A stretch of DNA of 63,710 nt, filler included, from Reticulomyxa filosa (GCA_000512085.1; 17 parts of 17 records of this genome joined end to end with filler, not necessarily neighbours in it); one strand, 5' to 3'. Positions 1 through 63,710 are shown, numbered from the whole stretch's first letter. Notes: generated by a model not told the origin, from the letters alone. A program made the numbers and translations.

Positions 1-974
1 CCAACAAGAAATAACCGGAGGAATAATCCTAATAATTTCCAATGCCCAATCCACGATTGCACCTCCACACTTCAAATCACATCCATGTTAACACACATAT
101 CCTTGAGACCAGTGCATGTATCTCCAAGCTTTTGGCAGGATATTGTGTTATCGTTGTAGTCCTCAGGGATGTAGCATCCAACAATGATATCGCAGCTTGG
201 ACCAAATGACTTTTGTTCATGAGTCTCATTTTATGAGACACAGTGCTTTTAACAATTTCTTTCAAATGAGCAAGCGTATAATTTTTGATTTGCACTTTGT
301 AATGTTTATTCAATGTTCAAACAACGTCGTCACACTGTTTTGACAGTCCGTAAGAAAGGTTAAATGTGAATGATTGCATAACAATTAACATATTTTTATG
401 AATGGTATTGCAATGATTACATTTGTGCTTGCTTCCCCTGAACATAAATGAATATTATATCTTTTTTGTTGATTACAATACAGTTATCCATCGAGACATG
501 ACCATCTTTCTGTGTATTTGTTATAGATATCAATTGGTTTGTTAACAATTTGTGATTATCACAACTATGGAACAAGCAATGTTACATGGCAATATATGTA
601 CATTTGAATTGGTGCTACTTGGTAATATTATCCTGTGATTGGACATACATTCCAATGCCAAATACAATCAGTTGTGAAACCAAAACACACCACATTTGCA
701 CCATATGAACTTGAACATGTGCCATTCAAATATAAAATATTGGCATGCTTTGCAAAGTGGAAAAACTACACACTAAACATCATGTGTATGTACATTTTGG
801 TATTTGAAACAAATTAGCGTATCGAGCACAATAAGGTGAATATGGTGACAATATGTATACATTGAATTGGTAAAGAAAATGATGGATTAAATCTAAATAA
901 TGTCAAGGTAATTAGATACAGATTTGTATTTATGATATTTTTTTATTACTTGTGCAAATGCTTCTTTTGACTAA

Positions 975-1402
975 TTAATAACACAACGATTAAACAAATG
1001 CCGCAGGATTCATAGTAAATATAATATGTAAATTAGCTTGTAAATCATAAATATAATTCTTCATATGTCTAATTTATCAAGTACTTCATCAGATGCTAGT
1101 AATGCTTTCATACCTTCTAAAAATGCAGTATCTAATATATTTGATAAATGTAATTTTGTTCTATTAGATTTTCATCAAAATTTTCTGATGTATAGTCTTT
1201 ATGTACTTTAATTTGAAAAGTAGACATTCCATTTAAAAATATTTTGTATAATATCTTTTAATTGTAAAAATAAACTCCATGTAGCTCTTGTACCGGTTAA
1301 ATAATCTAATATATTATGTTTTTGACAATCATTTAATGGACGTGATATTTCATCACCATTAGTCGTATGGTTCAAAAGTTCACTAATGACGCTTCTTTTC
1401 AC
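975..1402 (-). pseudogene. Decayed cytoplasmic dynein heavy chain fragment (AAA4 region)
   Basis: Frame-hopping translation gives NGMSTFQIKVHK-YTSENFDENL, ILDTAFLEGMKALLASDEV, ANLHIIFTMNP and (L)FNRCVIN. These match dynein motifs MNGLSVYQIKVH, VLDSGFLERMNTLLANGEV, NLHVVFTMNP and ALFNRCV. Many frameshifts, stops and internal deletions. Confidence 0.75.
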
Positions 1403-2300
1403 TTAGTTTTTTAAACCTATTTCATTTTGCAAACAGTCGTTGTTGACAAGATTTGTCCGTACATGTTGATGTGATGACGAAGAATGATGCAAGATAAAAA
1501 ACTTGTGACCTTTTTCTATCATAAAATGGACTTGCTAAAATTATTTTGACGAAATATGCGTCTTTTTTTTTGTTTAAGTTGGAACTTCGACAAAACAAAT
1601 GTCCCTTAGAGAAAAAATGTTGAACAAATTGCATATTTTTTTGTTAATATCGTATCAATCTTTTGTAAATAGTAACAAAATAATTAAGTTTTTTGTTAAA
1701 GTCTTGTAAGTTTTTGAAGAAAGACAATATTATATATGAACATTTTATTGAAAAATTTAAACAATATATTAAGTTCATTTGTAACAAGCAAAAAGATAAA
1801 CAGTACTTTTTTGTTTCATCATTTTTTTCTCCAAAAAAAAAAACTTGCAAAACCTTTTTAGATCCGCAAGAGTTTTTTATGGCGAAAATTCGAAATCATA
1901 TTGTTGTTCTGTTGATTTTTTTGCTTTAATTTAATTCAAATTTTTGCAACAAATAATAATGATATCTTTTCAACATATTCTCAGACATTAAAAAAGGGAC
2001 ATACTTTAAAATGAACAAATAAAACAAATTAGATTTATTCGTTTACAAAGTAAAACAATGATTATCTTATTCATTCTTATAAGTAAAATATTGTATCTTC
2101 TCACTCAAAAAATGCATTGAATTTTTTTCTTTTGAGTTAAAACTACATACGATTACAAAGGAATAAGAAAGGACAACGCGTCCTTGTTTTGAATGAATAG
2201 TTAATGGAATATCATTCATACGTTCATCTAGAGTTATTTTTTATTTTTTTGACATTGTTTAATTTTTTTTTCTCTGGGAGAGAAAAGGTTGCTCACCTGT

Positions 2301-2400
2301 NNNNNNNNNNNNNNNNNNNNNNNNNNNNNNNNNNNNNNNNNNNNTTAATTAATTAANNNNNNNNNNNNNNNNNNNNNNNNNNNNNNNNNNNNNNNNNNNN
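2301..2400. other. Artificial contig-joining spacer (N44-TTAATTAATTAA-N44), first of 16
   Basis: Identical 100-bp spacer with stops in all six frames also starts at 4794, 8724, 11318, 26347, 31017, 32157, 33844, 41696, 43021, 45324, 46693, 51439, 53909, 56051 and 60710. Confidence 0.98.
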
Positions 2401-2545
2401 AACACTACCTATTTTCTATTTTTTTTTTTTGTTTTTTTTTTTTTTTTTTTTTGCTTTTATTTATGCATATATATTTTATATGTGCATGTTCATGTATGTA
2501 CATTAGATTTATTTGTTTATTTATATCTTTTTGAAAATGCTATTC

Positions 2546-4700
2546 AACATATTGGAAAAAAGGTGAATGACACACGTGATGACGAATTGAAATGGATGGA
2601 GGTGAAATGGACATTGAGCAATGACAGAAACCAAAGTGTGAACGTGTCAGACGCGATTTCGGTAGACTCTTGGCGGCTGGTCGCTCCTCGAATTGACAGC
2701 CCCATTTACATGCTGAAGCGGCAACCCACTTTGCTGACAATGGATGTGTTCATCTCCAAACCATGGACCGACTCACATCAATGTACCGCACACTACGGGT
2801 TGACCGGCTCTTTTGCTACCTGGTTGGAGACGACCATGTCTTATCAATGGAGCATTGGACTATCGGTAGGTCTTTCATTTCTATATAATAAATAATATAT
2901 ACACATATATATTTATATATATATATATATATATAAACATGCACAAACTAATAGAACGGGGAAACACTGTTTAATAAAACTTCACGAAATGTCTTTTTAT
3001 CACCAAACTCGGATTATTTCGAAAACGCGCGAGTGAATGATAGATACGAAATGAAGGGGAGCGTGACGATAAACAATACCTTTGCACTAGTCTCGAAGAA
3101 TAATGACACCACCGAAAACGCGAAAGAGTGGGCCGCGTTGCTCACCGGGATGGACAATTCGACCTTCCAAATCTTGCAAGATTCGATTGTGCCGTATTTG
3201 AGCAACGGTTTGTATCGATGGGTTCCGATCAGAGACAATACTGTGATGTCGTTGTTGTTGGACGCTTCTAAAACGGCCAATCACAACGGCGAGGGTCCGT
3301 TCCCTTTCAATTTCTCTTGGCAGTGTGAACAACTCTTTATCAATCAATCAGTTGATAATATGGACGAAATAAATAGTGAAATCGGTGTAAACATTACGTA
3401 TACTCTGTCCAATGGTAATAATAATAATAAACAAGAATGTGGAAAAAAAATTCGCAACTACTTACAAAACAATTACAAAGCGATGATCTTTGTACCGCTT
3501 CAAGCGTTAGATGCCGATAGGTTGTATCACTTTTGGGTGAAAATATGGGACAACAGTAGCAACGAAATGGAAGCGACGTTTCCGAATTCGGACATTACGA
3601 CACAACAGTATGTGATAAAATCAAAGGCAGTGGACGTCGAATTGGCAGTCAACTATGAGCCCATTGTCGTGACTTGCCATCAGCCCATTCAGCTATTTGC
3701 GCGATTGCTGGACGTGTTGCCCAGCAGCGATAGCCTCCAATGGAACCTAACGTATCACATTTCCCCGCCACTTTTGAACGGTACTATCCAAAATAGTGTG
3801 CTTTTGTCAAATGGTTCTTTCTGGTATCAATGGACCATTCTACCTGTGCAGATGTTGCCAGGGCAGACTTATATTGTCAAGTTTCAAGCAGTTAAACAAA
3901 TGATTCAACTACTTGTCGACATAATTTTTTTTTTTGATTTATTTGTTTTGTTTTTGAAACAAGTTTTGACTTTTCAAACTTCTAAAAAAAAAAAAAAAAA
4001 AAAAAAAATTGGAAAGATATCATCGAAAGGCCAAAAGGCATTTGGCGTGTTGGCATTGCCGGTAATGAATACTCCAGTGATTAATGCATTGCGGGTAAAC
4101 GCAATTGCGACAGAAGCAGATATGTATGGGATAGTGTGGGGCACCAGCAACAACGAAACGTATACTTCGATGTACAATAGTCAGATGCCGCAGGTGAGTG
4201 GTAATCTACTTGTCAATTGCGCACAGCACTTTCCTTGTCGCTTTCATTATTACATACGTATCTCTTCCACTTTTCCTTTTACCAAAGAATACAATGTGCC
4301 GTTGGCATGTGCTCACGTATTGCCCCAAATCTCTTCCGCCATTCTTCCCTTCTTTGGCAAAGGGGCTTTGAATTGGCGCTACCAGTTTGTCGGGTGTGTG
4401 GAAAGTAGGTTTGAGGCGTTGCAGTGCATTTCCCAGACCTTAGAATTGGACGCACGTCCATTGGTTTCCAGTATCAATGGCCAGAGCTGTCTAACCTCGG
4501 CCGAGTTCATCCAACGCTTTGTTACTCTGCTTATCAACTCGCAAGACACGATCAAACTCGCACAATTCATTACAAAGATATTTGTCGAATTGGATTTCCT
4601 GCACGCGACCATTGATCGGTTGTGTATACGTAACATTGTTCGCTTGCTTATGAACGTCGTATCAGAGCATTTGTCCACAGAGTACTTTGAATATGTTTAA
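2546..4700 (+). CDS. PKD/REJ-like extracellular domain protein, partial, intron-containing
   Basis: ORFs 2482-2895 and 3033-4700, the latter reading through a poly-T/poly-A intron near 3890-4020. LLLDASKT...FNFSWQC and WTILPVQMLPGQTYIVKF resemble REJ-module patterns. Many N-x-S/T sequons. Boundaries approximate. Confidence 0.5.
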
Positions 4701-4893
4701 CAAACTGTATTTATATATGTATGTATATGGTGTTTGTATGATCTTTCAATTTAATTTTTTTTTTTTTTTTTTTTTTAATCTTTCTTTTTTGGTNNNNNNN
4801 NNNNNNNNNNNNNNNNNNNNNNNNNNNNNNNNNNNNNTTAATTAATTAANNNNNNNNNNNNNNNNNNNNNNNNNNNNNNNNNNNNNNNNNNNN

Positions 4894-4924
<31 letters not shown>

Positions 4925-4986
4925 ATAATATTTATATATATATATATATATATGTATATCTATACAACTCATATAACTACGGGTAG

Positions 4987-7828
4987 GTTGACAAAACTTT
5001 GCTTGTTACTGATATCATTGATTCCAGATGAACAAGATACCATTCAAACGTGGACGAATGAAGGATTTGATGATTTATGCAAAGCAATAGTAACATTGAC
5101 ATCATGTTATGACAAACATCGCTCACTGTGGAAAGATGACAATGAAAAGATCTTGCAATTGTTCGAACACGTGACAAAGCGGATTTATCGTGATTTCAGT
5201 TTGCGAATGTTGGATTTGGCGAAATTTGAAATCCTACAATCATTTGATGAAAAAGAGACTATGAACACTGACTTCAACAATGACGACTTTCCCAAACCTT
5301 TGGTATTGGAAGATGCGACAATGGGACCACAATCTCAATTTTATGATACCTTGCATGTCCACGATCGCCTGACAATGCTGGGCAATTTGGGGCGTACGAG
5401 TGCCCAATGCTCAATCTTGTTTCTCTACGAAGAATCAATAAAGCGGGTCCGCCAAATTATGGATTTCTATCACGGCCAGTCGACAGAGCAAATCAACGAC
5501 GTGAAAATGGCCGTTATTCATGAACAGTTGTGGTGGTTGTTTCAAATGCTCGGCTATTTATTGGCAGATGATTGCGACGGAGAAACGCCCACTATTCCGA
5601 TTATGCTGTTGAATGTCAACAAAAACATGTTCTCTCAAACAGAAGGAGCGTTTAACGATGAACATGACAATTCGATGGCTAGTGATGAAACAATGTCCAG
5701 CTCTACCTCTTCTTTGTCATCCTCTCAAGATCCTTTGTTTACTGCTATCCAGCCATTGTTTATGTGGGCAAAATTTGAAAATCAATGCATCGCCCAGCGC
5801 AAGAAGGACCCTTTTTTGTCACCCCACTTAGGTCTTGTCTTTTTTTTTTTTTTTTATGCAATACAACACAACACAACACATAATGCTTGAAAGATAACAA
5901 TGGCCCATAAGGAATACATGTATTCTCTTATACATGCGAATAGTGAATGCAATGTAAACATATATTTGAATTGTGGATAATAGGAGAAATTGTAGTGAAA
6001 ATGTTGCGTCGATGGACGCATACCTATTTAATGCCTAATGTTGCGCTGTACACATCTATGACGTCACGCTTTTTGGCTTCCTTTGGAGACGACACTCCAG
6101 TGGCCAAGAAATCACTCGACTTTTTAATTGAAAAGTGTATGGTAAACATTTTTGATTGGATGGAAGAAAGAAAATTGGGTGAAGCAACATGCCAGCTGTT
6201 ATCATCGTTGACTTCCATTACTTCCATTCGCTGCCACTTGCCGGAGTGTCCATCCTATCAGCGCATGATTTCCCGATATCAAGATGGGTCTTTGCCGTGT
6301 CCTAAACTGCCTTTGTACATATTACGCCAATTTGTGCAAGTGCTATGTCAAAGTCAAGTCTCTGGCAAAGAAAACCAAAAAAGGCGTTGGAATTCATTTG
6401 TGCTCCTTTACAAGTTGAGTTGTAATGTCCTTTTTCTGTCTATCGGTATTATATTTCAATTTTTTCTTTTCTTTTTTTTTTTTTTTTTTAAAGTTAAAAA
6501 TGCATATTGACAACGTTTGAGTTTGCTTTTTACACTTTTGAATACATACCACTCTGTCCTCACAGAAATATATCCACGAAACCTTTCAATCCTTCAATGG
6601 GAGTACTATGATTCGCAATTCGAACAAAATTCATCGACTCGAAATTAGTTTGTATATGATCCATGGTGTGGTATTGTCAAATGTGGAGCCTGCATTTGGT
6701 TGGACCAGTCAATACTCGCAGACTTTGATCAATGTCATTTCATTATTTACCACTGAACCAAACACTCACATCGCAGAAGTATTTCGCATCTTTGCAGATT
6801 TGACCGAATTATATTTGCCTTTCTTGCCAAATCCAAAAGGTTTTCTGAGTGTTTGTGTCAAAGTTATCAAAGAGTTTGGTCGACTCAACGAAGAAAGATC
6901 AGAGCAATTGCGAAACTCATACATTGACAAAGTTAATCTAACAGAGTTTTACAATTATCTCTCCCCCTATTTTTTGCTTGAGTATCAATGCCTTTCACGA
7001 TCAATTAAACGTAAAATAAAATTGTTCAGACGATAAAAAAAAGATTTGAGGAAATGCAAGTCGAGGAAATTCACGAGGTTTTGCGATTACTCAAACATAT
7101 GTCCACCGAAGATTTGGCAGGTAATGAGGATATTCTCTCACTTAGTGGCGAATCTCTACTCCTTGGCTTAAATTATTTGATACCACATTTGAACAGCACA
7201 CTATTGGCGTATCCGCAACTGTGTGAAGAGTTTTTCGATGTTCTTTCCATTGGCTTGTCCACATTTATCTCTAAATTTGCGAGTATGTCACGTCAACACC
7301 AAACCGTGTTGGTAGAATGCATTCCATTTGCACTCGATAATGCTGATTCTCGAATTATCGCACATGCATTGCAAATTATTGAATGCATGGCGACATATCA
7401 TTTTACTCATAGTTAAATGAAAGGATGAGACGAAAAAAAATCTTTTTTTGAAACTTAATTTTTTTTTTTTTTTATGAAATTGAATAGAAAACACCAAGTT
7501 TGGCCCACTTTTACAAAAGTTCACGCCTCGGTTGCTAAGAATGTTATTAGATTTGACAACGCCACGTGCATTATTCGGGCAATTAGCAGATACCGTTTTA
7601 CCATTGCTGGTGTGTGACATGGATTTGCTAATTAAAAATGCAACCGAATTTATTAATGAAAAAACTACGACCCCAGAGCAAAAACAAAAGCTGCAAAATG
7701 TTTTTGGAGATCTTTTTCAAAAAATTAAGGATACTAACGATCCGTTGGATTTTGCTGTCAAAAGGCAATTCCATTCTTTTATTTTGGAATTTATTGGACG
7801 AGTTGGATGTATATGCTCTGTTAAATGA
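4987..7828 (+). CDS. XPO4: Exportin-4 (importin-beta family), C-terminal part, multi-exon
   Basis: HEQLWWLFQMLGYLLADDCDGETPTIP, DRLTMLGNLGR and LSPHLG/EIVVKMLRRWTHTYL match exportin-4 motifs (WLILVTGYLLADDTQGETPLIP; LSPQMG...FLKRWAKTYL). Exons lie in ORFs 4952, 5947, 6608, 7054 and 7532. 5' end is lost at the spacer. Confidence 0.85.
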
Positions 7829-9295
7829 GTTTTGTTATTGTTTTGAAAACAATGCCAAATGAACATTTGAATTTTACTTACAATTCTATTTTATTGCATT
7901 ATGTTTCAACAACTACAAACGATTAAACCTTAAATCTGCACTATGTTTGAATAATTCATCTAATTTTGTTAAATCCTGATAAATTCACTAGTTTGAAATT
8001 ACTTCTTTTTAGTTGTCTTTCTTCCTATTTACACTAATTTCTTGTGGCTGGCACAAAGTATAATATAAAAATCTCATTATATGTATACTTTTCAATAAGG
8101 ACAAATGAATTTGAATCAACAAAAATAGAAATGACAACAAACAAAAACAGAAGAAAAAGTATAAAAAGTTCAGTTGTCTTCATTATCAAAAAAAGATTAA
8201 AAAAATGATCACTTTAAAAGAAAGTGATGTAAATTAATTATTCAAAATTAAACTAAAAAAATAAGCTTGCATTTTGTATGGATCACTGATTTTGACAAAA
8301 ACAATGTACATAATTATTAATCAAAAACAAATATTTCAATAAAAAAAAACTTGACATATTTGTCAGCGATTGTTCAGAAATATTAAAATTATCATCCAAA
8401 TTATTAAACGTATTCAATGGACACACATGTTATGCGTATATTATTTATTATTCAGTATTTAATTATAAGCAAATAATTTTCTCAAGATGAATTGACTTAA
8501 AAATTCGTCTACAGATAATGCAAATGAAGGTATTTAAATATCCAAGCATGAGTATACAGTATACTATCAAAATTTTTCAGATTCAGTGATCATGATATTT
8601 GCTCATTTGCAAGCGACTATATAGTCCGTTTTTGGAACATCAAAAATAGCAAACTAATAAATAGATTGACAATTTAATATTATTAAATATAACGTAGTAA
8701 TTAAATTAATTTACAGTAAATTGNNNNNNNNNNNNNNNNNNNNNNNNNNNNNNNNNNNNNNNNNNNNTTAATTAATTAANNNNNNNNNNNNNNNNNNNNN
8801 NNNNNNNNNNNNNNNNNNNNNNNTCCTTAATAGAAAGAGTAATTATAATTTGGAATAATATCGTGAATATGGATCACTTTTCTTTTTCTTTTTGAACAAA
8901 TTTTGGTTCCATGCAAAAGGGAGTCGGAAATTAATATTGTACGTTTCTATATAAACTAATCAATTCAAAGAAAAAAACATTTGCTAATGCAATGTGGAGA
9001 TTAATAAGAAAGTAAAATTCAGGATCCAGGTAAAACTAATTTTATCGAATCCTTAAAATCAATTTCCTCTATTATTTGTGAAATAATAATCATCATTATA
9101 GAAAAGCAAAATTGAGGATACATAAGGTTAAATTTAAAAAAAAAGAAATTGAAAATAAACAATATGAAAAAAAAAGTCAAATTCTTTTTAGTTTTGCAAA
9201 GTAATCTTATAGAATATTATCAAAAAATATTTAATGACTTTAATACATTTAAATATCTAGTGCAACTGATTTATGAACAAACAAAATTGAGTCAT

Positions 9296-10785
9296 CAGAC
9301 GTAGTAGAAGATTTCGATGCTTTGTTTAACATTCACGCACAGTTGTGCATCTGGGCAAACTCTTCATTCGATTATTAATTGAGCAACTTTCGACTAATTG
9401 GATATAGTGTTTGATTGATCTGGAGCCATACTAAGCTGAATCGAATGTTGTGCCGTAAATATGTCTATTCCTCCTGACAATGACCTACTTAATTTGTTAA
9501 TATGTTTGGTCAATTCATCAATGGTAATGTGCTTGTGTGTTGGTATGTGTGGCATGTTGGGCGATAATAGTTGTACTTCTCAACGAGAATAAAAATGCCT
9601 TGGGGTCGCACGTGCTTGAACTACCGCCGTTACGACTCCACCACTCTATCTCGATACAGCCACCAAAAACATGGTTGTATGTTGAGTGTATAAGTGTCAG
9701 AGTTGGCCCCTTTCTGTCGCATTTTCTATGAAATGCATTTCCGGTACATCCATCTCTACTTCCACGATATAATAATTCCTCCTTTGTGTCTTGGCCTTTT
9801 GGCAGTAACTCCAGCAACGGGCCTATTTCTTCATTTTTGATTATACATGATTCCACAAATCGTTTAGTGACGTATAACGTCAAGGTCTTTGAAAAGGGTG
9901 TAAATATAAGCTTGGACGAAGCACGGTCCCGCATTCTCACACTATACGTATTTTCCCATTCGAAAATATTGTCTTTATCTTCACTATCAAAAGCAAAGAA
10001 TCCATTCGTTCTATCTGGTCCTATTTTGGCCTCTTTGATCAGTTTCCACTGTGATTTGCCATCGGTTGTGTCTTCGTCATCGAATGTTGTGTCTTTGTTA
10101 TCGTCATTTAGCCGATTTGCAATTCATATTCAGATATGTCCTCTGACATATTTGCCACTTTCCATTTAATGAAAATATCTGGAACTCGAGAAGTTGGATT
10201 TATGGTGACCTTAGTGAAGGCCGTGTGTCCTTGTGCTATAAGAACTATATGCTTTGTAAGTAGATCGCCAAGTATTGTGATGGCTTTATGTATTTCTTTT
10301 GTTTGTACAAATGTAATATCGAGGTCAGTGTTTGGTATCAATAGTTGCGCGCTCTGTTCGTCTTTTTCAGAAATAGCTTGCAATTTCGACTTCAAATCAA
10401 ATTTATTCTTCTGCTTTGAGACAGAAGTCAGTACTTTGTCCGTTATTGCTGCATAGTGTGTTTCAATTTGCTGTATTAGTGCTCTTTGGGACTGTCTGAT
10501 TGTTGTTAGTAATATTTCTTCGTTTTCGTTTAGTGTTTCACATTGGTTTTGTATTACGTTTTTCATCTGGTTTGCCTTTTCTCCTGTTGCCGGGAAAAGG
10601 TTTTTAGCTATTGCTTGTTTATAGGCTGTTCCAAATCTTTGTCTCGTAAAAGCGCGTTTGTTTTGTTCTGAGGCTTTCACTTGGGTGTTCAGTTTGTTGC
10701 GTACGTATTGAATGTCATTGTCTGCGCGTTGTATCGAGCCACGGACAAAACCATTACGTTTATTCGAAACTGCTGGCGTTTGCAT
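9296..10785 (-). pseudogene. Coiled-coil + FN3-like + TLDc domain gene, frameshifted with degraded 3' end
   Basis: TLDc motif LLYRGSRDGCTGNAFHRKCDRKGPTLTLIHSTYNHVFGG...DPKAFLFSL. FN3-like IKWKV...ISEYEL...NTYSVRMR is split by a 1-nt frameshift near 10110-10125. Stops occur after 9518. Confidence 0.75.
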
Positions 10786-11253
10786 CTTGCCAAAGTTTTG
10801 TCAATATAAGGCGACCCCCCAACGCAAAAATTTAAAAATTTTTTGTTCATTTTTTGTTTAAATAATTTTTTTTTGCTAAATTTATCATACAAAAATCAAA
10901 ATTATACCAAAAAAAAGGGAAATATTTTTTAACTCTTTGTTAAGTTTTTTTTGTGTGTGTTTGGGGGTACGCCCATATTGAGAAAACTTTGGAATGCAAC
11001 GGCCAGCAGAACATTTACATAAATTTGTCTATGGATCAACAAACAGCAAAGGCAATGATGTTAACTACGCACAGCAAGCAAAATATTCTAATGAACGCAA
11101 CGGGCGTGCTGCAAGCAAGACGGTGATTTTACGACACAAAGTACAATACAACAAGTCCACAAAGGTGCAATAGTCACAAACCCTATGGAATGCACTATGC
11201 AATACCAATTTAGCGCAATTAAATTGCGAGCCTGTATCAAAAAAACTGGTGTA

Positions 11254-11317
11254 GTTCCGGATATTTTCATTAAATGGAAAGTGGCAAATATGTCAGAGGA
11301 CATATCTGAATATGAAT
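11254..11317 (+). repeat. 64-bp inverted copy of 10122-10185
   Basis: Reverse complement matches with one mismatch and encodes VPDIFIKWKVANMSEDISEYE. It runs into the contig end. Confidence 0.9.
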
Positions 11318-11453
11318 NNNNNNNNNNNNNNNNNNNNNNNNNNNNNNNNNNNNNNNNNNNNTTAATTAATTAANNNNNNNNNNNNNNNNNNNNNNNNNNN
11401 NNNNNNNNNNNNNNNNNATATATATATAATATGTGTGCATATATGACCAAAAG

Positions 11454-12438
11454 GTATTTAAATATCCATGAAATGGCATCAGCATTGCGACGGAGATTGT
11501 ATGACACAAATTCGCAATTCAAAGAGTTTTGTGACAAAGCCCAATTTCACCATCAGTGCAACGGCTTGGATTTACCTTCGTATCTGTCCAAGCCCTTTCA
11601 AAGGATGTTAAAATACAAGCTTCTTTTACAGGTCATTTTTACTATTCTTTTTTTTTTTTTTTGTTATTGTTGAGATACCTTTTTTTTTTTTTTTTCTGTC
11701 ACTCCTTTTTTCCCCCTCCTCCTCTTTTTCCTCTTGTTCATCTCCATTTATGTATACGTCTTATATATGTATATAGGAGATATTGAAGCACACGAAAGAT
11801 AACCATCCAGATCTAGCCGACATCACGTCTGCATTGGAGAAAATCTCAGAAGTTATACGTGTGTTGAAACACGAGTCTTTTGCATATGCATAAGCGTGCA
11901 ATTGTTTGGCCATTTTTTGATCTGTATATATGTATATGTATATGTATATGTGTGTGTGTGATGTACGACAACCGATGGGATATGCCAAAACGTTGAGTCC
12001 ATTGATGTGAAAATATACAAATGACACAGTTGAATAATCGCATAAATGAAAAGATGAAAGAACACGACAGTCGAATGAAAGTGAGGGACATTGAAATGCG
12101 ACTGCAGCCAAGAATAGAACTCGTGGCGCCGGCACGGAAGTTTATCAAAGAAGGAAAGCTGACGAAAATCTGTCGAAAGAGCGACCAGCCCTATCAATTC
12201 GTGTTGTTCAGTGATTTGCTGTTGTATGGCGACTTGTTGAACAACGAGGACAAGTCGTTGAAAGTCCATCGTCAAATCACCATTGACAACTCTTTTAGGG
12301 TACGTGACATTCCTCAAAATGCAAAATATGGCACCAAATGTTTCGAAATACACTCTCCGGAAAAGTCATTTATTGTCTTTGGTGATCATCCTGGGTACGT
12401 ATAATGTATACACATGTACATATATATAATCATTTATT

Positions 12439-12475
<37 letters not shown>

Positions 12476-15380
12476 GAATAAAACACGAATGGTTACAAGT
12501 ATTTTCAGAGTTGACCGAAAAGCAAAGCACTTTGAAAACGCCGAAACGAAGACCTGCGCCGCTGTGGCTGCCAGACGATTTCACCAAGCAATGCATGATG
12601 CCCAACTGCAACAACATCTTCACTTTTATGCGAAGAAGACACCACTGTCGATACTGGTATGAGCCTCTTTCCACAAAAAGGAATTTTAAAAATATTTGGA
12701 AAGAGAGAGAGAGAGAGAGAAATACACTGCCCACTTCATAAAGAATATTTGTGCATTATTTATTCGTTTGCTTCTGTGATATCATGATTCATACATACGT
12801 ATACATACATGCATACGTACGTATACATGTATTGTTTTTGAGATAGTGGGTATTTGGTGTGTGGCCAATGTTCGACGAGCCAGTTGCCTCATTGGACGCA
12901 GCCCGAGAAGTCGGTCCGTGTATGCAAACTATGTTTGTTAAGTAATGCAACACACACACACCACTAAAATGGTGTATGGTTTCTAGTGTGCATTTTTTTT
13001 AATTTTTTTTCTGTAAATAGTGAGGAATACAAAGCTTGCAAAAGACATCACGGATTCGCAACCACTGAAGTACCAAGACGAAGAGACATCTCTATCGGCG
13101 AAGGAGGGAGACCTTGGAAAATTGGAGTGACGACGATGACGACAATGACGACAACGAGAACGACGATGTCGTTAACATGGAGATATTCCAGCAACAAAGT
13201 GTGAAACGATCGATGGATGTAGACCTGACATCTATCGAAGGAAAAGTCTCGGATGCAAACAACCATTCAAAAGTGGCGGCGACGACGACGACGACGACGA
13301 CGGCAACGACAACGACAACGACGACGGCAACAACGACAACGACGACGGATCGCAACGACTACGTGCCGGAAATCCTGGGGGCTCCGTCTCTTTCTGCAAG
13401 GTCGAAAAAACTCAGTTTCAAAACGTCATCTGCCCCGATCAAGTTTTGTCGTGTATATCACATTCGTTTGTTGGACAAGGGAAGAGGGATGAGAGAGAGG
13501 ATGTGAGTTGTGAGTGGTAACATTGTCCATTGACAAGCACGCGATATGTCCACACCACAGACAAAGCGAAGACAAAGTCATTTTTTCGACGACTGCAAAA
13601 TTGTATCGTCTCAACCTCAATAATGCAAAGCATTTCGCCACAGAGTCCATTTCTGGGTTGCAAGTTTCGTTTGATATCGCGAGAGCTCGCAAAAACAGAA
13701 CTTAGAAAAGGGGGCGGGGGGGAGAGGGAAAAAAAACCCTCCTCCTCCCCTCTCCCCCCTTTGCAGTCATTCTTAATAAACAAATCAAAAAAAAAACAAA
13801 CAAACAATAGAAGGACACTTTGATACGCCATCAACCGATGAAATGCTATCGCCAGACGCACGACCACTAGTAAACGAACAGTCATTGCCAGAAAGCTATA
13901 CACTGAGTGGCACCATAGGCTCGCCCTCCACAACTCCGATACCCGGGGATAGACTCCCTTTGCAACCTGAAAAACGATTCCGAGAAGTCGGACATGGCGT
14001 GCTCACTATTTCCGTTCACTCCGTTCATACTGATTTCCTTATCATGGGTTTGCAAACGTATAATGAATTTGTACAATGGAATTTGCCTCTTGAATCCATG
14101 GTACGTATACGTATACGTATATATATATATGTATATATGCGTGTACACATAAATCCAACCTGATTTTTTACTGTCAGAATTTGATGGCTTTTACAGAAAC
14201 CAAAGAAAAAAGATGACAGAAATTGTTTGTTGAAAGCGAAAGAAATGAAAAATGAACGAAGCGAAATCGTTTGTGTGCAGATCAAAGACAAAGATATTAT
14301 GAAGTCTTTTTTGAATTTGTTGACTTCGCTGATCATTTTTCACAATGTTACTTTTTTTATTGTATCTACAAATAATACAAAAATAACAAATAATTAATGG
14401 CAATTAACTACTACTACTACTACTGACCAGGAAGACCCTGCGATACCTGGATCGGAGTTGAACAAATCGCGTTTAGTAAAGGCGGAAGAGGACAACAAAA
14501 GTGAAAATAATGAGAAACAACCCGAGGACGTGAAATTGAATGACGATCCAGAAGCCCGGGCCAATTCGAAAATTCGTCATGTGAGTCATTTCTTGAAACG
14601 GTTAGGAAGTGATCCGAATATCAATGAATTCCATCTTTTGACACTGCTCAGAAACAAGGGGTTGACCAATGAGGAATTGATGACAGCTTATATTCAATCC
14701 GGAGTTTTGTCTAACTATTTTTTACCAATATTTACACCACATCACAGGTACAACAGGAATGAATTTTTTAATTTTTTTTTTTTTTTGTACAGGTTACAGT
14801 CCCCAGAGAGTTGAAATTTGCACTTCGGCAGCTAGAGTCGGGCACAGGCAAGAGAGCCTCCGTTGACCTCATCGATAGTGATCCACAGACTCTGTCAAAT
14901 CGAAAGGTCACTGGCAACTTGCTGAAAACGTCCTCTACTTCCGATGCTGAGTCTGAAGACCTATGGGTTAGGATACTATCAATAAAAAAAGATATATTTA
15001 TTTGTTTTGTTTTGTTTTTTAATTTTAAAGTATGTTTGGTGTTTGATGATCACAAGTTACCCTTACGAGCAGGAACAGATGCATACAAGGAGATTCCAGA
15101 ACAAAAGTCGGAAGCAATCAATTCTGAAGTAGATAAGGAGTCATCCAATGCTCAAAATGCTTCGACGAACAATGACAGCAAACAAAAATCTCCGGTTGCA
15201 GAGCGAAGAACTAAATCTCAAATGCCTCCAGTACTCGCTCTCAACGCATTAAATGAAAGCCTCAAAGATGACGAAAAGAGCAAATCTCATGAGAGATCGG
15301 CCAGTCAAAATAACGCAAATTCTGCAAAAACTTTGACTAGATTCAAAAAGTCTCTTGGATTTAAACAAGACAAATCCTGA
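11454..15380 (+). CDS. FGD/frabin-like RhoGEF (DH-PH-FYVE), partial, multi-exon
   Basis: DH end LPSYLSKPFQRMLKYKLLLQ/EILKHT..NHPD; PH RKFIKEGKLTKICRK...FVLFSDLLLYG; FYVE WLPDD..QCM..C...FTFMRRRHHCRY/CGYLVCGQCS...VRVCKLC. Downstream exons run to the stop at 15380. The 3' exon structure is less certain. Confidence 0.85.
13279..13347 (+). repeat. (ACG/ACA)n trinucleotide repeat encoding poly-Thr
   Basis: Seen directly, inside a RhoGEF exon. Confidence 0.9.
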
Positions 15381-16038
15381 TGTAATGTCGTTTTTTGTAT
15401 AGTGACTTCTTTTTATTTTATTCTTATTCTTGGTTCTTTTTCCTTCTTTCTTTTTCTGTCTTCCGGATTACATTCGTTGATTTTGTTTTTATTCTGTACT
15501 CTTTTTTTGCACAACCGCTTTCACAATTACAGCTTGGTACGTGATGTGCAATGCATGTTCATTTGTCTTTCTCAATGTTTATTCAACAGTATAAAATCGA
15601 AAATACTTTAAAACAAGATCCAAATGAAGTGCTTGAGCTTAAAAAAGCGAAGTAAAAAATAGTAATAGCATCAAATGGCTCACTTTTTACAAAAAAGGTA
15701 ATTCATTTCTTCAATGTAAATGGATTTTATACCAGTGTAAAGAGGGCATAACATTTTTTCTACGGCTACAGACTCAATGAATATAATTTCATTCATATGT
15801 ATATTGATACAAAGTGCTAGACATAATTCGATAAGTTTAAAAATAGAAAATAGTCTTATGTTCATAAGCAATAATGCTTAAAAATTTCGAGTTATCATCT
15901 AAGACATCGTGCAGGATATATTCGAATTAAAGATCAAAAATAAAAAGATATCCTCTCTTGGTCCCGCACCAAACCAAAAACCAGATGCAAAGAACTGATT
16001 TCAAACGCAAAGATCAAAAATAGAATAGAAGATCAAAT

Positions 16039-17649
<1,611 letters not shown>

Positions 17650-17930
17650 TTATACTTTAAGAGAACATTACAATCCAATAATGTTTAATAAGTGTTGTTT
17701 ACACAGATGTGAATGCAATTTTCTTTTCCAAATCCTCAAATTTGAACGGTTTTTTATTTTTTTAAAAACATGTTAGATGTCTCTTTGTTAGTCTTAGTTT
17801 TAACTAAAACACATAAACTTTAGTGTATTTTTTGTAACTATTTGGACATTTGCACGGTAGGAGCATTTGCTTTTCTTTCTTGAGCCAACAACAGGTTTCA
17901 AAGAAAATTTTTAATTTTCTTTTTGAGGTC

Positions 17931-18717
17931 ATGTGGAAGTCTGGCATTTTTATTACCTTAGTATTTTTCCTCTCTTTGTTTGGAGGCATAAAAGATGTTT
18001 TGATCACAGACGATGGATATTCATATGTAACGGACACGAAAGGCAAGAGAAAAGTGACCTGTCACGTCGTTGAGTGCTGCTGAACAAGCATCTTTGAGTT
18101 GTAAAAAAAAGAAAGAGGAGGGGGGGGGGAGAAACGGAAAAAAAAAAAAATTAAATTGATGATAACAATGAAGAGAGTGGGGAGGGGTGGGGTTGTGGGA
18201 TGGATATATGCGGTGGAAAAAAAAAAACAAGTCATTTGGTGCAACGTGGGTATGGACACGTGAAAGAGACCCAAGTAACACAGTTCGAGAAAAGACAGTA
18301 GCATACGTGCAAGCATATGATGAGATGTGTGTGGAAGGAGATGAATCGGAGAGTTATTGTAAGTCATTAAAAGATCTGAAAACCAGTGGTTACGTGTACT
18401 ATGGATTGGATGTGATTGGAATATTTTGTAGCGGATGTGCGTTTTTGTTCACATTGTTTCTGATATTTGGACACTACTCGTTGTATAGGGGTACACGCAC
18501 GGACCAGAGTCTGTACTACCCGCCCCCAACTCCGACGGTCAAGTGGTTACACGATCACTGCATTCCAAGCAAACATGTGTTCGCTTATCAAATCATTATC
18601 GTCTTTTTTTTGTTTACCTCTTTAGTGTGTTTCATTTCGTCCGTTGGCGTGTTTATGCAGAATTACATTCCACATTTAGTTAACTTTATGCTTTTTGATT
18701 GGTTGCACTTTATTATT

Positions 18718-18748
<31 letters not shown>

Positions 18749-19125
18749 TTAGTGTTTATCGAACAAGACCATCTTTTTTTTTTTTTTAATAGAAACAAGT
18801 CTCAGATGAACTGTTTTTGTATTATTACTCCTTGGAATCCACAATGACGTGGGAAAAAGCTGAAGGTGGAATATCTGTATACTTGACAGTGCTTGCAATA
18901 ATTTGCAATGGATTGGCACTCCTCTTGTTGTCGTGTTGTGAGGTGTATCGGAAGGATGATATGGATATTAATGATCTTACTCCATGGAAACAAGTTCAAG
19001 CTGATTACCGTGCTTGTATCGCTTGTCTGAATTGCCGCAGAAACAGAAATGATGCGAACACCCACAATAATAACAACAATGAATATGAAAAACCTGGGGA
19101 CGGCAGTGATGATGAAAAATCCTAA
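17931..19125 (+). CDS. Four-TM membrane protein, claudin/PMP22-like topology
   Basis: Hydrophobic N-terminal segment, a loop with two Cys (EMCVEGDESESYCKSL), three more hydrophobic helices and an acidic tail. Probably three exons (ORFs 17850, 18187, 18817). Confidence 0.5.
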
Positions 19126-19727
19126 AACGGGTCGACCAGATTGAAACTGAAAACCAATAAATAAATAAAAAATCGTTCGAGTACACTTCAATCTTTGAAT
19201 TCCATCTTCTTTTTTTTTTATTGTCATTTGGATGGGTATTTTGCTGATGGTGTACGTCAGCTTTTCAAACAATAAGTCCCATGATCTCGGTTGTCTCTTC
19301 CTCCTTTCAGTGTGGTCACGCTTGTAGAAATATTTTGGAAGAAACTATACTATAACCTTTTTTAACTCTTTTAACTGCGTGTTCATTGCTAACTCCATAT
19401 TTTCCTTAGAAAAAAGCTGCTTGCTAAAAAAAAAAAATGCTTTCTTTCTTCAATAAATACGACTTGTAAGATGACTTGAAGTGGAAAATAACATAAGAGA
19501 GTTTTTTATCGACGCAAATAAAACATTTGAACCGTATCTCAATGACAAGCAAAAAAATATGAAAAGAAAAGAATCAATAAATTTGTAAACTTTGGACAAA
19601 TAAACAAGGTCAGGAGGTGCCTCTAATGGAACTTATCAGTGCGTCTGAGATGTTTGTTGAACAAGGGAAAAATCTGCAAAAGAAAAAAACCTTTCGGTGT
19701 ATTTATATTGCTTCTGATTATTAGAAG

Positions 19728-22480
19728 ATGTTGGGTTTAAATTGTGTCAGAAGAAGCGCTTTCTTGGTATGATTTGATTTATTTTTCTGTTTTAATACTT
19801 GTGACGAAATGTTATCTGTTTGTTTTTTCCACAATCCAGGGGGTCCGCAGATTTTCAACACCAGCCTTTAGTGCTTGGTCGCAACGTATACAAAACTTGG
19901 AAAAAGAATACCCAGGACTGTACAGCAGTTCATTTTTAGATGAACAAAAAGATTTGATTGCAAACCGCGATTCATCATTGAGTCAACTGCTAACTGACTA
20001 CGAAAACGCACGAACTAGCGTGCGTGAAAAGAGTGGAGAGGATGTTTTCATAAGTTTCAATGAAGATAAAATTTCCGCGATCACCACAGCCCCAAGTCGC
20101 ACTGTCATCCAAGAAAAAGGAAAATTTGAGGAAAAATTAAAACGGGGTGCCGAATGTATTCAAAATATTTTGAGATTACAAGTTTTGGCAAAAAAATTTA
20201 ATTTTTGGGGGGGAGGTTAGCCTTTTTTTTTTGAATGAACCAAAGGGAAAAAGAAAAAAGGGGGGGGGAGCAAGGGGAAAAAGAACGTTGCATAGTAAAC
20301 AAAACCAAAAAATTAAAGGTATCGCAAGAATCTTCGATTGAAAAAAAGAACTTGAAAATGATTGAATTAAGTGAATGGGGAGACAAGTTGGAGCAATGGA
20401 AAGCGACTTTAGAAGATGACACCAGTCAAGGAAGTTTCTTAGGCCTGCCCATCAGTGATACAGTTTGGTAATCTTTTTTTTTTAAAAAAATTTGTTGTTA
20501 TTTTTTTGTTTGTTTGTTGTTTGTGATGGCGTTTCTTAGCTCGGGGTTTTCTTTTCCCGCACAAATAATAATGATAAAAAAAAAAACAAAAAACAACAAC
20601 CTGCTTATAAATTTTTTTTTTTTGGTTTTGTGTTGTTGATGCATTGTGACACTGCTGAAAGGAATTGGATCAATGGGTGGCTGACCAATATGTGAAAGCT
20701 CCTCTTTTCCAGAGAAAATCACCCGAAGAACAAAAATGGATGAAAGAGTTAGACGAAAAATTGGTGGAGTATTTGAAATCGAAAAAACCTGATTTGGACG
20801 AAGACAAGTGGCGAAGTTTTAATGATGCTTGCAATGAAGTTTTGCGTGGGAAAAAATAGACTTTCTTTTTTTTTTTTTGGCTCAACGTTGATGTTGTTAA
20901 TAATAACACACGAGCAGACCAAATAAATAACATCAATTATTGTGTGATTATCAAACACAATTCAATAGGTATTCCATCCTCATAAAATCGAGCATTACAG
21001 CTTGAATGACTTTTCCAAGTCGTTGTTCCGTGCTGCGTTATGGCAGTCCGCTGAAAGATTACATGATGTCGAAAAAGTTTAACTTTTCATTTTACAGAGT
21101 TTTTTTTTTAAAGAAACGATAAATGATTTTTTTGTTTGTTTATTTTCTTTGCTTTCTGTTTTCAATCACAGAGTGTGCACAAGTTGCAAGGCTTGTACAA
21201 TGACACAAGCGACGACGATGTGAAGATTATTCGTCGCATGTATGAATTGTATCCTGACTCACATTTACCATCTTTGGTGGCTTTGCAACTTCAAATTACC
21301 GACCCACTGTTTGCGGCGAGATTGGTGGACGAAACTCGCGCTCGTTTGGAGAAGCAATTAGTTCAACGCGCGATAAAAGACATTGTGAGAGACTTTGAGC
21401 TTCCATATTTGAAACAACAAAAGGATGCCCTTCAACAACAATTAGATAGTGGATTGGAATCTAATCCAGCCATGTTACGCAATTATATTGAATTATTAAA
21501 AAAAATCATGAGAAACATATAAAGTAATGTGTTTTTTTGTGTTCTTTGTTCTCTTTGAATTATTTGGAATTGATTGCAGTTTACGACAAAAACTGAGCAA
21601 CATTGACGCCGAAATCGCCTCGTATGATGAGGAACTTCCTTCATTAGAAAAGGTGTTGGATGAATATTTACCCGAGAAATTATGGTCAAAAAATCCATCC
21701 GACGTGAAGGAAGCCATTTTGCAGTATTCTGCAGGTAAAGGTTCATTGGATGACGTTGTAGATGCTGTGAAAAAGACATTGGCTCCATCGCCTGAAAGTG
21801 CAAATTTGACAAGCTCAGACATATTGCAAATGAGCATTCGCTATCATAACGCTAAACACGAAAACTTGGATTTCTGGAACTTGCAAGAATTTATCTCAGT
21901 TTGTTCTGTTTTTATTTGGTTCATAGACAATTACTAAAATTGTAACTTGTTTAACAAATTTTTCCAATTCAAAACAGTACATTGACCAAAACCTCACCAG
22001 TGACAATTTGTTGGACTTATCCCGACACATGCGCAAAAGATTGCAAGGCCATGGAATAGATCCATTACTTATTAACTTGGTCAACATTTTAATTGAAGAC
22101 GAAAAGATTAGTGAATTGGGCCGAGTGTTGGGAGATTTTTCCCAAATCATGAAAATCTACCGTGGGGAGATTGAGGGAGTCATTGCTTCAGCACAGGTTT
22201 GTAGACATTTTTTTAAACTAATTTTTCCATTTGTGAGGGAAAACATTATTCAAGAAAAAAACAACTGAGTAATAAATGTATATTTCAGGAATTGACTGAA
22301 GACGAGTTCCGATTGATCATGGACACTCTCACAAAAGCAAACCCAGGTAAAAAAATAACAATGGCCAGAACCGTGGAACCTGGATTGCTTGCTGGATTCG
22401 TAGTTAAAGCAGGAGTTCAAAAATTTGATTTTTCTTTGTTGACACACATTGAAAAATCCAGGCAAGCAATGCAAGTGTAA
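19728..22480 (+). CDS. ATP5O: Mitochondrial ATP synthase OSCP (delta) homologue with large extra segments, about 9 exons
   Basis: C-terminus IDPLLINLVNILIEDEKI...FSQIMKIYRGEIEGVIASAQELTE...TVEPGLLAGFVVKAGVQKFDFSL is the OSCP/delta signature. The N-terminus MLGLNCVRRSAFL/GVRRFST is presequence-like. One probable homopolymer error near 21500. Confidence 0.8.
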
Positions 22481-25400
22481 GAAACACTAAACGTGTTTTG
22501 TCGGTTTTTTCCCTTCGTGAGGAGATGTTTGCTGTTTAATAATGACATCATAACTCAGGGAAATCTTGCAATGTTCATATTGCAACAGGATCTCATCTGG
22601 AAACAGCACTTTTTAAAAAGGTTGATTTGTGTGCTTAGTTGATGCATTCATCAGCTCTGTCATTATTGCAAATTCTTTTCAAAGGTTAAAAACATGTTTC
22701 TATCAAATACCTGTGTTCGACACTTGCAATACAAACCACTCATTCCTTGTAGTAATAATCTTTCATGTAAATAGGCTTTCATTTAATTTAACAAACAAAT
22801 GTTTTAACTACAAAAAGTGGAAAGAAAAAAGAGACAAAAAAGGTTTACTTTTCATTAGTGGTTTATCTCCTGGTCCACCGTCTTTCAATTGAGAAAAACT
22901 TGACTAATTTCGGAAAGACACGATATTCATTTGGAAGTTGCAAGTTTTGTTTTGAGAAGTATCTTTTTTTTTAAAACATTTTTGACATTTTTTCATTTCT
23001 GTGTTTGTGTTTTTTGGAAGGACTCATAATTGAACAAAAAGTGACATTATTGATATGTCACAAAAAAGATTTAGAGATATTGATAGTATGTGATTGAGGA
23101 TAACTGTTAATAAGACAAAAGAAAACGCAAAATCGAAAATGTAGATTTACTCGAAGATTGAATTCTATTGGTAAAAACTTTTGAAAGTGAATATATTTTT
23201 TTCAAATTGAGTATCTTGGTATTGTTCAGAGAATTGACAAAAAATGAATAAATTGACATTAATATAAAAAAGTTATTTCAAGATGAAAAAAAATTTAATG
23301 ATTAAAAAAAAAATATAATGATAATTGTTTTTAAAACTTAAAACTACCTTCATGATTGGCATTTCTTCAACAATACGGGAATATAAAAATTACATTTCTA
23401 AACTTTAAAAAGAAGGATTAACAAGAATGATGCTAGATAAAAAAAAAAAAATCTGGAACTAGACCCTTTTTAAGTAAACATTCAATTAGTAATAATTTTT
23501 TTATTTAATTGTTATATGATAATTATTCATGTTCAAAATGAAAAAAATAATTTTCGTATTTTTGCTGACTGTAAGATATTCGCTTCTAGGAACGATACAA
23601 ATAAAGAATTGAATAAGTAAAGAATTTACTCAATGAGATAATACAGCTTTTTGTTCAATACAAATTTCTATAGAAAAGTCTGTTCATAACCATTTTCCTT
23701 TATCAAAAATTACTTTTACTTTAAAATAACAATTGTTTATGTATATAATTTTTTAAATAACACTTGTAATATTGAATTATAAAATATAATATTTTTTAAT
23801 GACAAAAAAAAAGATCGAAAAAAATTATATTAATATTTTTGCATGATATTTTGAAGAGTGTACAATGGAGAAAATTTATGACTTGCAAATATTATTATTA
23901 AAATAACTTTGACAAAGATCAATAAATTGATAATTATATATTTTTTTTTGCATAAAAATTTAAATATTTAATCAAGATGATTTATTTTATCAATACAAAA
24001 AAAGAAAAACATTACACCAACACCTTTTTCAATTTTCTTTTGTTATTAAGACAAAACAAACCTTCTTGGTATCTAACAAGTTTTATTTATATCATTGACT
24101 AATTAAAAAATAATTTGACAGTCACAAAAAATTGTTCATTATCATGGCAAATTCTTTTTATAAAAAATATATATATATATTGTCTTATTCAATCCAAAAA
24201 TAATTGGACTCAGAAGTAGTCGATGTTTACAAAACAATCAGATTTGGAAAAAAGTATTGTATTTGTTAATTTATGACAATTCTTTGTTAAAAGATAAATT
24301 CAAATATTGCTGGTTATTCCAACTATGATATAATTTTAGCAATATAGCAATGCACAAAAAAATATATATGATATTCTTCTGAATGTATTTAGGCAATTAA
24401 AGATACAAAAAAATTTTTGATAGTATGTATGAATGCAATATATTTTTTTTCATTTAAAAAAAAATGGGATTGTATCATTAATTTATTTTTGAAGTACAAT
24501 CATACTTTTCTTTTAACGAAGAAATGAAATACAAAATTTTATATTAATCAAAGATTGTTTGCTGGATTTATTCAATATATTTCTAATAATAATATATAGT
24601 ATGATATTAGTGATTTCGACAGAAGATTTCGTCGGCAATCTGGAAATGAACATTTTTTTTTCATAACTTTGAGTAATAATAATTTTATTTTTAAAAAATA
24701 TATTGTTATTTATTCATTAAATATTTTATCAAATCAATTAAAAATTATAGTGCTGATAACAAATTACAAAGACTTGTTGCGTAGTTGCTCTTGTCAGTGA
24801 ATAATGAATTTTCTTTTTGTGGATACAAGTAACTATTCAATTTTTTCTATTTGTAAGGCCAAATGAATCAAAAAATATTTCTACAATCAAACAAGTTTAT
24901 AATAAATAAATACAGACAACTGAAAAATAAGTTGATTCTATGTAATAATTTGCTTGTTAGAAACTCAGAAAGAGTCTAAGTTTAATTATCTCTACAGTTT
25001 ATGGATATCTTTTCTGGTATTATTTTGTATAAAAACTCATGAGTATCAAATTCAGATAATTGAGTTATTTTTATTTATTTATTTATTTTATTTTTTAATC
25101 CACAATTTGTTCAAATTGATCATTTTTATTATATATCCGTTTGAATATTTTTTTTTTCTCTTTTTGACAATGTAGACACGTTTTTAAGATCAGATCATGT
25201 TGAATTAGTTCAAAAAAAAGTACTTCAATTTCAATGAATAATACAAAAAATAGCAAAAAGTTAAAATTCTGTTGAGAAATGTGAACATAAAATCAGTCAA
25301 CTGAAAAGGGTGTGGTTCCATTTTTTTTTCTTTTTTCTTTGTCATGGTTGTAATATCTTCAAAATACTTTGGCAACGAGTAGTAATGATTTTCTTTTTAG

Positions 25401-28019
25401 GACATTGATCAAGTCTCCTGCACTGATACAGTGAAAATATAATATTAATATTATTATAACAATTTATTTTCATTTGTATAAATAAAATATAACGTTTGCA
25501 TGAATATGGAAATTTTAAATGAAATATTTTGAATTGGTAAATAATACTATTTATTATCGTATTTGACAAATAATTCTTTATCTGAAAAAAATTCGAAATT
25601 CCGATATTATTTCCTTTTGTGTTATTAATTTGTATATATATATTGATATTTCTTATAGGAAAATTGAAAGAAAAAAAAATTGTTTCAAATATTGGTGTGG
25701 ATAATTCTTAGTTTCTGTCGCAAAATCGTACAACGTTGAACAAAGTTCGAGATTGAGAACCTTTAAAAGATGTTATCATATTTCTTCATAACTATGAACA
25801 ATTAAGAGTTTTTTGTTTTGATGGAACATGTTCAATATCTTACATTGATCCATGAATTTATGTAACAAAATTTTTGAAGTTTGTTCAAAATGTCATTTCT
25901 TTTTCAAGTAAATGAAAATCATATTGAATGAAACGACTACAAAAAAGGTGTAATTTGAAGAAATACATAATCAGTGTGTCTACGTCACAAAGTAGTTCAG
26001 GTGAAGTACGATCAGTTTTTAATAAAAGTAATACAAAAAAAAAAGATACAACGAAAAAATGTTATAGATTATATAAATGCATTTATTGTCTCATTTGTTA
26101 TGCATCAACTAATTATAAAACTATTTTTTTCTTTTTTCAAAATAAAAAATGAAAAGTATCATGCAAATAAGATAATGATTATATGCTATATGTACGTTCA
26201 TTTCGTTTATATATGCACAAATCGAAAAAAATATGAAAAAAAGAATAAACATATCATCCTCTGCTCCAGCAATAATGTTTTCTAAATTAATGACAATAAA
26301 TTTATATGGGGTGTCCAGAAAAATTAAACATGCATCACACTTTTTTNNNNNNNNNNNNNNNNNNNNNNNNNNNNNNNNNNNNNNNNNNNNTTAATTAATT
26401 AANNNNNNNNNNNNNNNNNNNNNNNNNNNNNNNNNNNNNNNNNNNNAAGAACATTTGTCCTAGGGGAATGTTCCACGACGGCAAGCGATGATTCTTCTAT
26501 CTGTATTTCATAGATGGCGACTATACTTATCACACTGAGAATGACATACATAAAAAGATGATCGATTACAGCTTCACTCCACAAGAACTCACGCATGGAC
26601 AGTATAATCAGATTCTATCTACTTTAGCGGCACTGAGACCACGTCACAGCCAGTTACCGTTTCTTATGGTCGCTTTGCTCCTTATTACAATTTTTGAATT
26701 AGTTGCGATCTTGTATATGTACGTATTTTGGGAGATTAATAATTTTTTTCATGTGAGTGTGATCTTTTTTACATTTTTGTGAACGTTAGTTGAAATATGT
26801 TCATTTTTTTTTTTTTTTTTACAATGTGTTTGAATTAGTTTGATTATATTGAAAAAGAGGATAATGTTTCTTATCTTTTTGCTTTTGTTATTTTCAAAAA
26901 AAAGAAAAGAATGTTGTCTTTTTTTTTTTCAAGTAATATTATTCATCACAAAATTTTTGTTGAGACAGAAAAATAAATGCACAAACCAACTCTTTAAGGA
27001 GGAAACACTTGGAGATGAAAGATTTTTTCAACTGCAGGAATACAAGAAATGATTAATTCAATCTAATTTGGAAGACAATAACAACAACAATTAGAATAAC
27101 ACATGTTACACAGTGAGACTAAGTTACATAAAAAGAATAAAATAAGGACATATCACGAAGGGATCGGACAACATTGCCAATATAAATGTATATATATGTA
27201 TATATTATGACAATGTTAATTTTTATTTCCGAGATCGTGATAAGCGTACTTGCTTTCTTCTGCTGGGCGTAATAATAACAAGCTTTGCAATAAGAATTCA
27301 CGTCGATAATAACGATCATAATGCAATCGAAGACATCTTTGGCAACAGTCAATACGATTAGCGAAGAAGAAGAAAAAGAAGGAGAAGGGAGAAAATACGT
27401 TGGTACAAATGTGGTCCCCAGATTAGATCATGATACAGACGTCATCTCAAGTGCTCAATGACGACAATAACGACGAAATAGAGCCAATAGAAATGGCAAT
27501 CGATTGGAAGGCATATTTGGCCTTATTTTTATTCACATTAAATACAATTACTTGGTCATTGTATTTAATATGTTGAGTCGTCGCTTTGTCCCTAGGCAAG
27601 GGGGATCGGCATTGTTCCAACGCGGAATGATGAGTCGTACTCGTATTTTATGATGGCACAACTGTTCATACATTTGCGAGACGGGGTGGTCCTTACGAAC
27701 ACAGGTATTGCAACAAGGAAGGGATATGGTATTGAATGTTTGTGCATTGTGCAAAAGACGTCTAATATTTTATTAACTTGGCATGCCATCTTTGGAAAAG
27801 ATCCACCAATTTATATTTGACCAAGTAGATATGGTACTCTCGACATTGTAGAAGGACCGATATGGTTTCACGATCCAACACCTTCATGTGTCTCTCGCAT
27901 TGACACTATTCGCCATTGTTGGATGCTGTTTATTTATGGGAAGATCACAATAATATTACCTTTGGCATATCGCTTGCACATACAATTTTTTTTGGTGGTT
28001 TTTGTAATACCTCTGTTCT

Positions 28020-28250
28020 GATCAAAAAATAGCAGTTCTTGCTTCTGCATTTCTGTGCACCCCCTTCTTCTTCTTCGTTTGCAGTTCCATCATCTACACC
28101 ACCAATGGACTTAACACATCCCAGTTGCTGTGAACACAAAGACAACAAACCACAACTTAATTCAAACTACTTTAAAAGAAAGACAAAAGTAATCAATGTT
28201 TGTTTAACTTCAATTTTCTTTCAAAGCCATTTCAAATCATCCAATTTAAT
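28020..28250 (-). pseudogene. Degenerate member of a dispersed gene/repeat family, homologous to 43140-43370
   Basis: Shared tgaaagaa.attgaagttaaa..aacattg.tta.ttttgt...tttgaattaa and gatgga.c..caaa.gaagaa.aagaa...gaagcaag. Product unknown. Confidence 0.6.
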
Positions 28251-31200
28251 CATTTACTTCCAGTCTTCCTTAACGACAATAGCCACTGTCCTTTTGAATC
28301 CAATTGCGATATACCAAAGCTTTGATATCTATCACCAAATCAACACGAAGATCATACCAATTCTATATCGGAAATGTCTCCATGCGTTTTTGGTGTGTCG
28401 ATATCGGGAGCCACATACACACAATTGCTAATACATGTGAATGATGACGATGGATAGTTGATCAATTATGCATATGATGACTTGAATGCTAATCTGGATG
28501 TTGTTGTGTAATTGTAATCACACAATGTCCATTGTCACTTTGCTTCATTTCCATTAACAGCACCCATAACAACTCATAATTTTGGTCACATGTGCCAACA
28601 CCTTTTGGGGATTAATTGCACCAATTCTCTTTATTTGCACTGGTCCACTTGCTTCATCCGATAAGTTCATCTTGCATGATTCATTAGCACTTGTGATATT
28701 TCTTACATTAATCCATATGTTTATAATATCATTGATTGTCATTTTTTTCCCTTTCACTTAATGTATTTTTCTTCTTCTTTCTTTTTTTTCAATACAAATC
28801 TGAAGCAAACCACTGTACAATGAAAATATCTATGTCCACATTGTCACATATTACAAAAACTAAAAACATGATAAAAATAAAAGATATACCTTGAAATAGA
28901 ACTTTGATGATTGATCTTTGCCATTTTGTGTTCTTGGGAGTTCAAATGATAACAGGATTATACATTATAAGAGAAATTGTTCATGGAATACGCATTCGCT
29001 CGAACACTCACTCTATTCTTTACCACTCATATTAAGATTCATCACAACTTTGGTAATCTATCTTTCTTGTGTTGGTGTAATGTAAATTTTAATCTCTTTT
29101 GTATATCGCAATCAAAATTCAAAAATCGATTGCTTTGTGGTAAGTTCACAAGTCAATTCGCAAATTTGATAACAACGTAATGTACTGCATTTTATCAATA
29201 GATTGGATCAATATCTTTTTTGTCATCCTCGGTGGTGACTAAGTGACTGGATACATTTTAATATTTGACAATTCAATTGCATATTTTTTCCCATTTCAAT
29301 TGACCATTTGTAGAGCCGATTCCAATATTACTGAACCTGATTCCAATTTATTTGTCTGCTAGTAGCACTATTTATTGGGGATGCTCATATTGATCATAGA
29401 CAGTGCAAATACAACCAAAAGATGGCCACGTATAATACAACGACTCAAATTTGGGCAAATTGTTCATAACTACTAACGATTTCTTCTGGACAATATTTTT
29501 TGTTATTTCAAATCTATTTATGTACATATACAGGATAACACACCAATTGTATATTATTAAAGAAAGAGATAGGTAGCTACTTGTTCCATTTAATTCAACC
29601 GACTGGCTTTTTCTCTTTTGATGCGATATTTAGTCACTTGCGATTTGATTTTGGGTATCATGTTCAACTCGTAAGCGTACAGCTATCGAAAGTATGAAAT
29701 ATTTGTTCGAATTGACTGTAAGCGTGTCGATTCTTTGTAATTCTTGCTCGAGATTGACGAATTTCCTCGTTTCGAAAATGGACTGTCTGGACAAATATGA
29801 TCCAATGGAAGTCAATTTGAAAACACTTCTAAAAATGTTTTGGAAGCGCAGTTTGTCCAAACGAATACCTGGTATATTTTTTGTTGTGTCGGGTGGTGTG
29901 ATTGTCGTTGCTGTGAGTGTAGATTTTTTGATTTGGTATTTGTAATTGAGCATATCGTTCGAGAGGCGTTGGCAGCGTATTGTTGAATGTTGAATCAAAT
30001 GATGGAATTACATTTAGCTTCATGCAAGCGACAAATACACGTTATCTTTCTGCACTGGTACGTATCAGAGTTGACGTTGCGCAAAATGGAGTGATTGAAC
30101 ATAAGTTCCAATTAAAATACTTGATCGTTGCGCCAATTTCTTCGCCGGAGAGGATCCGAAGTTTTATTTCTATAATGTGATAATTATATTTTAATTTTTT
30201 TTAAACAAACACAAATGAGAAAAAAATAACTTAACTGGATCGATATCCTTGGCGGGACACATCCATTATTTTTTTTCAATAAAAAAATTAAAAAAATAAC
30301 ATTTAACTTATAATTTTTTTCATTCTTATTCTTTTATTTTTTTTCACTTTCACTTATTATTTTTTTTTTCTATTTCATTAATTATTTTCTTTCTTATATT
30401 CTTATTTCTTTTTTTTTCTTTCATTCATCATTTTCTTTATTATCATTTTTTTTTCTTATTCTTTTTTTTCCATCTTTTTTCTTCTTATTTTCTTTTATTT
30501 TTATTAGTCCTTTTTTTTCATTCCACCATCTTAATCTTTTTTTCCCCCCTAATAATTCATTTCCTCTTTTTTTTCTACCCCCCACTTGATACATAATTTT
30601 TCCCCTTCACAATACACTTTTTTTAAAAAATACATATCCTGCCTTTTCAGTGAACGATACTATATACACAAAAACAAAGACATATTTTATAATTTTTAAA
30701 CAAACAAAAAAAACATATTTATAACTATTATAAGTCGCGACACATTATCTATTTTTTTTTCTATTAAACACACTTCAAGTTTTTTTTTAAGGGAGTGGGA
30801 AAACAAATAAATATATATACACATATATGTCTTTTTTTTTGAGGGAATTCCTATTTCATCACAAGAACAAACACATTTTATAACAAAGTGATACATGTAC
30901 ATAAACAAAAAAAACATATACAAACCTTTTTGTTTTTTTTTTCAAACGGAGTAGACTTCAACCCCAGTGATCTTTTTTTTTTTGTGTGTACGTACGGAGG
31001 GTGGTACAGATGAAGCNNNNNNNNNNNNNNNNNNNNNNNNNNNNNNNNNNNNNNNNNNNNTTAATTAATTAANNNNNNNNNNNNNNNNNNNNNNNNNNNN
31101 NNNNNNNNNNNNNNNNAAAAAAAAAAAAAGCTATCTAAAATGTATTAGAAAAGAAAAAATAATAAAAAATAAGGCTCATTTTTGCTTTTTGTGTTTTAGT

Positions 31201-31372
31201 TTGAAAAAAACAAAAACAACCAATGATTTAAAAAAAACAAGCATTACTACATTTAAAAAAAAAAAAAAGAACAAAACTATTTGGGGGGAAAAAAAAAAAG
31301 AAAAAGAATGGACAAGCTGTTCACATTAAGAACAACAATTACACACATACACACAAGGTGATAGATACACAA

Positions 31373-32114
31373 CTAAGGAATAGATTTTTGTGGTGCGTGA
31401 AACGAGTTACGGTTGGGTTGTTTGGTTTGACGTTGAGCGTAATGTGGACAATAGTTAGCAAGGTTGAAGCACCAGTACTTAAGCAGAGAGGGTGGGGTGT
31501 TGCCAGTCATCCAAGGATGTTTCAACGCAAATTTAGCCGTCGGACGCCTTTTGGCATCCACATTCAACAAACTGCCAATAAAGTGTTGGCCCAACTGTGA
31601 GATTTGGCACTTCCGTTGTGGAAATTGCCACATACCATTTTCAATTTTGACGCGCAACTGATTAATATTTTTAAACCCAAAACAGCGTTCCGCAGTTAAC
31701 ATTTCAAATCCCAACACCTTTGATTTATTTATTTACTTTTATTGCATATACATAAAATGTATGTATGTATATATGTATATATATGTATATATCCTTTTAA
31801 TGGACAACAAAACTCCAATTGCCCAAATATCTGCAGCTTTCAATTCCCAGCCAGTATGCACACGAAATCTCTCTGGAGCCATACAACACAATGTCCCAAC
31901 AAAGTCAGTGTAGTGATCTTCATCCTTCACTACTCTTGCCACTGCAAAGTCAATCAGTTTTGGTTTCTCATGGCATTCATCGGTAAATACAATATTATCC
32001 AATTTTATATCACGATGCACTATATTCTTGCGATGCAACTTCAGCACACTTTTCAAAATTTGCTTCAGCAAGTCCCGACATCTCGTTTCATCCAATCCAT
32101 TGTTGGATTCTACT

Positions 32115-32118
<4 letters not shown>
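31373..32118 (-). CDS. CaMK-like Ser/Thr protein kinase, C-lobe fragment, 2 exons
   Basis: IVHRDIKLDN, KLIDFAVA, VGTLCCMAPE, ADIWAIG/VLGFEML and RRPTAKFALKHPW. Confidence 0.9.
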
Positions 32119-32156
<38 letters not shown>

Positions 32157-32293
32157 NNNNNNNNNNNNNNNNNNNNNNNNNNNNNNNNNNNNNNNNNNNN
32201 TTAATTAATTAANNNNNNNNNNNNNNNNNNNNNNNNNNNNNNNNNNNNNNNNNNNNACATATATGTATATATGTATATATGTATATATAAAAG

Positions 32294-33107
32294 CAATGGA
32301 TATATCGATGTATTATATGTGTCACCCGAACGATTGGACAACCACAACTTTTGCAACTTTCTAAGAAGGTGTCTTGGTGGTCGATTGCACTTTGTTTGTA
32401 TCGACGAAGCCCACTGCATCAGCGAGTGGAGTCACAACTTCAGACCCTCGTATCTGCGTTTGAAAGGCATCTTAAAAGACGTCCTAAACATCCCTACATT
32501 ACTTGCTTGCACCGCTACGGCCACTCAAATGACTCAACAGTCCATCCTCAAGTACAATATATACATATATGTACATATATATATATATATATTATATTGT
32601 GGTATGCATTGATGGACAAAATATTACAGGAGCTTAGATATTCCGATCAGCAATGTCGTGAAAGCGTTGGAAAGTCGTGAGAATTTGAATTTGCGTGTGT
32701 CGTATTGCCCTCGCGACAACAAGTTGGAGTACTTGTTGGACCTGTTGAATCGCGAGCCATTCAAAGCCTTGCAGTCGTTAATCGTTTACGTGCCTTTGAA
32801 AAAAGACGCCGATGAAATCACCGTGCGAGCGTCGGTGAGATTTTCCAAGTATGGACGTAGCGTACGCGCCTATCACGCCGGCTTGAAGTCCGAAGAAAGG
32901 AAGCAAATCCAAGACGATTTCATGAGTGGAAAATTGCACATTGTCGTGGCCACCATTGCATTTGGCATGGGACTAGACAAAAAAGACGTTCGAAGCGTCA
33001 TTCACTATGCCATGCCCAAAACGATGGAACATTATGTCCAAGTATTTTGTTTTCGCTTTAAAGATTGAATACATATATAATATTATATACATATATTTGT
33101 ATATACA

Positions 33108-33138
<31 letters not shown>

Positions 33139-33752
33139 GTATATACTGTGTATAAAAGGAAATTGGAAGAGCAGGTCGTGATGGACTACCATCGGAATGC
33201 CATTTGTTATATCACAACAGCGATGTTATTCAATTGCAATCATGGATTTATCAAGACGGGGTCGACGTAGAACAAATCCAAGAATTACTGTTTTCATTGT
33301 TTTTCCCATCCTCACGCAAAACGGGATTGTCGAAAGCAAAAGCCTTGTCCAAGTCCTCTTGTCCTCGTGACGACTACGATGCCGCTAATGACGACGACTG
33401 CAAGGAGGAACACATAATGGTCGCGATCTCACAGGACTGGGGCTACTGTCGGCGCATCGACGTCAAGTCGACGATGGTACACACCATTTTGACCTATTTG
33501 GATATCTATGAAACACAACACGTCAAGTTGCTGCCCACCACACACAATCTGGTGAGAATTGGAGTGCTCAATCAAAGTGACGTGGACGCCATGCTGAAGC
33601 TGTCTCCAATCCTTAACTATGTCCTCACTCACGTCAAAAAAAGAACCAATGGATATTACACCACGAGACTGACCAAAATTTTCAATCATCTTCAAGACAA
33701 CTCCACCAGTATTTTTGCCATTCAACAGCATCTCAAAGACCTCAAAGTTTAG
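32294..33752 (+). CDS. RecQ-family helicase (RECQL4-like), internal fragment
   Basis: VLYVSPERL, CIDEAHCISEWSHNFRPSY, TATAT, AYHAGL, VATIAFGMGLDKKDVR and QEIGRAGRDG (across an intron). The SHNFRP variant is typical of RECQL4. Confidence 0.9.
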
Positions 33753-34469
33753 CTCTCATATGTGCACATGCATTTTACCCCTTTTTTTTTTTTTACGAAC
33801 AATAATAATAATAATAATAATGAATAATATATATTTATATAAANNNNNNNNNNNNNNNNNNNNNNNNNNNNNNNNNNNNNNNNNNNNTTAATTAATTAAN
33901 NNNNNNNNNNNNNNNNNNNNNNNNNNNNNNNNNNNNNNNNNNNGTGTCAACTTTCTTTTTTATCTTACTGTAGTATTAGAATGAAACATGCTATCCCAAT
34001 TGCATATAATGCAAGCTTCATTGCAATTGCCAAGCTGGACAGCATTTGGACATTGTAAAATTCATACAAGCAATAAATATTTTTTAAAGATCAAAAATGA
34101 AACTTTTTTTGTGTTTAATTTGAATAATTTTGAAGATTATTTTAAAATACATATTAATATTAATCATTTACTTTAATTTTGATGTCTTAACAGACATGAG
34201 CATTTTAACATTTTAACAGATATTTGGAATAATTTCATCAAAATATTCTTTTATCTTGAATAGTTTGATAAACAATTTTTTAAATTGCGAAAATGATGTC
34301 CTAAAATTTTGAAAAGATTGATAAGCTCAGCAATTTACACCTTCAATTTTACAAACATTTTCTTCCTCTTAAAAAAAAGAAGATAATGCACAGAAGTGAG
34401 TGATTGCACATGTTTCAACTTTTGTCATCGAACGTACACTATTCCAATGTCTCTTTTCTGACAATAATT

Positions 34470-37400
34470 TTAAAATTTGCCTCCACGTTGTTTTACAAGC
34501 AACTTTTGCCAATGTTCCAAGCCGCTCACCCCTTCCCATGTACTGCCAACGGTTGTTAATCCGCAACCATCAACGCCTACTTGCCACTTGCGTCTCACCT
34601 GTCCCGTACGCCACAAATAAGAACTCGATGGTTTGAGATTTTCTTTGACTGTTTTAGTGTTACCAACGTCTGAGCGTTGCTCATCAAGCCCAGAATCCAC
34701 TACCCAGAGTCGAATTGTACGGTCACTTGAAGAAGATACAATTGAACAACCATCTGGCGAAAACGAAATTCCGCATACTGGACCCGAGTGCCCTCTTAAT
34801 GTTGTTATTCGTTTACCTGCTTTAACATCCCATATTCTAATTGTTTTATCATTTGAACACGACGCAAGAATAGTTCCATCTGGCGAGTACTGAATTTCGT
34901 TGACAATATCTGAGTGCCCTTTCATGCAATGTATCTGTTTTCCTGATTCAAAATTCCATATTCGAATTGTTTTATCAAATGAACACGAAGAAAAATGTTG
35001 GCGATCAGGTGAAAAATGGATAGAATATACTAAATCTTCATGTCCCTTAAACTTTTTCGTAAAGGCACATGTAACTAAGTCATAGACACGAATATCCGTT
35101 ACTCCAATTAAAATAGTCCGACCATCCGGAGAATATTGCACAGAAAGAGGCGAAATAGCTGTAATTTTGCTGATTTCTTTTTCTAAACGAACATCCCATA
35201 TCCGAACTGTATTATCAAAACCAGCTGACACAATATTGCCACCGTCTGGTGAATAGTGCAACCCCATTATTATATTGGAATGTCCCTCAAATTTTTTAAT
35301 TTCTCTTTCGGATGAAACATCACATATTCGAATTGTTCCATCAACTGAACATGATACAAGTGTATGACCACCTGGTAAATAATGCAAATCACAAATGGTT
35401 GCAGTGTGATTCTCCAATTTTTTCAATTCTCTTCCTGTCATTGTGTCCCATATTCGAATGGTTTTATCAGCTGAGCCACTTGCAATTGTGAGACCATCCG
35501 GTGAAAATCGAATGTTTTTGATAGCACCCTTATGCCCGTCCAATTTTATTAACTTTTGTTTTGTTACAGCATCCCATCTTCGAATGGTTTTATCAACTGA
35601 GCAAGACAAAATAGTGCTGCCATCTGATGAGTATAGCACTCCAGTTACATTACCTAAATGTCCTTCCAAGCTGTTTGACTCTCTTCCTGATTCTACATTC
35701 CATATTCGAATTGTTCTGTCTTTTGAACAAGATACAATCGTGCGATCGTCAGGCGAAAATTGTGCCATATCTACTGCGAACAAATGCCCTACGAATTTTT
35801 GTATTTCATTTCCTGATTCGACATCCCATATTCGAATTGTTTTGTCAGTCGAACAGGATAATATAGTGCGTTTATCATGTGAGTATTGCACTGTTTTTAT
35901 CAAGTCTGAATGTCCTTTGAACACTTGCACTTCTTTTTTTGAGTTGATATTCCACAATCGAATTGTTGAATCTTTTAAGCATCCTAGAATCATAGAATCA
36001 TCTGGTGAAAATTGAACACTTTGTATACCGATTTCTATTCTATTGAATCCTGCCAACGCTCGACCTGAATTTACGTCCCAAAATTGAATGTTGCCAATCT
36101 TTGAGCAAGCCACAATCATATGACCACTAAATGAGTATTGAGCATGTAGCACAGTATCTTCCAATTGAAAATGCCTAAACAGCTCCCCTGACGTCGTATC
36201 CCATATTCGAACTGTAGCATCTATTGAACACGACAAAATATGTTTGCCATCTGGCGAATATTGGACCTGATGGATGGCAGCGGTATGGTTTATTTTCTGA
36301 ATCTCCTTTCTTGACTCTAGATCCCATATTCGAATCGTTTTATCTGTTGAACCTGACACAACTGTGCGTCCATCCGGAGAATAGTGTATTGATGTTATAG
36401 CATCAGAATGACCTTCTAAATACGGATACTCACCAAAGTTAACACCTTTGAGCTTTGCATTTTTAAAATTAGTATTACGCAAGAAAGCTTGTGAAAAACT
36501 AACATTGTTCAAGTTTGCATTTACCAAAGTTGTTCCTTCTAGAAAGGCCATATCTAATATGGCATGAGGGATTTGAATATTGTCCCAATTTTGATCGTGC
36601 AAATTAGCTCTGGCAGCATTGAGGATAGTTGCAGCATTAGAGGCACCAATTTGAACTTGTTGATTTGTTTTTGATGACTCAATTATTCGGAGCAATCGAG
36701 ATTTTAAATTAACAAATTTTTCATCCTGGTCACGAATTTTTTCGACAATGAAGTAGATGACTTCCATGTCTTCGTTTAACAGCTTGGAATTGATTTTGAA
36801 AGTGTGAGCTTTCTCTTGAAATTGTCGTTGGAATTCGTTATTGTTAAGACCAAAGTGAGTTGGTCGCCATGAAAGGATATCATAAATAATAGCATGTGCA
36901 GCAAAATATTCTTGAAAAGACTTGTGCAAAAATGAGTATTGATTTTTACCAAGCCGTCTCAATATACATTTGGCCAAAGAATCTCCTTGAAAGTATTTGT
37001 CCCATACATGAAGTCTCGAGAACTCAGCGAAAGAATCTTCCGTTTTTGTTTCGTGTACATCATCGTTAATCGTTCGACTGATAAACTTACTGAACTCATC
37101 GAAAAAGTTGCCAAATTTTTCGCTCTTTGTATCCATAACCGGATCTACTTTTTTAAAGAAGCTGTCAATTTCACGACTGGCATCCAAAGTCCTTTCTGTT
37201 GCGACTTGACTTGCTTGCAAAAACATTTCAAATCCTAACTCTTCGCAATATTTTTGTAATGCAATTTTCATTTTATTTACATTAACTTGTATTCGTAGAT
37301 CTGATAATTTATTGGAAAGAGTGTGTGCATGTAAATTTATCCATTGTTCATTGAATGCTTCATACACTTGCGTCCTTGAAATATTGGCCCCTTTGGGATG

Positions 37401-39983
37401 TCTTTTCATCAATTCTGGTAATACTGTCAATATCAGTCGAAGCAAGAATGGCTCTTCCACCATTTTATGCAGATTGGGATAGACTTTTAAAGTTTCTGTG
37501 TATTGCAATGGTGTCCAATCTGAATTTTCCATTTTACTTTTTTTAGTCATGTTACAAATTTTTCAATATAAGCATGCATTTTTTCATTTGAGAATGGCCA
37601 CAAATAAATCATTGTTGTTGTTGGACCAAGCAAAACTTGTTTGATATCTTCTTCATTTAATACATGACTTCGACAAGTAACAATGAATTTTGCATTCCAT
37701 CCACTTAAATTAAAACGGTTATAAAAGTTTCTTCCTTTGGTTTCATTACCCTTGCTTTTGTTATAACCATCAAATATTTCATCAAATCCATCTATAATAA
37801 ATACAAATGAAATAGTTTCTTGGATGATATCTATTGTCTCTTTGTTCAATTGTTTCATTTGCAGTGCTTGAGAAATGACATCTTGTTCATTTAGATGATT
37901 ATAACATTTTGGTAACGAGATATAAACAGGAATGGATGAAGTAAAACCATTTACATAATTTTTCCATAATGTTTCTTCCAAATGACGACAAAATAAACTC
38001 TTTCCTGATCCTGATTTTCCTTGTAATATCATCACTTGTTTTGGCTGTTCACTTTTTTCTTCTAAAAATTCAATTATATGTTGATGACAATCATACGTAG
38101 CATTACTTTGTTTACTGTCATCTTCACTTACATGCGGATAATTATTTGCCTGCAATGGAATATACATTTCAAGTGCTTGCAGTATTGCAGTATCTTCTTC
38201 TAATTCTTGTTTTCTTGATTGTTGTAATATGAATGCAACATCAGCACAACTTGTAGGATTTGTGTCGCCCATGATACATTTTTTGAAATATTCAAATAAA
38301 ATCACATAAATTGCCCTTCCTTTCAATTTCGTTGGAGTAAAATTGCAAAGTTGAGTATACACAAATTGTGCTAATTTCAATACAGTATTAGCATTGATTT
38401 CTTCTGCTGTTTTTCCCTTTAGTTGGGGTGGTTTCAATATTCCAATGCTGAGATGTTCTTTATAACGATTTGCAATTTTTTTAATTTCTTTTTCGTTAAT
38501 CCACTCACAAATAATGTCATTGATTTTGATTAAAGTTTCATCACTTGCTTGTTTCAATTCTTCTTCATTTGAATTATTTGGTTTCCATGCTCGAATCAAT
38601 TCATAAAATAAATGACTTAATTTTGGGTTTTCAATTATTGTATATCCTTCTAATGTCGTGAAGTTTTTCAATGTGGCTTGCATTTCAATATATACGTCAT
38701 GCTTTGGAACATACAATTTGACATTATGAAAACGATGATGAGTCTTCGATTGCTTATTGAAGAAGTCCTTATCTTCAGACACAATCAAATTGAATTGTTC
38801 GGCTTTCTTTATCACTGCTACTGCAGTTTGTAATTTAGTTGAATTATCACATAAAATAGTAAATCTTCCAATATCAAATGCTTGATTAAAATCACCATCA
38901 TAATCAGCTTGAATCTTTTCCAATAATCTTTCATTTCCTTTCAAACTGGAAGATTTCACAACTGTGATGTCATATCTTTGCAATTCTGTCACTAAATTCT
39001 TAATTTCAATACTATTCATTGCATTTTCACTTTTTTCTCTTAATTCTTCAATACTCTTTGCATGCTGTCGAATTTTCGTTGCGCTAATTTCATACAAAAT
39101 CCCAGGTTGGATTGTATATGAGCATTGATAATTGTTATCTTTCACAGGTGCCAAATCACCGCTTGCACCAATCGAATGCTCTGCATTGTATAACATGGCT
39201 TTTACAACTGATGTAACTGTTAATTTTCCACAATCAGGACAGGTAAATAATGTTTGTCCGGACATGAATGACACGCTCTCGAATCCAATGTTCACCCACA
39301 CCAACAGTTTGCCTTTTGCTGCCAAGCAATCTTCATTTATGCAATTGCCTTGTAAATTAATACCAGGTTTAAATTCTCCAATTTCCACCAATTCTTTTTC
39401 TTTCCGTAAATTGTCTACTTTCTTTTCTTCCATTTCAATAACTTGCTCACTGTTCGTCTTATTCGAGTTTTTATTTGCCCATTTTTTCGTGACATAAATA
39501 AATAAATGTTTGTAATGATTTTAACTTGTATAGTATTGTCAATTAACAATTCCGTCTTATGCTCCGATAACAAATCTTCATTTACGTTCTTTGATATTTA
39601 AAAAAAAAATAAACAAAAAATAGTGACAATATGTAATTATACACAAATCTTACTTTTTGTTTGAGCAATTTCGAGACCAGATGTTCAATTACATGTGAAA
39701 CATTGCCATTGTTTTGTTCCAACGTCTTTCGCAATTCTTCTTCGTTCGTAACCTCATCACATAATCTTAACAATGCTTTTATCTCCATTGCATATTTTTC
39801 TTGATTATTGTCTTGTTTTGCATGCTCTGGCTTATTATCCATTCCTCCATTCATTGTTGGCTCCTCCAAGCCAACTTTGTCAATTCCGACATTTCCTTCC
39901 ACACACAGTTCAAATACAGAAACATATTCACTCACGTTCGATGTACTTGTTTTATTGCGACGTTCTGTTGCCAACGTACTCAT
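34470..39983 (-). CDS. NLR-like STAND protein: UBA/CUE-like, Cys4 domain, RelA/SpoT-like nucleotidyltransferase, NACHT, pentapeptide repeats, 14 WD40 (about 1770 aa; one 1-nt frameshift)
   Basis: Exon 1 is 39983-39654 (GT donor). Exon 2 starts near 39457. Walker A GKSGSGKS at 38020-37997 and Walker B FVFIIDGFDE. NACHT-associated PFLL and YSFLHKSFQEYFAA. Pentapeptide repeats at about 36430-36610. 14 WD40 repeats at about 36420-34700. ORFs 37547-39433 and 34470-37550 join at the frameshift. Confidence 0.88.
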
Positions 39984-41889
39984 AGTGTGGAATAAGAGAA
40001 ATACCACAAAGTAATAATGTACCCAAGATTATGAAAACGGCAGAATTTTGAAAAAGGGTTTCCTTGCTTTCTGTGTATAACGATGTCTTTTGAATATTAG
40101 GGTGCGATTTTTCTGTATTTTAAAAATAACTTGAATTTTATGTATAGTGTTCAAAAGAAGTGAGTGAAAGGGTATATAACACAAATTTCAAAAAACCAAA
40201 ATCATCAAAAAATATATAGTTTCCTTTCAGCTTTTTTTTTATTATTTCTTATTTTTTGTTTAAATCGTATGCTATTTTTTAGCGCTGTCGAAGTAGATGC
40301 AATATAATTAAATACATTTGACACAAATAGTCCAAGTACACCCATGAAGAATTGTTTAAATAATTTTCTAGAAAATTGCAGGAAAGAGAAAACTGCTCAC
40401 ACTGACAACAAACTACTGTGACTTCAAACTTATCAAACATCACCATATTGTATAATTCCCATTTAAAGTCACTCCATTACGAAGCCAGTATCTTCGTATG
40501 TTGCAATTGATGTTGATAGTGGATCCATGTTCTATCTTTTTTTTAACTCAAAAAGGGCATTACTTGCATTTGAGGGAAAACGTTTGAAAGTTTTGAAGAA
40601 AAAGACAGAACGCTTTAAAGTTAAAGAAAACAACAAAAAGAATATAACAGCTCGTTTTGTTAAATTTCATGAGTTTGACAAGTAAAAAATTTGAACATTT
40701 TTTCAAAGTTTTGAAGTAACAATGAAGATTGTGCAATATTTTGATAATTCAAGATATCTCCTTTGCGAAAAAGTTCTTACAATGAGATAACAGAGATTCT
40801 TTTAAAAGACAATGTAATTGTTTGAATTGAAAGAGTAAAAAAAAAGCAACTTATTCTGTAGACAAAAAAAAGTTGAATTGAGCGCTTTATTCCCTTTTTT
40901 CGAAGCCGTTCGTCGTTGTTCGTGTCCAGCGTTGGTGGTGACAAGATTAATATTGATATCTGCGCCATCCGCGTTCGAAAAAAGTTAAGCAAGCACATTT
41001 TTTTTGCTTTTGACATTTGGAAGTTTGGAGTTGAAACACTACTACAGATAAAAGTATTCGTCGAAGGCCCGCTTTAGAGGAGCCGTAGTCGAGTTGTGGA
41101 GTCGTTATTGTGGATTAATTGATATCGAGATTATAAGTTCCGGTTCATTTGTTGCAGATGGGTATTCATGGTGTTGTATGGTGGCGTATGGTGGACGTTG
41201 GTGGTGGCTCCGGTAAAAAAAGGAGCCAAGTCAGACGCTAGCGCAATAAAGCGCTTATTATGACAGCGATGTGTCATCGCGGTAATGCGTGCAACGGGCG
41301 CGTCGGTGAACTGCAGCAACAATGGCCACATGATAGAGTTGCGCGAGGCATCACCGACAATTAAAGTTTGCAGGATCGGTATGGCAGTGTCCATCTGAGG
41401 ATGGGCATCACAATGAAGTCTCTCCCCCTTGGTGTTACCGGCCTGATGGCCGTGTCAACAGAGGGCGAAGGGAGACAGTGTGATAGCAAAGGCGCCCATG
41501 TATTTGGCTGACAGACGATCGTTTTACGACGTCACGCCGTATTTCAAGTTATTTCTGTGCAACCAATGTTTATTTCTGTACATACTGAAGTACTTGTGTA
41601 CTTTGTGCATAGGCTGTTGGATCGATTGGCCGTGAGAATTGATGGAGATTAAATGGATTGCTCCGGCATCTTATTATTATTAGTTGTTTTTTTTTNNNNN
41701 NNNNNNNNNNNNNNNNNNNNNNNNNNNNNNNNNNNNNNNTTAATTAATTAANNNNNNNNNNNNNNNNNNNNNNNNNNNNNNNNNNNNNNNNNNNNAACAT
41801 AAGTATGTCAAATAGCTCGATGATGAAGTATTATTTTTTTTTTTTTATATTAATGCAGCAGTATCAGGCAAACACATCATTTGTCACGT

Positions 41890-42110
41890 GTCAGATAGCG
41901 AATTCAAGACGAAAGAAGTGTTGTGAAAGGAATTTGTCCTGAAGAAGATATTGCTGATATTCAATCAGAATTGGAGAATGAAGGTCATGAGATTAGAACA
42001 GATTGAACATGCAATGCACCAATGTGGAAATTATTGAAAGACCTAAGTCCAAGTCTTTCTACAAGATTACCTTCAATGATGCAATTGGAGCTAGTATTCG
42101 AAGACTGCTT
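41890..42110 (+). mobile_element. Possible remnant of a non-LTR retrotransposon ORF1 (gag-like)
   Basis: RSVVKGICPEEDIADIQSELENEGHEI resembles the VVIKGL...EEIKEEL...G pattern of LINE ORF1 proteins. Interrupted by stops. Confidence 0.3.
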
Positions 42111-43139
42111 CATTCAAGCGATATTAGAGTATGAACGACACAAGAACATTGAATACACTTATTTTTGTTTTTTGTAATATTGTTTTTTGTTTACTTTTTG
42201 TATTGCAGTGTGTATTTAGTACTGCACTCATTTTTGGGTGAAGTGCTTGTTCACATTGTTTTTCTTTATGAATTTAACAGCAACATTCTATCTCCATAAA
42301 ATAAAATAAATTAAAAAAAGTATATGGACTTTCATCTTCACGAGATGATACTCCATTTTGGATTAAAGGACTAGCAACTACTCCCCAATGGAATAGATGC
42401 TGGAGCAAAATTTTAATTTGTCTTTCCGTTTTGTTTGACAAGTTGTAATTATTTTGTTTTTTTCTTAATATTTGTGCTATGACATATTTTGGTCCATGGA
42501 CTTGAACTGACGTTTGTTGCACTTTGGGTTTATGACAAGGGCCAAAATCAGTGATTATTGAAAGATGAGTAATGAGTACTCTGACACCTTCACGCCCTCA
42601 CTGTGCAAAAGCCTTTAAAAAAATAAGCAGACGACAACCCCCGAAAATGAATTGCAACGAAAAACGTTGCTAAAAACAATAACAAAAGGTAAGAAGTCAC
42701 ACTCCACTATAAAAAATTTTATATCAATATTAAAAAAACTTTTTTGGCCTTGGATTCGCTCTGAGTTCCACGGAGGTGATGCAAAGTCCCTTTGTGACTT
42801 TGCTCAGACTCTTCGAGACAACAGCAAGTGGCGACGTCAGATGCTTTGAAGATTGAACATCAATCGAATTACAAAAATATAAATCCAAGCACTCTCAGTT
42901 ATTCCACTTACAAAATTAAACAAAACTGTTGCACTAAAAAAAAACAAATTATTGAAGCATTTTTGGTCTTTGTTGGGTCTTAGGGGGCCTTGTCGTTCCA
43001 CTCAAGCCGAATACTCCTCGNNNNNNNNNNNNNNNNNNNNNNNNNNNNNNNNNNNNNNNNNNNNTTAATTAATTAANNNNNNNNNNNNNNNNNNNNNNNN
43101 NNNNNNNNNNNNNNNNNNNNGTAAAATTGGTAGGAAATG

Positions 43140-43461
43140 ATTGGGTTCATTGATTCGAATGCATCTGAAAGAAGATTGAAGTTAAAAGAACATTGCTTAT
43201 TTTTGTGTTTCTTTCTAAACAATTTGAATTAATGTATTGTTTTTACAAGGACTAGAATACGCTAAGTCCACAGTCAGTGCGAATGATGGAGCCTCAAATG
43301 AAGAAAAAGAAAAAGGCAAGCATAAAAATGTTGAAGCAAGTATTACCTTTCCTGATGAGCAAATCCAACATCGAATAAACTCAAACAAAAATGCAGAAGA
43401 AATAATTTCTGCGAAAACAGATTATTTTGCAAGAACAGCATCATCAAACAATGCGAAATGA
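43140..43461 (+). pseudogene. Degenerate paralogue of 28020-28250
   Basis: Nucleotide similarity including an intron-like segment. Peptide ANDGASNEEKEKGKHKNVEAS versus VDDGTANEEEEGGAQKCRSK. Confidence 0.55.
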
Positions 43462-45423
43462 ATCAACAATCAAAAAGAGAAATCGAACCACTCGTTGGAT
43501 ATCAAAAGACTTTGAAAATATAAATATTGAATTATTGACTCTAATAAATGTCAAAACAGAAACGAACTCCAATCTTTTTTGAAGAAATATTGTCAATGAC
43601 AGAAATATTTGGCAATCTCCGCATTACAACAAAAGGTCATGGGCAAGCAACACTATTTTGACAATTGCACAAACTTTGTGAGATTTAATATGACTAAAGA
43701 ATCTACAAATCATTACAAGAAAGTATTGCATTCCGGTATCTTTATATACATCAGGTGAAAAAAGCAATGTTCAATTATTTATATCAACTGTAAATATTGA
43801 ACAATGCTTCACATCAATTGCTGGTTAATGTCAGCATTCGTTTTTTTCAAAGTGTTGGGATTTGATGTTAAGTAATGTGTGTCATATATACTCTTTATTT
43901 CTTTTTTTCTATATGCTATGCCGATATCACATTGATTAATACAAAACAAAATAGCTGAAGAAATACATAAATCTTATTTCTTTTCCGGCACAAGGTTATT
44001 GCTGACATAAGTAGAATAATATGCAAATATGGGCACAGATGATGACGCAAAACATGTTCATTGCTATGACCCTATCGGCACATATTTCATCTTCAATTCG
44101 ACTCTGAAACGGAATAACTAAATGGCAAATAAAGGGCGTGAAAAATTGATTAAACTTTAGGATATGAGAGTTAAACTACATGAATGATGACGAGAACATA
44201 TCTTCAAAAGGATGTTTCGATATTTTAGTGTGGCAGAATAATTGGCTCAACTTGTTTCAATATGTGAGTCTCAAAAGAAAAGATGGGAAAACAGCAACAG
44301 AACACAAGTTTCCTCATACAAAAAGAGACGTAAATGGATCACCACAAACAAATTTGACAAAAAAAAATACGATTACTATTGTTTAAATTTCGAATATTTT
44401 GTTATTTGAAATATGCATTGGATTAAAACGAGAAGAGGCAAGTCAGATGCGATTAACAAGAGTACAACATTCAAACAAATATATGGACTTAAAGGTGCTC
44501 GAGAAAAAATTCAGACATTTCTTTGTCTCTTTTCTTATTGTTATCTTCCCTTTGTCTATGTACAATACATAAAGTAATATTTACTGGTCCTTAGCTGTTT
44601 GATCAATGATTTTGACTCCTAGTTTTTTTCTTCTTTCTATTCAATTGTAGGAGCTCAAACATGACAGTTGTAATGTATGGATTGTGTGTGCAAATTGTGG
44701 TTGTGCGATTTTTCACAAATTGTTTGTCAACACTCAAATCTTTCGAAAATACACAAAAATCTGTTTTCAGTATGCTGCTATCTTTACTTTCAGTGATGAA
44801 ACTATTTTGATTAGGTAATTCGGTCTAATATGGCTCAACACTGAGATTGTATAGATTATTATATTGTAGTTTTTCATTTCTTAATTTTGATTGATATGTG
44901 GCAATTTTAACTTTTCAGATGTATAATTGAATTATATTCAAAAACATTGATTTATCAAAATTAAACAAATAAAAATTATATCTTTTATTAAATGACGTAA
45001 ATACGTTCATTCTCTTTCGAGATAAAAATAGTTTGGAACAAATTGACTAGTATTTATTTTATTCCTTTTTCTTTGTACGTAGTAATATTAAGAAAGGGAA
45101 GGAATCGCTTGAAAATAAAACATATCAGCATCAAAATAGTATTGAATCCATTCATGATCAATCTCTTTAACACTTTGAATAAATTTGGGAAAGTTAGATT
45201 GATAAAACTGATGGAATTGGATTCGTTCAGTTGAATTAAGGTACAATTGAAAATAGGCTTGATTGGTTGATTCGTCACGACGATAAAATGCTCCATTTTG
45301 AATGGCATAAATCTTTGCTTTTGNNNNNNNNNNNNNNNNNNNNNNNNNNNNNNNNNNNNNNNNNNNNTTAATTAATTAANNNNNNNNNNNNNNNNNNNNN
45401 NNNNNNNNNNNNNNNNNNNNNNN

Positions 45424-46595
45424 TGATTTCTTCTTTGTCACTACCACTCGCATCAGCGGCGGCAGCAGCATCAGCATCGTGTCCATTGGCAACAGAAGAC
45501 ACGATCGACGGTGTACGTCCGTCCTCGCCGAAATCCATTCGGGTCGATCGTGGCGTCCGCGGACTCGATTCCACGCTCATCGCGGCCTCCAAGTCTTCAA
45601 TCGTGTATCTAGGCCTGGTGTTGTCCATGCTGTCCTCACCATCGTCGTCATTCGCATTGTCTACTCCGTCGTCTCGCGAATTTTTGTGCTCGTGCTTTTT
45701 TTTCTTTTTACGTTTGTCTTTATCTTTATCTTTATCTTTATCTTTGTCTTTGTTCACTCTTTCGTGTGTATTGATATCGTCTTCTTGCTTATCCTTCTCG
45801 TCATTGTCGATCTCACTCTTGCCATTGGTGTTCCCATTCTCATTTCCATGTTCATACTCTTTGTCTTTTTCATCTTCGGATTGTCCTTTGTCTTGGCTTT
45901 TTCTTTGTTTATTTAGTTTTTCTTTTTCTTTTTCTTTTTCTTTTTCTTCCTCTTCTTGCTCTCCTTCTCCTTCTTGTCTTTGTTCCCCATCGTCATCATT
46001 CTCCACTTTTTCTTCCTCTTCGTTACCGTCTTCTCCACTCTTTATGTCTCCCTTGTCACTTGTCTTGTGATGCTTTCCGTTGGTCACAGGAGAACTCACG
46101 CTTACGTTTTTGTCATTCGATGTCTTTTTGCCCTTGTGCTTTTTACCCTTTTCCCCATCCTTGTCTTTGTTGCCGTTCATCTGCGCTGGCTCGACGTCGT
46201 TCTCGTCCGGGTCTTCCTCCTCCGCTTCGTTTGGTTTCTCGTTGCCATTCGATGACGGCTTGTGCTTATTTTTCTCACCGTTCATCGTTTCGTCTGATTT
46301 CGCCGTTTGTGTTTCTTTTTCGGCTTCTAAATTTTCATTTCATTTTATTTTATTTTTGTCAGTGTGTTTTTGAAAAGGTTTAAAAAAAAGTTGATTTTTT
46401 TTCCATTTGCCTATTGTATCCATATATGTATTGCTTTTTTATACAAATATAAATTGCATTACTTATTCACTAACCAAGCTTTTTTGGAGGAACGAACAAT
46501 CCATGTTGTGGAGGGCAGGTAAAATAAAATTTGTTTTTTAATGTTCCGTCATTGTCTCCATTTTGTTCGTCAAGTTCAACTCCGTACCAAACACC
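45424..46595 (-). CDS. CAP-Gly domain protein with long charged low-complexity region, partial
   Basis: Exon 46595-46475, absent from the ORF track, reads GVWYGVELDEQNGDNDGTLKNKFYFTCPPQHGLFVPPKKL. It splices in phase (GT-AG) to the K/E/D-rich exon starting at 46326. Confidence 0.88.
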
Positions 46596-46835
46596 CTTTT
46601 TTTTTTTTTTTTTTTTTCAATGTAATCCAACACGTTTGAATATTTTGTAATTTTGTAACATTAGCAAAGCAAACATAGATACTTGTTTTTTTNNNNNNNN
46701 NNNNNNNNNNNNNNNNNNNNNNNNNNNNNNNNNNNNTTAATTAATTAANNNNNNNNNNNNNNNNNNNNNNNNNNNNNNNNNNNNNNNNNNNNTCAAAAGA
46801 TACACCAAAAACACACTTTTGTAGATCTCGGAAAG

Positions 46836-46953
46836 TTAAAAAAAAGCAAAGGAAGATAAAAGCAAAAAGAAAGAGTTAAATTGGGCGGCGCCTAAGGCGC
46901 CGCCTTATTTAACTTTTTCTTTTTCGCTTTTCCCTTCCTTTGCTTTTTTTTAA
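46836..46953. repeat. About 118-bp imperfect palindrome with GC-rich core GGCGGCGCC-TAA-GGCGCCGCC
   Basis: Arms 46836-46892 and 46896-46953 are near reverse complements. Confidence 0.9.
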
Positions 46954-49002
46954 AATTTGTTTTTATGCACGTTTCTCTGATAAACGCAAGAGAAAGATGG
47001 ACAGCTTCAATGCATTAATTGCACATCGTAAGATGCGCAAATATAATTTTAAATGTGTTTGTGCTTCGCAATGTTATCTCTCAATTTAAAAGTAGAAAAC
47101 GTGTATGTGTTGTTTTGCAATCTGATTCTCCATTATGTTAACTATACACTCGTGTTCGTACCAGACGTGAAAAGTAGTCAACATGCGCTGCTGATACGGA
47201 CAAATTGCAAGTTTATTTTCTACAAAGATTTTATTTTAAAAGCGTTAAAATAGTATTGCATTATTTTTTGAATAATGAACAACTTGTATGTAAACAACAA
47301 GTGAACAATGTCACCGAGAATAATTTTGTTTGTCAGACGAAGCAAATTTCGACTTACAAGCTCCATCAGTTCATATGAGGGAAAAAGATTTAATGAATTC
47401 ATTTGCAACGGTTTGTTAAAATATTCGAAAAATGATAAGTTGTTTCAGACATGTGGAATTTATTTGACTGAATTGCTGAGAGACAAAGGCTATTCTGATT
47501 TTTATTGCGGAAAACACATTGCCAAGAATTCTTTGCTTTTTTTAAAATATAAACGTAAATATCATTATAACGTCTTTAATAAATAATTGAATAAGCGTAT
47601 TTAAATACAAAAAAGATTTGAAACAAAAAAAGAAAGTTGAAAAAACAGCAATATTACAGCTATATATTAGCCAATTTTATCTTAAAATACATACGAAAGC
47701 ACTAAAATTATTCAAATTACTACAACGAGCTAAACACTATATACATTAAATTATAATTATTATCAATAAATTTGACTTTATACCATCTTTATTTTTTAAA
47801 TACAGCCATTTATTCTTATCACTATTTGCATTTCAATTGCAATTTTCATCACTATTACCCAAATACTTGAATAAGACATAACAAATACAAAATTTTCATT
47901 ATATATCAATTATATATTTATATGTAAGAATAAAATATGTACAATAGATGAAACTTGAAAAAGAACTGTAGTTGGACGTATCGATACAATGTGACAAATA
48001 ATAGTATGAAATTGGAAGCAAAGCAAGATTGAAACATATCCCAATGATTTGATACCACAATTGCATATTGTGAATTCTCGCTACGGCAATAGCTCGTATG
48101 TGATTAAAAACAATGGATTTGAGGTCCATGTGTCCGAATGGTAAAACAATTTGCATGTTGCTACTTCTCTTCAACAACGACTTGAATGTGACATAAAGAG
48201 ATCCAACAGTATGTCTGTTTGAAGTCTGTCAAAAATGTCATACCTTTGATTCTTGTTCCTATTTCTAATAGTGATATCGCTGTTGTGACGATTGGAAATC
48301 AAAGTATTCGCGATAATAATGATAGTATAGAAAGCACATGTCAGTACAATTTGCAAGCGTCTATTGATGAGGAATCACAGTGGATAAATGGAAACATAAC
48401 AACTTCTTTTTTTATCATCCTTGTTGAAGCTGTTTTCGCCTGTATTGTTGTGATAATGTTGTTTTTTATCTTTGCAAATTCCGAGGCGCTGGCTCAGACA
48501 ATAAAAATGTTTGGAGATTGCCTGCCTTCAGAATTGTACGAAACAGAATAGAAGAAGTAGAGCCTCTATTACTGGTTTGATGTGGTGTTTCTTCTATCAC
48601 TCTCTAGTTACTCATGTTTTTTTTTTATCAATTGCAAAAATCCAATGGATGGTCTTTCTTTTTTTTTTGTGACAGTGTAAAGATCAAACAACTCACTAAA
48701 ACCAGTCTTGAAAATAAAGGTATTTTTGTATAAAATACTAACAATTTCATTATTTAAATGATAACATTAAAATTTGTTTGAAATAGTTATATATCTTGAA
48801 TTTTATCAAAATAGAAAATACAACAAACGTTAAAAGCTAAATAAATGTAGATTGTGTGTTGTATCATACCATGAAGATAATATAATATTTATTTTTTTCC
48901 AACCAACATTTGGCAAAAAAAATTTATTAATACACTATAATATTCCTACAAAACTTCAAGATCTTAAAAATAAAGATGAAGAATGTTTAGAAAGATTACT
49001 TT

Positions 49003-49275
49003 ATGATGATTCCATTTTTATTTAAAACAATATTGCAAATTTGTATTAATACATTTGGACTTAATCATCCTTATATTGTCATTGCTTATCGAATGCTTGG
49101 ATTGACATATGATGATAAAGGACAATATGACATTGCAATTGAGTTTTATGAAAAGGCATTAAAAATTATGGTAGATATTTTTGGTATCAATTATGTTAGT
49201 TGCTCAATTATATCACAACTTAGGAACATCTTATAACAATAAACGACAATATGAAAAAGCAATTAAACATTGTAT
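49003..49275 (+). pseudogene. TPR-repeat (kinesin-light-chain-like) remnant
   Basis: FGLNHPYIVIAYRMLGLTYDDKGQYDIAIEFYEKALKI, then after a frameshift YHNLGTSYNNKRQYEKAI. Confidence 0.75.
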
Positions 49276-49562
49276 GATCAGTCTTGTCTTATTGGAACTC
49301 ATTTGAATAAAAAATAGATTATTACATATTGTTGTACTCTTGAATAGACTTATGATTAGTATGAACAGCTTGTTTGACATTTTACACTTTTTTACGTGAA
49401 ACACTACGTTCTAGTGTCTGGCTCCTTTAACAAGAAGTACCTTTTTGTTAAAAATTAAAGTTCAAGCAAATAATTTGGACAATTTTCATCAAAATATAAT
49501 TTGAGAATTGCTCCAAGCGGATCAATATAGAAAGAAGTAAAAATAAAAAGTCAATATAGTCA

Positions 49563-51394
49563 TCACTGACCAAATTGATAGACCAAAACCGTCGCACCAG
49601 GATCAGAGCGGGGTGGGTTTTGCACTCTACGAACATCTGCATCATTGCACTGAAACCACATTCCGTTGTGCATATTTTTGACAAAAGCGTAATAATGTCC
49701 ATGTTTATTGGTGTTTCCAACGTGAATGCATACACCTGTCAATGAATATTGCTTCTTCACTAATTTAAAACATTCCAGATAATCAATTGGAGTAGGCTTG
49801 TAGCCAAAAATCGGATGGACACGATCTATTTTCACAACTAATACTTGTGGTGCCACAAGAATTTTTTTTTTTTGTGCGATAATCCGATTGTTTCTCGAAT
49901 TGTGAGAACAATTACATTTCAAAAATGATTGACTTCCATCCACTAAAGTTTCTGACAACATCTCCATAAGGCTCTCTTTTATGCTCTTGAACTCGATCAC
50001 TCCAAACTTGTCCTTTGAAGTCAATGCTTGCGGCTGGCAATGCGTTACGTTTTGTAATGCCTACAAAAATTTTTAAAAAATCCAAACCCGATTGATAAAG
50101 AGAAAAACGAGAAAAAATGGAGGATACCTGAAGGATCTCTCTTAAAACACTGCGTTGACCATAGACTTCTAAATCTTCCCTTTCATAAGACCTCTGTCGT
50201 TGTCCTTCCTCCATTAATGTGGAGCCTTCAGAGTTGGATGCATTTCCAGACTCCCAACAAAATAGATTTATAAAAGAGTTTTTTAGTGCTGAAGCTACAC
50301 CCGATATCCAATTCCAGGCCCGGAGACACAGTGAGCAAAATGAACATGTTGAACTGGTCTTGTTTTTTAAAAGTGTGCACACCATTATTAATATTAAAAA
50401 CTTTAAAAAATACATATTCACCTGGCGAGGATTTTGAAACCGATACTGAGAAAAGACAATTGTTAAAGATAACGGCCGGTTAAAACGAACTGGCTGGTTC
50501 TTTTCGACGTCGATATAGTTGTCTCCATAGAAAAGTGCACTATGTGGAATGATTTTGAGACTTGTTAAATTTTTCACAATATTTGCGCTTTTGTGCCGGC
50601 TCTTTGTAGACGCCTTGCAAAAATTGATGAGACAGTACTTATTATCTCTTGAGTATTGTAACACTGGAATAATTTCAAATTGGTCCGTCTTTTCTTCTCT
50701 GAAATAGCTTGAGCATTGTTGTATGTCTACTACTTGACCTGCACAAAAAAAGCCGTGTTCCTTACCAATAAAACTGCTTACATCTTCCTGATCATTGGCA
50801 ACGGTTACTAACTCACTCAAATTCTTACCTCTTACATTCACATATCCGAGGCACAAATTGTTCTCTTCTATTTCTTTCTTTAGCTGATGCTTTAGCACAC
50901 ATATTTTCGCAGATGCTTGCACTTCCACCTCGAACGGAAAATAGGTATCTTTAAGGTCATTGAATACGTACACTGTAATCGTTACTTTGGAGCTGGTCGC
51001 AGATAATATTAGATTGCGAAAAGACTGATAATGCTGGCCGGTAGTGTCACAAGAAAGACAGTGTTCCTATGGGTTTCAGCAACAATTACATGCAGAGAGA
51101 GAAAGGAAAAAAAGACCACCTTTTTAACCCAAAAAAAAAAAAAAAAAAAACAGCACTCCAAACTTCTTCAAGAGTTAGTCCATCAAAGATAGATACAACC
51201 TCTGATCTTTTGCATATCTGTGCAAACTTGTCTTCAGCTATAGTTTTACTTTGTTCGTCGCTCGGACCTTCGATTCTGTGTTCAAGACAACTAGCATTTT
51301 TTTCTAAGGCTCCTACCAAAGTACAGAGAGCAGCATAAGCATCTCCTTCCGCTCCTTGCAAAAATCTGTTATATATTTTGTGCAATTTTTTCCA

Positions 51395-51397
<3 letters not shown>
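49563..51397 (-). CDS. Ubiquitin-specific protease (peptidase C19), C-terminal part with large insertion
   Basis: His box YSLTGVCIHVGNTNKHGHYYAFVK...WFQCNDADV...ATVLVY and APQVLVVKIDR. Upstream EGDAYAAL...SEVVSIFDG resembles the QQD and S.I..LF.G boxes. The Cys box lies beyond the contig end. May contain frameshifts. Confidence 0.8.
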
Positions 51398-51438
<41 letters not shown>

Positions 51439-52549
51439 NNNNNNNNNNNNNNNNNNNNNNNNNNNNNNNNNNNNNNNNNNNNTTAATTAATTAANNNNNN
51501 NNNNNNNNNNNNNNNNNNNNNNNNNNNNNNNNNNNNNNTTGCATTTGCATTTGCATTTGCATTTGTATTTGTATTGTCCGCGTTATTGATCGTCTCGGTA
51601 ACTGATACATTTTTCTCAAAGGGGTCTTTGCTTCTGCTGGCGACATTGAAGCGGTTTGAAAGTTGTTGATCAATGCTTCCAGATCATGATAAAAATTTCC
51701 ATACATTTTCTTTTACAAAAATTTTAGCTAGTAACAATGCGGTCCAAATCAAAATCATCTTTCCTTTGTTTCATCAGATAGTCAATAGTGTTTGTTGAGT
51801 CTGGTTTCGAATTTGCATTTTGTGTGATTTGTTTGAGCAGCCATTCCATCACTTCGAGCTAGTGCGAAGCAATCCCATAATGAATCATTGTTTCATTCGC
51901 GGAGTTCGAAATAACTCACACTTTCAAAATCTCCATTTCTGACCAGCTCCAATGCAATCATTTTCTCGAATAAATCTTCAACCACTTATCGACTCAGTGA
52001 TGCTCGCTTTTGATTCTTTGTTGAATCTCCGATAGCCATTGATTTAGTGATGATTACTGCGCTGCTGAAGGAACTAGGGACTTTTCTTGTTCAATGTGAA
52101 CCTCTTTTCTTTGAGAGAAATGTTGGAAAGTTCAACCCGCTCGAACTTGCTGTTCATTGCTTTTACACGCTTTGGTGCACCTTCGCCAAAAATCAGAATA
52201 ATGCAAGTAACGCTTTATTAGGCTCTGCAGACTGGTTAGCACACATTCATACAATACTATATTGTTGTCAAAGTAAATCGAAAGATGGTTGGATATTTTT
52301 ATTTCAAAGAGTGTCAAAAATTCTTACTTGATATTTTTCCCACCCTCTTGACAAAGGTGCAACTTGAAAAAGTCGGGTAAGAATATTTTTACAACAATAT
52401 TCATTATTTCTTATATCAGAATCGTTTTATTTGAAGTTGCTGCAGAAAACATAATAATAAAGTTTTGTTTAAAAAAAAAAATTTAAAATTTAAAACAAAA
52501 TTCCCTTTACACGCAACACAAAAAGATTTCCATGTTGTTCAGTGCATAT

Positions 52550-52904
52550 ACATAAAAAAAAATCAACTTTCATTACAGCATCAAAAAATACTTAAAAACA
52601 ATTCTTTTTTGCTCATCAGAGTAAGGCTTCGTCGTCATATTGGCTCAGCAGTAAGTACTATCATCATATGGAGAAAAAAAAACAAAAAACAATTACTTAA
52701 CATATCAAGTCGCACCATTTCATGCCCTTGCCTATTTGTAAAAAAAAAAACTAACTTTCATTATAACATCAAAAAACATTTTAAACAATTATTTTTTGCT
52801 CCTCAGAGGTAAGGCTTTGTCGTCATATTGACTCATCAGTAAGTATTGTACATCATATGAAGAAAAAAGCAAAAAAAAAACATTACTTAACACTCAAGTT
52901 GCGC
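52550..52904 (+). repeat. Diverged tandem duplication, period about 187 bp (2 copies)
   Basis: aactttcatta...gctc.tcaga.gtaaggctt.gtcgtcatattg.ctca.cagtaagta...ttacttaaca occurs at about 52560-52713 and about 52750-52904. Confidence 0.85.
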
Positions 52905-53786
52905 TCAAACATAGCATGATAAAACCCTTTCGGGTTTAAAAATTATTTCACCTTATCGCAAAAACGCCTGTTCAAAAAAAAAAATATTATTATTATCATT
53001 ATTAGAATAAAGAAAAACAAAAAAACAAGTCAAATTACCTTCGCAATATTGTTCTTGTTTTCCTCCTTGGAAACACAAATTATTTGCGTTACAAGAACAA
53101 TTATAAAAAAAACAAAAAAGTGACAAGCGTAAACTAAGAAAAACTCGTCTGACGACCTTGTAAAAAGGGTGTCACACACAATTTTGAAGTAAAAAATATT
53201 TGAATAAACTATTAATCTGATTTACCTGATTGCATTATTTTAAAAAATAATGTAAAAATTTAAAAACTACATTGTTTAGGTTTGATATTTGATTTTTTTT
53301 TTTGTTTATAATCGTTTTTTAACCTTTCAGGACTGAGAGCTGAAATTACTTTTAAGAAAACTTTCAATTTAAAACAGCCGTAGTTTTGTTAAACTAAAGA
53401 AAGTAAATGAAGTTGCATAAAAAGATTTTAAGCCAATTATGATCACATTCTGATTTATCTATATATGTGAATGTTTCTCTACACAATGAAGTTGTGATTA
53501 CTTTTTTGCCAAATTTTTAATCTCTTAGATTAGAAATATTTTTGCTTGAAACAAAGTCACAAACAATTAAAACTGACAAATTTCCATTTCTGCATTTTCA
53601 ACAACAACAAATTTTTTGATGATGTCAGTATAATAGCTAGATAATGATTCTCTAAACATAAATGTCGTTATGTTGAGTGATAAACAAGCTTTGAATTTGA
53701 AAAAAGAGAAAATATTACGAAATGATATAAAAATTTTGCTACGTGAAATTATATTGATAGTACCCAAGTGAAAGTTATAATAAGAT

Positions 53787-53902
53787 TAGCCTCTTTCGTG
53801 CGCGTTTTGCATGTCGGTCACTCAGTGCCGATGGTTTGGCCCTGTACGGGTTCCGCCAGGGGTAATACGCGTGTTTTGGGTGCAGATGATATGGAGAGGC
53901 TA
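53787..53902. other. GC-rich multi-hairpin segment (candidate structured RNA or element terminus)
   Basis: Closing stem TAGCCTCT/AGAGGCTA, with internal hairpins TCGGTCAC-TCA-GTGCCGA and CCCTG..CGG-GTT-CCG..CAGGG. Confidence 0.35.
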
Positions 53903-54084
53903 TCCCTTNNNNNNNNNNNNNNNNNNNNNNNNNNNNNNNNNNNNNNNNNNNNTTAATTAATTAANNNNNNNNNNNNNNNNNNNNNNNNNNNNNNNNNNNN
54001 NNNNNNNNCCAAAAGAAATAAATTATTTTAATAACAAAATCTGAGAGAAAAATAAAACATAAAACAATAACCAGCAATGAACAA

Positions 54085-54400
54085 AAATGATATCTTTTGT
54101 CGAAATGACAGTTAATTAATTATTTTCTCAATTATATTGCAAATTATGTGATATAATTCAAATGAGATTATGATTGAATCGACCTGAATATGTGCATGCT
54201 TTGGGATGGAATAAATGGATATATTTATAAAGAAATAAAATATGTAACCTTTTGCTTACATAATAATAGAGAAAGGTTGTTTTGCAAGATGCCACGTGGT
54301 TGGAAAAAAAAAAATTAAGGTGATAAATTTCCCACCAAATTCACCAAATCTAAATCCAATAGAAAACCTTTGTGTGATCATTAATGCATTAAAAAAAATA
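54085..54400 (+). mobile_element. Decayed Tc1/mariner (IS630-like) transposase remnant
   Basis: About 54327-54375 reads NFPPNSPNLNPIENL, matching the WPxxSPDLNPIENLW motif that carries the DDE glutamate. Upstream MLWDGI and LQD fragments are in the expected order. Heavily deleted. Confidence 0.7.
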
Positions 54401-55044
54401 ATCTTAATAAAGTAGCATAAAGGTGTACCATTTTTTTTTTCAAACTACTTGTCTTAAAAAAAAAAGAAGCTTTTTCATAGTGTTTTCATAATAAATATGC
54501 TCAGGTTATTTAATAATAAAGAAAAAATCAAAATATGTAGGTTGCAAAAAAACTGAAAACCTGAAGTGGCATCTTGCATGAAAAACAAACATTTAAAGCT
54601 AATTTTTTTTTTCCTCTTAAAAAAAATATCTACAAGTCTTGTAATTTTTTAATAACTTATCCTGCCAAATAAAAAGACATTCAAAAGAATAACAGAACAA
54701 ATGAAAAGCAAGGTAATAATTTATACATGATTTATCCATTTGTTTATGAACATTATGATATAATCTCTTCAATTCATTTAATATATTAATATTTTTTCAT
54801 TTTAAAACTACTTCTCTTCTTTTTTATTGTCTATGTATTTACATGTGATTAAATCACACAAATAATCATTCTTTATCACTTCGTGCAATACTTCTGCAAA
54901 TGTATTGTTTTTTGTCACTCTTATTATATCATGAATAAATTTAAGTAAAGATGAAAAAGAAAACCAACGAAAACTAAAAAAAAAAAGATTGAAATAATCT
55001 TTGCAAATTGGTTTGTTTACTACCCATCAAAAAAAAAATAATGG

Positions 55045-55291
55045 CATATGGTGAACCAAGGCGGTGCACGATGAACCAATATGATGCACTGTGAACCAAA
55101 GCGGTGCATGGTGAACCAAGGCGGTGCACGATGAACCAATATGATGCACTGAACCAAAGCGGTGCATGGTGAACCAATGCGGTGCATGGTGAACCAATGC
55201 GGTGCACGATGAACCGCCTTGGTTCACTATGCACCGCATTGGTTCACCATGCACCACATTGGTTTACAGTGCATTATATTGGTTTATCGTG
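55045..55291. repeat. 20-bp minisatellite (TGAACCAAnGCGGTGCAnnn) that flips orientation near 55212
   Basis: About 8 forward units with a 60-bp higher-order period, then about 4 reverse-complement units. Confidence 0.92.
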
Positions 55292-56150
55292 GTTATTATG
55301 TGCCCATTGGCAATGCATTGCTTTGCTTTATTTTTGCTTTAATTTGTCCATTTTATTTTGTAGAATTTTTTGTTGTGAATTTTGTTTCTTTGATTCAATT
55401 GTTTATAGCTATTATCCTTTTGATAAACTTATTGGTATAAATTATGGTGACCCTTTTTTCAGAGTTAGAACAGTTTTCGGATCCAATGAGTTTGTAATGT
55501 GAATTTTGATCATTCATAAACCAAAGAATTGTTGGTTCCATGCATAAAAATTTTTGAAGAATTTATTTATTGTTAAGGGTTTCCAAACTTTGTTCAAACT
55601 TTTTTCAATTTTGCAATCACTCATTTGATCCTGTTTCAATCATATTATTGAAATGTAAGTGATTATTTTACACTCTTTTGTACCACAAAACAGTATACTA
55701 CGACACAATGTGCAGGTCTCACGGAGTACACAAGTTGTAGTATTCTAAACAAATGTGCGACATGTGGAAACTGCGTCTCCACCATTACTAGGTGTAGTTC
55801 ATGCACTCGACTAGATTGTGTCAAGTGTATTGGAAAGACACATGAAAAAAGATTTCATCACCCCAAATTCCAACATTTTTTACGCGAATGCTTTCATTCT
55901 TATGGCGCGGGCTTAATGTGGTTCCCGTTACGTCTGTAATTGTAATGGTGGGGATTGTATAAATGTTCGTAAAAAATTTCAGCTAAAAGATGTTAAATCA
56001 AGCAAAAAGCGAGGCACATATCGTTTTCGGTATCAGGTTGAAGCGTATGANNNNNNNNNNNNNNNNNNNNNNNNNNNNNNNNNNNNNNNNNNNNTTAATT
56101 AATTAANNNNNNNNNNNNNNNNNNNNNNNNNNNNNNNNNNNNNNNNNNNN

Positions 56151-56463
56151 CTCTCCTTGTTAAAGTCATGAAATGATCCTGAGATGGACCTTTCACGGTG
56201 CATGAGTTCAGCAGCCAAAGATCACATGAACTCTTTTTTCCTTCTTCCGTTACCACTTCGTAACCACTTTGTGCTAACAAACCTGCCATATACTCAGAAT
56301 CACTTGTGTTGTGGGAACATCCCCAAGTCTTCAAAAAAACTGTCTTAGGTTCTACTAGTTGTTCTCCGCCTGTTTTCAATTCTGATTTTACATTTCTTGC
56401 ATTTTCGGCTTCATTTCTTTCCTCAGTGAAATCTTCAATGTCATTTTGCGTGGGGGAAGACAT
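56151..56463 (-). CDS. CDKAL1: tRNA methylthiotransferase CDKAL1/MtaB, N-terminal fragment
   Basis: DIED near the N-terminus, [22 protein letters not shown] and [18 protein letters not shown]. Truncated at the spacer. Confidence 0.92.
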
Positions 56464-57309
56464 ATTGGCCCGATTTGAACTGAAAGCGCTATCTACGGAT
56501 CGATTAATCGAATATGTAGAATATACTACAATAATGTGCTCTCTTGAGTTTCTTGGCCAAAAAAACTGACAAAGTCACAATGATCATGTGGCAATTGTTA
56601 TCATATGTAATATCAATCCTATTTTTGCATGTCAAACACGTTTATCTATTTCAACATACAACACATCTTTAAGCAACAGTAATTTTGTTAAAATTATATA
56701 AATATTTGTGTTATTGAACAAAGTACTAAACAGATTTTTTGCAAACGGTCATCTGTAACACTTGCTTCTGTGTTTTGAAAGTTGGAACAATATATCATTT
56801 TAAAAAATTACAAAAATGTGTTTTTCATGAATAAAATTGCAAGTATTTGTAAAAATTGATTTTAGCGAATTTTAAACTAGTATTTTATTTTGTAATATTT
56901 AGTAACAAAATAAAATTTACATTTGTAATACTAATTTGTATATATTTTTTGCTTATCAATTTATGAATCATAAAAATTCTATTAAAAAATGTCAAAACAA
57001 TTTTACAAAAATTTGCAAAACTTATTGAAAGTAATTGTATGGAGAAAAGAAAAACAAAAAATTTTGATATTTGGTCGCTGCAACCATGTCCTTTTTTTTG
57101 CTGCCTTTATTTTAATGGAATATCTAGTAATAGATATAAATTGTTGGTGTTTTTTTTGTTACACTCAACGCAAAAAAAATTATTATAACATGATAGCTCA
57201 TATAACATTTGCGTTTTTATTAATAGTAAACCACATGTAATCTCAAACAAATAAGAAACGAGTTGAATCGTAAGTCTTAGAAAGCTTGAGCGGCAGTATT
57301 TGCAAATTG

Positions 57310-57851
57310 AAAGTTTTTGTCCAAATCACTGGCAAATTGCCAAGCATGAACACAGTATTCCAAATTACATTTTGATTGGAAACAGCATGTGCGAAAATGC
57401 TTTTCATTGTTGAAGGCACAACATAGTCAGTGTTATAAACATCACTAGTAGTTCATGGCTTTCCAACAACGATCATTTCCGCTGGAATTTTTACACTTTG
57501 TTTTATGAGTTTATAACCACGTATACACACAAACGCGTTATTGTCAAAAAATAAAAAAAATGCTAGCAAGAAAGGAACTTGAAGGAAAAGGCAGAACAAA
57601 ATAAAAATAAATAATATAAAAAAAACCAACTCCAAAACTTAATGTCGTTGTTGCCATTGATCATTTGATAGGCAGGAGTGTTCGCAGCCCATCCATCTGC
57701 ACTTTGGAATAACCTGTCAAAAGTGGAATAATTTGATGATCATCGATTGTAAAATTATTGTACCAATCAAATCTTTTCTGACGTTTTGTTGCAATGTCAA
57801 ATAACATCATTGTGAATACAAGCTTTTGCCACCAAAGTATAGTGCTTCCAT
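57310..57851 (-). pseudogene. Glycoside hydrolase family 18 (chitinase-like) C-terminal remnant
   Basis: Frame-hopping translation gives EALYFGG, DWYN-FYN, STFDRLFQSADGWAANT, intron, then IPAEMIVVGKP*TTSDVYNTDYV. This follows the QAPYF...DWYNIQFYNQ...KIVVGKP...NTGY pattern. Several stops and frameshifts. Confidence 0.65.
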
Positions 57852-59744
57852 TTTGTACATTTGTTATATATTAATACATATATATTTGTATTTTCTTATA
57901 ATTATGTCTTTTTTTTTCGTATTGTTTTTTTTACATGTAATTGATATTGCGACAAATAAGCAAGTAATTGTTTGTTTTTTAAAAAGTATAAACTTGAATA
58001 AGTCAAATCACTACAAGCATTGTTTGTGCAAATAACTAGTACTTCATCATCAAATCATATAAAAACTTTTCATAACACAAAGAAAAGATTAATTTTTCGA
58101 AAACTCGAATTGCCGAATATATAATATATAACATATAATATAATATACATACATGTACGTAGATAAAGTGCATATTGACTTAACTTTGCACACAATATTC
58201 TACTAACACATTATATAATTATATTATAAATTATGCATTACAAATCCCAAATCAAATTATTAAATTGCCTTTAAAAAAAATAAATTATTAGCAACTTGAA
58301 AATTTATACGTAAAAAAAGATATAAAACGAAAACACACGAAACTATTCAAACGTATAATTGGAGACAAGCACATAATTATTTGAATAAAAGTCTTGCAAT
58401 TAAATATCTTTTTCTAATTTCAATCAACTAGTTATTAGACTAAAAAACTTGATCGTTATCATAATTGGCAATAACTATCCAAATTCTTTGATATATCGGA
58501 AGGCGTAAGAACATATTTGATCTTTGATAATACAATATTTTTTCTTTCTTCAATAGTTAAAGGAACGCCACAATTTTGCTATGTTCATTGTATTTGAAAA
58601 CAAAAAAAACTTATGTCAAACAAATTTATAAGAATACGTACAAAGAAAAAAACGCTAAGTAGAGTTTGAAACAAAAATGATTAAAACATTTGAATCATAA
58701 ATTTCATAATCTAATATAAATTGTTTTATATAATTTTATGATAAAGTTTTTATACAAATTCAATCACATTTTCTTTATTCATATCTGGAATGTGCCATCC
58801 AACTGCTTTAATCTGTTCTCACTTATTTTTAAATAACAAGTGATCATTTTCACTGTATTTCCAGATTTATTTGCCATTTGTGATTGTTTGTGCTGCAAAC
58901 AAACATTTTCCTTTTTTAGGAATATCTTTCACTTGGTAGTTCACCAATACTTCTTAGAGTTTCAGTACGAGTGGTCTAAATTGAAGTGATAAAAACACAT
59001 TATAGATTTTTGGTTGTTTTTCGTAATAGTTTTATGTGTTCTTAACATGTCGTGGAGAAACTTACAAATCTTGCACAAAAATTTTAATCGACTATTATAA
59101 ATTTTGCTAAAAAAGAAATTTCGTTAATGAAAAGATTTTCTCAAAAGCTTTGTACACAATTTCAGAAGAAATTTTTTTGTTGAACATTTGCCTCTGCAAA
59201 AACTCTTAGCCTTTTTTTTCTCCAATTTCAAAAGCAACGAATTACTTTCTTGCTGAAGATGACTCTCGTATCCAGGTTTATGTTCGTATGAGCAAACATG
59301 TAGAGAACACGAAAACGACAAGCAAAGACAAAAAGATAAATTAACATTCGAGAAAAAATGGAAAAGTGAAAAAATTGAGTTTCTTTTGTATTGTATTTAC
59401 TTTTTGAATAGTTATATTGCAAGTAGTTTATGATTTAATTTATTGAAACAGTATTGAATGTCGATTTATTCATATTAAATAGCAGTCTCATTGTAATCAA
59501 ATGTAAGACGCAAGTGAAGTGTTAAAACACATTTTTCTTTCTTTTTTTTTCAATATTAGCAGATGAAAAGCCATTTGTTAGAAAAGGAAAAAAAAAAGTA
59601 CTTCATAGACACAAAAATCAATTAAAAATGACAGAACAACTTTTTACAGTCAAACGCAACACTTTGAATTTTTATTTATTTTTTTTGGAATTTGGCATCA
59701 TTTTGTTGCATTTGCAATTAAAGAATTTGGAAAAGAAAAGTGGA

Positions 59745-60615
59745 TTATTGCTTTCTTAAAACTGTCATTTGTGAATGTGGTCCTCCTTTTCCGACCATGA
59801 CTCCACCTTCCCTCACATCAATGTATGCTCCATTTACTTTGAATGACTCAAACTTGACTATGTTTGGTTTAGTGATAGCATGCACCTTAAACGAAGTATA
59901 ATCACTATCAGTGTCAACCAATTCAATCTCTTTGTTTTCATTGATCGCTAAATATTTCAGTGATTCTTCATGTCGAAGTTTTATCTTTGTTATGTTTTTT
60001 GTGTTTGCCGCAAACAAGCATATTAGACGATGTCGACTAAAAAAAAAAAAAAAAAAAGAAGAACAAACACGCACAACAACGCGGACAGAGAGATTAATAT
60101 CGGCCTTTTAACTATTTGATCGATCTTTTTAAGTTCGTCGGGTGGGGATTTTGAAAGCTTGTTTTTTTTTCGTCGCTGTCGATTACTGCATTGTTGCCAT
60201 TGTTATTTATATTTTGATTGATATTGGTGTCACTATGAGCGATGGTGATGTCACTTTTCAAGTCGCTTTTTTGAGGCTCTTTGCCTTCTGATGATTGTTG
60301 CCCTGACGTCGACATATCACCGCCAGTGGTATCTGTGTCGTAAGAAGTATTCGATATTTGTGGAATTGCGATCCAACGTGAGTTTCTGTCTTTGGTCCCT
60401 TTGTCGGAGAGCTTCCCTTGAATTACGGCGATTCCGCCATTGTGGGGATGGCGAATGACCACCACATTCTCTTTTTGAAAGTGATAAGGTTTCACAAAAT
60501 ATATGTCATCTTCGCTGACTCCATGCGCTAATATTTGAAAGTAATTTCCATTCGCATTCGCTTGTTTTTCTATCACCACTCCTTCATGAGGCTTCACTGA
60601 CACATAATGACCTTT
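59745..60615 (-). CDS. Beta-trefoil-like (fascin/FGF-like) repeat protein, C-terminal fragment
   Basis: Two exons with repeated beta-hairpin patterns: GHYVSVKPHEGV, IKLRHEESLKYLAINENKEI and VKFESFKVNGAYIDVREGGVMVGKGG. Confidence 0.45.
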
Positions 60616-60949
60616 TTTTTTTTGGATACACATTAAGGAAACATCAATGTACTATTCATTCTTTCAATGACTGACTTTGTTTGATTTAAAAGGGGGGGGG
60701 GAGGGGGAGNNNNNNNNNNNNNNNNNNNNNNNNNNNNNNNNNNNNNNNNNNNNTTAATTAATTAANNNNNNNNNNNNNNNNNNNNNNNNNNNNNNNNNNN
60801 NNNNNNNNNTTTTTTTTTTTTTTTTTTTTTTTTTTTGGGATGTATTGAATTGACGATAAAAATAAAAATAAAAAAAATTGGAAATTTCGAAAGAAAATTC
60901 CTATCCTTTAATTGACGGGGTGATGGTTGTCTGCTTTGGGTACGGGTAG

Positions 60950-63629
60950 ATTGAGCGACCAACAATGGCTGCATCAACCTGAAGACATTCGATTGCGAAG
61001 ATCCGCAATCGAAATGATGGTCGCGATTATTCGATCGATGCTCGAGTGGGTCTTAAAAGCCAAAAAGAAGTCGAATCATTTGTTAACACCTTCGCCTCCA
61101 ACATTGACTCGTTTAATTTTGTTCATTTATTTATTTTTTGAATAACCCTTGACAAAGAATGCGTTTGATGTTGGTCGTAGTGAAAAAGGGATCCGATGAA
61201 AGCAAGGAAGAAGCAATATCGGAGCGGGTGACCAATAAATTTTCGAAAAAATATGAAGACAAAAAGAAGCTTCAGCAGCATTTGCATAACGCAGCTGCCA
61301 AATTTAATATTGAACCAAAGGAGGTAATAATAACTTTTGCACTCACAACAACAAACAAACAAACAAACAAAATGTTATTACCAATTTTTTTTGACGACTA
61401 ACAAATAGGGACTGAAATACATGTATGAAAATGGATTGATGGAAGAAAAAGTTGAAGACGTAGTCAAGTTTTTGAAAGAGGTGCCGTCACTAAATAAAAC
61501 ACAGCTTGGTGAATATTTGGGGAATGAGAAACCATTTGCAATCCAAGTTAGACTTTTTGTGTGATCATTGCAACAGATAAACATATGAAAAAAAAAAAAA
61601 AAAAAATTGATTTATTTTGTTTTTGCACAACAATGACGAAAATGACATCCAAGGTAATGCATCAATATATCGATTCAATTGATTTCGAGGGGTTAGAATT
61701 AGACGACGCAGTTCGAAAACTCTGCACGCATTTCAAACTGCCAGGAGAAGGCCAGAAAATTGATCGCATAATGCAAAAGTTTGCGGAGCGCTATTGTCTG
61801 CAAAACGAGGAGGCGTTTCGACAAGCGGATGACGCGTACATATTGGCCTACAGCATCATCATGTTGAATGTGAACTTGTACAATCCCAATGTCAAAACGC
61901 GCATGTCCAAAGAGCAGTTTGTCAAAAATACGATGCTGGCAGTCACCGATGACTCCTTAGCCAATCGAATTGACCTCATCTTTGATCGAATTGCCGCCAA
62001 TGAAATCCTGTTAGATGATACCAATAGCAACATCGGTGCGATCAGCAAAGCTGGATCCTCTTCCACACTTCCCAGAGGCGGGTATGCATTTTCCAATGCC
62101 TTTTCGTTTTTAAATGGCATTTATAATCAGCACTATTACCAACCCGGACAAGATTATTTGCAACAGCGAAAAAAGATCATGGCACGAGTGCACGACGAAG
62201 TGTCCAATGTCAACAGCACGGTCAAGCACAAAAAAAGTCGAAAAGAAAATATGTTCTATGAACCTCAACCAGTTTTGTTCGCACTCATATCAGATTCGGA
62301 TTTCTATTTGCATTTTCCTTTTAATAAATTTTTTGATATTATATATATATACATATATATATGTTTATATATATGTACATATATACGTATATATCAAATA
62401 AATGAATCAAATTAATTCAATTAATTAATAGGAAGACGCTGAAGCGCTTCAACCAATGTTCAGTATTTGTTGGCTGGCTTCGTTGGCGACATTTAGTGTA
62501 TTGCTCGAGGATCCGCAAGCAGACGTATTGAATCAAGTGCATTCACTGGGCCCCGCTCGCAATAAAGAAATGCAATCGACAAAAGTGCTGTCCGAACAGT
62601 TAGTCGGTCTGTGTTTGAATGGCTATCGCTATGGCATTAAATTGGCTTCGCAGCTGTCCATGGACGTTGAGGCCGAATCTTACGTCAATTCCTTGGCCGG
62701 GTTCACTTTGTTGGGAACGGACAAGTCCATGGAGCAAAAAACATTGAGGCCATTAAAACATTGATTCAAATTGCAGAGTTTTTTTTTTTTTAATGCATTT
62801 TTATTTATTTATTTTAAAAGTAAGAATAAATAAAAGGAGACAAAAAAAAAAAAAAAAAAGTGAGGAAGGTAACACATTACGACGCTCTTGGTTCCAAATA
62901 TTGAAATGTGTGTCCGAAATTGACGTATTGCACTTGGTAAAGTCCCAAGAGGTGGTGGACGCAGCGCACTTCATGAGCGAGCAGGAGCGAGCTCAAATTA
63001 GCAGTGCCCACACGAGCGGATCCAATGTGTCGAAAAATTACAAGACGAAACTAATCCAAGAGCACACCAAGTTCACTCGCGAAGGGGTGCTACGTTTCTC
63101 AGGGGAATACGCAAATGCGGCGATGGTGGCCTCGCAAATCCCGGCATCGACGGTGGATAAGATTTTTGCAGACAGCATAAAATTGGACAGCGAATCGATT
63201 GTACATTTCTGCATTGCGTTGGCTGCAGTGAGTGCGGTGGAGCTGGACAATCCATTGAATCCACGTGTGTTTTCGCTGCGCAAAATCGTCGAAGTGGCGC
63301 ATGACAATATCAACAACCGCATTCCATTGATATGGCAGCGCATTTGGAATGTGTTGGCACCACACTTTGTGAAGGCAGGGCTGCATCGCAATGTCAACAT
63401 TGGAGAATATAGTATCAACAGCTTACGACAATTGGCAGGGCTATTTTTTGAGAAAGAAGAGTTGGCCAATTTCCAATTCCAATCCAAGTTTTTGGTCCCT
63501 TTTTACCAAATTATGGAACAATCCAAAATTCTACAGATCAGATCACTCATCGTTGAATGTATTTTCAGTATTGTTAAAACCAAGTTTACCAACGTCAAAT
63601 CGGGATGGAAAACAGTGTTTTCAGTTTGA
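60950..63629 (+). CDS. Large Sec7-domain ArfGEF (BIG1/BIG2-type), internal fragment, multi-exon
   Basis: Sec7 KFNIEPKE/G...LNKTQLGEYLG...FKLPGEGQKIDRIMQKFAERY...AYILAYSIIMLN. HDS region RVFSLRKIVEVAHDN...SLRQLAGLFFEKEELANFQFQ...NVKSGWKTVF. Confidence 0.93.
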
Positions 63630-63672
63630 ATTTTTTTTTTTGTTTTTGTGCAAAATGTTCATTCAAAGTTTC

Positions 63673-63710
<38 letters not shown>

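Follow-up and report, generated by a model that had tools for sequence, protein, structure and literature searches.

A RelA/SpoT-type synthetase-fold domain in a large family of NLR-like STAND proteins from Reticulomyxa filosa, a foraminiferan

Does an NLR-like protein of a protist carry an alarmone synthetase domain as its effector, and what would such a protein do? The question was raised by a gene at positions 34470-39983 of the window, the whole stretch of 63,710 nucleotides (filler included) of Reticulomyxa filosa DNA that was analysed, in which a RelA/SpoT-like domain directly before a NACHT domain had been proposed from the sequence alone (the original prediction). We consider it likely, at a probability of roughly 0.72, that this gene is a copy of a large R. 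filosa family of NLR-like STAND proteins whose effector is a RelA/SpoT-homologue (RSH) pyrophosphokinase of the Tas1/Apk1-like, toxSAS (toxic small alarmone synthetase) type, acting by the mechanism proposed below.

Locus structure and gene model

The part of the window under study is the whole 7,752-base contig ASPP01006438.1, which holds a single NLR-like gene on the minus strand, to which all coordinates below refer; no second gene and no immunity gene was seen on this contig. Its parts are, in order, a CUE/UBA-like exon and, across an intron of 196 bases, a Cys4 module, the RSH domain, a helical linker, NACHT, a spacer of pentapeptide repeats and some 12 WD40 repeats. The treatment of 34470-39983 as one unit stands in the sense of one NLR-like gene, but not of one open frame, as an intron (~39653-39458) and a frame break (37552-37551) interrupt it.

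Exon 1 (39654..39983; 110 codons from an ATG at 39983) is contained in the public model P0098 and encodes the CUE/UBA-like helical motif KYAMEIKALLRLCDEV..EEELRKTLEQNNGNVSHVIEHLVSKLL. The predicted intron (39458..39653; GTAAGA...AATAAG, phase 0) has the same acceptor as that of the public model, whose donor lies later, with its GT at 39614, and paralogue N-termini align on either side of the prediction. The CUE/UBA-like motif is present in 37 R. filosa gene models. Pfam CUE was the commonest weak match, found in 11/31 paralogue N-termini with none of the inspected scores at the cut-off (best E 1.9e-4; window copy E 0.015), and a PDB profile search reached the UBA-like region of USP25 at E 0.11. 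From the UBA-Cys4 front end proposed originally, the Cys4 module is retained, and the UBA label is weak and reads here as CUE/UBA-like. The Cys4 module with its beta strands (39080..39376; C31-x4-C36 ... C65-x2-C68) gave 79 domain matches among the proteins collected, occurs in two copies in P0097 and matched Pfam zinc ribbons weakly (HVO_2753_ZBP, E 0.023). Its leads in the Atlas are unnamed eukaryotic proteins.

An ORF of 628 aa (39433..37547), included in the public protein RFI_08308, encodes the RSH domain (38564..39076; ORF residues about 120-290, from profiles, predicted structure and motifs) N-terminal to the NACHT NTPase, in agreement with the order first proposed. The helical linker between the two (38069..38563) is conserved in paralogues and matched no Pfam family; its C-terminal part falls within the colinear NACHT-region match (orfA 403-627) to a metagenomic protein, P0092, described below. 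NACHT itself (37556..38035; Pfam PF05729, residues 467-626, 45.3 bits against a cut-off of 26.7) includes Walker A GKSGSGKS at 38020-37997 and Walker B FIIDGFDE at 37801-37778. Downstream, an ORF of 1026 aa (37550..34470) comprises a post-NACHT helical region (NOD-associated arm, 36609..37550), recognised from its 25% colinear identity to P0092 residues 905-1160 and from paralogues, the pentapeptide-repeat spacer (36429..36608; 33.8 bits with Pfam Pentapeptide PF00805, whose cut-off is 20.2), the WD40 region (34665..36419; Pfam WD40 E 1.2e-125, 12 matches) and, as read from the sequence, a C-terminal tail with the stop codon (34470..34664). Twelve WD40 matches suffice for two propellers, the presumed sensor.

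The frame break (37547..37555) lies between the NACHT and WD40 parts. After a Val codon (37555-37553), the window copy has two bases (37552-37551) where paralogues have one full codon; the upstream frame stops at 37549-37547, the downstream frame runs on from an ATG at 37550, and the contiguous paralogues P0001, P0002 and P0004 change frame at this point when aligned to the window by tblastn. The public annotation divides the locus into two gene models here. This one-base break is either an error of the assembly or the mark of a recent pseudogene, and the window copy, being split in the assembly, may itself be dead. Effector, NOD and repeats, interrupted in the window copy, are contiguous in P0001 (1368 aa) and in P0004 (1734 aa), the latter being one of the paralogues that show the architecture intact.

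Assignment of the RSH domain

Translation of 38588-38956 gives KSSSLKGNERLLEKIQADYDGDFNQAFDIGRFTILC, then KDFF, HHRFHNVKL and YIEMQAT, up to SHLFYELIRA, letter for letter the peptide quoted in the original prediction. The RSH motifs read K165-x3-R169-x3-K173, Y178-x-G180-D, D187-x2-R190-x-T192-I, K222-D-F224, H233-R234, E250-x-Q252 and H274-x2-Y277. Pfam RelA_SpoT (PF04607) matched residues 165-252 of the window copy at E 3.4e-4 and 21.3 bits, under the curated gathering cut-off of 27 bits; two close paralogues lie over this cut-off (P0097, 30.2 bits; P0111, 27.9 bits) and a third, P0113, scores 26.4, the domains of all three being 75-77% identical to the window copy. Exhaustive phmmer searches reached distant homologues at ~30% identity, RSH domains of bacterial and metagenomic origin that mostly match Pfam RelA_SpoT (up to 40.6 bits), and hhalign aligned the R. 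filosa-only profile with this set over 162 columns (99.6% probability, E 1.1e-24).

Tas1 ranked first among PDB matches whether the search used the single window sequence (E 0.15), the R. filosa-only profile (1.4e-4, the sole match below E 0.7) or the mixed family profile (4e-17). Sequence similarity of the R. filosa domain to RelP (8e-8), RelQ and RelA (about 5e-4 each) is weak and was found with the mixed profile only; the profile of the distant set matched Tas1 (5e-20), RelP (5.5e-9) and also RelA. Residues K165, R169, K173, D187, R190, K222-D223-F224, R234 and E250-x-Q252 align with Tas1 and RelP. A chance resemblance in motif order was ruled out by the Pfam match together with the profile and structure searches.

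A template-free AlphaFold2 model of the domain (pLDDT 83, pTM 0.73) is only partly independent of the sequence evidence, since its input alignment includes recognised RSH domains. The predicted structure has the synthetase fold of solved SAS and Rel structures: RSH-family enzymes made up 50/50 of the matches listed by Foldseek against the PDB, and the best 11 structural matches by VIA-align were all RSH (Z 13.9 to 8.4; first non-RSH entry 8.2), with RelP/SAS2 at 13.9, the Rel/RelA synthetase domain at 13.5, RelQ/SAS1 at 12.5, Tas1 at 12.4 (161 residues) and CapRel at 11.8 (152 residues). CdnE, TUTases and MenT appear in the same list at Z 6.9-8.1, which would fit a nucleotidyltransferase fold of the generic Pol-beta type (CD-NTase, MNT or terminal-uridylyltransferase-like) instead of RSH specifically. 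This reading is very improbable, as the eleven RSH entries stand above every other fold, RSH proteins are the only matches of the sequence profiles, and the RSH-specific motifs (K..R...K, D..R.T, KD[FY], E.Q, H..Y) align residue by residue with Tas1 and RelP. The RSH assignment, and with it the Rel/Spo fold originally proposed, is firm despite the sub-cut-off Pfam score of the window copy, because of the paralogue Pfam scores, the R. filosa-only profile, the hhalign result, the AlphaFold matches and the conservation of D187 and E250.

Family size and conservation of catalytic residues

Paralogues, which the original prediction had proposed to count, amount to about a hundred gene models in R. 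filosa. The RSH domain is matched by 51 named proteins of R. filosa, 345-1099 aa in length, and paralogue-like RSH segments occur in 96 proteins among those collected for analysis. Although the overall identity of paralogue RSH domains ranges from 45 to 87%, the residues of ATP/Mg2+ binding and pyrophosphate transfer are conserved. D187, predicted at the outset to be catalytic along with E250, is kept in 64/68 paralogue domains and 19/19 distant homologues; for E250 the counts are 57/60 and 15/15. The original prediction came through both checks it had set for itself, a profile or structure match to the Rel/Spo fold and conservation of the catalytic Asp and Glu across paralogues. Of the 47 paralogue domains that span every one of the seven catalytic-motif sites (K165, K173, D187, R190, R234, E250 and Q252), 44 have all seven residues, as does every distant homologue. 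Residue 224, which aligns with the Tyr of the RelP KDY motif, is F or Y in 65/71 paralogue domains.

These counts bear on whether the RSH fold might persist here without catalysis, either as a nucleotide-binding or regulatory module or because the whole family consists of decaying repeat-like pseudogenes. The frame break of the window copy, the many family members that are fragments on short contigs, and the loss of a catalytic-motif residue in 3/47 complete domains would be consistent with such a state. However, fragmentary members are expected because the assembly is very fragmented (carrying contigs are mostly 1.3-15 kb), and the retention of all seven residues in 44/47 domains at this level of overall identity argues for selection on catalysis; a non-catalytic family is in our view unlikely. 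The RSH domain of the family is probably an active enzyme.

Relatives and proposed mechanism

Tas1/Apk1 of Pseudomonas aeruginosa (PDB 6OX6) is the nearest solved sequence relative of the R. filosa domain, with which it shares the predicted fold and the signature K-x3-R-x3-K ... Y-x-G-D ... D-x2-R-x-T-I ... E-x-Q ... H-x2-Y-E-x2-R. Unlike the R. filosa copies, which keep KDFF, Tas1 lacks a K-D-aromatic motif. RelP, RelQ and Rel, the best structural matches, align in the catalytic Asp, the Glu-x-Gln and the KD-aromatic motif, but the Arg of their D-x2-G-x-R stands two positions earlier in R. filosa (D-x2-R-x-T), and the R. filosa protein is without hydrolase, ribosome-binding or regulatory domains. 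Enzymes of the Tas1/Apk1 type make (p)ppApp at the expense of ATP and are lethal; among their homologues are Apk2, carried on MuF phage toxins, and exported alarmone synthetases (PMC12691689). Apk1 homologues yield (p)ppApp or (p)ppGpp, or the two together (PMC12691689), so the product is not transferable from Tas1 to the R. filosa domain. Tas1 is secreted as a toxin against other bacteria and is countered by an immunity protein, whereas the R. filosa domain forms part of a eukaryotic STAND receptor. Nor does the R. filosa protein follow the pattern of a toxin that is delivered or exported and paired with its own immunity or antitoxin gene: the domain is internal to a STAND protein and the contig holds no other gene, so that any likeness to a toxSAS is at most one of action, and the protein lies outside those toxin systems.

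An active RSH enzyme could alternatively act like CapRel or FaRel2, pyrophosphorylating the tRNA 3' CCA end and halting translation with no free alarmone. CapRel is among the top structural matches (also at Foldseek rows 39 and 44), and the catalytic motifs are common to tRNA-modifying toxSAS (preprint 10.1101/2021.04.30.441581). We nevertheless consider this activity improbable, as Tas1/Apk1 (4e-17) is by far the nearest solved RSH in sequence, and neither CapRel nor FaRel2 is among the matches of the sequence searches with the mixed, R. filosa-only and distant-set profiles. In small alarmone synthetases, the KDY Tyr stacks on the acceptor base, and the aromatic residue at position 224 would fit a free purine nucleotide acceptor.

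Returning to a Tas1/Apk1-like pyrophosphokinase, we hypothesise, by analogy with other NLR/STAND proteins, that the WD40 propellers would bind a ligand, that NACHT would then drive oligomerisation, and that the N-terminal RSH domains, once clustered or set free, would start to transfer pyrophosphate from ATP to an acceptor. Candidate products are (p)ppApp, (p)ppGpp or pyrophosphorylated tRNA; our rough odds for the acceptor are 40% for adenine nucleotides, 30% for guanine nucleotides or a mixture, 15% for the tRNA 3' end or another acceptor, and 15% for no catalysis. The likeliest outcome would be rapid ATP consumption with accumulation of (p)ppApp and/or (p)ppGpp, by which the affected cytoplasm might be arrested or killed, and the receptor may serve an immune or allorecognition response in this syncytial, fusing protist.

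The original prediction had named RelA_SpoT as a rare domain at the N-terminus of fungal NLRs, and RelA_SpoT-NACHT-WD40 proteins are indeed known in fungi such as Gaeumannomyces graminis (Dyrka et al. 2014, PMC4986451), where RelA_SpoT accounts for <1% of annotated N-terminal domains (PMC4986451); among Sordariales RelA_SpoT NLRs, 14 (82%) are of the T-NACHT type (PMC12258605). In common with R. filosa, the fungal proteins have the order RSH-like effector, NACHT and WD40, effectors classed as enzymatic effector domains, and expanded, variable NLR repertoires. However, R. filosa belongs to another eukaryotic supergroup (Rhizaria, Foraminifera), its protein adds the CUE-like and Cys4 parts before RSH and the pentapeptide spacer before WD40, and its family is very large whereas the fungal clade is rare. 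The single-sequence exhaustive search, for which the sources of 14 distant matches were looked up, returned no match identifiable as a fungal RelA_SpoT NLR. Fungal HNWD proteins have near-identical, concertedly evolving WD40 repeats as their hallmark, whereas Tandem Repeats Finder, run on the whole piece, found no array and hence no near-identical tandem DNA repeats in the WD40 region of the window copy. As the original prediction had anticipated, our literature search found no description of RelA_SpoT-NACHT-WD40 for Rhizaria, nor any paper naming both Reticulomyxa and NACHT. The arrangement has so far been described only in fungi, and R. filosa adds a foraminiferan instance.

A broader scenario, which we hold as tentative and somewhat doubtful, is that R. 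filosa, a giant syncytial foraminiferan with fusing pseudopodial networks, might deploy its roughly one hundred NLR-like receptors as an immune or allorecognition system with a Tas1-type pyrophosphokinase as death or arrest effector, the RSH-NACHT module being shared with or acquired from bacteria. Synthesis of (p)ppApp and/or (p)ppGpp together with depletion of ATP would then be an effector mechanism of the eukaryotic cytosol, comparable to the depletion of NAD+ by TIR domains. The metagenomic protein P0092 (Ank-RSH-NACHT, 1170 aa, on a 6.5 kb ENA contig) is colinear with the R. filosa gene, at 27% identity in RSH, 39% in the NACHT region and 25% in the post-NACHT arm, but its N-terminus is ankyrin where the R. 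filosa protein has the CUE-like and Cys4 parts, and it is without WD40. This colinearity implies that the RSH-NACHT fusion either predates the R. filosa family or has spread outside it by transfer. Compact gene spacing and a GC content of 45% suggest that the source of P0092 may be bacterial.

Fold of the domain upstream of the NACHT

The original prediction placed a RelA/SpoT-like effector on a NACHT-WD40 receptor in a protist. The peptide on which it was based is the exact translation of window positions 38956-38588, and a RelA/SpoT-type domain next to NACHT-WD40 is supported by profile matches, an AlphaFold2 model, Foldseek and structural Z scores. Single-sequence evidence for this RelA/SpoT homologue synthetase (RSH) domain is weak, with Pfam RelA_SpoT matching the window copy at E 3.4e-4 and 21.3 bits, under the 27-bit cut-off, and the toxic alarmone synthetase Tas1 found at E 0.15 in a PDB search with the window copy. 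An NCBIfam search gave chance-level matches only. The Pfam cut-off is passed by P0097 and P0111, two close paralogues from R. filosa. An exhaustive phmmer search over 1.84 billion representatives returned 94 matches, about three-quarters of them R. filosa paralogues or fragments and about 15 bacterial or metagenomic homologues with about 30% identity; of ten distant homologues scanned, seven matched Pfam RelA_SpoT with E values no higher than 0.01, the best scoring 40.6 bits.

A profile built from R. filosa sequences only recovered Tas1 at 1.4e-4, with no other match below E 0.7, and aligned to the distant set with 99.6% probability over 162 columns (hhalign, E 1.1e-24). The distant set alone matches Tas1 (5e-20) and RelP (5.5e-9), as well as RelA, RelQ-like proteins and an exported Streptomyces synthetase, and the mixed profile of R. 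filosa and distant sequences recovered Tas1 at 4e-17 and RelP at 8e-8. A template-free AlphaFold2 model from the mixed alignment, which included recognised RSH domains, reached a pLDDT of 83 and a pTM of 0.73. When Foldseek compared this model with the PDB, all 50 matches listed were enzymes of the RSH family, with Tas1 ranked first (4e-7). Structural alignment to representatives gave Z scores of 13.9 for RelP, 13.5 for Rel, 12.5 for both RelQ and S. aureus RelP, 12.4 for Tas1 and 11.8 for CapRel, and the first non-RSH fold appeared at Z 8.2, below eleven RSH entries. Based on these paralogue, profile and structure matches, the assignment of the upstream domain to the RSH fold is secure, with the caveat that recognised RSH domains were among the sequences behind the model. 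A homodimer prediction for the domain scored 0.00, which weighs neither for nor against self-association. Residues 1-350 folded without an alignment gave a pLDDT of 32, and this model was discarded.

Catalytic residues, subfamily and distant homologues

Alignments with Tas1 and RelP identify the motifs K165-x3-R169-x3-K173, Y178-x-G180-D, D187-x2-R190-x-T192, K222-D223-F224, R234, E250-x-Q252 and H274-x2-Y277 in the window copy (residues numbered in ORF 39433..37547). D187 pairs with the D-x2-G-x-R Asp and E250 with the E-x-Q-x-R-T Glu. A lack of conservation of this Asp and Glu would have refuted the original prediction; the paralogue-like domains show the opposite (Asp at D187 in 64/68, Glu at E250 in 57/60). 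Seven key sites are all kept in 44 of the 47 domains spanning them, and without exception in the distant homologues.

Judged by its motifs, the R. filosa signature K-x3-R-x3-K ... Y-x-G-D ... D-x2-R-x-T-I is of the Tas1/Apk1 type, and differs from the R-x-K-x3-S-x3-K and D-x2-G-x-R of canonical synthetases. F224 pairs with the Tyr of the RelP KDY motif; 65 of 71 paralogue domains carry an aromatic residue at this position, and Tas1 does not. In small alarmone synthetases, the KDY Tyr stacks on the acceptor base, so the aromatic F224 keeps guanine among the possible acceptors. Likeness to Tas1 cannot give the product of the R. filosa domain, since the Apk1-homologue family contains enzymes making (p)ppApp, (p)ppGpp or both (PMC12691689).

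Distant homologues were found in toxin-like contexts, including MuF, calpain-type protease and DUF4781 fusions. P0084, a MuF protein of phage head morphogenesis, contains an intein plus two RSH-like domains (residues 836-963 and 1950-2013), and in P0074 (3127 aa; residues 2285-2790) a calpain-type protease comes after two RSH-like domains in tandem; both architectures are polymorphic-toxin-like. In the metagenomic homologue P0092 (L001:2745-6257, 1170 aa), an RSH-like domain and a NACHT are joined to ankyrin repeats. The protein aligns colinearly with the window gene (27% identity in the RSH domain, 39% in the NACHT region and 25% in the post-NACHT arm), indicating that the fused RSH-NACHT module exists outside R. 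filosa. It is encoded on a compact 6.5-kb contig with 45% GC, whose source is possibly a bacterium. Two further sequences from outside the R. filosa assembly, P0020 (ENA metagenome) and P0050 (AAFX01 environmental record), share 37-51% identity with the window RSH domain, and the family probably occurs in related organisms.

The receptor and its proposed function

The NACHT lies at residues 467-626 of the 628-aa ORF (45.3 bits versus a Pfam cut-off of 26.7), with both the Walker A (GKSGSGKS) and Walker B (FIIDGFDE) motifs intact. The downstream 1026-aa ORF encodes 12 WD40 repeats detected by Pfam, and a pentapeptide-repeat stretch (36429-36608, minus strand; PF00805, 33.8 bits versus a cut-off of 20.2) separates them from the post-NACHT helical arm. 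Tandem Repeats Finder reported no array in the WD40 region (34665-36419), where the repeats are not near-identical in DNA, unlike those of fungal HNWD genes, which are highly conserved. The nearest named relatives of this NACHT-pentapeptide-WD40 chassis belong to Mortierellomycotina fungi and their Mycoavidus and Glomeribacter endosymbionts, which fits the HetD/E-like clade that Kibby et al. noted. PADLOC gave a single match for the WD40 ORF (HEAT-ARM_XIII, 2.3e-40) and none for the effector-NACHT ORF.

The evidence supports reading the window gene as a Rhizarian NLR that carries an RSH effector, a kind already known though uncharacterised. RelA_SpoT was described as an N-terminal domain of fungal NACHT-WD40 NLRs by Dyrka et al. 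2014 (PMC4986451), and such NLRs are still a minor, experimentally uncharacterised clade (PMC10197012; PMC12258605). Features of the Rhizarian case are the Tas1/Apk1-like catalytic domain, additional modules at the N-terminus and the very large size of the family. Precomputed Pfam matches already mark RelA_SpoT and NACHT on at least three paralogues in public databases, so the architecture is implicit there, though without discussion as far as we have seen. No paper with both 'Reticulomyxa' and 'NACHT' was found in the literature searched, outside which most subscription journals lie, and those pairing R. filosa with WD40 concern other topics. With R. filosa, the RelA_SpoT-NLR arrangement gains a second, very distant eukaryotic lineage, with a large expanded family in which catalytic residues are conserved.

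The domain order, the fold, the conserved catalytic residues and the growth of the family are established here. By analogy with STAND/NLR proteins, a ligand would be sensed by the WD40 propellers, upon which the NACHT would swap its nucleotide and oligomerise, and the N-terminal effector would be turned on. The output of the RSH effector would be pyrophosphate transfer from ATP. A Tas1-like enzyme would likely cause rapid ATP loss and a build-up of (p)ppApp and/or (p)ppGpp, and the affected cytoplasm would likely be arrested or killed. A rival output is CapRel-like, in which tRNA would be pyrophosphorylated. The finding links the domain to the Tas1/Apk1 alarmone synthetases, which are lethal and consume ATP, and raises the hypothesis that nucleotide pyrophosphorylation is how certain eukaryotic NLRs kill cells or arrest them. 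If true, this would be a further bacterial conflict enzyme reused as a eukaryotic immune effector, beside TIR and PNP_UDP domains. An immune or allorecognition role is plausible in a fusing, syncytial foraminiferan, and the R. filosa family, which includes intact paralogues such as ETO36350.1, offers a natural set of variants for expression.

Gene model and N-terminal modules

The gene lies on a piece of 7,752 bases (window 33944-41695) that is the entire contig ASPP01006438.1 of the Reticulomyxa filosa assembly GCA_000512085.1, and all coding sequence found in it is on the minus strand. The two long ORFs, 39433..37547 (628 aa) and 37550..34470 (1026 aa), overlap by four bases, and all searches were run with the pieces of the gene kept separate. 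Contiguous paralogues (P0001, P0002 and P0004) follow the first frame to the Val codon at 37555-37553 and the second from the ATG at 37550, and window 37547-37555 has only two bases where intact paralogues have one codon. Together, these observations indicate that in the assembled copy the frame is broken by a net one base between the NACHT and WD40 parts, due to which the public annotation has two genes here (759 aa and 997 aa); paralogues encode the same content as one protein of 1,400-1,700 aa. The window copy may be broken. The public annotation of the locus is incomplete, comprising a hypothetical protein with NACHT alone recognised and a separate WD40 protein.

Upstream of the 628-aa ORF, we predict a first exon on the minus strand with an ATG at 39983, 110 codons and a good donor (AAA/GTAAGA) at 39654/39653. 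Splicing to the predicted acceptor (AATAAG/ACG, 39458/39457, minus strand) resumes the reading frame of the ORF, eight codons ahead of its first ATG. The public model RFI_08308 (P0098, 759 aa) uses the same acceptor and a donor 39 bases further on. The donor at 39653 looks more likely than this later one. RFI_08308 reads 13 hydrophobic codons (VRFVYNYILSLFF, window 39615-39653) past the consensus GTAAGA donor before splicing. Exon 1 belongs to the gene, since 37 R. filosa gene models share its helical motif.

The 1.7 kb further upstream (window 40000-41695) contains no convincing ORF, tRNA or Rfam match, and the open frames lying upstream of 40300 resemble noise. Across this region, G+C climbs from about 0.30 to 0.48 toward the contig end. 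Within the piece as a whole, G+C is mostly 25-39%, reaching about 43% at 34444-34943 and 47-48% over the final 750 bases, and Tandem Repeats Finder, Rfam and a tRNA scan returned no matches.

Pfam CUE is a recurrent weak match on paralogue N-termini (11/31, best 1.9e-4). The Cys4 module that follows has weak zinc-ribbon matches in Pfam and no named relatives, an Atlas feature search leading to unnamed, mostly rotifer proteins. In the paralogue P0097 (RFI_08856), the module occurs twice (residues 25-120 and 400-502), which suggests that it is able to duplicate independently.
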